From NCBI GenBank assembly GCA_000146045.2, contig BK006947.3, forward strand, positions 576,001 to 640,000: a DNA stretch of 64,000 bases, given 5' to 3'. The notes beneath the pieces are model-generated. The model saw only the letters and a program-made list of their open reading frames with translations. It ran no database searches and was not told where the DNA came from. The translations under genes and the position numbers were made by a program. This DNA is from TPA_inf: Saccharomyces (lineage: Eukaryota). Below, piece after piece: positions 1-64,000 of the stretch (the first letter of the stretch is position 1; each line of letters begins with the position of its first letter).

Positions 1-262
1 GGGGCTTTACCACCAGTGGATTTTCTAGCTGTTTGTTTAGTTCTGGCCATTGTGGAGTGTTTGCTTGGATCCTTTAGTAAAAGGGGAAGAACAGTTGGAA
101 GGGCCAAAGTGGAAGTCACAAAACAGTGGTCCTATATAAAAGAACAAGAAAAAGATTATTTATATACAACTGCGGTCACAAGAAGCAACGCGAGAGAGCA
201 CAACACGCTGTTATCACGCAAACTATGTTTTGACACCGAGCCATAGCCGTGATTGTGCGTCA

Positions 263-271
263 CATTGGGCG
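263..271. promoter_or_regulatory. Candidate histone NEG (negative regulatory) element CATTGGGCG in the HHT2-HHF2 divergent promoter
   Basis: Sequence cattgggcg read directly, matching the CATTGNGCG NEG consensus known from yeast histone promoters. The window begins inside the HHT2-HHF2 intergenic region; H3 lies upstream on the minus strand, outside the window. Confidence 0.4.
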
Positions 272-345
272 ATAATGAACGCTAAATGACCAACTCCCAT
301 CCGTAGGAGCCCCTTAGGGCGTGCCAATAGTTTCACGCGCTTAAT

Positions 346-361
346 GCGAAGTGCTCGGAAC
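346..361. promoter_or_regulatory. Candidate histone UAS / Spt10-binding element (GCGAA-N6-GGAAC)
   Basis: gcgaagtgctcggaac fits the 16-bp histone UAS consensus GCGAAAAANTNNGAAC (Spt10 half-sites TTCC/GAA). It sits about 370 bp upstream of the H4 ATG. Confidence 0.45.
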
Positions 362-595
362 GGACAACTGTGGTCGTTTGGCACCGGGAAAGTGGTACTA
401 GACCGAGAGTTTCGCATTTGTATGGCAGGACGTTCTGGGAGCTTCGCGTCTCAAGCTTTTTCGGGCGCGAAATGCAGACCAGACCAGAACAAAACAACTG
501 ACAAGAAGGCGTTTAATTTAATATGTTGTTCACTCGCGCCTGGGCTGTTGTTATTCGGCTAGATACATACGTGTTTGTGCGTATGTAGTTATATC

Positions 596-604
596 ATATA
601 TAAG
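596..604 (+). promoter_or_regulatory. TATA-like element (tatatataa) upstream of HHF2
   Basis: atatataagtat lies about 125 bp upstream of the H4 ATG; approximate position. Confidence 0.3.
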
Positions 605-612
605 TATATTAG

Positions 613-1063
<451 letters not shown>

Positions 1064-1204
1064 TTTGAAATTATTTTCATGCCTTTCAAAAAATAAAATA
1101 ACGATCATTCTATTGGGAATATAATAGAACCTTATGTATGCATTTTTCGGTTTTTTATTATTTCATGTACTATATATATTAAAAATAAGTCTCAATAAAA
1201 GAAA

Positions 1205-2773
1205 CTAGTTTCCGAACTGTCTTAGATAGTCTTCCCTTATGTGCTCCTCCATTTCATTGCCGTTGAGTGCTTCGACGTGGCGTTCGTGTCCCCTCTGTTG
1301 GTTAAGCAGATTTACCCAAATATTTACGCAGAAACCCATGGAATCCTCAATTTCACGCTTTTTCTTGGGACATCTGCACCTGCAGCCACACCCAAATTCC
1401 CTTCCCTCGTCGTAGGCCGCGTTTTTACGTTTGAATTTTGAGTCACTGGCTAAGTAGGAGAATTCCTCATTCCCCATGGCATTATGTGGACAATGCTGTA
1501 TTGTGGAGTGTCTATATCCGATGTCTCTAAAATAGTGTACATCGTCCAAATCCAGAGTTAGCGACAATCCAATAGAGTGAACAGGAGCGTCCCCCCATCT
1601 TTCCTTCCAAAATCCACCACTTTTCTCCAAATATTGAAAAAAACTGTTGTAAATGTCATTGTCGAACACGCTTAGCCGCGCAATCTCAAAATTACTCCAG
1701 AAATGGCATAGATTGTACTCTTCATTGAAAAATTTGTCTTCTACGATATGCTTCCTAGAGCGAGCCTTATGTATCAAATTCATTATTCCCTCTTTGTCAT
1801 CATTTATCTGTTGGAAATCATCACCCTTTTTCAAAAGCTGCTCGATGGCTATCTTTTCGGATATCTTAGCCTTGGCCTGAAAATCATAGTTGATCCAGTC
1901 CCGTAACTCCGGATCATCGGATTCAAAAATGTCGTAATCCTTTGTAAATAGTTTCCATAATGACCCAAGCGTAACGCCTTTTTGACTGATAAAGCTTTTA
2001 GTGTGTCTAAACAAATTTGGGACTGTCCAATACAATTCGGGGATGATGATCGTAAATCCATATTTCTTATTAGTTCGGAGCATCTCCAAAAAGGGATCGT
2101 AGGTAATATCACAGAAAAACTCAACATCGGGTTCCAATCTCCAATACCATTCGTACTTCTGTACTAGCGGGTGCTTGTAAAATAATCCTGAATAAAACCG
2201 GCACATCTTATGATATGATTCTAAGTTTCCGTAAAGTATGCTTCTATCACCTTGATCCTCAATTGCGTTGTAGAACTCGAACGTATCCTTTACGTCACTG
2301 GGAAAATTCCAAGATATCTCATCGATAGTGCCAAATTCCACCAGCGCGCCCACTGTAACATCACGTACTTTTGCTTTGAAGTCCTCTTCAAACGGCTGGT
2401 CATTTAAGAACACATATGGATAGTGGAACCACTGATTGAAATGCTCTTCTATACTGTTGATAGTCTTGATAACATCTTCTAGCTCCCCGTTCCTTGTTAG
2501 CATGACAAACGAGGCATTCTGCTTGATGTACGATGGATTCAACAAATAGTCCTGAGTATTCACACAATTCGAATAAAAGGGTCTGTCCCTCTTCGTCGCA
2601 AGATCCATCTTGGAAAACGGAAGAAAATTTCCCATAGTTCCGTCTACGGATGCAGGCTCAGATACAAGTACCACATACATGGTTATGACGAAGGCAATCA
2701 GGATGCACGTCGCCGTAAGATTGCAATGGATACATCCCAGAAATGCATTTATCGTCCTTCTTATTAGCAACAT
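1205..2773 (-). CDS. KTR5: Golgi alpha-1,2-mannosyltransferase, KRE2/MNT1 (GT15) family, 522 aa
   Basis: N-terminal TM segment, then GT15 motifs (YNLCHFWSNFEIARL, EYWRLEPDV). Sits beside HHF2 as expected for YNL029C. ATG checked at 2773. Confidence 0.9.
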   Translation of the reverse strand: MLLIRRTINAFLGCIHCNLTATCILIAFVITMYVVLVSEPASVDGTMGNFLPFSKMDLATKRDRPFYSNCVNTQDYLLNPSYIKQNASFVMLTRNGELEDVIKTINSIEEHFNQWFHYPYVFLNDQPFEEDFKAKVRDVTVGALVEFGTIDEISWNFPSDVKDTFEFYNAIEDQGDRSILYGNLESYHKMCRFYSGLFYKHPLVQKYEWYWRLEPDVEFFCDITYDPFLEMLRTNKKYGFTIIIPELYWTVPNLFRHTKSFISQKGVTLGSLWKLFTKDYDIFESDDPELRDWINYDFQAKAKISEKIAIEQLLKKGDDFQQINDDKEGIMNLIHKARSRKHIVEDKFFNEEYNLCHFWSNFEIARLSVFDNDIYNSFFQYLEKSGGFWKERWGDAPVHSIGLSLTLDLDDVHYFRDIGYRHSTIQHCPHNAMGNEEFSYLASDSKFKRKNAAYDEGREFGCGCRCRCPKKKREIEDSMGFCVNIWVNLLNQQRGHERHVEALNGNEMEEHIREDYLRQFGN

Positions 2774-3579
2774 CTGCTACCTTATGACGATGTGCCGTAT
2801 TGAGACACATTTATTGATGACACCTCCATTGAACAAGACTATTTGTGCACGGAAGCACTCATATCTACTACTTCGCATTTTTTTGAAGACCCTTTCTCGA
2901 ATGCCTGCCCAAATTTTTCAATTTTCTTGGCATCATCCACACACCGCATGCTTAAAGTGTACTATCCAAAAAATGAGAGAAAAAGCAAATACCTAAAAGC
3001 ACCCCACCTCTTCCATATCCCACGTAATGGCAATTGGCATATATGCTCGGCAAGGGAAATTACTGGTCGTAATATAGTGCAACATGCAACTTGCCAGGCG
3101 CACTATAGTCACATCTTATTATGTTAGCAGTTGAGCTCCAGCTTTGACTGCACTTTAGCTTAGTTGCAACTTCGCCCCTCTGTTGGGGGCTGAAAAGTAC
3201 ATCCGCGCATTTAACAATTGCTAAGCTATCTTGAATAACATTATACTAATTAATATCTATAGAAGCAGAATGTCTACTACGTCGAGGACCCTACCCCTGT
3301 ATTTGTGCCTTGCATGAGCGAGCTATATATCAGCGATACGTTTTTTTGTTTTCCTTTCGACCTTCTTGCCTACCCTCTCACTTTTCCCACCTGAATTTTT
3401 TTTATCATATTAGTCCGATATTGAGTTTATAAACCTTGTGAAGTGCTAGATAAAGTACAATCAAAAGAGCAGGCAATAGCCATCACAGCAGTTTAGTACG
3501 ATTATACACTCTGAACGCGAGTAAAACTAGGTTGTATTTTTAGTCTCGATTGGAAGTTTCGTCAGACAGTACAAGGAAG

Positions 3580-5616
3580 ATGTCATTCAGCAACGGAAAT
3601 ATGGCTTCCTACATGACTAGTAGTAATGGAGAGGAGCAAAGTATAAACAACAAAAACGATATAGACGATAACAGCGCTTACAGACGTAATAATTTCAGGA
3701 ATAGTAGCAATTCAGGATCACATACGTTCCAATTATCGGACTTGGACTTAGATGTGGATATGAGGATGGATTCCGCCAATTCATCGGAGAAAATATCAAA
3801 GAACCTTTCCTCTGGCATCCCGGACTCATTTGATTCTAACGTGAACAGCTTGCTGTCTCCGTCAAGCGGTTCTTATTCTGCAGATTTGAATTACCAAAGT
3901 CTATACAAACCAGATCTTCCACAGCAACAGTTACAACAGCAACAGTTACAACAGCAACAGCAACAGCAACAGCAACAACAACAGCAACAGCAGAAGCAAA
4001 CACCAACTTTAAAAGTCGAACAATCTGATACATTTCAGTGGGACGATATCTTAACACCTGCTGATAATCAACATCGGCCATCCCTCACAAACCAGTTTTT
4101 ATCTCCAAGATCTAATTACGATGGTACCACTAGGAGCTCGGGCATTGACTCCAATTATAGCGATACAGAATCAAACTATCATACGCCTTATTTGTATCCA
4201 CAGGACTTAGTTTCTTCACCTGCGATGTCTCACTTAACCGCGAATAACGATGATTTTGACGATCTTTTGAGCGTCGCATCTATGAACTCAAATTATTTAC
4301 TGCCCGTAAATTCACATGGTTATAAACATATTTCAAACCTTGATGAGTTGGATGACTTGCTATCTTTAACATATTCAGACAATAACCTTTTATCAGCATC
4401 AAACAACAGTGATTTCAACAACAGTAATAACGGAATTATTAATACCGCTGACACTCAAAACAGTACCATTGCCATTAATAAAAGTAAAGTCGGTACTAAC
4501 CAAAAGATGTTATTGACTATTCCAACTTCTTCCACACCTTCTCCTTCCACTCATGCTGCCCCGGTAACACCCATCATTTCTATACAGGAATTCAATGAGG
4601 GACACTTCCCAGTTAAAAACGAAGATGACGGAACGTTACAACTAAAAGTTCGGGATAACGAAAGTTATAGCGCTACTAACAATAACAATCTACTTCGTCC
4701 AGATGATAATGATTACAACAACGAAGCTCTCAGTGATATTGACCGCTCCTTCGAAGATATCATTAACGGTCGAAAATTGAAACTTAAAAAATCAAGAAGA
4801 AGATCTTCTCAAACTTCCAATAATAGTTTCACTAGCAGGAGATCCTCGAGATCAAGAAGCATATCTCCCGATGAAAAAGCTAAATCTATAAGTGCAAATA
4901 GGGAAAAGTTATTGGAGATGGCAGATCTTTTACCATCCAGTGAAAATGACAATAATCGGGAGCGCTATGACAATGATAGCAAAACTAGCTATAACACCAT
5001 TAACAGTAGCAATTTTAATGAGGATAATAATAATAACAATTTGTTAACAAGTAAACCAAAAATTGAATCGGGCATTGTCAATATTAAAAATGAACTAGAT
5101 GACACTAGCAAAGATCTTGGCATACTTCTAGACATAGATAGCTTGGGCCAATTTGAGCAGAAAGTTGGTTTCAAAAATGATGATAATCACGAAAATAACG
5201 ATAATGGCACATTTTCTGTTAAGAAAAATGACAATCTAGAAAAACTAGACAGTGTAACAAATAATAGGAAAAATCCTGCGAATTTTGCTTGTGATGTATG
5301 TGGTAAGAAGTTTACAAGACCTTATAACTTAAAGTCACACTTAAGAACGCATACAAATGAAAGGCCATTTATTTGTTCTATTTGTGGTAAGGCGTTTGCA
5401 CGTCAACATGATAGAAAGAGACACGAAGATTTGCATACAGGTAAGAAAAGGTATGTATGCGGTGGTAAGCTGAAGGACGGTAAACCCTGGGGTTGTGGCA
5501 AAAAGTTTGCAAGAAGTGATGCTCTTGGTAGGCATTTTAAAACTGAAAGTGGTAGAAGATGCATCACTCCCTTGTACGAAGAAGCCAGACAGGAGAAATC
5601 GGGACAAGAGAGTTAA
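3580..5616 (+). CDS. CRZ1: Calcineurin-responsive C2H2 zinc-finger transcription factor, 678 aa
   Basis: Ser/Asn-rich N-terminal region with a polyQ tract and a PxIxIQ-like calcineurin docking motif (PIISIQ). Three C-terminal C2H2 fingers ([42 protein letters not shown]). First ATG is at 3580; the track ORF starts at TTG 3550. Confidence 0.93.
3922..3993 (+). repeat. CAG/CAA (polyglutamine-encoding) trinucleotide repeat inside CRZ1
   Basis: About 24 consecutive Gln codons with an occasional TTA Leu: cagcaacagttacaacag... Confidence 0.9.
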
Positions 5617-5919
5617 TTATTTTTGTTTTTTTAAGCTTTGAATAGGAATTTTTTTTTTCTATATAATAAATATGTAATTTCATAATGACAGTGTAGAAAT
5701 TATGGCTAATCTAATCCATGCAAAGGTATTATTTGGTTATTGTTTTTGTAATGAAATAGTATAAAACAGTGATATTCTTACGGATTAATAGTTTTTACGC
5801 CCGTCTGAATTTTCTAAGCTGCCGAAAATAATGGCAAGTAACAAAAAGTTATTGTATGAGGATGCGTTTTACGTGGCAAAAGTTTTGATGCCAAATAGAC
5901 AAAAGTAGCTCAATTCAAC

Positions 5920-7374
5920 ATGACCTCATCATCTGGTGTTGATAATGAGATTTCCTTAGACAGCCCGATGCCAATTTTCAATGAGAGTTCTACTTTAAAG
6001 CCAATTAGGGTTGCGGGTGTAGTAACAACAGGGACAGATCATATCGACCCTAGCGTACTACAGGCATACTTAGATGATACTATTATGAAATCCATTACTT
6101 TGGGGCAGCTAGTGAAAAATGCGGATGTGTTAAATAAGAGATTGTGCCAACACCACATTGCCTTGAACGCCAAACAGTCGTTTCACTTCCAAGGCAATAC
6201 ATATATCTCCGATGAAAAAGAAACACATGATGTGGTGCCTTTGATGGAAGTTGTTTCACAATTAGATATATTACCTCCTAAAACGTTTACAGCGAAGACA
6301 GGGACAAATTTTGGGAACGATAATGATGCAGAGGCTTACTTACAATTTGAAAAACTAATAGATAAAAAATACTTAAAGTTACCTACTAGAGTCAATCTCG
6401 AAATTTTGAGAGGTACAAAAATACACTCCTCCTTTCTATTCAATTCTTACTCTTCTCTTTCTCCCCAATCAATTCTAAACTTGAAAGTTTTTAGTCAATT
6501 TTATAATTGGAACACAAATAAAGGATTAGATATTGGGCAAAGAGGAGCAAGACTATCTTTGAGGTACGAGCCACTGTTCTTACATAAACTATTACACAAT
6601 CCGCATTCTAATGAAAGTCCCACGTTATTTCATGAGTGGTTTTTAGAGACCTGCTGGAGATCCACTAAGATATGTTCACAAGGCACTAGTGCGCCCTATA
6701 TGTATTCAGGTACAATGTTATCTCAAGCAGGCGATCAGTTAAGGACAATTTTGGGTCATACATTCGTGCTGGACAAGAGAGATCATATTATGTGCCCTAC
6801 TAAGGGTTCGATGTTGAAGTGGAGTAATGAACTTTCGCCTGGAAAGCATTTAAAGACCCAATTAGAATTGAACAGTGTAAAAAGTTGGATGAATGACGAC
6901 TTTATTACTTTTTCTACTACCATTAAAACAGGATATCTAAAGAACTTATCCTCACAACAATCCTTGCCTGTACATATATGTGATAAGTTTCAGAGTGGTG
7001 GGCCCAGCGACATTCGGGGGTTTCAAACATTTGGGTTAGGCCCCAGAGATTTATATGATGCAGTAGGTGGTGATGCTTTTGTTTCCTATGGTCTTAGCGT
7101 ATTTTCTCGATTGCCCTGGAAAAAAGTTGAAAAGTCAAACTTTAGGTTACATTGGTTTTTTAATGGGGGTAAATTGGTTAATCATGACAATACGTCGTTG
7201 GGTAATTGCATAGGACAGCTTTCAAAGGAACACTCCACATCCACAGGTATTGGTCTTGTACTAAGGCACCCAATGGCAAGATTCGAGCTAAACTTTACTT
7301 TGCCTATTACCGCTCACGAAAATGATTTGATAAGAAAAGGATTCCAGTTTGGTCTTGGTCTGGCATTTTTATAA
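5920..7374 (+). CDS. SAM50: Mitochondrial outer-membrane sorting and assembly machinery (SAM/TOB) Omp85-family beta-barrel subunit, 484 aa
   Basis: Length and sequence match Sam50/Tob55; the C-terminal region has an Omp85-type beta-barrel character; gene order fits. Confidence 0.88.
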   Translation: MTSSSGVDNEISLDSPMPIFNESSTLKPIRVAGVVTTGTDHIDPSVLQAYLDDTIMKSITLGQLVKNADVLNKRLCQHHIALNAKQSFHFQGNTYISDEKETHDVVPLMEVVSQLDILPPKTFTAKTGTNFGNDNDAEAYLQFEKLIDKKYLKLPTRVNLEILRGTKIHSSFLFNSYSSLSPQSILNLKVFSQFYNWNTNKGLDIGQRGARLSLRYEPLFLHKLLHNPHSNESPTLFHEWFLETCWRSTKICSQGTSAPYMYSGTMLSQAGDQLRTILGHTFVLDKRDHIMCPTKGSMLKWSNELSPGKHLKTQLELNSVKSWMNDDFITFSTTIKTGYLKNLSSQQSLPVHICDKFQSGGPSDIRGFQTFGLGPRDLYDAVGGDAFVSYGLSVFSRLPWKKVEKSNFRLHWFFNGGKLVNHDNTSLGNCIGQLSKEHSTSTGIGLVLRHPMARFELNFTLPITAHENDLIRKGFQFGLGLAFL

Positions 7375-8319
7375 GAATACATTCCTTTTAATGTCAAGGT
7401 GAAGCTATCGCCTAGCTTCCCATTCAATATTTTTCATATGTTATATAGCAACATATTCTATAAAAGCCTCACTAATAGCTGTGCTGCACGTATGGTAATT
7501 AATTCCTGATTCAGAGAACTCAGAAATCCAATACGTTTGCCTTAAAATGGAGGAGCAACTTTTTCTGTGCTAAAAGTTGCCGCTCATGTATTGAAGGCAT
7601 AATAAAAGAAACCAAATAATTTGTAGAACAAAATGGCAGATAATTGTGCTAGAAGATAAATACTTATATATCGCACCATCGTTATTTTGAGTTTTCTTTT
7701 AGTAGTTCGTGTGATTGCAGCAATGCGATCTTTATCCTCAACCTCATTTCACACAAAATCAAGACTATGATGCTGTTCAATTTTACTAGTCCGTGTCCAC
7801 TTATATATATGCAAAAGTATTATCAAACACTTTAGAAAAGGAAGAAAATGTTTTTGAAATAAGCCAACATGTTCTAGTATTTTAACTTGGGGGGCGTTTA
7901 ATATTTCTGTTAGTTTATCAATTTGGCCTGCCATAAGAATTTCTGACAAAGGTTTTGTGGTTGCACATACTCTGAAAAATGGGGAAGTTTGAGCCACGGT
8001 TCACCCATCTTGAATGTGTGTTATAAGTGGGCTACTGCAGTAGACCAAATTGAAAGGATTTTTTGAACACTGGAGAAAAAAACACTAGGTTCGATTCTTT
8101 AAATTTAATACATGTCAAGGTCCGACCCAGCTTTCCACCTCAATATCAAAGCAATTTTTAATTATGCATTATAACGGTACCTATTCTCAATATGTCTTGA
8201 CGTTCCAATATCATGTTAAACAAAGGTAGTCAAGGACGAAACATTTCCAAAACGGATCATCACCACCATAATGATTGAATTTACAGGCTTAACGGTTTTT
8301 AAATTTATTCTTCGCATGA

Positions 8320-9291
8320 TTAAATTGCAGATGCTGGTCTAAGATACAAAGTATGTAGCAGAAACTTTATCCATTGTTCGTGGTACTTGTCCCAATGATC
8401 GTATAATGTAATTTGCTCTTGAATCGTATCCATAACCTCCTCAAGATCTACAAGAGATTCTGCCATAAAACGATTAAAAGCTATTTGAACAGGAGAACTA
8501 GAATTTTTAGGATCTCTGATGGCTTCAGAAGCCGCAGATGCTAACGATGATCCTTTGGTTGGTTTCCCATGAATGGAAATCGTAATGAATAAACATGCAA
8601 CAGCGATAATATGAGGAGGGTAAAGCAAATGAACATCATTTATATAACTGTCGTTGATTAAGGACCAACAGTTTTGTAGATCATCTGACGATAGTGTTAT
8701 TTGAAATGGCGGTTGCTTTAAGACTTGAACAATTTGCTTTAAGGATTGATAAGGGTGGTGGACAATTAAGTAACTTTCCAATTCTTCTAGTAAGTAGAAC
8801 TCAAACTCAGTAACTTTAGTAGGGTCAGGAGGAATAAATTCGGGCCATAAGGTACGGGCTTCACTTACCAAAGTTCTGATATATTGCGGGCATTCTTCAA
8901 CTTTGCATGCTAAATATACACACGTAGTAACCAGCATATATAGGTTTATTTCTCTAACTGAAGCCTTTATTAAAAACCTTGATAGATAAATATGTGCTGT
9001 AGCCAGTGCATACTGTCTTATATTTAGTCTCCTTCCAAGCTTCATTATCAGGAAATAGCAGTAGATCCTTAGATTATAATCTTTATCATAGTGTAAGTCT
9101 CGGTGAGTTATTGGTATATTCTTTGTGATGGATTGTTCGATGCCGTTTTGCTTCGAATCCATTACAATATTCAAACCTTGAGGAAACAGCTGGCACTCCA
9201 ATAGCCATAACTTCTGCCTCTCTTTAGCCAATGATGCCTTGGTATATTGCCAATGATGCCTTTGTGTAGATGTCCAGAAGCTCCCCGACAT
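8320..9291 (-). CDS. SSN8: Cyclin C, Mediator CDK8 module, 323 aa
   Basis: Cyclin-box sequence (MRLGRRLNIRQYALATAHIYLSRF...). Correct start is the ATG at 9291 (MSGSFWTSTQRHHW...); the track extension begins at TTG. Confidence 0.9.
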   Translation of the reverse strand: MSGSFWTSTQRHHWQYTKASLAKERQKLWLLECQLFPQGLNIVMDSKQNGIEQSITKNIPITHRDLHYDKDYNLRIYCYFLIMKLGRRLNIRQYALATAHIYLSRFLIKASVREINLYMLVTTCVYLACKVEECPQYIRTLVSEARTLWPEFIPPDPTKVTEFEFYLLEELESYLIVHHPYQSLKQIVQVLKQPPFQITLSSDDLQNCWSLINDSYINDVHLLYPPHIIAVACLFITISIHGKPTKGSSLASAASEAIRDPKNSSSPVQIAFNRFMAESLVDLEEVMDTIQEQITLYDHWDKYHEQWIKFLLHTLYLRPASAI

Positions 9292-10080
9292 GTCTAACTT
9301 TTGAGATTCAGATGCCTTATCGCTCTTCAACTAAAGTTTGAGAGGGCATTTTTTGTTCGAACAATATGAGTGCTAACAAGGTTGCTACCACATCAATGAA
9401 CTCTACTCCTGTATGAACCCTAATTTTCCTTCATGAAAAATGAATTTTCGATGTTTTTCCGTGGATTTTATATTTTTTCAAATATATAAAGGAGTAAGAA
9501 AATAACTTTGTTTATCCTATGTTGCGGTAAAGAACTAAATAGTGGTCTTCACCTGTTTTCTAATTTCTTCTCGTTTAAAGTTCTTCAATCCATGACCAAA
9601 GAATCGTCACAAATCGAAGCTTACAAAATGGAGTAAAATTTTTTTTACTCAGTAATATGCTTTGGGTTGAAAGTCTCCCACCAATTCGTATGCGGAAAAC
9701 GTAATGAGATTTAAAAATTTTAAATTGTTTAAATCAACTCATTAAGGAGGATGCCCTTGGGTATTCTGCTTCTTGACCTGGTACCTCTATTGCAGGGTAC
9801 TGGTGTTTTCTTCGGTACTGGATTCCGTTTGTATGGAATCTAAACCATAGTTATGACGATTGCTCTTTCCCGTGCTGGATCGAGTAACCCAATGGAGCTT
9901 ACTATTCTTGGTCCATGGATTCACCCCTTTTTATTTTTTTAACAGTTTGTTGTTTACACTACTTTTTAGCAGTGTAAAACTTTTGCATAGTTAAATATGC
10001 CGAACTGATCTAATAAAAAGTCTGAATAACTCAGATGAGTTATTTATTGGTAAACTTGTGTAAGAAGAAGATGGAATAGT

Positions 10081-10185
10081 GAATAATTCATCAAATGATG
10101 AAATACCAATGCAACAGAGTCAAGCTCTGAGTTTCAAAAAGAAACATGGACGAGATTGCTTTTTTATTACTGACCATGATTATTC
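10081..10185 (+). ncRNA. SNR66: Box C/D snoRNA locus, probably snR66 (mature RNA about 86 nt lying inside this span)
   Basis: 7-bp terminal stem (gaataat...attattc) enclosing C box aTGATGA (10096-10101) at the 5' side and D box CTGA (10170-10173) at the 3' side. Internal D'-like CTGA at 10127-10130. Lies in the long SSN8-KSH1 intergenic, where I recall snR66 maps; orientation is set by the C-5'/D-3' arrangement. Confidence 0.55.
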
Positions 10186-10601
10186 ATTACTTACCATTGT
10201 TCCTCATTCTATATAATTGATTGGGCACCACGTAAATTCTTGAGCCTTTTCGGTAGTATTCAATCGCAATATGGGGTAGTTTACGGAAGTGCTGTAAATG
10301 ATGTCTAAAATGAACAACTATGCGTCCTTATTGTGACAATGAATTCCCTTCTTAAATCTCTATAGAGGTCGAATAGATGAATACTCAACACAAAACACTA
10401 TAAAATAAAAAAAAATACAAAAGTGTTTATATTTTTGCTGTGCGTGCTAGCTCATAGCACCCTTACTTGTACGCTATCAGACGATAGAATTAAAGAGACA
10501 CTTCGTCTGAATCCACTTATACTCTTTGTTTTAAAAGGTACTGCACCTTCTATGACCTTGATTTGCGTAACTTTAAATCCATATGACTAAGTATCTTCCA
10601 A

Positions 10602-10820
10602 TCAGCTGTTAAATTGACTGATGGCCATCAAAATACATGCTAAACTAACATATGGACTGGCCCTTTCACCAACACGTGCCATTTTCCAGAAGGCCCCCAA
10701 AACCTCATGATTTTTGTAACGATCTAGGAGAGACGGCCACTGCCCATGAACATAAGAACATGAACAAATCAGTAACAATATCACTTGCAGAAGAGAACGA
10801 AAATTAAATAATGCAGACAT
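10602..10820 (-). CDS. KSH1: Small conserved membrane protein of the secretory pathway (Kish family), 72 aa
   Basis: [72 protein letters not shown] matches Ksh1 (YNL024C-A). The track ORF is extended 11 codons upstream. Confidence 0.85.
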
Positions 10821-11106
10821 ATTCTGTCGTGGAAAAAGGACGCAACTTTGCAAAGTAAATCGATCCGGCTCTCTAGTTATTTTGCAAACGATGTTTACCG
10901 CTGTTCTGTCTTTATCCTTGAGTTGTCGTTGCTCACTCTATTGAAGATCAAAATTTCGCTCAAGAAGAGCAGTCCCACCATGCGTACACCACACTACAAA
11001 AATGAATGTTATATCGTTTTTTCATGAATTACAAATGTCTATCGAAAAGTTCATTACTAAATATAATAAGATCAGGATCATTAAGAGATAAATTCACTGT
11101 GTCAGG

Positions 11107-11847
11107 TTACTTCCTGATAAGCTGAAACAAGTGGGTTCTTTCCTTAAGATAATGTTCAAATTTACTAAAATCTGTAATTTCAAGAACGTCAAAATTTCTT
11201 TTAATCTTGTTGAAAAAATGTTTATCAGCTTTTCTTCTCTTCTTGTAAGCCATCAAGATTACAGGTGGGTTTATGCAGTGAGTGAGATCAAGTAGTGTTT
11301 TTTCTAGTAATGGAAAAGCTTCCTCGAGATACACACAATCAGCTGCCAAAACTAGATCAACGTTATTTGCTTGCATAGCACCTTCTTGAGGTGAGAAATC
11401 TGCCGACAGCGGCTCACCCCACCAAAGTTCCCTCGCAAGAACTTCATACTGAACTTCGTCCAGTTCTATATTTCTTTTCAATAGTGGTATCAACTTGTCA
11501 ATGTCCGTAACATATACTTTAGTGCCATCGTGGAATGTGTTTTTTTCCAACAACCCCACGCACAATCCAACTAAACCTGTACCACTACCCAATTCTAAGA
11601 CTTTTTTAAATTGTTTCGTACCATTGACCGTCTTACTTAGCAGATGGTCAACTGATTTCTCGAGTATGTACTCGCACAACAGTTCGCCAGCGATCCAGAC
11701 TTTACCGCCACAACCACTTTCACCGCCATCTTCACAAATTTTCAATGCAGGCAATAATTTTCCACCGAAGGAAAGGTCTGTTTGACCGAGATGCTCCTTT
11801 GGCCTAGGAACAACTAGATCTCCAAACCCACCAAATATACTCTCCAT
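11107..11847 (-). CDS. EFM6: Seven-beta-strand (class I) SAM-dependent lysine methyltransferase, eEF1A methyltransferase, 246 aa
   Basis: Motif I VLELGSGTGLVGL and a DxxY-type motif. Position between KSH1 and FAP1 fits YNL024C. First ATG is at 11847; the track start is TTG. Confidence 0.8.
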   Translation of the reverse strand: MESIFGGFGDLVVPRPKEHLGQTDLSFGGKLLPALKICEDGGESGCGGKVWIAGELLCEYILEKSVDHLLSKTVNGTKQFKKVLELGSGTGLVGLCVGLLEKNTFHDGTKVYVTDIDKLIPLLKRNIELDEVQYEVLARELWWGEPLSADFSPQEGAMQANNVDLVLAADCVYLEEAFPLLEKTLLDLTHCINPPVILMAYKKRRKADKHFFNKIKRNFDVLEITDFSKFEHYLKERTHLFQLIRK

Positions 11848-12262
11848 ACTCAATACCTCACTAGTCGCGTTTTTATAACGTTCTAGGGAAAATTATGGGC
11901 CATTTTTTTACATAGAGCCTGCTCATCATAACTTTTGAATTATTTAAATACGAAGAATTACTTTCAGTGTTTGGGTGTGAGGGACTTTTCGTTTGGTCAA
12001 GCCAAAAAAGCTTAAGAGAAAAGAAAAATCTCTTCTGGTTTTACTTGACTAGGTTTCCAAATTATAATATCCGTATTATTAACGTGACACTCAGTATTCT
12101 CCATTCGTTTACGGGAACGTTGATATGTAAACATATGCAGATCCTCGTATTTTAGCAACGACAGGGAGAAACAAGAAATGAGATAGGATGAAAAAAAATA
12201 AAAGTTAGATATTTCTATTTAATTAGAATTCCGCGTAATAAATAATGACACGCTATTATAGT

Positions 12263-15160
12263 TCATGTATTATTATCCATTACAGGACTATCCTCTTGAA
12301 TTACGGGCGTATCCAACCTTCTTTCAAGTTCTTCTTCAGTTGAACACAACGAAATGGAATCGGCCAAAAATGCCTCTTTGGCCATAAAATCGAAGTGTCC
12401 AACCAAAAGCTCCATGTCACGTTCGGTATTCACGGATGCTGTTTCGTAATTTTCAGGATACACTAGTGCTGTTTTGCCATCATCAAGGATTAGGTATTGA
12501 GGATTCACTACTAACGTATGCTTGAGATGTGGTTCAAAAAATCTCCTTAGATCTTCGGCAGTATTTCCAGCAACCAAATTTTGAACCAAAAAACCATTTT
12601 TCTTAGCCACCTCTACTTTAGGTTCCGTATCTTGAACCTCGAAGTTGATTAGTTTAGCTGTGGTGCGAGCTTGAAATTCTTGTGCTTTCCTTTCCTTCTG
12701 CAATTGTTTAAATGATTCATATAGTGGGTAAGCTTCTGCTAATGATAAGACTGGTTTATTGCTTGCGCCATTATCTTCTTTCTTAATAAATACAGATCTC
12801 ATGGGCTCTCTGTCCTGAGACTCGGAATATAGGCCGTAAGCTTTGGCTAGTTCACGGATGAAGTGGCGTTGAGGAGGCCTCATAGGTTTGAAATGCAAGC
12901 TTGAACGTGTTTTATCGTCCATTAATTTATTAAGAATAGCTTCAATTTGTGAACACCATCTTTCTTGCTTTGAATATACTGATAATGCTGCCTCTGTAAA
13001 CGGTAACTGCAGTTCTTCAAATGTTGTAGCAACAGAGACCAGTTTTTTTAACGCATCTAGTTCATTACTTGTAAAATTATTGGTTTCTTCCTTAATTCCA
13101 AATGCCTCCTTCAATTCCTTTAGTCGTTTCAAAGCTTCACATTCTTCATTGCAATCCAGCACGGAAGATTCAGTTACACTTACTCTATCACTTTTTGCGC
13201 CACAAGTAACACTTTTTTTGATCCTTCCACATTTACAATAAATTTTCACTAGCGTGGCACAAGGTAAATCGGGACACTCTGTCTTACCATGGCACGGTTT
13301 AGGACATTCATGATTACAATTGAGCCTTTTTTGCCCACAGGTCTGTTTACACACCTTTTGGCAATTTCCTGGTAAATGACATGTTTTTTGGCAGGTATGA
13401 TAACAGTAAGAGAGTGGTATCCCACATTTTATTCCACATGATACGTCTGTTTGAAAACAAACCGTTCTCACTTTAGTTTTCTTCCCACATTTACAAGGTT
13501 TAAATACGGTTTCCGTACATGGCGGGCACGACACATCCAAGGAATGACAGGTATGTGGCATTGGTTTATGACCACACGTAGATTCGCCACGCACAACTTT
13601 AATACATGGATGATTACATGTAGGTAGCTTCGTGCCACAACGCACGGGTGCAGGAACAACTGTATTGCCACATGGGCAGACCAGATCGTTCGAATCACTC
13701 TCTAAACAGGGCGGACACTTTCCTGGGTGACATTTTCTCTGACATTTATGAATTCCACATGATAGGGTCAAGTTACACGGTTTTAGGCAGATATGTTTTG
13801 CTTCCACAAGAGACTCATCCAACAAATCTTGCGTTCTGAACAAGTTTTTCTTCCTTCTTATCGCCGATGGCCTACCACTGCAGCACCTATCGGTGCATCT
13901 ATGTCTACGGCATGACATCAGGGATTCGCATTTAATATTGCAGCGAGGCCTTCCTTGAAATCCACATGGAACTGAAAATGTACTTTGCTCACAAGCACAT
14001 TTTACACTATCAATTTGCAAGCAGGGTTCCATACAGGCTTTATCATGACAAGTGAAGGGGCACGAATGTTTGCCACATTTTAGTGGTTTACCGCATCTTG
14101 AGTCGCAGGTTGGTATCGGATCATCACAATGCTTACGAGGCTTAGTCAGTTCCTCTAGGGCTGTCCGGCCACAGGGACAAGTTTTCAAAGAGCTAGGCAA
14201 AAATGGGCATGCCTTTTCTCCATTAATTGTGGGTGGGCTTATGCAAGATTCTATGAATGAATGCTTGCGACATGAGTAGTCGACAACTCTATTATCTGCA
14301 CAGGCAAACACGCCTATCCACCTGTTCCCATTTTCATCCTTCGACGACTTACCGGACTTGGGAAACTTTGTTTCACTACACTTTATGTTAGCACGAGTGT
14401 GGTTACCACAGTAGCATTTTATTTGCTTTTTCGGACTATCTTTACTAATTATCATTTCTGGACATGGCCCACATAAGCCAGGGTGGCATTTCTTTTTACA
14501 GGTGTGGATGGAGCAAGATAAAGGCAATCCACATACTTCTTGACAGTTGAAGTTTTTTTTCATAACTTTAGACTGGTAACAAAAGATACTTTTCGAATGC
14601 TTACCACAGTGGCACATAATCTCGACCATTCTAGTACACTCTGGATGCGGCCCTAGATGACAAATTTTGGAACAACCATGCATACAAGTAGAAGCATTGC
14701 AGGTTTGTCCACATGAGTTAGGATCCAGCGGATTCGGATCAGGATTAACAACTTTACCGCACCAACATGTGGGCCGATTTTTTACCGGAACTCTTTTGCT
14801 AACATAATAGCAGTTTGGACATTTCCATATTCTATCTACGGTTTTTTCCGTTGATTTTAACGCCCATTCTCTTATGCATCCGTAATCAAACACTCTATAA
14901 CATCTCTTGCAAGCAAACATTTGGCACGTATAATCCATCTCTACTGTACAAATCATACAAACATATGAGTCACCGCTAGAAATTTCCTGGATCGCACGTT
15001 CGTAATATTGCATATCATCATCACTTTCCTCTTCATACGAACTAGGCTGCTCGTTGGCGTCTTCAACACTCGAAATACACCCATCGCTTAGGTTGTGATG
15101 TCTATAAGTGTCACCGCCGTCTTGATTTTGCTCCAGGCCTAAAGACTCATGTTCGGTCAT
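12263..15160 (-). CDS. FAP1: NF-X1-type zinc-finger protein (FKBP12-associated protein), 965 aa, with C-terminal R3H-like region
   Basis: N-terminal RING/PHD-like segment (CMIC...CKRCYRVFDYGCIREW), then about 8 tandem Cys-rich NF-X1 repeats (C-x-C-G-x-H-x-C-x3-CH...). Exact length match to Fap1. Confidence 0.9.
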   Translation of the reverse strand: MTEHESLGLEQNQDGGDTYRHHNLSDGCISSVEDANEQPSSYEEESDDDMQYYERAIQEISSGDSYVCMICTVEMDYTCQMFACKRCYRVFDYGCIREWALKSTEKTVDRIWKCPNCYYVSKRVPVKNRPTCWCGKVVNPDPNPLDPNSCGQTCNASTCMHGCSKICHLGPHPECTRMVEIMCHCGKHSKSIFCYQSKVMKKNFNCQEVCGLPLSCSIHTCKKKCHPGLCGPCPEMIISKDSPKKQIKCYCGNHTRANIKCSETKFPKSGKSSKDENGNRWIGVFACADNRVVDYSCRKHSFIESCISPPTINGEKACPFLPSSLKTCPCGRTALEELTKPRKHCDDPIPTCDSRCGKPLKCGKHSCPFTCHDKACMEPCLQIDSVKCACEQSTFSVPCGFQGRPRCNIKCESLMSCRRHRCTDRCCSGRPSAIRRKKNLFRTQDLLDESLVEAKHICLKPCNLTLSCGIHKCQRKCHPGKCPPCLESDSNDLVCPCGNTVVPAPVRCGTKLPTCNHPCIKVVRGESTCGHKPMPHTCHSLDVSCPPCTETVFKPCKCGKKTKVRTVCFQTDVSCGIKCGIPLSYCYHTCQKTCHLPGNCQKVCKQTCGQKRLNCNHECPKPCHGKTECPDLPCATLVKIYCKCGRIKKSVTCGAKSDRVSVTESSVLDCNEECEALKRLKELKEAFGIKEETNNFTSNELDALKKLVSVATTFEELQLPFTEAALSVYSKQERWCSQIEAILNKLMDDKTRSSLHFKPMRPPQRHFIRELAKAYGLYSESQDREPMRSVFIKKEDNGASNKPVLSLAEAYPLYESFKQLQKERKAQEFQARTTAKLINFEVQDTEPKVEVAKKNGFLVQNLVAGNTAEDLRRFFEPHLKHTLVVNPQYLILDDGKTALVYPENYETASVNTERDMELLVGHFDFMAKEAFLADSISLCSTEEELERRLDTPVIQEDSPVMDNNT

Positions 15161-15426
15161 TTGTAATGCCTACGACTGCAAATAGATTAGAGCAGTCTCG
15201 TCTCACGCTGTTTCACTTGGTTGTTGCCACTGTCGCAAGAAAGAACTTTTATATTTACGACCTTTTCACAGAGCTCATCGATAATTTTTATAATAGTATA
15301 TTACCCGAAAATCTTCCTTTATGTGCGGGATGTATAGATTATTGAAATGTCTTTTCCGTAGTACTACAGCAAAAATGCAATAATACATATCAGATATACA
15401 CATATATACATGAATGTTCTGAAAGT

Positions 15427-16899
15427 TTAATCTCTTTCAAAACAGACAGCAAAGAAACCAATACCACCGTCACTTTTTGGTAGTGCCCTGATACAACCCT
15501 CGGCAAGCTGTTGAGGGTCATAGGTGACTCCATCTCTAAAAACCTCTTCGAACTCTTCTACCTTGCCTCTTCTAGGCCAAGAAGGAATAACTTCTCTTTT
15601 TGGCGCTACTTTCCAACCCCATTCTCTAACTGACTTATCTAAAAGAAGGTCTATGACGACTCGTTCATTTTCTTCCGCATGAATGGAACATGTGCTGTAT
15701 ACTATTTTTTTAGCCGCTGGGAAACTCATTGCATGCTTTACCATCTGGAACTGAAATGAACTCAGCTTCGCTAACCTTGTCTGTAGTTCTTCCTTTGCTA
15801 TAAACTCCTCTTGCTCATCCGGCACAATGCCACCATCGTCATCTTTATCATCAATTTTCCTTCTATTAAATGAGTCAAAAAACTTACGACCAAATATACC
15901 GCTACCGGAGCAGCTCGGATCTACAATAAAACAAGTAACGTCCTTATATTTTTCAGGAGTAGCGAGCTTTGTAAAATCACCTACATTGACACTGATGTTG
16001 GGAGAACAGCCAGCTATCTTGATCATTTTTTGTAAAACTTTTGCTCTTTCAGGATCCTTCTCGAAAGCGTATATTCGAGTATTATTGTCCTTCGGTGGTT
16101 CGGGATATATATAAGAGGCCGTATGGGTAGTCTTATTACCTGGAGCAGAGCAGGAATCTATCACAATATCACTTGGTCCTGGATTCAAAATGTGGGCTGG
16201 AAAACAAGAAGCACGATCTTGAATGATAATCTTCCCATGCTTATAAAGCTCATGTGCTGTAATTTTGTCAGACGGATGAATTCCAAACAAGTTTGGAATA
16301 AACTCATCATAATAGATAGACCCAGGAACTAGTTCAGACCATTTGTCTACCTTTAAAGTAAACTTCTTCCTCAATTCGGCTAACACCGGCTCAGTCTCAC
16401 CATTTGGATGGCATTTTAATGGATTGATTCTAATCCATCTAACAGGAGGAAGGTCATTGGAAATATCCTCGCTTAATACCAACTCAGATAGCTCTCTTAC
16501 TTTCAATTTGAGTTTCAATTTGACCATTTCGCTATGCAATGGGCTCTTAAACTTCAAAACATAATCTTTGATGGGGTGTTTGCCCATTTGAATTCTTTTC
16601 TGCTTAGACAACAGCAAATCATGGCAAAGCAATAACAAAGTTAGCCTTGAAAAGAGTGGTTTGCCCTTTTTCTTGGGTATATCTTCCAATATGTGTGCCT
16701 TTTTCATCACTTTCTCCAAATATGGTTTATATTTCCAACACGAATCGAGAACTGCATAAATATGTTTTGGATTACTTTTCAGCTTATATCTTTTACAGCT
16801 TTTCAGTACCAGCGTCTGCATAGAGCCGGAAATCCTTTCTTTTGCAGCCTCCTTCTCAATATCTTCTAGCACCCATGTTGCATCCCTGTAGAAATTCAT
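15427..16899 (-). CDS. RCM1: NOL1/NOP2/Sun-family rRNA (cytosine-C5) methyltransferase (25S rRNA m5C2278), 490 aa
   Basis: Sun-family catalytic motifs [13 protein letters not shown] and PC-containing [10 protein letters not shown]. Length and position match YNL022C. Confidence 0.88.
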
Positions 16900-17226
16900 G
16901 CTTTTTCGTAGCTAACTTCTCAGTGAAACACTTGGTGAAGAACCAGCTCTTCTCTTAACCTCATCGAATATTTTAGGCCAGTTTTTTTTTTCCTCACTTG
17001 CCATTTTCCCGCACCGTTTGGAAATCTCGAGGAAAATGCTTCTTTCCAAAAGTTTAATCAGGTCACTAATTAGGTAAATAGAGCTGGGAGGAAGCATATA
17101 CAGTGTTTCGTCTGTGGAAGGAACTTTTATTTTTCTTAAATGTTTTAATTTTTAGTGACCTAATTCACATAACAAAATATTGAGAAAGGGAAAGTTGAGC
17201 ACTGTAATACGCCGAACAGATTAAGC

Positions 17227-19347
17227 ATGGATTCTGTAATGGTTAAGAAAGAAGTACTGGAAAATCCAGACCATGATTTAAAAAGAAAGCTAGAAGAGAA
17301 CAAAGAAGAAGAGAATAGCCTCTCTACTACTTCTAAAAGTAAAAGGCAGGTTATTGTTCCCGTTTGCATGCCAAAAATCCATTATTCACCGCTGAAAACT
17401 GGTCTTTGCTATGACGTTAGAATGAGGTATCATGCAAAGATTTTCACATCGTACTTCGAGTACATTGATCCACATCCAGAGGACCCAAGAAGAATATATC
17501 GTATTTATAAAATACTAGCAGAGAATGGTCTGATTAACGACCCCACTTTAAGCGGCGTGGATGACCTTGGTGATTTAATGCTGAAGATACCTGTAAGAGC
17601 CGCAACCTCCGAAGAAATCTTGGAAGTTCATACAAAGGAACATTTAGAGTTTATTGAAAGCACAGAAAAAATGAGCCGAGAAGAGTTATTAAAAGAGACT
17701 GAAAAAGGTGATTCCGTATATTTCAATAATGATTCTTACGCGAGTGCTAGGCTGCCTTGTGGTGGCGCCATTGAAGCATGCAAGGCGGTTGTCGAGGGGC
17801 GTGTAAAAAACTCTCTAGCTGTCGTAAGACCACCTGGCCATCATGCAGAGCCTCAAGCTGCGGGTGGTTTTTGTCTCTTCAGTAATGTTGCTGTTGCTGC
17901 CAAGAATATCTTAAAGAACTACCCAGAAAGTGTAAGAAGGATAATGATTTTAGATTGGGATATTCATCATGGTAATGGCACACAAAAGTCATTCTATCAA
18001 GACGATCAGGTGCTATATGTGTCATTACACAGATTTGAAATGGGTAAATACTATCCTGGGACCATCCAAGGACAATATGATCAAACTGGTGAGGGTAAGG
18101 GTGAAGGATTCAATTGTAATATTACTTGGCCGGTCGGCGGTGTTGGTGATGCAGAATATATGTGGGCATTTGAACAGGTAGTTATGCCTATGGGGAGAGA
18201 ATTCAAGCCTGACTTGGTGATTATTTCTTCAGGGTTTGATGCCGCGGATGGTGATACTATCGGACAATGTCATGTCACCCCAAGTTGTTATGGACACATG
18301 ACACATATGTTAAAATCTCTAGCTAGAGGTAATCTTTGTGTAGTTTTGGAAGGTGGATATAACTTGGATGCGATTGCAAGAAGCGCTTTGAGTGTAGCAA
18401 AAGTACTAATAGGGGAGCCTCCTGATGAACTACCTGATCCATTAAGTGATCCCAAGCCTGAGGTCATAGAAATGATAGACAAAGTAATTCGGTTACAGTC
18501 CAAGTATTGGAACTGTTTTAGAAGGAGACATGCTAACTCCGGTTGTAATTTTAACGAACCTATTAACGACTCGATAATATCTAAAAATTTTCCTCTGCAG
18601 AAGGCTATTCGTCAACAACAGCAACACTATTTAAGCGACGAATTTAATTTCGTTACTTTACCGTTAGTAAGCATGGATTTACCAGATAATACAGTGCTAT
18701 GTACTCCAAACATTTCCGAATCTAACACTATAATTATAGTCGTTCATGATACTTCTGATATCTGGGCAAAGAGAAATGTTATTTCAGGTACAATTGACTT
18801 ATCCTCATCAGTTATCATTGATAATTCTCTAGACTTTATCAAATGGGGACTTGACAGGAAATACGGCATCATTGATGTAAATATACCTCTAACTCTGTTT
18901 GAACCTGACAATTACTCAGGAATGATTACATCCCAAGAAGTTCTAATATATTTATGGGATAACTACATCAAGTATTTTCCTTCTGTTGCCAAAATTGCTT
19001 TTATTGGAATAGGAGACTCATACTCAGGTATCGTACATCTGCTTGGTCACAGGGATACTAGGGCTGTTACTAAAACGGTAATTAATTTCTTGGGAGACAA
19101 GCAGTTAAAGCCACTAGTTCCTCTAGTAGATGAAACATTGAGTGAATGGTACTTCAAAAACTCACTTATATTTTCAAACAATAGCCACCAATGCTGGAAA
19201 GAAAATGAAAGCAGAAAACCAAGAAAAAAATTCGGTAGAGTTTTGAGATGTGATACGGACGGGTTAAACAATATAATTGAAGAAAGATTTGAAGAGGCTA
19301 CAGACTTTATACTGGATTCGTTTGAAGAATGGAGTGATGAAGAATGA
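17227..19347 (+). CDS. HDA1: Class II histone deacetylase catalytic subunit, 706 aa
   Basis: Arginase/deacetylase fold motifs (RPPGHHAE, DWDIHHGNGTQ, GGYN); C-terminal Arb2-like region. Confidence 0.93.
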   Translation: MDSVMVKKEVLENPDHDLKRKLEENKEEENSLSTTSKSKRQVIVPVCMPKIHYSPLKTGLCYDVRMRYHAKIFTSYFEYIDPHPEDPRRIYRIYKILAENGLINDPTLSGVDDLGDLMLKIPVRAATSEEILEVHTKEHLEFIESTEKMSREELLKETEKGDSVYFNNDSYASARLPCGGAIEACKAVVEGRVKNSLAVVRPPGHHAEPQAAGGFCLFSNVAVAAKNILKNYPESVRRIMILDWDIHHGNGTQKSFYQDDQVLYVSLHRFEMGKYYPGTIQGQYDQTGEGKGEGFNCNITWPVGGVGDAEYMWAFEQVVMPMGREFKPDLVIISSGFDAADGDTIGQCHVTPSCYGHMTHMLKSLARGNLCVVLEGGYNLDAIARSALSVAKVLIGEPPDELPDPLSDPKPEVIEMIDKVIRLQSKYWNCFRRRHANSGCNFNEPINDSIISKNFPLQKAIRQQQQHYLSDEFNFVTLPLVSMDLPDNTVLCTPNISESNTIIIVVHDTSDIWAKRNVISGTIDLSSSVIIDNSLDFIKWGLDRKYGIIDVNIPLTLFEPDNYSGMITSQEVLIYLWDNYIKYFPSVAKIAFIGIGDSYSGIVHLLGHRDTRAVTKTVINFLGDKQLKPLVPLVDETLSEWYFKNSLIFSNNSHQCWKENESRKPRKKFGRVLRCDTDGLNNIIEERFEEATDFILDSFEEWSDEE

Positions 19348-19622
19348 GGAAAAACTGGCCATTAATAATTTTTTTTCGGCAACCTTCATGCCTTATGAAA
19401 GTTGAATAATAATAAAGTTGTTACAATGTTCATTGTATAATCCAATATATCTAAAATAGGAAAAAGAAATGAACAAATGCATTAAGCTGTGTTTTACTAA
19501 GTATTATGGGAAAACGTATACATTAAAGTGGATGCTTACATATATAACACATTGTAATAAAGGTTCTTTGAACATGTTACCAGCCTCTTCAGAGATCGAT
19601 CCGGTTCTGTTGAGCCAAATAC

Positions 19623-21539
19623 TCACTTATCCAAGGATAACTTTCGTCCCGCGAGGAGCAGTGGTTTTGGAGGAGGTTTAGGCTTTAAATGTGAAGGCTT
19701 AGGTGGTGGGGTAGGTTTTGTTTTTTTGTCTTTTGAAATCGGGCCACTTGATTTCAGCATTGTTGGCTTATCTATCTCCCCTTTCTCATGCAGCTTGACC
19801 TTGGACATTTTCCTAGCGTTGAATGACTCCTCAGAAGAGTTGAGTTTATCGATCATACGCTGTTGAATGGAGTTCTTCAAATTCTGCTTAGATACGTCCA
19901 AATCTTCATAAGATGGTTTGTTAAGATCGTCTTTGGAATTATCAATCGTATTAACGAATGTCGACTTAAAAGGTGAATTTTCGTGTTTCAAATTTACCTT
20001 TGTAGACGTTGGGGTGAAGCTAGTGCCTGGTAGGCTTGATGAAGTAAGAGATTCCTTTACGGATTGGTTTTTTTTTATGTTACCGCGTGTGGAATAAGAA
20101 CCTAGAGATCGAGTTTTCTTTAATTCATCTACGTCTCCAGAATAAGATTCATCTGAAGAGGAAGAAGAATCTTCGTACTGGGGTATTATGTTTTGTAGTG
20201 GAAAGTCTATTGAATTATTCTGCCTAAAAGTATGTGCTTCAGAGACAATTGCCTGCTTTAACTTGGTTGCGGAATTTGCCTTGAGTTCGTTGTCATTATT
20301 TGAAACACTACTCGCTAGCGGTTCAACAAGTGGAGGATCCAATGCGTGGTACATATTCTGTGATTTGTCAAAAAGTGGTTGAGAACCTTTGGCGGAATTA
20401 CTGAAGCTAGCGTCATATGCTATTTGTGATGGTTTTCTATTAGGATGCATTTGTGCTGTTGTAGTATTATCAGCCATGCTGATTTGAAATGTAGCGTTCG
20501 GCATCGTATTTTCCATGGTTGTGGGAGAGTTCAAGCTTAGAATATTTTGTGTTGCCGAAAGCTGATGAAGTTCGGTCAAATTCAAATGGCTACTGGGCGC
20601 CTGAACCACTTGTATGTCATTTATTGGACACGGAACATTTTGCATAATTGATATCCTCTTCAGTAGTTGATAAACGTTAGGCCTATGGCGCGGATCTTGA
20701 ACCAATATATCACGTATTAAGCCTTTCAACTGTTCACTGTAGTTCGGATACAATGGAAATTCAAACTTTCCGCTTAATATGGCAAGATCACCGCCCTTTT
20801 CAAACGGTGTTGTGTAATAGCAAAGCTTATATAGAAAAATACCCAGCGCCCATATATCCGACTTTTCATCTATCGGCAGACCGCGAAATGTATCAATCAT
20901 CTCTGGCGACCGGTACTGTGCAGTTGTGTTTTTCAAAATGTCTTGCTGAACATATGATAGCTCTTGTGAATTCCTAGGAGGCCTTATAATACCGCATACA
21001 GAACCAAAGTCACAAAGCTTGTACTCATTATTGGCTGAGATAAGAACATTTTCTATCTTTATATCACGGTGAATTAACGGAGGTTGCAAAGCATGCATAG
21101 CGGCAACTCCTTGAGTAACTTGGCTCATTATTTGCAAAATTTCAAATTCATGAAGCCTGTTTTGTAGCCTTGTGTTCATAAAATCAATGAGACCACCTCT
21201 TTCACAATATTCCATTAAGACGAATACTTCATACGAACCATTATGTAACATTGCCTTAGCTGCATGAGAATCAATGTAAGATACAACATACCTATTGTTT
21301 TTCAGCAACCTCATAGCATCTACTTCAGCTCTTAAAGTGTTTAGACTAGGTTTGTCTGGAACAATGACTCTTTTTAAGCATGCAACGCTTGAATTAGAAT
21401 GTGGGTCAGGTGGGTTGATTAACGCGGAATATACTTGAGCGAACCCACCGCTTGTTAGATATTTAATGATCTCAACCTGATGTGACCCAACTGTTAACTG
21501 TGTACCTACATTGTAAGTGCCAATTTGAGGTTGATTCAT
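19623..21539 (-). CDS. ARK1: Ark/Prk-family Ser/Thr protein kinase regulating the actin cytoskeleton and endocytosis, 638 aa
   Basis: N-terminal kinase domain (HRDIKIENVLI, DFGS); C-terminal Pro-rich tail (KPTPPPKPSHLKPKPPPKP). Confidence 0.9.
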   Translation of the reverse strand: MNQPQIGTYNVGTQLTVGSHQVEIIKYLTSGGFAQVYSALINPPDPHSNSSVACLKRVIVPDKPSLNTLRAEVDAMRLLKNNRYVVSYIDSHAAKAMLHNGSYEVFVLMEYCERGGLIDFMNTRLQNRLHEFEILQIMSQVTQGVAAMHALQPPLIHRDIKIENVLISANNEYKLCDFGSVCGIIRPPRNSQELSYVQQDILKNTTAQYRSPEMIDTFRGLPIDEKSDIWALGIFLYKLCYYTTPFEKGGDLAILSGKFEFPLYPNYSEQLKGLIRDILVQDPRHRPNVYQLLKRISIMQNVPCPINDIQVVQAPSSHLNLTELHQLSATQNILSLNSPTTMENTMPNATFQISMADNTTTAQMHPNRKPSQIAYDASFSNSAKGSQPLFDKSQNMYHALDPPLVEPLASSVSNNDNELKANSATKLKQAIVSEAHTFRQNNSIDFPLQNIIPQYEDSSSSSDESYSGDVDELKKTRSLGSYSTRGNIKKNQSVKESLTSSSLPGTSFTPTSTKVNLKHENSPFKSTFVNTIDNSKDDLNKPSYEDLDVSKQNLKNSIQQRMIDKLNSSEESFNARKMSKVKLHEKGEIDKPTMLKSSGPISKDKKTKPTPPPKPSHLKPKPPPKPLLLAGRKLSLDK

Positions 21540-22375
21540 GTTGATTTATCTGGTTGCTTAAAATACCTAATTATGCAGAGTAATATTTCTTTCTCAGGGA
21601 AAGAAGTTGGCAAAGAAAATATAGGACCACGAAGGAGAAACAATTAGCACTTTTAGGATGTTTCCTTGGCCTATTCTTATTTTATTATCATGAAAAAATT
21701 ATTTTTTCTGCACGTTGATTTACCAAAAGAATAGTTAAATCAACAAGGCTTAGAATTCGGACCCTATTGCTGCGAGGCGAAAGAGGGCTATGCATAAACA
21801 TGAGTTCGAAATAACCCGTAAATCATAAACAAACCTAAATAAGCCGTGGTTAGCGGCCTTTTTTCGTTATTACCCCAAGATAAATGTGCAGCTCTTGTAA
21901 GCTCAGCATACATACTTGTTGAGTGTGTCAGGAACTGTTTTCAGGAACCCAAGGTTGAAGTGTTAAAATTAAGAAGCTGGATTGTGCTCTCCATATTAAA
22001 TGAAGCGTAGTTACAAATCGTTGGCATGGAGAAGTTTGCCTCGTGTTTACATTTACAATACTAAATAGTTGTACTGAGGTTTGACGAATATAAGGGAGTA
22101 AGGAGCGCATCGTGTTTCTCTCTTCAAGTTAATACTATGGAGACCTTGGCCATTTGAAAGTACTATAAAAAGCCACTGAAGTAGTATCATTCCCGGCTGC
22201 TTCCAAGTTGGCGAGCCGCAAGACTCAATGCCGCTGTATATTTTTACTGGGAAACAGGTTTGAGTGTTCACAGATTGAAATTTTTATTAAGACCTATTAA
22301 GTGAAATACTGACAGATACTATGTACATGTAGGGGTAAGTTGGTGTATGGTGTGTACAGCCAGGAGCAGCTCCAT

Positions 22376-23230
22376 CTATAGCAAGCTTGAAGAGTACATA
22401 TGGACGCTTAGTAACGTCTGGTTAGGCCGGTCTCTCGATAAAACCGCGAACCCGTTTCTTTCCCCCTGCCAGTCCTCTCTGTTAAGAGTTGAAGCCAGTT
22501 TAGTGATGCCGCCCAGTACTTCTATCGTATAATCTCCAAAAAGTGTGTATAGTTCGCTTACAGAGGGCATTTTCGATGAAATATCCGCGAACCCCAAGGC
22601 GCTCACTGATCCAGCATCTAAAATCGAAATACTCCCATGGTTGTGGTGGGATAGCGAGTCCAGAGTGTACTGGTCAAAGCATATCTCTGTAGACAAATCG
22701 TGGAATGGCACTATCGAGTTTTCTCCGACGGTCATGAGTAGACATTTCTGCCGGTTGCTTCCTTCGAACGGGTACACTAGTTTCTGAGTGATATCCATTT
22801 TAGTAAAAGCTTTCCCGACACCCTTTCCGAAGATTCTGCCGACCATTTCCCCAAATCCCAGTCCTACCATTTTTTCCATATCAGCATCGCTATTCAGCTT
22901 ATTTTCCTGCAGATACTTCAGAAGATAGCCCCAAGCGGTGAGTAGTAGGACAATAAAGTTCAGCGCACAAGAAGTTATTTTCAAAGGACCCTTCCACTTA
23001 AATGGTGCGCAGTTGAAAAGAAACTGCATGGTTTGAATTATGTTAGTAGCAGTATTCAAAGCGGTTTCCGCTTTGTTTTGTGGTTGCGGTGCGGCAGTCA
23101 CAGTTGTGATTTCGGTGATTGTTGACGTAGTAAATACAGTTGTTACATCGACCGAGTGACAAAGTACGGTTAGGGAGGTAACCAACGCAAGGAAAAGGAC
23201 GGTTGTCCTTGATTCTCTGGAGTAAAGCAT
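22376..23230 (-). CDS. Uncharacterised protein with an N-terminal hydrophobic segment followed by a Thr/Val-rich stretch, 284 aa
   Basis: Corresponds in length and position to YNL019C (MLYSRESRTTVLFLALVTSLTVLCHS...). The track extension starts at a GTG codon; first ATG is at 23230. Confidence 0.7.
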   Translation of the reverse strand: MLYSRESRTTVLFLALVTSLTVLCHSVDVTTVFTTSTITEITTVTAAPQPQNKAETALNTATNIIQTMQFLFNCAPFKWKGPLKITSCALNFIVLLLTAWGYLLKYLQENKLNSDADMEKMVGLGFGEMVGRIFGKGVGKAFTKMDITQKLVYPFEGSNRQKCLLMTVGENSIVPFHDLSTEICFDQYTLDSLSHHNHGSISILDAGSVSALGFADISSKMPSVSELYTLFGDYTIEVLGGITKLASTLNREDWQGERNGFAVLSRDRPNQTLLSVHMYSSSLL

Positions 23231-23935
23231 AATCTCGCGCACGCTCTTGCTATTGACAGCCTCGTTGTATCAACTTGTGTTTAGGAAAGGAGGCAGAATA
23301 AAGATTAAAAATGGAAGAAAAGACTCAATGGTTCCAGCGAAACAAAGATGTTTGAAAAAAAAAATAATTCAGAAACGAGTCTCTTGTCAGGAAAGCAGTG
23401 TCAGGAAAACAGTGTCTGTTCTATAGTTTGTGTTGTGTCCTTCAAGCACTTTTGGTGTTAAAAAACCTTGCTAAAGTTTTGTACAGGTTTATACCGTTGT
23501 GCAAAAACTGCTGCTAGGATAACTGAACAGTTGTTTCTGTGGCAGATGTTGTGAATAGGCGCCTTTATTTTAAGGGTCCAGTGATCCGCGATGTGAATAA
23601 ATACGCGCGCCTCTCTCGAAGGAACCTTCTGGGGCTGCTTCTGTCGATAAGAAAGCTTGGCAAAGGCCTTACTTGGCATTTAAGTAAAGCCTTTGCTTTA
23701 CTGCTTCTTTCCCGCCTTTTTGGTGCATTGGGTTAATTGATGAATATGCGTAAAATTTAAATCAGACTATGAAAACATATATAACAACTATTACAAGAGA
23801 GGTGGTAGTCTACTTGAAGAGGCGCGCCAGAAGAAAACGGTGGTAAGTACGAAGTTATGTGTAGACTAACTTGCTTGTTAAAAAGTATTTGGTCAGCCGT
23901 GCCAAACAGTTCGAACTATCAGAACTTCTGACGGT

Positions 23936-25774
23936 TCACTGATGTACAAAAGTTGAGAGCCATTTTCGTAACCAGCTTTTTGTCCCACGCTCAGAAGGAT
24001 GCATTGGTACGGTCACTTCGATATTCCTTCTTTGTGAGTGGAGCCAGAGCTTTTTATTAGTTTTTAGTTCAGTTGCTGTGCGAGACTCACGAACAAGTAG
24101 CAGCCGGCATGGTTTAGATGGTTCTGGCACGGTAAGCTGAGGAGCGCTATTATTATTGCGGGTACTACAGTCATTAGAAGATGGAATGGATTCCTTGCAT
24201 ATGTCTATCAGTGCCTGAAACGCCCTCTCAATGAGGGAGGTGTCAGGACTCAAAATTAAGGATTGTTCGGCGGGATGCGGTAAGCCTTCGTATACTAGGT
24301 TGTTGGACGGAAAAATCTGATACGGCTTGATCTGAATGTTAGGATCGACCTTACTGTCTAAAGTATCGAGAGTGATGTTTCCTTTTCGGTTTAAAGACTT
24401 CTTCTCGCCGACATCGAGAGAAAAATGAATGTGATCAAGAACCAGATCTATTTCTCTTTGTGTGTTTTTCCAGGGACAAGAAATGGAGTAGGGCTCAATC
24501 CTCTGGAAACCTTCGTATTTGTATTGGTATGAATAAAAACGGCACTCTGCTTCCTCCATAAGTTGGTCGTAGCTGGGCATTGTATCGAAGTTGAAGGGTC
24601 TCTTCCAGAATGGAATACTTTTATTTGAAGGGTTGTAGTACCTTCTGGGCTCAGATTGTTCGTCTAAAAGCAGGTATTGAACAGCTATCATCTTGCGCTC
24701 AAATTTAAATTCGAGGGAATCGTAGTCAATGTTCTTTGTACTTCTCAGAAAGAGTGGACAGTATTTTCCCATTTTGCTTTCAAACCAGTTCTGTGGCCTG
24801 TCAAGGTACTGTTGCATGTATGAAGGAACTACAGTAGTCAACGTGTGGTTAGACTGGGAAAATTCCGCTGTGGACACGACGCTGCAGCTTATATTTTGAT
24901 TGCAGGGAGCAGGAGCGCAGGCATCTTGTTTAGATTTTCGGCTTGGATAATGTTTGTGGTGATCAGTGGAATTTGTTGGGCAGTAAATTTCAGTTGGAAT
25001 GATAGATTCATTCGTCTCTTTTGTTCTGGAGTCCTTGGTGCGGCGGAAATCAAAGCAAGTCACTTCTGCGTTAAGCGATGCGAAATTGCCGTCTGGAAAT
25101 GACGATATGTGTGGAGAATGAGGAGGATTCCATGACGAATAAACTGATGAGGATGTGCTAACAGATGAGGTTAGTGAGGGTACCGATTCGTTGTTTTCTG
25201 ATGCAGAGTCTGTTGTGGGAGATGTGGTAGCGTTATTTCTTTGCACAAGAGAAGATGGGAGCATAGCACGGTTGTGGGAGGAGGAAGAAAACATCACGTT
25301 GCAAGTATCGTTTACGGAGTGGGATAAGAGGTAGGAGGTTGTCATAGCGGTGCTTTCTTCCTGATGCATGGCAGAAGAAGTTGGCAGTAATTCGTTTATT
25401 ATGGTGACATTGTCGTGATTAGAAAGGACTGTCTCTTTTACCATTGCCTCGGGTATGTTTTTTGGCGCCTGCCTTGAACTTACTCCAGAACAAGCCTCAG
25501 CAGAAGAATGACCGGAATGATTCCTCTTATACACGTTCCAGAGTGGAGCATTCTTGACATCATAAAAAAAGTTGCTGACAGGATCTTTGGACTGGTTGAC
25601 GTTAAGTGGTTCCGTAGCTGGTCTGATGTTTTCTTGTACGGTATCACTGACGGCTGAGAAACCTTCAGAGGAACCGTTTTCGGGAACAGACTTGGAGGAT
25701 TGCAAATTAAGCCATTGAAAGTCTAGCCCAACCTTGTTGCAGAAGGCCTTGAACTCCTGGAAAGATGTAGACAT
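23936..25774 (-). CDS. Uncharacterised Ser-rich protein, 612 aa
   Basis: Corresponds to YNL018C (MSTSFQEFKAFCNKVGLDFQWLNLQ...). The track ORF starts at TTG 25792; first ATG is at 25774. Confidence 0.7.
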   Translation of the reverse strand: MSTSFQEFKAFCNKVGLDFQWLNLQSSKSVPENGSSEGFSAVSDTVQENIRPATEPLNVNQSKDPVSNFFYDVKNAPLWNVYKRNHSGHSSAEACSGVSSRQAPKNIPEAMVKETVLSNHDNVTIINELLPTSSAMHQEESTAMTTSYLLSHSVNDTCNVMFSSSSHNRAMLPSSLVQRNNATTSPTTDSASENNESVPSLTSSVSTSSSVYSSWNPPHSPHISSFPDGNFASLNAEVTCFDFRRTKDSRTKETNESIIPTEIYCPTNSTDHHKHYPSRKSKQDACAPAPCNQNISCSVVSTAEFSQSNHTLTTVVPSYMQQYLDRPQNWFESKMGKYCPLFLRSTKNIDYDSLEFKFERKMIAVQYLLLDEQSEPRRYYNPSNKSIPFWKRPFNFDTMPSYDQLMEEAECRFYSYQYKYEGFQRIEPYSISCPWKNTQREIDLVLDHIHFSLDVGEKKSLNRKGNITLDTLDSKVDPNIQIKPYQIFPSNNLVYEGLPHPAEQSLILSPDTSLIERAFQALIDICKESIPSSNDCSTRNNNSAPQLTVPEPSKPCRLLLVRESRTATELKTNKKLWLHSQRRNIEVTVPMHPSERGTKSWLRKWLSTFVHQ

Positions 25775-26311
25775 TATGTGGGCGAAAAACAAAATTAGAC
25801 CAACGCTTTAGCAAATTTTTTCAACCTCAAATTGATATTTGAAGATTAGATCGGATGGTTTTTTTTCCTGTGGTGTAGGCCAAGCTTAAACAAGGTTTTA
25901 AGTGAAAGTGGAAATAATTGTGATAAACATGCGGAAAGAGTGCCAGCCTTAAATAATTCCGCATTGTTGCTATGTCGTTTTGTTTTTGTTTTTGTTTTCG
26001 TCTTATTGGTATTTGTTCATTTTACGACCACAAAGGATCCAGGGCTTCTACTTGCACAGGGAGGGTTGCTTGGTTAATACAATGCAAAGGTCAGAGATAT
26101 TAAGATTTGTGAAGGGTGCATTCAATGAGTTTTTCCTTTAATGTGCCCTAGAAAGGAAGTAGTACGAACATTTCTCAGTCGGAGTTTGCCGGAAATTCGA
26201 ATGACAGTGTAAGTTGATTTTTGTGGCACAGAGATAATGAGCGGTGGTTCTGGCACACATTTGTGACGTTGGTTTGATAGTGTGGAGGGAGGGTGAAAAA
26301 CAGATAACAAT

Positions 26312-26385
26312 GGTCTCTTGGCCCAGTTGGTTAAGGCACCGTGCTAATAACGCGGGGATCAGCGGTTCGATCCCGCTAGAGACCA
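26312..26385 (+). tRNA. tI(AAU)N1: tRNA-Ile, anticodon AAU (74 nt, no intron)
   Basis: GGTCTCTTGGCCCAGTTGGTTAAGGCACCGTGCTAATAACGCGGGGATCAGCGGTTCGATCCCGCTAGAGACCA. Cloverleaf with anticodon loop CUAAUAA, A/B-box promoter elements, followed by a ttcttttttt Pol III terminator. Confidence 0.95.
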
Positions 26386-26906
26386 TTCTTTTTTTACATT
26401 TCTCGCAATGTGATTTATTTTGCTTACCCTTCCCACTGCCGTTACAAGGGAGGTGAACGAAGAGGCTTGTTAGCATAAGGTTTACGCGTTGCGGTTGTAA
26501 GCACAATGTTCTTACTAAACCTCTGAAGATTAATTATCCTAACGTATACTAATTAATTCAAAGAGAATATTTACTCGTTCTCTTTTCATCATTTTGTAAC
26601 ATAATTCTTTACGTATTTTCACTTCGTACTTTTTTCAACTTTTTTTGCCTTCGCTTCTTTTTTGTTGTAATTTTTCAATTTTTTTTTTTCATCGTTGGCC
26701 GTCTTTCCTTGTCCTTCATTTTCCTCTCGTAATAATCATTCAACTACGGTAAAGCATGCCTTTCCTTTTTTCTACTCTGCAGTTATTTTCATAATATCTA
26801 CTGTTTCCATTTCGTGCTTTAAGTTAGAGTTTAATCTTCCCTTCTATCATCTTAATAGCAGGTTCATAATAAGAAGATTACCACATCTACTCTTTGTTCG
26901 ATTCCA

Positions 26907-28268
26907 ATGTCTGAAAATAACGAAGAACAACATCAACAACAACAACAACAGCAACCTGTTGCCGTCGAAACTCCCTCGGCAGTTGAAGCTCCAGCATCAG
27001 CAGATCCTTCTTCTGAACAGAGCGTCGCTGTCGAAGGCAATTCTGAACAAGCTGAAGACAATCAGGGTGAAAATGATCCTTCCGTAGTTCCTGCTAATGC
27101 TATTACCGGTGGTAGGGAAACTTCCGATAGAGTTTTATATGTTGGTAACCTAGACAAAGCTATCACCGAAGACATTTTAAAGCAATATTTCCAAGTTGGC
27201 GGACCAATTGCTAACATCAAAATCATGATCGATAAGAATAATAAGAACGTCAATTACGCTTTTGTTGAATACCATCAATCTCACGATGCCAATATTGCCT
27301 TACAAACATTGAACGGCAAACAAATTGAAAACAACATTGTCAAAATCAACTGGGCCTTCCAATCCCAACAGAGTTCCTCCGATGATACATTTAACTTGTT
27401 TGTCGGTGATTTGAATGTTAATGTTGATGACGAAACTTTAAGGAATGCCTTCAAAGACTTCCCATCCTACTTGAGTGGTCATGTTATGTGGGACATGCAA
27501 ACTGGTAGTTCAAGAGGTTACGGTTTTGTTTCCTTTACTTCTCAAGATGATGCACAAAATGCCATGGACAGCATGCAAGGTCAAGATTTGAATGGTAGAC
27601 CGCTAAGAATCAACTGGGCTGCTAAGCGTGATAACAATAACAATAATAATTATCAACAGCGTCGTAACTACGGTAACAACAACCGTGGTGGTTTCCGTCA
27701 ATATAACAGTAACAACAATAACAACATGAATATGGGGATGAATATGAACATGAATATGAATATGAACAACAGCAGGGGCATGCCACCAAGTTCAATGGGA
27801 ATGCCAATTGGCGCCATGCCATTACCATCTCAAGGCCAACCCCAACAATCCCAGACCATTGGTTTACCTCCTCAAGTAAATCCTCAAGCTGTTGACCACA
27901 TCATTAGAAGTGCCCCACCAAGAGTTACTACTGCCTATATCGGTAATATTCCGCACTTTGCCACTGAAGCTGATTTAATTCCGTTGTTCCAGAACTTCGG
28001 TTTTATTTTAGATTTCAAGCACTATCCAGAAAAGGGCTGTTGCTTCATAAAGTATGACACTCATGAACAGGCCGCTGTTTGTATTGTTGCCTTGGCAAAC
28101 TTCCCATTTCAAGGCAGAAACTTGAGAACCGGTTGGGGTAAGGAAAGATCAAATTTTATGCCACAGCAGCAGCAACAGGGCGGTCAGCCACTTATAATGA
28201 ATGACCAACAACAACCGGTTATGTCTGAGCAACAACAGCAACAGCAGCAACAGCAGCAACAACAATAA
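26907..28268 (+). CDS. PUB1: Poly(A)+/poly(U)-binding protein with three RRMs and a Q/N/M-rich prion-like C-terminus (TIA-1 homologue), 453 aa
   Basis: N-terminal polyQ (QHQQQQQQQ); RNP1/RNP2 motifs (LYVGNL, YAFVEY, GYGFVSF, CCFIKY); MNMGMNMNMNMNMN tract; C-terminal polyQ. Confidence 0.93.
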   Translation: MSENNEEQHQQQQQQQPVAVETPSAVEAPASADPSSEQSVAVEGNSEQAEDNQGENDPSVVPANAITGGRETSDRVLYVGNLDKAITEDILKQYFQVGGPIANIKIMIDKNNKNVNYAFVEYHQSHDANIALQTLNGKQIENNIVKINWAFQSQQSSSDDTFNLFVGDLNVNVDDETLRNAFKDFPSYLSGHVMWDMQTGSSRGYGFVSFTSQDDAQNAMDSMQGQDLNGRPLRINWAAKRDNNNNNNYQQRRNYGNNNRGGFRQYNSNNNNNMNMGMNMNMNMNMNNSRGMPPSSMGMPIGAMPLPSQGQPQQSQTIGLPPQVNPQAVDHIIRSAPPRVTTAYIGNIPHFATEADLIPLFQNFGFILDFKHYPEKGCCFIKYDTHEQAAVCIVALANFPFQGRNLRTGWGKERSNFMPQQQQQGGQPLIMNDQQQPVMSEQQQQQQQQQQQQ

Positions 28269-29383
28269 ATATTATGAAGAAAAGTGGAATGAAACAAAAA
28301 GAAAGAATAAAGAGAGGCAACCTACAAATCCCAAGATAAAATAAAAAAAGAACGACAAGAATCCATTCATTATATTATACTATTTTTAAAAAAAAAATTA
28401 CTACGAAAAAGGGAGAGAAAAAGAAGAAGAAACTCAATTTACTATTGCTCGAAAAATAAAAGGGCCTATAAACTTACTCTATTTTTTTAGTTTTTCTGTG
28501 TCTTATTTCCTTCCTTCGTCACTGTTTAATTTTTAATACTATTATTTTCCTTTAAAATGTGAAAGTCATTGCTAATAGTGTGATAAAAATAAAGAACGTA
28601 TTTTCTGAAGGCTTTCTTTATTATATTTCCTTTTTCCTTTCTTACCCTATTTTTTTTAAACATCCATCCCACTGTATTTTGTCGAGTCCATATATATAAT
28701 TTTTGTTTTTATTTTTTACAACTTTTGTTAAGTATATAAAAATGCTACCTAGCGTTATGGAGACATGTCAGTCTTGAGTCCAGGCACATAAAGGCAACAG
28801 CCACTACCACTGCGCACCCGTGACGCTGCTCCAACGTTCTCATTAAGTACGGAACTGTGTTTCGAACAAAAGAATGGCTGTTAAGACCAAAAAAAAGGCA
28901 GCTTAACAGGAACCCGGCTGGTTCCACAGGACTTTTCTTTCTTTAGGGAAAGGTTGTGAAAATGACAACCAAAAAGTCGCGACGCCAAATATCAAAAACC
29001 TAGATGATATTACTTCGTCTGCCAAACACCTCCTTTCCCTCTATCCAGCCCTTATTTTTTTTCCAAGAGCTTCATATGCACGCCCGAATCATTTCGAATC
29101 GCGTACGTGGCAGGTTGTGGCTGGCATCTTTCCCAAAAGGAAACGGACCAATACCACGCATCCCCGAGCTCTTGGTCTTTCTTTATCTTGCATAGCCCAA
29201 AAAATAAAATGGGGCGGGAAAAAGGGGGCATATCAGAGCATCGGGAACTTCTTTCAATGCAATATATATGGCACATATAAAAAATTCTGGCTTCATTATG
29301 TTAGGTGCAGAGATTCCGTTTAGACCAATTGAACGGTAACCAGAAGGTAATCTTAAATATACAAACAAAAAACAAGGTCCATA

Positions 29384-29611
29384 ATGACAAAGAATTTCAT
29401 CGTCACTTTGAAAAAGAACACTCCAGATGTGGAAGCTAAGAAGTTCTTGGATTCAGTTCATCACGCAGGTGGCTCTATTGTACACGAATTCGACATCATT
29501 AAAGGGTACACCATCAAGGTACCAGATGTTCTCCACTTGAACAAGTTGAAGGAAAAGCACAATGATGTCATCGAGAACGTCGAAGAAGACAAAGAAGTTC
29601 ATACAAATTGA
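29384..29611 (+). CDS. PBI2: Cytosolic inhibitor of vacuolar proteinase B, 75 aa
   Basis: MTKNFIVTLKKNTPDVEAKKFLDSVHHAGGSIVHEFDIIKGYTIKVPDVLHLNKLKEKHNDVIENVEEDKEVHTN is the I9 (propeptide-like) inhibitor Pbi2. Confidence 0.92.
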   Translation: MTKNFIVTLKKNTPDVEAKKFLDSVHHAGGSIVHEFDIIKGYTIKVPDVLHLNKLKEKHNDVIENVEEDKEVHTN

Positions 29612-29718
29612 TTCCTGAGATAAACGCAAACACTTTTTTACTCGGAAATTTTCTCTCCCCGATTGTAAATTTATTTCTCGTCTACTATAATAATTCACCA
29701 AAAAACAGCAGAGCACGT

Positions 29719-29720
<2 letters not shown>

Positions 29721-29758
<38 letters not shown>

Positions 29759-29765
29759 TATATAC
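29721..29765. repeat. (TA)n dinucleotide microsatellite in the PBI2 3' flank
   Basis: tatatatata... about 16 uninterrupted TA units, then CA-interrupted units. Confidence 0.9.
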
Positions 29766-30318
29766 GAATATATTTATGACAGTCTAAATCGTTGCTCCTG
29801 TTCAATTTTAACGCTCTTTTATAACTGCTGTGGCGCCATTTCTTTGGCATCTAAGATGTGTCTCGGGACTTTCTTTTTCTGGTCATCTTGCTTTCCTTGC
29901 CTTGTCATTAACAGAGCTAAACTGTGTTGAGGAAGTGGTCTTTTAAATTTTCAAGGTCGCGGCCCGTGCATTGCGCGGCTGGATGTCTTTTAGGGGAGCG
30001 ATGCGCTTGCACAAAAGAATAGCCTTGATTTCCGCTATTAATGGGTATATTCTTCTAACAATTTGAGTTTTTTCTCCACTTGTTTCTTTCTTCTTTCTCT
30101 TTTCCATTCACATTTTGCTTTACTTTTCTGGATAATATATATGTGCATATATATATATCCATTTAAATATATATATATATATATCTTTTGTCCTCCTCTC
30201 CAGTTACTTTTGCGCCAGAAATTCCTTCTTCTTTTCAATCTAATAGAGAAGGGTAGATAGTGTGGTGCAAAAAAAGAGCCTTTTAAACCAAAAATAAATA
30301 AAAAAAAGGAATCACAAA

Positions 30319-33300
30319 ATGTCAGATTCACAACAATCAATCACCGTTCTAGAAGAGCTTTTCCGAAAGTTGGAAACTGCTACTTCAGAAACAAGAGAGG
30401 GTATTTCTTCGGAGCTTTCCTCATTTTTAAACGGGAACATCATCGAGCATGACGTTCCCGAAGTTTTTTTTGATGAATTTCAAAAAGCTATCCAGAGTAA
30501 ACAAAAGGCGCTCAACACGCTGGGTGCGGTGGCTTACATAGCAAATGAAACTAATCTATCACCTTCTGTTGAACCGTACATAGTTGCGACGGTCCCTTCT
30601 GTATGCAGTAAAGCTGGTAGTAAAGATAATGATGTTCAACTTGCGGCAACAAAGGCCCTCAAAGCCATCGCTAGTGCTGTTAACCCGGTTGCCGTTAAAG
30701 CACTCTTACCTCATTTGATTCATTCGCTGGAAACTAGCAACAAGTGGAAAGAGAAGGTTGCTGTTCTCGAAGTAATCTCTGTATTGGTAGATGCCGCTAA
30801 AGAACAGATTGCCTTAAGAATGCCGGAACTAATTCCCGTTCTTTCGGAATCCATGTGGGACACTAAGAAAGGAGTTAAGGAGGCGGCAACGACAACCATC
30901 ACAAAGGCAACTGAAACTGTTGATAATAAGGATATTGAGAGATTTATTCCAAAATTAATCGAATGTATTGCAAATCCAAATGAGGTGCCTGAAACCGTTC
31001 ATCTCTTGGGTGCAACTACTTTTGTAGCCGAAGTAACTCCAGCGACTTTGTCTATTATGGTTCCTTTATTGAGCAGAGGTTTAGCCGAGAGAGAAACCTC
31101 TATAAAACGTAAAGCTGCGGTTATTATCGATAATATGTGTAAATTGGTTGAAGACCCGCAAGTTGTTGCTCCATTCTTAGGTAAACTACTACCAGGGCTA
31201 AAGAACAATTTTGCTACTATTGCTGATCCTGAAGCGCGTGAAGTTACATTAAAAGCTTTAAAAACCCTGAGACGTGTGGGTAATGTCGGGGAAGATGATG
31301 TGTTACCAGAAATATCGCATGCTGGTGATGTTTCCACAACACTGGGCGTCATCAAGGAATTACTGGAACCTGAAAAAGTGGCCCCAAGGTTCACCATTGT
31401 GGTTGAGTACATAGCCGCGATTGCCGCAAATCTAATTGATGAAAGGATCATTGATCAGCAAACGTGGTTTACACATGTTACACCTTATATGACTATATTT
31501 TTACATGAGAAAACTGCAAAGGAAATACTAGACGATTTCAGGAAAAGGGCAGTAGATAATATTCCAGTTGGACCGAATTTCCAAGACGAAGAGGATGAGG
31601 GTGAAGATTTGTGTAATTGTGAATTTTCCTTGGCATATGGTGCCAAAATATTACTAAACAAGACTCAATTGAGGTTGAAGCGAGGTAGGAGATATGGTCT
31701 ATGTGGTCCTAATGGTGCCGGAAAATCCACTCTAATGCGATCCATTGCTAATGGCCAAGTTGACGGGTTCCCCACTCAGGATGAATGTCGCACTGTTTAT
31801 GTGGAACACGATATCGATAATACACATTCGGACATGTCCGTTTTAGATTTTGTATATTCCGGCAATGTAGGAACTAAGGATGTTATTACCTCGAAATTAA
31901 AGGAGTTTGGGTTCAGCGATGAAATGATAGAAATGCCAATTGCATCCCTATCTGGAGGTTGGAAAATGAAATTAGCTTTGGCGAGGGCTGTTCTGAAGGA
32001 CGCTGACATTCTACTATTGGATGAACCAACAAATCATCTAGACACTGTTAATGTGGAGTGGCTGGTAAATTATTTGAATACTTGCGGAATTACATCGGTG
32101 ATTGTCTCTCATGATTCTGGTTTTCTGGATAAGGTTTGTCAATACATCATACATTATGAGGGTCTTAAATTAAGAAAGTACAAGGGTAATTTATCAGAAT
32201 TTGTTCAAAAATGTCCTACGGCACAATCATACTATGAATTAGGTGCCTCTGACCTTGAATTTCAATTCCCAACTCCTGGTTATCTAGAAGGTGTCAAAAC
32301 GAAGCAAAAGGCAATTGTTAAAGTAAGTAATATGACTTTTCAATATCCAGGGACAACTAAACCACAAGTCTCAGATGTTACTTTCCAGTGTTCTCTATCC
32401 TCAAGGATTGCAGTTATCGGACCTAATGGGGCTGGTAAGTCCACTTTAATTAATGTTCTTACTGGTGAACTGTTACCAACCAGCGGTGAAGTATATACAC
32501 ACGAGAATTGTCGTATAGCGTATATTAAGCAGCACGCTTTTGCACACATTGAATCGCACTTAGACAAAACTCCATCCGAATACATTCAATGGAGGTTCCA
32601 AACTGGTGAGGATAGGGAAACAATGGATAGAGCAAATAGGCAAATAAATGAAAATGACGCAGAGGCCATGAATAAAATATTTAAAATTGAAGGGACCCCA
32701 AGAAGGGTTGCAGGAATCCATTCAAGAAGGAAATTTAAAAACACGTATGAGTACGAATGTTCGTTTTTGTTAGGTGAGAACATTGGTATGAAATCTGAAA
32801 GATGGGTTCCAATGATGTCTGTCGACAATGCTTGGCTACCAAGGGGCGAATTGATTGAATCCCATTCTAAAATGGTTGCTGAAATTGATATGAAGGAAGC
32901 TTTGGCTTCTGGTCAATTCAGGGCTTTAACAAGAAAAGAGATTGAATTACATTGCGCCATGTTGGGGTTGGATTCAGAATTAGTCTCACATTCAAGAATT
33001 AGAGGTTTATCGGGTGGGCAAAAGGTTAAATTGGTACTCGCTGCCTGCACGTGGCAAAGACCCCATTTGATTGTTTTAGATGAACCTACGAATTACTTGG
33101 ACAGAGATTCATTGGGTGCTCTTTCAAAAGCATTAAAAGCTTTTGAAGGTGGTGTCATTATTATTACGCATTCGGCAGAATTTACTAAGAATCTGACTGA
33201 CGAAGTTTGGGCGGTTAAGGATGGGAAAATGACACCCTCTGGCCATAATTGGGTTGCAGGACAAGGTGCTGGCCCAAGAATTGAGAAAAAAGAAGAAGAG

Positions 33301-33453
33301 GGTGATAAATTTGATGCTATGGGTAACAAGATTAATAGTGGGAAGAAAAAAAGCAAACTCTCTTCTGCAGAATTGAGAAAGAAAAAGAAGGAGAGAATGA
33401 AGAAGAAAAAAGAGATGGGTGATGAATACGTTTCTTCTGATGAAGATTTTTAA
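30319..33453 (+). CDS. HEF3: Translation elongation factor 3 paralogue (HEAT repeats plus two ABC ATPase cassettes), 1044 aa
   Basis: Two Walker A motifs (GPNGAGKST twice), ABC signatures LSGGWKMK and LSGGQKVK, N-terminal HEAT array and a Lys-rich C-terminal tail. Position between PBI2 and SPO1 identifies it as HEF3 rather than YEF3. Confidence 0.92.
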
Positions 33454-33538
33454 TTTGAAGTCGAGTACATCTCTTTCAGTGAGTAACTTATATATTTTTG
33501 AAGTTAACATCCTTATTCTTTTTTTATATTTTTATTTT

Positions 33539-33549
33539 TTTTATGTTTA
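33539..33549. promoter_or_regulatory. Perfect 11-bp ARS consensus sequence match (TTTTATGTTTA) in the AT-rich HEF3/SPO1 intergenic; candidate replication origin core
   Basis: Matches WTTTAYRTTTW exactly within a T-rich easily-unwound region; not verified functionally. Confidence 0.25.
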
Positions 33550-33685
33550 TTTTCTATTACTGATTTTCACAAAGAAAGGTAAAAAAAAACATACTTCAGC
33601 GGCTATACAACCATATTTAAGTAAATGCACTCAGAGAAAGTATACAAGTAAAAAACCTAAGTAAAGACATAAATATCCCAAAATA

Positions 33686-33790
33686 ATGCAAAAACTCCTC
33701 TTTGTCTTTTCTGTGTTATTGACAGTAGTACTAGCAACAGCACCATTTCAGGTACAATGTCCTAGCTCTCCACTTATTAGGGAGGCCAAA
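33686..33790 (+). CDS. SPO1: SPO1 exon 1 (35 codons, signal peptide) of the meiosis-specific phospholipase B homologue
   Basis: ATG at 33686 encodes MQKLLFVFSVLLTVVLATAPFQVQCPSSPLIREAK and ends at a GTAAGT 5' splice site. Joining to exon 2 gives 631 aa, the known Spo1 length. Confidence 0.8.
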
Positions 33791-33874
33791 GTAAGTTAAA
33801 CTCTTTGCCACTTTAACAAATATGGGCCAAAACTAACCGAATATACCAAAACTTCGTATTCCTTTGTTTATTAG
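33791..33874 (+). other. SPO1: Spliceosomal intron of SPO1 (84 nt)
   Basis: 5'SS GTAAGT, branch AACTAAC at 33831-33837, 3'SS TAG at 33872-33874. Exon 2 continues in the frame of the tracked ORF. Confidence 0.8.
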
Positions 33875-35665
33875 CATGAACTCTGTCCAGAAGAAACCTT
33901 GTATCTGAAGAAAAAAAAAATTAAAACGAAGAATAAACTGATTCAGTTTTTAAAATCCTTGACAGAGGCAAAGTTTAGTTCGAAGTTTTATAAACGCGTG
34001 TTGAAAGATCCTCCAAAAATTGGGATTGCTATATCTGGCGGCGGGTACAGATCCATGTTAGTAGGTACCGGATTTATTTCCCAAATGAACGATTATGGCC
34101 TTTTTGAATATTCGGATTATATTGCTGGATTATCAGGCGGAAGTTGGATCTTGATGGATTTGGTAGTTCAAAATTTTGAAGTAAAATCCCTGCTACAAGA
34201 GTGGGACCTTGAAGAGGATCTTTTATTAGGCATACCGGAATTCGATATTTCCGAAGAAGAAATTGTTACCAATGCAAAAAAGGAGTATAATGATAATGAT
34301 TTGAAGATGAAGAAGCGTCAGGGGGGTTCTCTGATTACAAGCTCTTCAAATTTTTATGAACAAATAGAGGAGATCATGAATTCCATAGAAGAAATCCCAG
34401 AAGACTATATGATAACGAAGAGAAACTTGAATCCATTAGCAAGACTAAAAAAAATATTCTTTCCTAACAACACTTTCACTGGAACTGATGCGAAGATTGA
34501 AACCTTTAAAAAAGTGCTAGACTTTTACAAAAGTTTGCATTTGAAAATTAAGCCTAAAAAAATGGAGGGTTTCCAAATATCGTTCACCGATTATTGGGGT
34601 AAAGCAATCGTTCAAAGACTAAAAAAAAATTTCGATGACGATCCCAACCATTCCTTTTCGTTTTCGAAGCTTGTAAACTCGTCTAAAAAATTTAAGGAAT
34701 GCAGTGTGCCGATCCCAATATTCGTTGCAAATTGCAAAAATGGACTTCTTTCAAACGTTATATTTGAATTTACGCCCTTTGAATTTGGATCTTGGGAAAA
34801 TATCCTCAGACTTTTCGTCAAGTTGCCCTATTTGGGCTCAAAAATTGTTTCTGGAAAGGCCGAGAAGTGTATTAATAACTTTGATGATCTAGGTTTTATT
34901 ACTGCGACGTCTTCTTCAATATTCAACAATGTGCTCATCTTCATCTGGAATTTGGCTTCTCAGTCCTCCAGAGAAGCAATGAAAGCTTTGAATATGGTTA
35001 TGGGAATTTTTGGCCTAGGTAAAGAGGAAATATTTAGTATTTCGAAAGACTCCTCGAGATTAGAGACAGACTATGCCGTATATCAACCCAATCCCTTTTA
35101 TCTTTATCCTGAAAAAGACAATGTCCTAACTAACAAAAATCATTTATACCTTGTAGACGGCGGAGAAGACGGCGAGAATATTCCACTCAGAACATTGGTG
35201 ATTCCTGAAAGGGAACTAGATGTAATTTTTGTTCTGGATTCTAGTTCGGATATTGACAACTATCCAAACGGCTCCAAGTTAAAAAGGATATTCGAAAAAT
35301 TAGATGAAGAGAACGTTCATTACCAATTTCCGAACAATGTAAAAACATTCACTCACCCCATTGTTATAGGATGCAATGCTACCAAAAGAACTGGACATGA
35401 TTCATTTTTGCCAATTATAATTTATCATGCCAATGCGAATCATGGAAACGCATCTAATACGTCGACATTCAAAATAACTTACAATCAGTCTGAAGTTAGC
35501 AGTATGTTACCCACTGGAAGGGGAGTGTTTAGCAATGATTATGACCTTTATTATAAAAATTGCTTAGGCTGTATATTAACCAAAAGAACAATGGACAGGC
35601 TCCCAAGAAAAAAGAAATTTTCGCCATTTTGCTTACAATGCTTTAAAGACTACTGTTACTCATAA
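33875..35665 (+). CDS. SPO1: SPO1 exon 2: lysophospholipase (PLB) catalytic domain
   Basis: GIAISGGGYRSM and GLSGGSW phospholipase B motifs; C-terminal Cys-rich tail. Confidence 0.85.
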   Translation, partial: HELCPEETLYLKKKKIKTKNKLIQFLKSLTEAKFSSKFYKRVLKDPPKIGIAISGGGYRSMLVGTGFISQMNDYGLFEYSDYIAGLSGGSWILMDLVVQNFEVKSLLQEWDLEEDLLLGIPEFDISEEEIVTNAKKEYNDNDLKMKKRQGGSLITSSSNFYEQIEEIMNSIEEIPEDYMITKRNLNPLARLKKIFFPNNTFTGTDAKIETFKKVLDFYKSLHLKIKPKKMEGFQISFTDYWGKAIVQRLKKNFDDDPNHSFSFSKLVNSSKKFKECSVPIPIFVANCKNGLLSNVIFEFTPFEFGSWENILRLFVKLPYLGSKIVSGKAEKCINNFDDLGFITATSSSIFNNVLIFIWNLASQSSREAMKALNMVMGIFGLGKEEIFSISKDSSRLETDYAVYQPNPFYLYPEKDNVLTNKNHLYLVDGGEDGENIPLRTLVIPERELDVIFVLDSSSDIDNYPNGSKLKRIFEKLDEENVHYQFPNNVKTFTHPIVIGCNATKRTGHDSFLPIIIYHANANHGNASNTSTFKITYNQSEVSSMLPTGRGVFSNDYDLYYKNCLGCILTKRTMDRLPRKKKFSPFCLQCFKDYCYS

Positions 35666-35835
35666 GAGAGTAGACTTTTTCTGTGAAATTTAATGAGTTT
35701 TTGTTCACCTTTTTTACTTTTCTTCTATGCCATATGGTTAAATAAAACATGGTTCAAACGCGATTCTTTTTTATTATCTATGTCTTTATTATGTAGTCTT
35801 CACTATAATAACCGTTAATGAGCGACATAGTTGCA

Positions 35836-37170
35836 TCAGTTTTTAAGGCCAATTTGATTCAGAACCTTTTCAAGTTCTTCACTTTCCATCTTATCCGAAG
35901 ACGCGATCTGGTGGCATCTAATACTATGCTTCTCGAATATCGTTTCATCAATTTCAATTTCACCATTTTTTAGGTAAACAATATCAGTAATAAAATCTTG
36001 CCATTCAAAGTCATCATTCTCTGAATGGACACCCTTAGATTGCCTATAGCCTGCTATTGCCCTACTCATAGAATCTATGATCATTTGAACGTAGTGTAAA
36101 CCGTCTAAACCAAAAACCTCTCTATCATATTTATTATTTATGAGCAAAACTTTTTTCGTATTATTAGATTCCAAAATTACTTCAGCAAGATTACCAAGAA
36201 TAAGGATTGGGAGTAAACTTGTCATTAAAGAACCGATAGAATAAACGACCATGTCAGCTTTTTTCACCTTGGAAATAGCTCTTGGATTTCCCATTGGTTT
36301 TATCTCTTCGCCATATGGGTTTATATACAATATCCTATGTACCGGAGCAGGTAGATTCTGTGATTCATCAAGCTTGTCAAAATGCAACTGGGAGTTTTTC
36401 AGTTCTGGAAGAATATAGATAGGATTGGCATACTCCTCTTCCGCTTCTTCTTCCTCATCGTCGAGGAGAATTTTCAAATGGTCGTCATAAGAGCCAAGTA
36501 AATGAATAAATTTAGCTGAATGTGCTATGCTATTATCTTTAGGAACAGATTTCGAGGGATGCGATATTTGTGATTGGCCAGTTATCATCTCACCATTCGT
36601 CAACAAAGCCGAGATATGATGTGTGTGATTGGTATTTATACATGGAATAACATGAACTAGAGGACTGCACCTTCCTATCCTCATCATTAGTTCAATAGAT
36701 GCGTCTAGAGAACCTAAAAACAATCTAGCACCAGTTAAGAAAAAATTTCCAATGGATGCACTCTCAAACTGAAATGGATTCGAGTGTTTGATTTTTTTCA
36801 AGAGTTCTGCTTGCATATGGATAATAAAAGAACGACACATTTCCTTAACTTCTATCGAAATATTTTTCCATATGGGATGCGAACCTTCCACTATTTCATT
36901 CCATTCTTTCTTAGCTAATAACTTATCATTAGGTAGCCTATGGCCAAACAACTCGACAAGCTGTTCATCTTGAAGTAGTCTCACTATTCTAGATCTGATA
37001 TCACCAATTGCTGGGCCACCAACTATTCGTAGAATTTCACTTGTGGACCCGCCATTATCTGATATTGGCAATATATACGTCAGCTCATGTCCTTTTAAGA
37101 TAGAAATATTAGAAAAGCAAGGAGTCAATGAATTTGTGGCAGTCCCACCGGAGCACACAACGACGTTCAT
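35836..37170 (-). CDS. Uncharacterised protein of the CofD / YvcK (UPF0052, 2-phospho-L-lactate transferase-like, gluconeogenesis-factor) family, 444 aa
   Basis: N-terminal VVVCSGGTATNSL glycine-rich motif typical of the CofD/YvcK fold. Length and position match YNL011C. Confidence 0.75.
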   Translation of the reverse strand: MNVVVCSGGTATNSLTPCFSNISILKGHELTYILPISDNGGSTSEILRIVGGPAIGDIRSRIVRLLQDEQLVELFGHRLPNDKLLAKKEWNEIVEGSHPIWKNISIEVKEMCRSFIIHMQAELLKKIKHSNPFQFESASIGNFFLTGARLFLGSLDASIELMMRIGRCSPLVHVIPCINTNHTHHISALLTNGEMITGQSQISHPSKSVPKDNSIAHSAKFIHLLGSYDDHLKILLDDEEEEAEEEYANPIYILPELKNSQLHFDKLDESQNLPAPVHRILYINPYGEEIKPMGNPRAISKVKKADMVVYSIGSLMTSLLPILILGNLAEVILESNNTKKVLLINNKYDREVFGLDGLHYVQMIIDSMSRAIAGYRQSKGVHSENDDFEWQDFITDIVYLKNGEIEIDETIFEKHSIRCHQIASSDKMESEELEKVLNQIGLKN

Positions 37171-37634
37171 CTAGTAAACTATCTCACCACACTCTGCTAT
37201 TTTGTCCCCTTATTACCTCGAGGGAACAAAAGATTCCGTTTCCTCTCTTTCATAGTCCGCCTAAATAGCTTAAGAAATAAACCCAAACATCACACATTAG
37301 CGTTCTTTAGGAAATACGAAACAGGTTAATACAACAGTAGTAACTTTCCACATAATATCTAAGCATTACACGCTGAAAAAAACTCTTTATTGGATATCAA
37401 CAACCCAACACATTGTACGACATATTCTTTTATCGTTCTACTATGGTACCCTGTTCAAATCTCTTTTTCTAAAATGAGCGAAATTTTCGAAAATTATCGC
37501 ATAATTTTTCATCATCTTAAATTAAAAAAATACAGTGTCCTCTATTGTTTATCTCAACAGAACGCACACATTCTTGAAACTTGCTCACATAACATAAGCT
37601 GGAGTGACATAGCATTTATATATATACAAGGGAA

Positions 37635-38360
37635 ATGGTCAAAGCTGTTATTTTTACCGATTTCGACGGTACCGTTACTTTGGAAGATTCTAACGATTAT
37701 CTGACCGATACTTTAGGTTTCGGTAAGGAAAAAAGATTAAAGGTCTTCGAAGGCGTGTTAGATGATACTAAGTCTTTTAGGCAAGGTTTCATGGAAATGC
37801 TGGAATCCATCCACACCCCTTTCCCTGAGTGTATCAAGATCTTAGAAAAGAAAATTCGATTGGATCCTGGTTTCAAGGATACATTCGAATGGGCTCAAGA
37901 AAATGATGTCCCTGTCATCGTTGTTTCCAGCGGAATGAAACCAATTATCAAGGTTTTATTGACCAGATTAGTTGGACAAGAGTCTATTCACAAAATTGAC
38001 ATTGTTTCCAATGAAGTGGAAATCGATGCACATGATCAATGGAAAATCATCTATAAGGATGAAAGTCCCTTCGGACATGACAAATCCAGAAGTATCGATG
38101 CTTATAAAAAGAAATTTGAATCTACCTTGAAAGCAGGTGAACAAAGACCCGTTTACTTTTACTGTGGTGACGGTGTTTCTGATCTAAGTGCTGCAAAAGA
38201 ATGTGATTTGCTATTTGCCAAAAGAGGTAAAGATTTGGTCACTTATTGTAAAAAACAAAACGTCCCATTCCATGAATTCGATACCTTCAAAGACATCTTG
38301 GCTAGCATGAAACAAGTTCTGGCTGGTGAAAAGACAGTCGCTGAATTGATGGAAAATTAG
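37635..38360 (+). CDS. PYP1: HAD-superfamily phosphatase (phosphoserine-phosphatase-like; polyol phosphatase), 241 aa
   Basis: HAD motif I FTDFDGTVT at the N-terminus and motif IV GDGVSD. Matches YNL010W. Confidence 0.8.
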   Translation: MVKAVIFTDFDGTVTLEDSNDYLTDTLGFGKEKRLKVFEGVLDDTKSFRQGFMEMLESIHTPFPECIKILEKKIRLDPGFKDTFEWAQENDVPVIVVSSGMKPIIKVLLTRLVGQESIHKIDIVSNEVEIDAHDQWKIIYKDESPFGHDKSRSIDAYKKKFESTLKAGEQRPVYFYCGDGVSDLSAAKECDLLFAKRGKDLVTYCKKQNVPFHEFDTFKDILASMKQVLAGEKTVAELMEN

Positions 38361-38820
38361 TGCAAGACTCTTACGAAATATTAAAGTTTAATACCGTGTA
38401 ACTGCCTCTTACATATGTATGCATATATACGTACGTACTATATTTTTCTTGTATATCTTTTTTATTGTCTGAGAGAAAGAACATCAAAAAATAAAGGAAG
38501 ATCCTCCTCGGATTTAGCATGCTTAATGCCGAATCTTTAATACAAAACGAATGATATTTCAAGTATACTAATTAGAAATCAATCAAACATACCAAAAGGG
38601 ACAGTAAAGAGAAAAGCAGGAGCTCTCTTTTAGGGGAAAAGTAAAATGTGATTAGTATTTCGTTGCGTGTACTAGTCAACTCTTCTTGTCATTCTTAAAT
38701 TTACATTAATTACCCCAATTTTGCATCTTCGTATATAAGAGTGTTCCCCTTATAAGCTTTCTCCTGCACATACCTGCAGTAAACACAAGCAACACTTTAG
38801 AGATAGTTGTCCAAGTTAAA

Positions 38821-40083
38821 ATGAGTAAAATTAAAGTTGTTCATCCCATCGTGGAAATGGACGGTGATGAGCAGACAAGAGTTATTTGGAAACTTATCAA
38901 AGAAAAATTGATATTGCCATATTTAGATGTGGATTTAAAATACTATGACCTTTCAATCCAAGAGCGTGATAGGACTAATGATCAAGTAACAAAGGATTCT
39001 TCTTATGCTACCCTAAAATATGGGGTTGCTGTCAAATGTGCCACTATAACACCCGATGAGGCAAGAATGAAAGAATTTAACCTTAAAGAAATGTGGAAAT
39101 CTCCAAATGGAACAATCAGAAACATCCTAGGTGGAACTGTATTTAGAGAACCCATCATTATTCCAAAAATACCTCGTCTAGTCCCTCACTGGGAGAAACC
39201 TATAATTATAGGCCGTCATGCTTTTGGTGACCAATATAGGGCTACTGACATCAAGATTAAAAAAGCAGGCAAACTAAGGTTACAGTTTAGCTCAGATGAC
39301 GGTAAAGAAAACATCGATTTAAAGGTTTATGAATTTCCTAAAAGTGGTGGGATCGCAATGGCAATGTTTAATACAAATGATTCCATTAAAGGGTTCGCAA
39401 AGGCATCCTTCGAATTAGCTCTCAAAAGAAAACTACCGTTATTCTTTACAACCAAAAACACTATTCTGAAAAATTATGATAATCAGTTCAAACAAATTTT
39501 CGATAATTTGTTCGATAAAGAATATAAGGAAAAGTTTCAGGCTTTAAAAATAACGTACGAGCATCGTTTGATTGATGATATGGTAGCACAGATGCTAAAA
39601 TCAAAGGGCGGGTTTATAATCGCCATGAAGAATTATGATGGCGATGTCCAGTCTGACATTGTGGCACAAGGATTTGGGTCTCTTGGTTTAATGACGTCCA
39701 TATTGATTACACCTGATGGTAAAACGTTTGAAAGCGAGGCTGCCCATGGTACGGTGACCAGACATTTTAGAAAACATCAAAGAGGCGAAGAAACATCAAC
39801 AAATTCAATAGCCTCAATATTTGCCTGGACAAGGGCAATTATACAAAGAGGAAAATTAGACAATACAGATGATGTTATAAAATTTGGAAACTTACTAGAA
39901 AAGGCTACTTTGGACACAGTTCAAGTGGGCGGAAAAATGACCAAGGATTTAGCATTGATGCTTGGAAAGACTAATAGATCATCATATGTAACCACAGAAG
40001 AGTTTATTGATGAAGTTGCCAAGAGGCTTCAAAACATGATGCTCAGCTCCAATGAAGACAAGAAAGGTATGTGCAAACTATAA
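38821..40083 (+). CDS. IDP3: Peroxisomal NADP-dependent isocitrate dehydrogenase, 420 aa
   Basis: IDH family sequence ending in the PTS1-like tripeptide CKL; position fits YNL009W. Confidence 0.92.
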
Positions 40084-40210
40084 ACCAATCCGCCATTCAT
40101 TTGAAAAGACAAGTCTGGCCTAGGGTTATAGTGTTCAGACTTGAGGTTGAACATATCCAAAAAAAAAAATTCCTATGATGTCTTAAATACGTATACCTAA
40201 TAAAATAATT

Positions 40211-42241
40211 CTAGACTATATTCAACTTACTGTAACCCTTCACCTCACTATCACAGCTGACGCATGTAGCAAATCCTTTATAACCCAGAGATATCCTACA
40301 ATCATCGCATAATGCAAGGCATCTACAGGGCCAAGTTACAATATTTCTTTTATTAACTTTGCAGATTAGGCAGGAGAGATCCATTTCCTCCACTTCGTCG
40401 CAACTATCAAAGGCAAAATCAAACTTGAACTCTAATTTGTCATCGTCCTTCATATTTAAACGTTTGTACATATACCTGGAGTTTGTATGATGCAGAAGGC
40501 GTTCAATAACAACATCGACTAGTACACCTTGTGGGTTTCTTTTACCATATTGTGATCTAGTCAACGGTCCATTAACCTTATTATGGACATCCATTTCATA
40601 ATTTAAAATAGACCACATGGAGATGTTCCAGGCTATTTCCTCTAAATCATCAGAATCGACAGCATTACTTGATAAATGTGTTAATTCTTTTTCTTCATCA
40701 ATAATCAACTGACTTTCCATATCACTATCAAACTCTTCATCTGAAACACTTTCATCGATTTTTCTGGGGGGAAAGTAGTCTTTTGATGAATCGTCTTCAG
40801 GAAGCAATAACTCCAGGCTTCTGAGATCACTCTCAATATTAAGCTCTTTGACGTCCGGTTTATATAAAAACTTTTTATAGTTTTTTTCTGTAACATATTT
40901 GTTTAAATCCCTCTTTTTACGCTTTCCCACTCTCGGTTTCTTATCTATACTGCTCTCAAAATTTTTACTCCACAGAAGATTTTTTAGGAGTCTAGAATAC
41001 GTCAAAATAATGGTTCTTACTAATTCAAAAAGGCCTAAATATGTCCTCGCAAAACCTGGTAACTGGGAATCGGTAGTCATTTCCTTACGAGATAACAGAT
41101 CCTCTGGTGTCGACTGGAGTTGGTTTAAATGTCCACTAACCACATAACTATTACTGAAAGCAGCGACTTCATCAACGGATTTTACGTTGTCTGATTTCTT
41201 AAATATTTTATAGTCATTCGACGTTAAAAGTAGACACAATGAAAGAGCTATTTCGTTAAACTCCTCTTCTCCATTGTAATTATTTGATCTCCACCATTTT
41301 TCCAAGTTTTTATATCTTGAATATAATGATCGGAACGGATTACTGGTGAACAAAGCCTTCAGGAAAATGCCTATAGACGCCAGTAATATGGTGGAAATAT
41401 AGAAAAAGCCAGGGAAATAATTGTGAATGAGACAGATGTTAATAAAATCTAATCCGTTCAAATAGGTCCTAGTGACGAATGCGGTAAAAAAACCCGCGTT
41501 TAATATAACTTCTCCACATAATCTATAGGCTCTTATATGAAACAATTCTACCAAATGAATTACTAATCTGTGAAAAACCGCTCCTAGTAGTTCAACATTA
41601 TCGCCAATATGCTGCTGCCCCGCGGGCATTTTGGATATGATATAAAGATTCAATGATAAACCCCATATGGAAAAATCAGAGCATATTAATGAAGGAACGT
41701 TCGTCGTTGAAGAAATAAAAATTTCAATGCAGTCAGACAGAGCTACAAATAAATAGACACTTAAAGCATAAAAATCTGTATCACTCACGTGCAGTTCATG
41801 CATGAGTCCAAATTGACTCAGAATTTGTAAAAGTGCTTTAACCAGTGAAAGAGTGGCTACTAAATGGAGCAAAGTTTTTGACCAAAGAGGTAAACGAATG
41901 TTTGTAGAATTTGATCTCAATGAAGACATTACAGTCAACCTATTCAAAATAATGGCGGTACTAAAACATAGAACAGCATACTTACTTACCGAATAGGAGA
42001 AAAACATTCTAATTCCTACCTTAGCTAGTTGCAAAGTGGTGAAGTTACCTTTCTCCATCAATGCTTGAAAAGAGTCCAAAGTTGGGGCTGAAACTATTGT
42101 AGAATTTGGACTTACAAAAACTTCCGGTTTCTGAGTTGTGTTATCTAGGTAATTAAGATTTCCAGTCTTGTTGTGAAAAAAGCTAAATACATCTCTGTTA
42201 TGGAGCAATTGCTTAACATGTTGCAATATATTTGTAGACAT
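40211..42241 (-). CDS. ASI3: Inner-nuclear-membrane RING E3 ligase subunit of the Asi complex, 676 aa
   Basis: Polytopic membrane N-terminal region; C-terminal RING (CLICKVNKRNIVTWPCRCLALCDDCRISLG...CVSC). Confidence 0.85.
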   Translation of the reverse strand: MSTNILQHVKQLLHNRDVFSFFHNKTGNLNYLDNTTQKPEVFVSPNSTIVSAPTLDSFQALMEKGNFTTLQLAKVGIRMFFSYSVSKYAVLCFSTAIILNRLTVMSSLRSNSTNIRLPLWSKTLLHLVATLSLVKALLQILSQFGLMHELHVSDTDFYALSVYLFVALSDCIEIFISSTTNVPSLICSDFSIWGLSLNLYIISKMPAGQQHIGDNVELLGAVFHRLVIHLVELFHIRAYRLCGEVILNAGFFTAFVTRTYLNGLDFINICLIHNYFPGFFYISTILLASIGIFLKALFTSNPFRSLYSRYKNLEKWWRSNNYNGEEEFNEIALSLCLLLTSNDYKIFKKSDNVKSVDEVAAFSNSYVVSGHLNQLQSTPEDLLSRKEMTTDSQLPGFARTYLGLFELVRTIILTYSRLLKNLLWSKNFESSIDKKPRVGKRKKRDLNKYVTEKNYKKFLYKPDVKELNIESDLRSLELLLPEDDSSKDYFPPRKIDESVSDEEFDSDMESQLIIDEEKELTHLSSNAVDSDDLEEIAWNISMWSILNYEMDVHNKVNGPLTRSQYGKRNPQGVLVDVVIERLLHHTNSRYMYKRLNMKDDDKLEFKFDFAFDSCDEVEEMDLSCLICKVNKRNIVTWPCRCLALCDDCRISLGYKGFATCVSCDSEVKGYSKLNIV

Positions 42242-42388
42242 CAGTCAAACTTTTGAAAATCCCTACGTAATGACTGTTCCTGACAAATTGTAGCCTCTCG
42301 GTGACCTTCTGTCAAGTCAACCATTCCTTACATACATCATTTATATGCCAGAGGGCAGGGTAATGCAGACATACAAAAACTTTAATTT

Positions 42389-42407
42389 ACCGCGCACCGC
42401 ACCGCGC
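42389..42407. promoter_or_regulatory. GC-rich direct repeat accgcgcaccgcaccgcgc containing two CGCGC cores (Rsc3/Rsc30-type motif) about 150 bp upstream of ASI3
   Basis: Read directly; a conspicuous GC island in an AT-rich intergenic. Functional assignment is inference. Confidence 0.25.
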
Positions 42408-42506
42408 AATTTAAGATTATTGAGTCAAAATTAATGATGTATATTATATGATTTCTGTGGTGATAAATTTATTTGAGTTTATAATTATATTTGCTTAGGA
42501 TTACTA

Positions 42507-43565
42507 TTAAAAATTTTCATCTATAGCACGTTTTTGAGCGTCGTTTAGTGATATTGGATAGTCCACTTTATATTTTACAATCAAATTACCTCTCTGAGAT
42601 GGGTTCTTTGGAGTTGGCATACCTTGACCAGGATAAGTAGAAGTTTGTGAGGGTTGGACAGGCTGTACTCTCGACAAAGGTAAGGTTCTGCCATCAATTG
42701 TTTGGATAGTTTTTGAAAAACCTAACAATGATTCCTTGAAAGATAGTGGCAGAGTGTAAATTAGGTCATCACCGTCTCTTTTAAAGTTTGGATGGCTCTT
42801 TTCCTGGATGACAAACTGCAAAGTCTTTCTACGGCCCGTTTGAGGATTGTAATCACCCTGGTTCTTGTATGTTATTTTGGTACCAGCTTTCCAACCCGGT
42901 TTTAATTGAATGTCAATTTGTGTCTTTTCAGAGGCCCCATGTGGGCCCTTTCTTCCAATTTTAAATGACTTCTTTTTACCAACAAACAAATCTTCTAGAC
43001 TAACTGGTAAATTAACTTGAACTGTTTCTTCCTCTGGATACGTGGGAGAGCTTGATGCTGATCTAAAGCCGCCAGGCATACCTCCCATGCCGCCATGCAT
43101 TCCTCCCATTCCTCCAGGCATACCTCCCATACCAGCACCGCCGCCAGATGGATAACTAGAGAAACTGAAGCCACTGTCATCAGCACCACCGAATGGGGAA
43201 CTGCCGCCAAAGAATTGTGAAAAAATATTGAAAGCATCCTCATTACTGAACGCATGTCCTCCGGAGAATCCGCCCGCACCGCCAGGGAAGCCTCCAGCAC
43301 CTCCAGCACCGCCAGGACCACCAGGACCAAAGCTTGGACCACCAGATCTAGCAGCCTCGAGACCGTATTGATCATATATTTCCCTTTTTTGAGGATCATT
43401 TAAAATTTCAAAGGCCTCTGATATCTCCTTAAACTTTTCTGTGTCACCTGTTGGCTTATCTGGATGATATTTTAGAGCTGCTTTTCTATAACCCTTTTTC
43501 AGTTCTTGCTCATTAGCACTTGGAGATACTCCAAGTAAATCATAAAGTTTTGTCTCCTTGACCAT
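42507..43565 (-). CDS. SIS1: Type II Hsp40 (DnaJ) co-chaperone, 352 aa
   Basis: J domain with HPD (KYHPDKP); G/F-rich then G/M-rich region ([20 protein letters not shown]); C-terminal peptide-binding domains. Confidence 0.95.
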
Positions 43566-43886
43566 TATTAGTTCTGTATACTATACTCTATTATATTGAT
43601 GTGAATGTATTAAAAAAAAAATCTTAAAATGCAAACAACTTATCCTTTATCCTCTGAAGAGTTTCTGGATGGTTATACAATTCTAAGTCGTTAAAAGAAT
43701 TCGTGTAAGAGCTTAAATAATATTAATTAGAATTTTTGACAAGAAAGCGCATAAGTTTAAAAAGGGATTAACAATACGGTAAAGGGACGAGAAATCTATA
43801 CAATATATATTAAATCTCGAACTACCTTGGCAAGGAGTTTGTGCTGACAGTGGTTGAAAAACCCGTAAAAGGATATCCCATTCTTT

Positions 43887-43909
43887 TTCCAGAAGTTTCT
43901 GGAACGTTC
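43887..43909. promoter_or_regulatory. Heat-shock element (Hsf1 site) in the SIS1 promoter
   Basis: TTCcaGAAgtTTCtgGAAcgTTC: five contiguous alternating nGAAn/nTTCn units, about 320 bp upstream of the SIS1 ATG. Confidence 0.8.
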
Positions 43910-44066
43910 ATATAAACCAAAGAGGGTAACACAATACGTTAAGATTCAGAAAAGTAACGACTAGCTATTACTGATCATGTTATAGAAGAGTGCGACAACC
44001 ATATATTATTAGCGCAGCGATCAACGTGGCAGTCTTGTCATCCATATAAAAAAGGAGTTCTGATTG

Positions 44067-44978
44067 ATGTCTGTTATCTTAGTATCTGCTGGCTATGACC
44101 ACACAATAAGATTTTGGGAGGCTCTTACTGGGGTTTGTTCAAGAACAATTCAGCATTCCGACTCACAGGTTAATCGCTTAGAAATCACCAACGATAAAAA
44201 GTTGTTGGCAACAGCAGGCCATCAAAACGTACGGCTTTATGACATTCGGACGACAAATCCCAATCCAGTAGCATCCTTTGAGGGTCATCGGGGAAACGTT
44301 ACCTCCGTTTCTTTTCAACAGGACAACAGATGGATGGTGACCTCTAGCGAAGATGGGACCATTAAAGTTTGGGATGTGCGTTCTCCGTCCATTCCTAGAA
44401 ATTACAAACATAACGCACCAGTAAATGAAGTCGTAATTCATCCTAACCAAGGCGAGTTGATATCTTGTGATAGAGATGGTAATATAAGAATTTGGGACTT
44501 AGGAGAAAATCAGTGTACCCATCAATTGACACCTGAGGACGATACCTCTCTCCAGTCTTTATCTATGGCAAGTGATGGTTCGATGTTAGCGGCAGCAAAT
44601 ACTAAAGGTAATTGTTACGTATGGGAAATGCCAAATCATACTGACGCATCCCATCTAAAACCGGTAACAAAATTCAGAGCGCACTCCACATATATAACTA
44701 GAATTCTACTATCATCTGATGTAAAACATTTGGCAACATGTTCAGCGGATCACACTGCTCGTGTGTGGTCGATTGATGATGATTTTAAGCTAGAAACGAC
44801 ATTGGATGGCCACCAAAGGTGGGTTTGGGATTGCGCATTTAGTGCTGACAGTGCGTATCTAGTAACGGCATCGTCCGATCATTACGTGAGATTATGGGAT
44901 TTATCAACTAGAGAAATTGTCAGACAGTACGGTGGACACCACAAGGGAGCTGTATGTGTCGCATTAAACGATGTATAG
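44067..44978 (+). CDS. LST8: WD40-repeat subunit of TORC1 and TORC2, 303 aa
   Basis: Seven WD repeats (multiple WD dipeptides: RFWE, KVWDV, RIWDL, YVWEM, RVWSI, RLWDL). ATG at 44067; the track start at 44064 is TTG. Confidence 0.92.
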   Translation: MSVILVSAGYDHTIRFWEALTGVCSRTIQHSDSQVNRLEITNDKKLLATAGHQNVRLYDIRTTNPNPVASFEGHRGNVTSVSFQQDNRWMVTSSEDGTIKVWDVRSPSIPRNYKHNAPVNEVVIHPNQGELISCDRDGNIRIWDLGENQCTHQLTPEDDTSLQSLSMASDGSMLAAANTKGNCYVWEMPNHTDASHLKPVTKFRAHSTYITRILLSSDVKHLATCSADHTARVWSIDDDFKLETTLDGHQRWVWDCAFSADSAYLVTASSDHYVRLWDLSTREIVRQYGGHHKGAVCVALNDV

Positions 44979-45312
44979 TTTACAATTTATCAACTACCAA
45001 GCTTGAAGGACCGAAGTGACAAAAAACATTATGATTTTCAGTGTTTGCTTATCCGCCTTTTTGTAAATATAGATTTTACTATCCTGTGCATTTTAGTTAA
45101 TTGATTGTTCACAAAATGAAAGCAATCGCGATGCATATCATCAATGAAAGGAAGACGAGAATGTACAGTATAAACATATTCCCTTGCATGTAGCACTAAA
45201 TTTTAAGTTTCGTGTAGACGAAAGGTTTAGCTACTTGCGCGACAAAATAGTAATATTTACAGGCATTCTTAAACATTTTATATGTGTACATACTGTGCGT
45301 AAGGAAAGAAAA

Positions 45313-46437
<1,125 letters not shown>

Positions 46438-57007: not shown

Positions 57008-57856
57008 TTAGAAGAACACCTTATCATTGCTAGGTAATGCGAATGGATGGACCATAATGTACGAGTTTTGTCTTGTGGCAATACCTGCGTAAGCGTTGTA
57101 CCAGGCAATGAAGGCTACTATCACACCAAGGACCCCACCAGCTCTAGTGACGCCAACTTCGCCTGTGAAGTTTGCAATGGATAGAAGTAAGAAGGTCACT
57201 GCTAAGAGGAAGAATAAGGCAAAAAACATTATAGTTGATTTCATGGTGCAGACGGAAAGACCGAAGGTGAAGAGTGCCCATCCTAGGAGGTAAAACCCTA
57301 GCGCATTTCCAAGGTCGGATTCCTTGTCCTTATAGGCATCTAGAATTCCAAACCAAGGGATGTATATAGCACCGAAGCTTAACCAAAAACCGCCGAAGGA
57401 ACACAGGGCTGTACCACCGAAAGTGTTCTCTAAAGCGATTTCCCAAATACCAGCAATGAGTTGAACGAGGCCACCGTAAAACATGGCACACCCAACAACA
57501 ACATTAGGGATAGTGATGCCTTGGGCTCTTGCATTGAACATGGATAGGACAAACGTAGTGAGGGCAAAACCGGAAAGTCCTAGTGGAGCAGGATTTGCGA
57601 ATTTATGGACTGGCGCGGGGGCTAAACCGGGATTCAGAGTACCACCGAATGCCTCGAACAAATCATCCCTTAAAAATTTTTGACGGCCGATGTAAATATA
57701 CTCGTTGTTTTTGCCCGCAGTATATATTTTGCATATGGACTCTTGCGAGTGGCGGCTCTGATCGTTGTTTTCAGAGATGAACTCACCCTCGGAAGAATCG
57801 AGTGCCTTAGGGTTCTCAAAAGCGGTGTTGCCGCTGCTTTGTTCTCTGTCAGACAT
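57008..57856 (-). CDS. ATO2: GPR1/FUN34/YaaH-family acetate / ammonium export membrane protein, 282 aa
   Basis: Family signature NPAPLGLSGFALTTF and six TM helices. Position next to RPC34 matches YNR002C. Confidence 0.9.
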   Translation of the reverse strand: MSDREQSSGNTAFENPKALDSSEGEFISENNDQSRHSQESICKIYTAGKNNEYIYIGRQKFLRDDLFEAFGGTLNPGLAPAPVHKFANPAPLGLSGFALTTFVLSMFNARAQGITIPNVVVGCAMFYGGLVQLIAGIWEIALENTFGGTALCSFGGFWLSFGAIYIPWFGILDAYKDKESDLGNALGFYLLGWALFTFGLSVCTMKSTIMFFALFFLLAVTFLLLSIANFTGEVGVTRAGGVLGVIVAFIAWYNAYAGIATRQNSYIMVHPFALPSNDKVFF

Positions 57857-58343
57857 GCCTTTTATTTTTTTCTGTGATTGAAGATTGTTTTTGATTGATC
57901 TGTAGAATGTTACATAGTTAGTTATGGCTATTCTAGCTCTAGGTAGGACAGTTCTCCTGCTTTATATATTTTGCTTGTTCAAAGATGATCACGGCTGTTC
58001 TCGGAGTGCGTAACTGCTTGAGAGTTAAATCCGTCGAAGTTGCTGATCATTTCCAGAAATGAGGAGACTGTTGATGATCTACTGTGAAATTATTGCGGGG
58101 CTGGTAGCATCTACTGTCACTATTATTGCCATGTCGGCTGGTATCGGAGTTCTCCCTCCGCCGATTTAGGATGGAGCCGTTCCAGCCGCGTCCGCTCTTA
58201 AGCGTCCGTAATTGGTCAACAAAGCATTTCAGCCGTGGTGATTGGAAGGAAGGTCAGCTTTCCTGTATTGCGTCTCTATCTACTTACAATACGAATGATA
58301 CATTGAATTACGTACTAGTGTGAGATAGGGGTAGTCAAGAACT

Positions 58344-59297
58344 TCAAATTGTCCATTCATCGAAATAGACCACTTCCTTGTCGTGTTTTGAAGCCGGAAA
58401 CATCTTGAAGTAGTTAAAGATGGAAAATTCTTCTTCATCCTCCAAAGCCTTATTACCTGCCTCCGGCTCGCCCTCACCTTGGTTCATTTGTAGAATGCTC
58501 TCTAAGGTCACTCTATAGCAGTCATGCGTGACTTTTTCCAGCTTGTCGTCGTACACTAAGACTTCACACAAAGATCTGATATTTGAAGGGGTTAACTCGA
58601 CATTGGCCACTTGTGCCGCTGTAATAAATTCCAAAATTTCTTGTGTGGTAGAGTAATTTTTTACGTTTGGAGCATAAAAGACGTTTTTTTTGGGTCCATT
58701 TTCGAAATTCTTGAAGCCATTAGGGAAGGTGTTCTCTGATATGAACCTCCAAACAATAGTCAATAAACTATTGATAAATTCTATATCCAGCTCTCCATCT
58801 GTGAACCATGGACCTCCTGTGATGTCCACAGAGGGTTGTAAGCTGTACAACATGTAGATTTTCCTTGTGGGAAACTTTACACTCTTAACACTCTTCACGT
58901 ATCTTTGGGATTCTAAACTCTTCAAGCATTTAAGAACTACATGCTGATGGAGATTGGTTCTTGCCTTGATAGTCTTGGACCATATCCCTTCTCTACCGCT
59001 AGCCTCGATATAAGAATATACCAGTGCCTCTTCAGCCGACATGGTGGCTTTCTTTTGCGCCTCAGATTCTAAGACACCTTGAAATTTTAATTCGTCGTTT
59101 TGTTTTACTAATTTGATCAAGTTCTTGTCTAGCAATTCCTGTACAATGGACATCAAGTCTGTTAACGACCCGATTCCCATTTGTTTTTGGAGTTCTTGCT
59201 GTGTAAATAATGCGCCTATTCCTTTCGACATCATCTGGCTATGTAAGGTTTTAGCATTGTCCGATAGCTGTAACCCATTTTCTATCATTCCACTCAT
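58344..59297 (-). CDS. RPC34: RNA polymerase III subunit C34, 317 aa
   Basis: Winged-helix Rpc34 sequence (MSGMIENGLQLSDNAKTLHSQMMSKG...); exact length match. Confidence 0.9.
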   Translation of the reverse strand: MSGMIENGLQLSDNAKTLHSQMMSKGIGALFTQQELQKQMGIGSLTDLMSIVQELLDKNLIKLVKQNDELKFQGVLESEAQKKATMSAEEALVYSYIEASGREGIWSKTIKARTNLHQHVVLKCLKSLESQRYVKSVKSVKFPTRKIYMLYSLQPSVDITGGPWFTDGELDIEFINSLLTIVWRFISENTFPNGFKNFENGPKKNVFYAPNVKNYSTTQEILEFITAAQVANVELTPSNIRSLCEVLVYDDKLEKVTHDCYRVTLESILQMNQGEGEPEAGNKALEDEEEFSIFNYFKMFPASKHDKEVVYFDEWTI

Positions 59298-59942
59298 ATT
59301 CAGGATATTGGCGCTGTAAATTCTTCACTTGATTAAGATTTTCTGTAATGATCTCATCTCACAAATACATCGCAAATCAACTTGAAAATTTTTAATACAA
59401 TAAAAGATTTGAAGGAAAAAAAAAGTGCCTGTGCGCGATGTTACTTAAAAACAAAAAGATTAAATAATTGCAATATCATCTAGTTGGATTCTAAATATAC
59501 TACCAAACAAGGGCTTAAACATTTTAATAAACGATTTACATATTTACTGTGGGTATGGCAATGGGTGAGCGTAGGTATGCTACGGTAGGCGATGTAGTGA
59601 GTAGTGCGGACGAACCGTAGCCGTAACGTTTAATGCCCCCTGCCTTTTCTTCTCAATTGCTCACATGTAAGCAAAGTCTTCCAAGAATCTGGTTTTACTC
59701 GTAGCCTTTTAACGCTGTTTTTTTTTTTTGCACACCTTTAAAACCTATAGAAACTCCTTCATATAAAATGTACTAGTTATAAGATGACTTTTTATATTCA
59801 AAATTAGAAGAAAACTTAACTAAAATTAAAAAAATAGCGGCTATTAAAAGGTATTAAAAAGTGAGAAAAAAAGAAAAAAATTATAAACTTGAGAAATCAA
59901 AGGAGACTAAATGCATAAGCAAAGAGAAGAGGATCTCCTCGG

Positions 59943-60383
59943 ATGATAGATTTATACAATTACTCTAACTTAGAAGGTTTACTAGACGGATTAACGGACT
60001 TGAATCGAATTCCGAAGGAATACTCCGCAGTATTGGAGCCATATTTTCAGAATATAGCAAGAAATGCACATTTAAAGTCTAGAGCTCTAAAAATTTGTCG
60101 TTCTAATTTCCATAAATGGAACGAAGAAGGTGCGAAGACAGTCAATCCGGAAATTATAAGAAGATGCCTTAACCTGTGGTATGTTTTGAAGGGCAAGGAA
60201 TATAAAAAGTTGAAGGATCCTCCGCCTGCTGATAATATCATTAAGGATGAGATTGATGTCTCATATGTTAAGAATTTGAATGTAGTCAGGTTGGAATTTG
60301 ACGAATTTGGTAAACTCATAAGTAATCCATTAGAGAATTTGATCTTGGAAGAGGTCGAAGTGAATGATTTCATACAAGAATAA
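59943..60383 (+). CDS. SWM2: Small nucleolar protein (synthetic with MUD2; snRNA/snoRNA cap trimethylation factor), 146 aa
   Basis: Length and position match YNR004W; I recognise the sequence only weakly. Confidence 0.65.
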
Positions 60384-60985
60384 ACCTAAAGTGTGTTCAC
60401 TCATCTAATATGCACGGAGCCTACCTTTTAGCTTTTGCTGCCAAACTAAACCAAGATTGAAAGATATATAATCGACTATCTTTCGTCTCGTAATCTGTAT
60501 CATGCAATTTAAATTAATTATCAACATAAAATGCTCTAGTTAGCACGCGCATATCCAGGAAAGTTCACCAGTAACTATGTACTAGACAAAAGCAAACTGT
60601 TCGGAGCGACCATACACCATATGTTGTTGAATCAACTTTTCTTAAGGCTCTTTCGAGTTCATCATTAACCAACCTAGGTATTTTCCCGATTTTTTGGTAA
60701 TATGTCAAAACAGCTACTTTGTATACATTTATAGACGCCTGGTGTCCTTTGAGCCTCACTTATATAAAGTAACCTTCACAAGATTTTGGATTTTGGTAAT
60801 ACATACGCTACTGCTATTTCTTGCGGAGCAGCAGAATCATCTTGCTCGGCCTCCTTTTCTGAAAATTTCGATGATACCTGAAATAATCATCATTAGCAGA
60901 GGGAATTTAAAAATAGAGGGTGTAAAATTATCAAGATTTTTTTTTGCTAAGGTGAATGAGTAGTGAGTAAAGAACTAAGAACAGT

Positions 60986-62854
60986 ATGTCCGTTAGCACG
61001 CCAAGTGAGTTAGACGCATTAATAGAACAAGCCACTAGTGAGAGCATTCCCAACGGTGACCTTGATCTCCCCATAGCGTTGGAAATTTCAGATGTGTTAA
61101 GATCTAGAAGGGTAAATCCCAAAGATTCTATGCGTTGTATAAAGAAAAGGATTCTCAATACGGCCGATAATCCAAATACCCAATTGTCTTCCTGGAAGCT
61201 TACCAATATATGTGTAAAAAATGGTGGAACGCCTTTTATTAAGGAAATTTGTTCCAGAGAGTTCATGGATACCATGGAACATGTCATTTTAAGAGAAGAT
61301 AGCAACGAAGAACTTTCTGAGCTGGTAAAGACCATATTATATGAACTATACGTAGCCTTCAAAAATGATTCGCAACTTAACTATGTGGCAAAAGTTTATG
61401 ATAAATTAATCTCTCGTGGCATTAAATTCCCTGAAAAGCTAACACTTTCCAATTCTCCGACTGCAATGTTTGACTCGAAGACGCCCGCAGATTGGATTGA
61501 TTCTGATGCTTGTATGATTTGCTCCAAAAAGTTTTCTCTACTAAATAGGAAACATCACTGTCGTTCCTGTGGTGGAGTTTTCTGCCAAGAACACTCATCA
61601 AATAGTATACCCTTACCTGATTTGGGTATATATGAGCCAGTCAGAGTATGTGATAGCTGCTTTGAAGATTACGATTTGAAGAGACATGACGACAGTAAAA
61701 AATCTAAAAAACATCGCCATAAAAGAAAGAAGGACAGGGACTACTCAACTCCTGAGGATGAAGAAGAGCTGATAAGGAAAGCAATAGAACTCTCCTTGAA
61801 AGAATCTAGAAATAGCGCTAGTAGCGAGCCTATTGTCCCCGTTGTAGAATCAAAGAATGAGGTGAAGAGACAAGAAATAGAAGAAGAAGAAGATCCTGAT
61901 TTAAAAGCTGCTATTCAGGAAAGCTTGAGAGAAGCTGAAGAAGCGAAGCTACGCAGTGAGCGTCAAAAAGCCTCTAGACAGATGCAACCCCAACAGCCAT
62001 CACCTCAACCTCAACCTATCCATTCCGTTGATTTATCTGATGAGGAGAAAGACAGCATATACATGTTTGCTTCACTTGTCGAAAAAATGAAATCGAGGCC
62101 CTTGAACGAAATTTTGGAAGACTCTAAATTACAAAACTTGGCTCAAAGAGTATTTGCTTCCAAAGCAAGGTTGAATTATGCTTTAAATGATAAAGCTCAG
62201 AAATACAATACTTTGATAGAAATGAACGGCAAGATTTCGGAAATTATGAACATATACGATAGATTATTGGAGCAACAGCTACAAAGCATCAATTTGTCTC
62301 AGCAATACACACTTCCACAAGTCCCTTCTGATCCGTACAATTACCTAACAGAAAATGTGCAAAATCCAGCAGAAAGCTATCAAACACCTCCCCTCCAGCA
62401 ACTATCATCTCATCAATACAAACCACAACAGGATGTCTCACGCCAACAATCGGTAAAAGCAAATTCATCACCTACCACTAATATTGATCACTTGAAAACC
62501 ATCGATGTGACACCACACGCACAGCAAAAGCCTCAATCGCACGTTGAACTTGCACCTTCGGACCCACCTTATCCAAAAGAAGAGGCCGAAGATGAAGGAA
62601 CACAGGCAGTGCAAGATGAGGAATCCTCCACACAAGAATCCCGCGAAAGGCCGTATCCAGTAGAAACAGAGAATGGTGAAACTTCAATAAATAAACGGCC
62701 TCAAGGCATTACACGTTACGATTTTCCAACTGTTCCTGCACGCAAATTCGTCCAACCGGAGTCAACTGTACCACTTCCTGCAAGTTCCTCTGAAATTCCG
62801 ATCAAAGAGGAAAGGCCGCCTAGTCCTCAAGAGGAACTGCTAATAGAGCTTTAA
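60986..62854 (+). CDS. VPS27: ESCRT-0 subunit with VHS domain, FYVE zinc finger and two UIMs, 622 aa
   Basis: FYVE motif ([13 protein letters not shown]...RVCDSC); UIMs ([31 protein letters not shown]); C-terminal clathrin-box-like LIEL. Confidence 0.93.
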
Positions 62855-63181
62855 TATTGTAGCCTTTTCTATGTATTTGTAAAAAGAAACCTAGCGCTTA
62901 TAAATATATACATACATATATATATAATTGCTTGTTACGCAACTTATACATATTTCTGTCATTAAACTAGTTTTTAAGGTGAATATTCATAATTTATGTC
63001 AGTATTAACATTGAAACCGTCAAAAAAAAAAGTATCAATATAGACAAAGGAAGGACCATTTTAAGAAAGTGGTTTTAAGGAAGAAACTTGTTCCTGCATA
63101 TTTATAGTTAATTCCTATCTTCTTGTTTATCCTGTTTTTTGACCACCTGGCTTGCAGCTAATAGTGAAAAAACACAAATTT

Positions 63182-64000
63182 TTACCAACCTTCCATGGTA
63201 TAGTCATGTTGTATACTCGGTGTAACACTAGTAATAAACTTTAAGAAAACAATCAAGTATTGGTCTACCCGTAACGAATCATCAATATCGTCTTGTAAAT
63301 CCTCCCAGTCTCCGACACCGTCCAGCTCTTGTTCTTCCTGCAGCTCTTTCCTTCTTCGTTGTCTAACCACACGAACCTTATCTAGCAATATTTTCATTAC
63401 ATTAGCATGCTTACATGGATGAATGGAAACAGATAACACTGAATTCTTGTAAAAAGGTAGCTTTTCAATGGTGGCTGTCTTTGTTCTATAATCTGCTGAT
63501 ATATCTTCGAACATCTGCTCAGGGCTTAGTGGTGAACCATTAGAATTAAACCCCACTATATACATTTTAGGGACCCTATAAGATGTCGAGTACGCAATAT
63601 AAAGGTCGTAATACCTTTCTTGCGCCATATCTTTGGCTAGGCCACCTTTAGCATTAAATTCTTCTGTATCGTCATTTTCATCCTCCTCTTTTATTTCCAT
63701 GTCTTGTATTAGCTCATCAATATCATCGATAGATGAGTCCTTGGTCCCCCCCGCAGGCGTACTTTGCACATGTTCAGTTTCAGATCCTATGTATTCCAGA
63801 ACATCATCTTCATCTCCATCTTCTGCAAAACCTTTCATGATTACATCTGGCCCTTCAACTTCGACACATTGCTCGGCACGTTTATCACAGGGAACTTTTC
63901 TAATTATCAGAAACTGCTTATTCTTCGGTAAAAAATCTCTGTAACTAATATCTGACGACTCTTCGTTCCACTTCCAGGTGGGAAACATATGACATAAATA
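63182..64000 (-). CDS. ATG3: E2-like Atg8-PE conjugating enzyme, C-terminal about 270 codons; the N-terminus lies beyond the window end
   Basis: Catalytic HPC motif (HPCKHANVMKIL), acidic flexible region, C-terminal MEGW. The ORF is open to the window edge. Confidence 0.9.
   Translation of the reverse strand, partial: YLCHMFPTWKWNEESSDISYRDFLPKNKQFLIIRKVPCDKRAEQCVEVEGPDVIMKGFAEDGDEDDVLEYIGSETEHVQSTPAGGTKDSSIDDIDELIQDMEIKEEDENDDTEEFNAKGGLAKDMAQERYYDLYIAYSTSYRVPKMYIVGFNSNGSPLSPEQMFEDISADYRTKTATIEKLPFYKNSVLSVSIHPCKHANVMKILLDKVRVVRQRRRKELQEEQELDGVGDWEDLQDDIDDSLRVDQYLIVFLKFITSVTPSIQHDYTMEGW

Follow-up and report, generated by a model that had tools for sequence, protein, structure and literature searches.

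The YNL011C locus and the fold of its product

The window analysed here is a 64,000-nucleotide stretch of Saccharomyces DNA (BK006947.3, positions 576,001 to 640,000). Coordinates below are those of the window and all features described lie on its minus strand. A complete ORF, from ATG to stop, spans 35836..37170 (-) and codes a protein of 444 amino acids that matches PF01933. Its translation is 100% identical to the S. cerevisiae protein, in agreement with the initial annotation of this exact span as YNL011C, and YNL011C proteins of other Saccharomyces species have 89–92% identity to the window ORF. The published position of the Gly40 codon, chrXIV 613052 (PMC9578706), places the window at about chrXIV 576001–640000. 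The protein has been detected by mass spectrometry, and the gene is non-essential and serves as a neutral site for marker integration. Ynl011c is probably a soluble protein of the cytosol, since beta-strand 1 begins at residue 3 and leaves a targeting peptide without room. The family assignment is already known database content; YNL011C itself is a functionally unassigned yeast gene, for which no functional assignment was found in the literature searched.

YNL011C has as neighbours one gene that resembles phospholipase B and one that resembles HAD phosphatases. It is divergent from the sugar-alcohol-phosphatase-like YNL010W, with which it shares an intergenic region of 464 bp. Komagataella and Candida lack this pairing, which was therefore dropped as a functional clue. 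Two other leads were rejected: the dihydromotuporamine C dosage-suppressor fragment SPO1-YNL011C-YNL010W-IDP3-ASI3, whose effect is not attributable to YNL011C, and an Nfs1 pull-down with a long background list.

The initial annotation had assigned the protein to the CofD/YvcK family from its N-terminal glycine-rich loop. The Pfam CofD model PF01933 matches residues 3–426 (E=1.9e-43; 149.2 bits against a gathering threshold of 30), far above what chance would give. The structural comparison that had been proposed as a check leads to the same family. The AlphaFold (AF2) model (pLDDT 82, pTM 0.83) finds its best Foldseek matches in the PDB among YvcK-type structures (2hzb, 2ppv, 2o2z; E~1e-17, target TM 0.80–0.84), followed by a second tier of CofD/FbiA chains (E~1e-8, target TM-score ~0.6). 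Chains of these two kinds make up all 19 PDB matches at E<=0.001. Identity to YvcK in the structural alignment is ~16%. Profile, sequence-to-PDB and fold comparisons confirm that Ynl011c belongs to the CofD/YvcK (UPF0052) superfamily, where it is closer to YvcK than to CofD.

Curated models delimit what can be taken from this kinship. TIGR01826 (YvcK/GlmR) gives Ynl011c 82.8 bits in three stretches and other subfamily members 83–114 bits, for a cut-off of 196. The top-scoring curated model is TIGR04357 (GAK-system CofD-like), with 103.9 bits for a cut-off of 340; it also ranks first for each of the subfamily members tested from plants, fungi and bacteria (100–190 bits). TIGR01819, the CofD equivalog, has no match to Ynl011c at E<=1, nor did phmmer with Ynl011c find 3c3d or 6uvx at E<=1. 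As judged by these sequence comparisons, Ynl011c is an orthologue of neither CofD nor YvcK/GlmR. Because Ynl011c falls short of the curated YvcK, CofD and GAK-CofD-like models, neither of the names in the initial annotation, "gluconeogenesis factor" and "LPPG transferase", is transferable as a function; the superfamily given there is supported. Membership in the GAK system was also rejected, the TIGR04357 score being below cut-off and no GAK-system partner genes being seen beside the loci examined (L010–L012); for a yeast chromosome such a neighbourhood has no meaning.

Conserved motifs and insertions

Conservation was counted in 73 subfamily sequences, which have 17 invariant residues. At the start of the ORF, residues 3–15 (MNVVVCSGGTATNSL = VVVCSGGTATNSL; 37126..37164) form strand beta-1 and the Gly-rich nucleotide-binding loop. 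The loop, SGGTATN at residues 7–13, is conserved across the set, with G8/G9 in 70/73 members and T or S at position 10 in 68/73; T10 corresponds to YvcK T13/T14 in the profile alignment. Residues 34–48 (LPISDNGGSTSEILR; 37027..37071) include D38 and G40 which, like G41 and S42, are invariant (73/73). The next motif, GGPAIGDIRSR (residues 51–61; 36988..37020), carries D57 (73/73) and two basic residues specific to the subfamily, R59 (72/73) and R61 (69/73). The metal ion of FbiA is coordinated by D45, D57 and the GDP beta-phosphate (PMC7253369). D38 of Ynl011c corresponds to FbiA D45 and to D40 of Listeria GlmR, and D57 to FbiA D57, the FbiA correspondences being transitive through the CofD-YvcK profile alignment (97% probability) and the YvcK-subfamily alignment rather than a direct superposition. 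On these alignments, the presumptive counterparts of the FbiA/CofD nucleotide loop and of its two metal aspartates are shown to be conserved in the subfamily.

The YvcK-type SLGN motif lies in residues 138–161 (ASIGNFFLTGARLF.GSLD; 36688..36759), with G141 and N142 in 72/73 sequences. ITGQSQISHP (residues 196–205; 36556..36585) contains the subfamily-specific GQxxISHP, whose G198, Q199, S203 and H204 are found in 73/73. Residues 308–325 (VVYSIGSLMTSLLPILIL; 36196..36249) hold the superfamily motif G-S-L-x-T-S, present as SIGSLMTS at residues 311–318, where G313, S314 and S318 are again common to 73/73. The profile alignment of the subfamily with CofD is restricted to residues 275–335 and this GSLxTS stretch is its sole direct match. 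The last motif, KKVLLINNKYDRE (residues 339–351; 36118..36156), comprises N345 and the subfamily-specific DRE (D349, R350, E351), all four residues being invariant (73/73). N345 corresponds to YvcK N217/N218.

Ligand contacts of YvcK include T13 and N217 (PMC5482804). Of the four YvcK contacts to NAD/UDP-sugar, two thus have counterparts, T10 and N345, that are kept in the subfamily. Two further YvcK residues, Y265 and R301, matter most for binding of UDP-GlcNAc. The counterpart of R301 is K427, at a variable position (L/R/V/I), and that of Y265 is Y399 (Y in 35/73), in a segment of the forced global alignment that has zero confidence. The Listeria "catalytic" N198 falls on the non-conserved I322.

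The YvcK/GlmR proteins (Bacillus, Listeria, Mycobacterium CuvA; 2HZB, 2O2Z, 2PPV) have in common with Ynl011c the fold, the GGTG-type loop, xxDDGGS, GD(I/V)R, SLGN, GSLYTS and the N of "ICN". They differ by featuring GES.IP and N-G-E where the subfamily has GQxxISHP and DRE, and Ynl011c carries in addition a helical insertion of 57 residues and a second loop insertion. CofD/FbiA (3C3D, 6UVX) share with it the superfamily, a Rossmann-like core, the two metal-binding aspartates and a G/P-S-x-x-x-T-S loop, but CofD reads PSNPITS in place of GSLxTS and its Fo-binding region lies outside what the profile alignment with the subfamily covers.

Insertion 1 (residues 81–137; 36760..36930), delimited by hhalign gap, segment length and pLDDT, is a conserved helical segment absent from YvcK and CofD. 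The hhalign comparison with YvcK leaves a gap opposite residues 82–131, and the segment measures 55–60 residues in nearly all of 150 representatives. Its helices 83–95 and 106–127 have pLDDT >90 in the AlphaFold model and its conserved residues are W90, W101, R113 and F115. A helical segment after GD.R is also found in TIGR04357, a "hypothetical equivalog". The match of Ynl011c to this model is collinear through the insertion (residues 3–206 versus model positions 4–201), and residues 12–383 of the short-form protein P0263 match positions 2–366 of 368. Since short forms align with TIGR04357 from end to end, the helical insertion is common to TIGR04357-type proteins. The hallmark of the subfamily is the combination of insertion 1 with the motifs GDIRSR, GQxxISHP and DRE. 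Note that insertion 1 had been overlooked in the initial annotation and that it is more informative than the acidic tract described there.

This tract, DDEEEEAEEE (residues 237–246; 36433..36462), lies within insertion 2 (residues 206–278; 36337..36555), which was delimited by pLDDT, segment length and yeast alignment. The N-terminal ~45 residues of insertion 2 are predicted to be disordered (pLDDT <50 at residues 205–249 and 263–268), and its C-terminal YANPIYILPELKNSQLHFDK stretch is kept within budding yeasts. The segment has 11–22 residues in short forms, including those of bacterial contigs, and 40–290 in named fungal representatives. Budding yeasts have an acidic run at the same point, of varying sequence and length; no such tract occurs outside fungi among the representatives aligned. 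Its absence from bacterial homologues, as first noticed, holds equally for plant, algal and many fungal homologues. The tract, part of a loop that is disordered, specific to fungi and variable in length, is probably incidental and was rejected as a functional element on these same grounds; in the mechanism proposed below the loop would be a fungal decoration that takes no part.

Distribution and gene neighbourhoods of the subfamily

The subfamily comprises ~240 sequence clusters. It is present in all fungal phyla sampled, in land plants (MEE18/At2g34090) and in algae, and also in Euglena, a dinoflagellate, an amoeba, Margulisbacteria and Chlamydiae. The bacterial relatives were recovered only with an alignment of short-form proteins; peptide patterns specific to yeast, scanned against genomes of bacteria and archaea, yielded none. 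Yeast, plant, Margulisbacteria and Chlamydiae proteins form a clade with 99% support, in which plant proteins group with those of fungi. Monophyly of the eukaryotes has a support of only 57% in the NJ tree. The proteins of loci L010–L012 have intermediate TIGR04357 scores (225–290 bits) and fall outside this clade. Within the CofD/YvcK superfamily, Ynl011c thus represents an old and separate branch that also occurs in plants, other eukaryotes and a few bacteria. The initial annotation as a bacterial-type fold in yeast is correct for the fold, but Ynl011c is not a stray bacterial-type protein, because the same form is found eukaryote-wide and only a few bacterial lineages carry it.

Arabidopsis MEE18 and its plant orthologues, annotated as "uncharacterized protein YNL011C", have the same motifs and helical insertion. 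Plant-type representatives (P0182 and neighbours) are ~37–39% identical to Ynl011c. Unlike it, the plant proteins have an N-terminal extension of 50–100 residues and no long acidic loop; the tomato MEE18 orthologue was found in the chloroplast stroma. The name MEE18 points to embryo arrest by a maternal effect; yeast, in contrast, can do without YNL011C. Domain fusions provided no functional clue, 10 long homologues carrying the CofD domain only. A chytrid homologue of 1823 residues resembles a merged gene model.

A phosphohexomutase gene lies 8–141 bp from the subfamily gene in six Marinamargulisbacteria-type loci. The mutase is convergent in these orthologous loci and therefore does not share an operon with the subfamily gene. 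In WOR-1, a bona fide pgm is found 98 bp downstream of the CofD-like gene on the same strand, and an Anaerolineae MAG has the same-strand run gmd-glmM-unknown-CofD-like; the proteins of these two loci, where the mutase is co-directional, are outside the 99%-supported clade with the yeast protein. A sugar transporter gene follows the CofD-like gene in a Chlamydiales MAG. No mutase was found at six other bacterial loci (L001, L004, L005, L007, L009, L010). Two of them, L001 and the Parachlamydiaceae locus L004, have a PlsC-type acyltransferase gene one or two genes away on the opposite strand, together with cardiolipin synthase in L001 and cytidylate kinase in L004. The yvcJ(rapZ)/whiA context typical of YvcK was seen neither beside YNL011C nor among the Pfam- or NCBIfam-scanned neighbours of bacterial members. 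Retention of an operon is not to be expected for a eukaryotic gene.

A candidate role in nucleotide-sugar metabolism

YNL011C is a listed genetic interactor of SEC53, which codes phosphomannomutase (PMC9578706). Evolved clones of pACT1-sec53-V238M carry the YNL011C changes G40V, F115L and C168F and no nonsense or frameshift changes, and the same experiment selected PGM1 missense suppressors (PMC9578706). G40V (PMC9578706) alters a residue that is invariant in 73/73 subfamily members. The tally given in that paper for YNL011C in sec53-V238M lines is 7 missense and 0 LOF mutations (PMC9578706). Five rows of the supplementary table, however, repeat a single G40V allele, in clones with a MIC10 mutation in common and mostly also EXO70 and ITR2 mutations. 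They therefore reduce to three independent missense events in YNL011C, next to one synonymous change, and a count of seven independent events was rejected. The evidence tying YNL011C to sugar-phosphate/nucleotide-sugar metabolism is circumstantial.

In the reading preferred here, which is put forward tentatively, Ynl011c may act at the hexose-1-phosphate/nucleotide-sugar node as a transferase or sensor that binds Mg2+ and an NDP-hexose. In its favour are the family and fold, the conserved counterparts of active-site residues, the phosphohexomutase and sugar-transporter neighbours of bacterial relatives, the sec53 genetics and the mass-spectrometric detection of the protein. The N-terminal pocket would bind a Mg2+-nucleoside-diphosphate-X, with an NDP-hexose (or an NTP together with hexose-1-phosphate) as the most likely ligand, and the protein would work at the link between phosphohexomutases and nucleotide sugars. 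A catalytic role, either beta-phosphate transfer as in CofD/FbiA or nucleotidyl transfer as reported for Listeria GlmR, is favoured because the metal ligands and R59, R61, R78, Q199, H204 and R350 are invariant or nearly so (R61 in 69/73). Against this reading stand the variable R301 counterpart, the low-confidence alignment of Y265 with Y399, the replacement of N198 by I322, the thin sec53 evidence and the dispensability of the gene. The mutase neighbours, moreover, are convergent or belong to proteins outside the clade, and six loci have no mutase.

It is unlikely, though not far-fetched, that Ynl011c is a non-catalytic sensor like B. subtilis GlmR/YvcK, which would bind UDP-GlcNAc or UDP-Glc and, according to its occupancy, stimulate the first enzyme of the hexosamine route (Gfa1, the yeast orthologue of GlmS) or some other protein. 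Its nearest solved structures are YvcK proteins and the T10 and N345 correspondences fit such ligands; GlmR itself has UDP-GlcNAc as a ligand and GlmS as a target (PMC7525490, PMC6171935), and a link to N-glycosylation supply would suit the sec53 interaction. The TIGR01826 score well short of cut-off argues the other way, as do the lack of conservation at R301, which is needed for UDP-GlcNAc binding, and the remodelling of Ynl011c by its 57-residue insertion and several subfamily-specific invariant polar residues. The partners YvcJ and WhiA have no place at the yeast locus, and one would sooner expect an enzyme to keep both metal-ligand aspartates invariant.

A CofD-type phosphodiester-forming transferase (NDP-X + R-OH -> R-O-P-X + NMP) acting on non-hexose substrates, for example a CDP-linked lipid head-group or polyol-phosphate donor, is improbable. 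CofD/FbiA chemistry and the metal site appear to be kept and PlsC-type acyltransferase genes occur near two unrelated loci, but cmk, rpsA and plsC have housekeeping roles and the acyltransferase genes run on the opposite strand. The model has no predicted membrane segment, the CofD equivalog is unmatched and the yeast genetic signal favours sugar-phosphate metabolism over lipids. Production or salvage of an F420-type deazaflavin precursor, suggested only by the Pfam family name and copied database names such as "LPPG:FO 2-phospho-L-lactate transferase", is effectively refuted by the second-tier rank of CofD/FbiA structures, the missing 3c3d and TIGR01819 matches at E<=1 and a profile alignment with CofD that takes in the GSLxTS stretch but not the Fo-binding part. 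Neither yeast nor plants are known to make F420, and yeast is not known to have F420 genes.

A wider form of the hexose-node reading would give the YNL011C/MEE18 subfamily a so far unrecognised part in the phosphohexomutase step of the eukaryotic cytosol and of plastids, as an enzyme or as an enzyme-like regulator, possibly providing an alternative hexose-1-phosphate/NDP-hexose route or control of hexose-1,6-bisphosphate. This is a speculative and unlikely proposal; if true, the altered protein would shift flux through a crippled phosphomannomutase, and its loss would arrest plant embryos. Note that hexose-1,6-bisphosphate is needed by both PGM-type and Sec53/PMM2-type mutases.

The family of YNL011C being textbook database content, the present analysis contributes testable leads and a finer classification but assigns no function. 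YNL011C is among the yeast ORFs that still lack an assigned function, and its plant orthologue bears an embryo-arrest name. If the subfamily does act at the hexose-phosphate/nucleotide-sugar node, it would be a missing player in glycosylation-precursor supply, with a bearing on the yeast PMM2-CDG models in which YNL011C is repeatedly hit. Such a role would also give a function to ~240 sequence clusters across fungi, plants and protists and make clearer the common ground of their bacterial YvcK/GlmR/GAK relatives.

The YNL011C locus

YNL011C is encoded by an ATG-initiated ORF of 444 aa (35836..37170, - strand). Its product begins with MNVVVCSGGTATNSL and carries DDEEEEAEEE at residues 237–246, in full agreement with the ORF, N-terminal motif and acidic tract described in the initial annotation. 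The product shows 100% identity to the S. cerevisiae protein and 89–92% identity to the YNL011C proteins of S. kudriavzevii, S. uvarum and S. arboricola. The published chrXIV:613052 position of the Gly40 codon puts the window at about chrXIV 576001–640000, and the flanking ORFs are consistent with the published order SPO1-YNL011C-YNL010W-IDP3-ASI3. YNL011C is dispensable and has served as a marker-integration site, and its protein was seen by mass spectrometry.

A 464-bp intergenic region separates YNL011C from a divergently transcribed 241-aa HAD-phosphatase-like ORF (37635–38360), which is YNL010W judging by gene order. This neighbour encodes a putative sugar-phosphate phosphatase, and the Komagataella (L163) and Candida albicans (L164) loci do not retain the pairing. 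By gene order, the phospholipase-B-like ORF upstream (33687–35665, + strand) is SPO1; its listed start is an internal TTG at 33899. The ATG at 33687 starts a short first exon that ends in ...GCCAAAG. The GTAAGT that follows at 33791, the CTAAC-type branch site at about 33834 and the AG at about 33875 define a 5' intron whose donor is non-canonical. The genes for tRNA Ile-AAT (26311–26386), tRNA Pro-AGG (55845–55917) and tRNA Asn-GTT (56598–56673) bear no relation to the YNL011C finding.

Family membership, hallmark insertion and acidic loop

The assignment to the CofD/YvcK family and fold was borne out at three levels. Pfam CofD (PF01933) matches residues 3–426 (E=1.9e-43, 149 bits, threshold 30). 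A phmmer search of PDB sequences retrieved only YvcK-type UPF0052 proteins (2hzb, 2o2z, 2ppv; E~1e-11), CofD being absent from the matches. An AlphaFold2 model built from 35 yeast homologues (pLDDT 82, pTM 0.83) gave YvcK structures as top Foldseek hits in the PDB (E 2e-17 to 1e-15, target TM 0.80–0.84), followed by a second tier of CofD/FbiA (E~1e-8, TM~0.6), with all other matches at E>0.06. Because of these profile, phmmer and Foldseek results, the motif is not regarded as spurious nor the fold as unrelated.

The placement in the family does not extend to identity with YvcK or CofD. YNL011C scores below the cut-offs of TIGR01826 (YvcK; 82.8 bits, cut-off 196) and of TIGR04357 (GAK-system CofD-like; 103.9 bits, cut-off 340), and the CofD equivalog TIGR01819 has no match to it. 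A role in F420 synthesis is effectively excluded. YNL011C is a branch of its own, neither YvcK nor CofD. TIGR04357 outscores the YvcK model in every subfamily member tested (yeast, Arabidopsis, a glomeromycete and bacterial forms), with 100–190 bits, far under the cut-off of 340, and short forms align with it along its full length. Thus the curated family closest to YNL011C itself lacks a known function.

When 1.84 billion cluster representatives were searched exhaustively, 1863 clusters were retrieved at E<=1e-3, 241 of them at E<=1e-30. Almost every full-length protein in the top 150 has the motifs SGGTxxN, P(I/V)SD(N/D)GGS, GD(I/L)RSR, GQxxISHP, xGSLxTS and NxxxDRE, and an extra segment of ~57 aa (yeast residues 81–137) that faces a gap in YvcK in the profile-profile alignment and forms two confident helices in the AlphaFold2 model. 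This helical insertion is the hallmark of the subfamily.

The acidic tract lies within a second insertion (residues 206–278), which spans 40–290 aa in the named fungal representatives and 11–22 aa in short forms, which come from bacterial contigs or are of unknown origin. As the initial annotation stated, bacterial homologues lack the acidic tract. Residues 205–249 have pLDDT <50, and an acidic run tends to recur at this place in budding yeasts with variable length and sequence. We read the tract as a disordered fungal loop that does not define the family.

Distribution and origin

Members are found in all fungal phyla sampled (Ascomycota, Basidiomycota, Glomeromycota, Mucoromycota, chytrids), in land plants, where they are labelled “uncharacterized protein YNL011C”, “maternal effect embryo arrest 18” or “gluconeogenesis factor”, and in green algae (Polytomella), a dinoflagellate (Effrenium), Euglena gracilis and an amoebozoan transcriptome; animal proteins are absent from the named matches, which does not prove that animals lack the gene. 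The tomato orthologue of At2g34090 was found in the chloroplast stroma. Plant-type proteins carry an N-terminal extension of 50–100 aa whereas yeast YNL011C has none, which is taken to indicate that it is probably cytosolic.

Some representatives are bacterial, among them P0263 and P0231, whose contigs are gene-dense with typical bacterial genes. In a survey of prokaryotes with one genome for each species, full-length relatives (34–53% identity) were confined to Parachlamydiaceae/Chlamydiales, Marinamargulisbacteria and a small number of unclassified MAGs, with YvcK genes of the ordinary type at ~25%. In a tree built by neighbour joining (339 columns, 200 bootstraps), insertion-bearing proteins split from YvcK with 100% support. 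Eukaryotes, Margulisbacteria and Chlamydiae form one clade (99%) without the intermediate proteins L010–L012; Viridiplantae are monophyletic (100%), eukaryotes as a whole with just 57%, and bacterial members are not nested in plants or fungi. As to the horizontal or ancestral origin raised in the initial annotation, this topology fits an old eukaryotic gene with a few bacterial sister lineages; any transfer may have occurred in either direction.

Several members have irregular gene models or labels. The Marinamargulisbacteria orthologue closest to P0263 (L013:54–1358, 53% identity) is split into ORFs 54–1025 and 1044–1358 by either a frameshift, an assembly error or pseudogenization. P0188 of Nowakowskiella (1823 aa), in which an extended N-terminal region precedes a CofD-like domain starting at residue 1156, probably represents a merged gene model, and the “cathepsin L” source label of the metagenomic members P0221 and P0228 is evidently a misannotation. 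The Candida albicans gene range (L164:6001–7434, 1434 bp) exceeds the need of its 437-aa product and has no straight-through translation, suggesting an intron or CUG-clade recoding.

Ligand site, gene context and proposed role

Across 73 full-length members from fungi, plants, algae, protists and bacteria, D38, G40, G41, S42, G56, D57, G198, Q199, S203, H204, G313, S314, S318, N345, D349, R350 and E351 are invariant (73/73). In FbiA the catalytic cation is bound by D45, D57 and the GDP beta-phosphate, which is directly attacked by the acceptor hydroxyl (PMC7253369); when the CofD-YvcK profile alignment (97% probability) is combined with the YvcK-subfamily alignment, D45 and D57 correspond to D38 and D57 of the yeast protein. 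YvcK residues T14, N218, Y265 and R301 touch NAD in 2O2Z and influence UDP-GlcNAc binding (PMC5482804). The first two correspond to the conserved yeast T10 and N345, whereas R301 faces the variable K427 and Y265 aligns to Y399 only in a zero-confidence stretch. The “catalytic” triad D40/D41/N198 of Listeria GlmR (PMC10128056) corresponds to the conserved D38, to N39 (N or D in the subfamily) and to the non-conserved I322. With D38/D57 invariant and T10/N345 conserved, the nucleotide-diphosphate/metal centre looks intact as judged from these alignments, while the distal part of the YvcK ligand site is replaced by the subfamily-specific residues R59, R61, R78, Q199, H204, D349 and R350.

All-against-all comparison of bacterial loci identified phosphoglucomutase/phosphomannomutase as the one recurrent neighbour family. 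In six Marinamargulisbacteria-type loci, which are diverged as their GC content spans 32% to 48%, the mutase and the CofD-like gene are convergent and 8–141 bp apart. In WOR-1 a bona fide pgm (TIGR01132, 787 bits) is found on the same strand 98 bp downstream and a divergent phosphofructokinase upstream. An Anaerolineae MAG (L012:2670–9149) codes on the same strand, in this order, for ilvD (dihydroxy-acid dehydratase), GDP-mannose 4,6-dehydratase, glmM, a 307-aa protein with no NCBIfam match and the CofD-like protein, which scores 290 bits against TIGR04357; the arrangement resembles a nucleotide-sugar operon without an obvious nucleotidyltransferase. In a Chlamydiales locus the next gene downstream encodes a sugar transporter. 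Occurrence of three mutase subfamilies across three lineages is unlikely to be due to chance. Both co-directional cases concern intermediate proteins outside the yeast-containing clade, and six other bacterial loci (L001, L004, L005, L007, L009, L010) have no mutase.

YNL011C is described as a known genetic interactor of SEC53, and evolved sec53-V238M lines were reported to carry seven missense and no loss-of-function mutations in it, a count above that of PGM1 (PMC9578706). The YNL011C rows of supplementary file 12 of that study (chrXIV:613052, the Gly40 codon, 612828, 612668 and 612184) were re-read. Five clones carry G40V; all have MIC10 R62H in common, and most also EXO70 C434S and ITR2 M433V. 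They therefore count as one lineage, which points to shared ancestry or cross-contamination. F115L and C168F are found in one clone each and a further clone has a synonymous change, all changes being heterozygous in diploid clones. The published seven independent hits are thus inflated, the shared lineage leaving three independent missense events. G40 is the invariant glycine two residues from D38, and F115 is a largely conserved residue of the helical insertion (F in 55/73). This evidence is suggestive, not conclusive.

From the conserved residues together with gene context and genetics, the best-supported, still tentative reading is that Ynl011c binds Mg2+ and a nucleoside diphosphate and acts where phosphohexomutases supply nucleotide-sugar synthesis. 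Catalysis would be favoured, by CofD-like transfer at the beta-phosphate or by the nucleotidyl transfer claimed for Listeria GlmR, since neither the metal ligands nor several additional polar residues vary. The main rival, a GlmR-like non-catalytic UDP-sugar sensor, appears unlikely. A CofD-type transferase of non-sugar, perhaps lipid-related donors, for which the sole support is PlsC-type acyltransferase neighbours at two loci, is quite improbable.

Public databases already contain the SGD-style “protein of unknown function” description, the assignment to Pfam CofD and, for plants, the “YNL011C-like/MEE18” labels. To these are added the failure of YNL011C to qualify as YvcK, CofD or GAK protein, a sharply delimited subfamily spanning eukaryotes with the helical insertion as hallmark, metal-site retention, the phosphohexomutase neighbourhood and the corrected reading of the sec53 evolution data. 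They do not by themselves establish the function of YNL011C; they make it testable.
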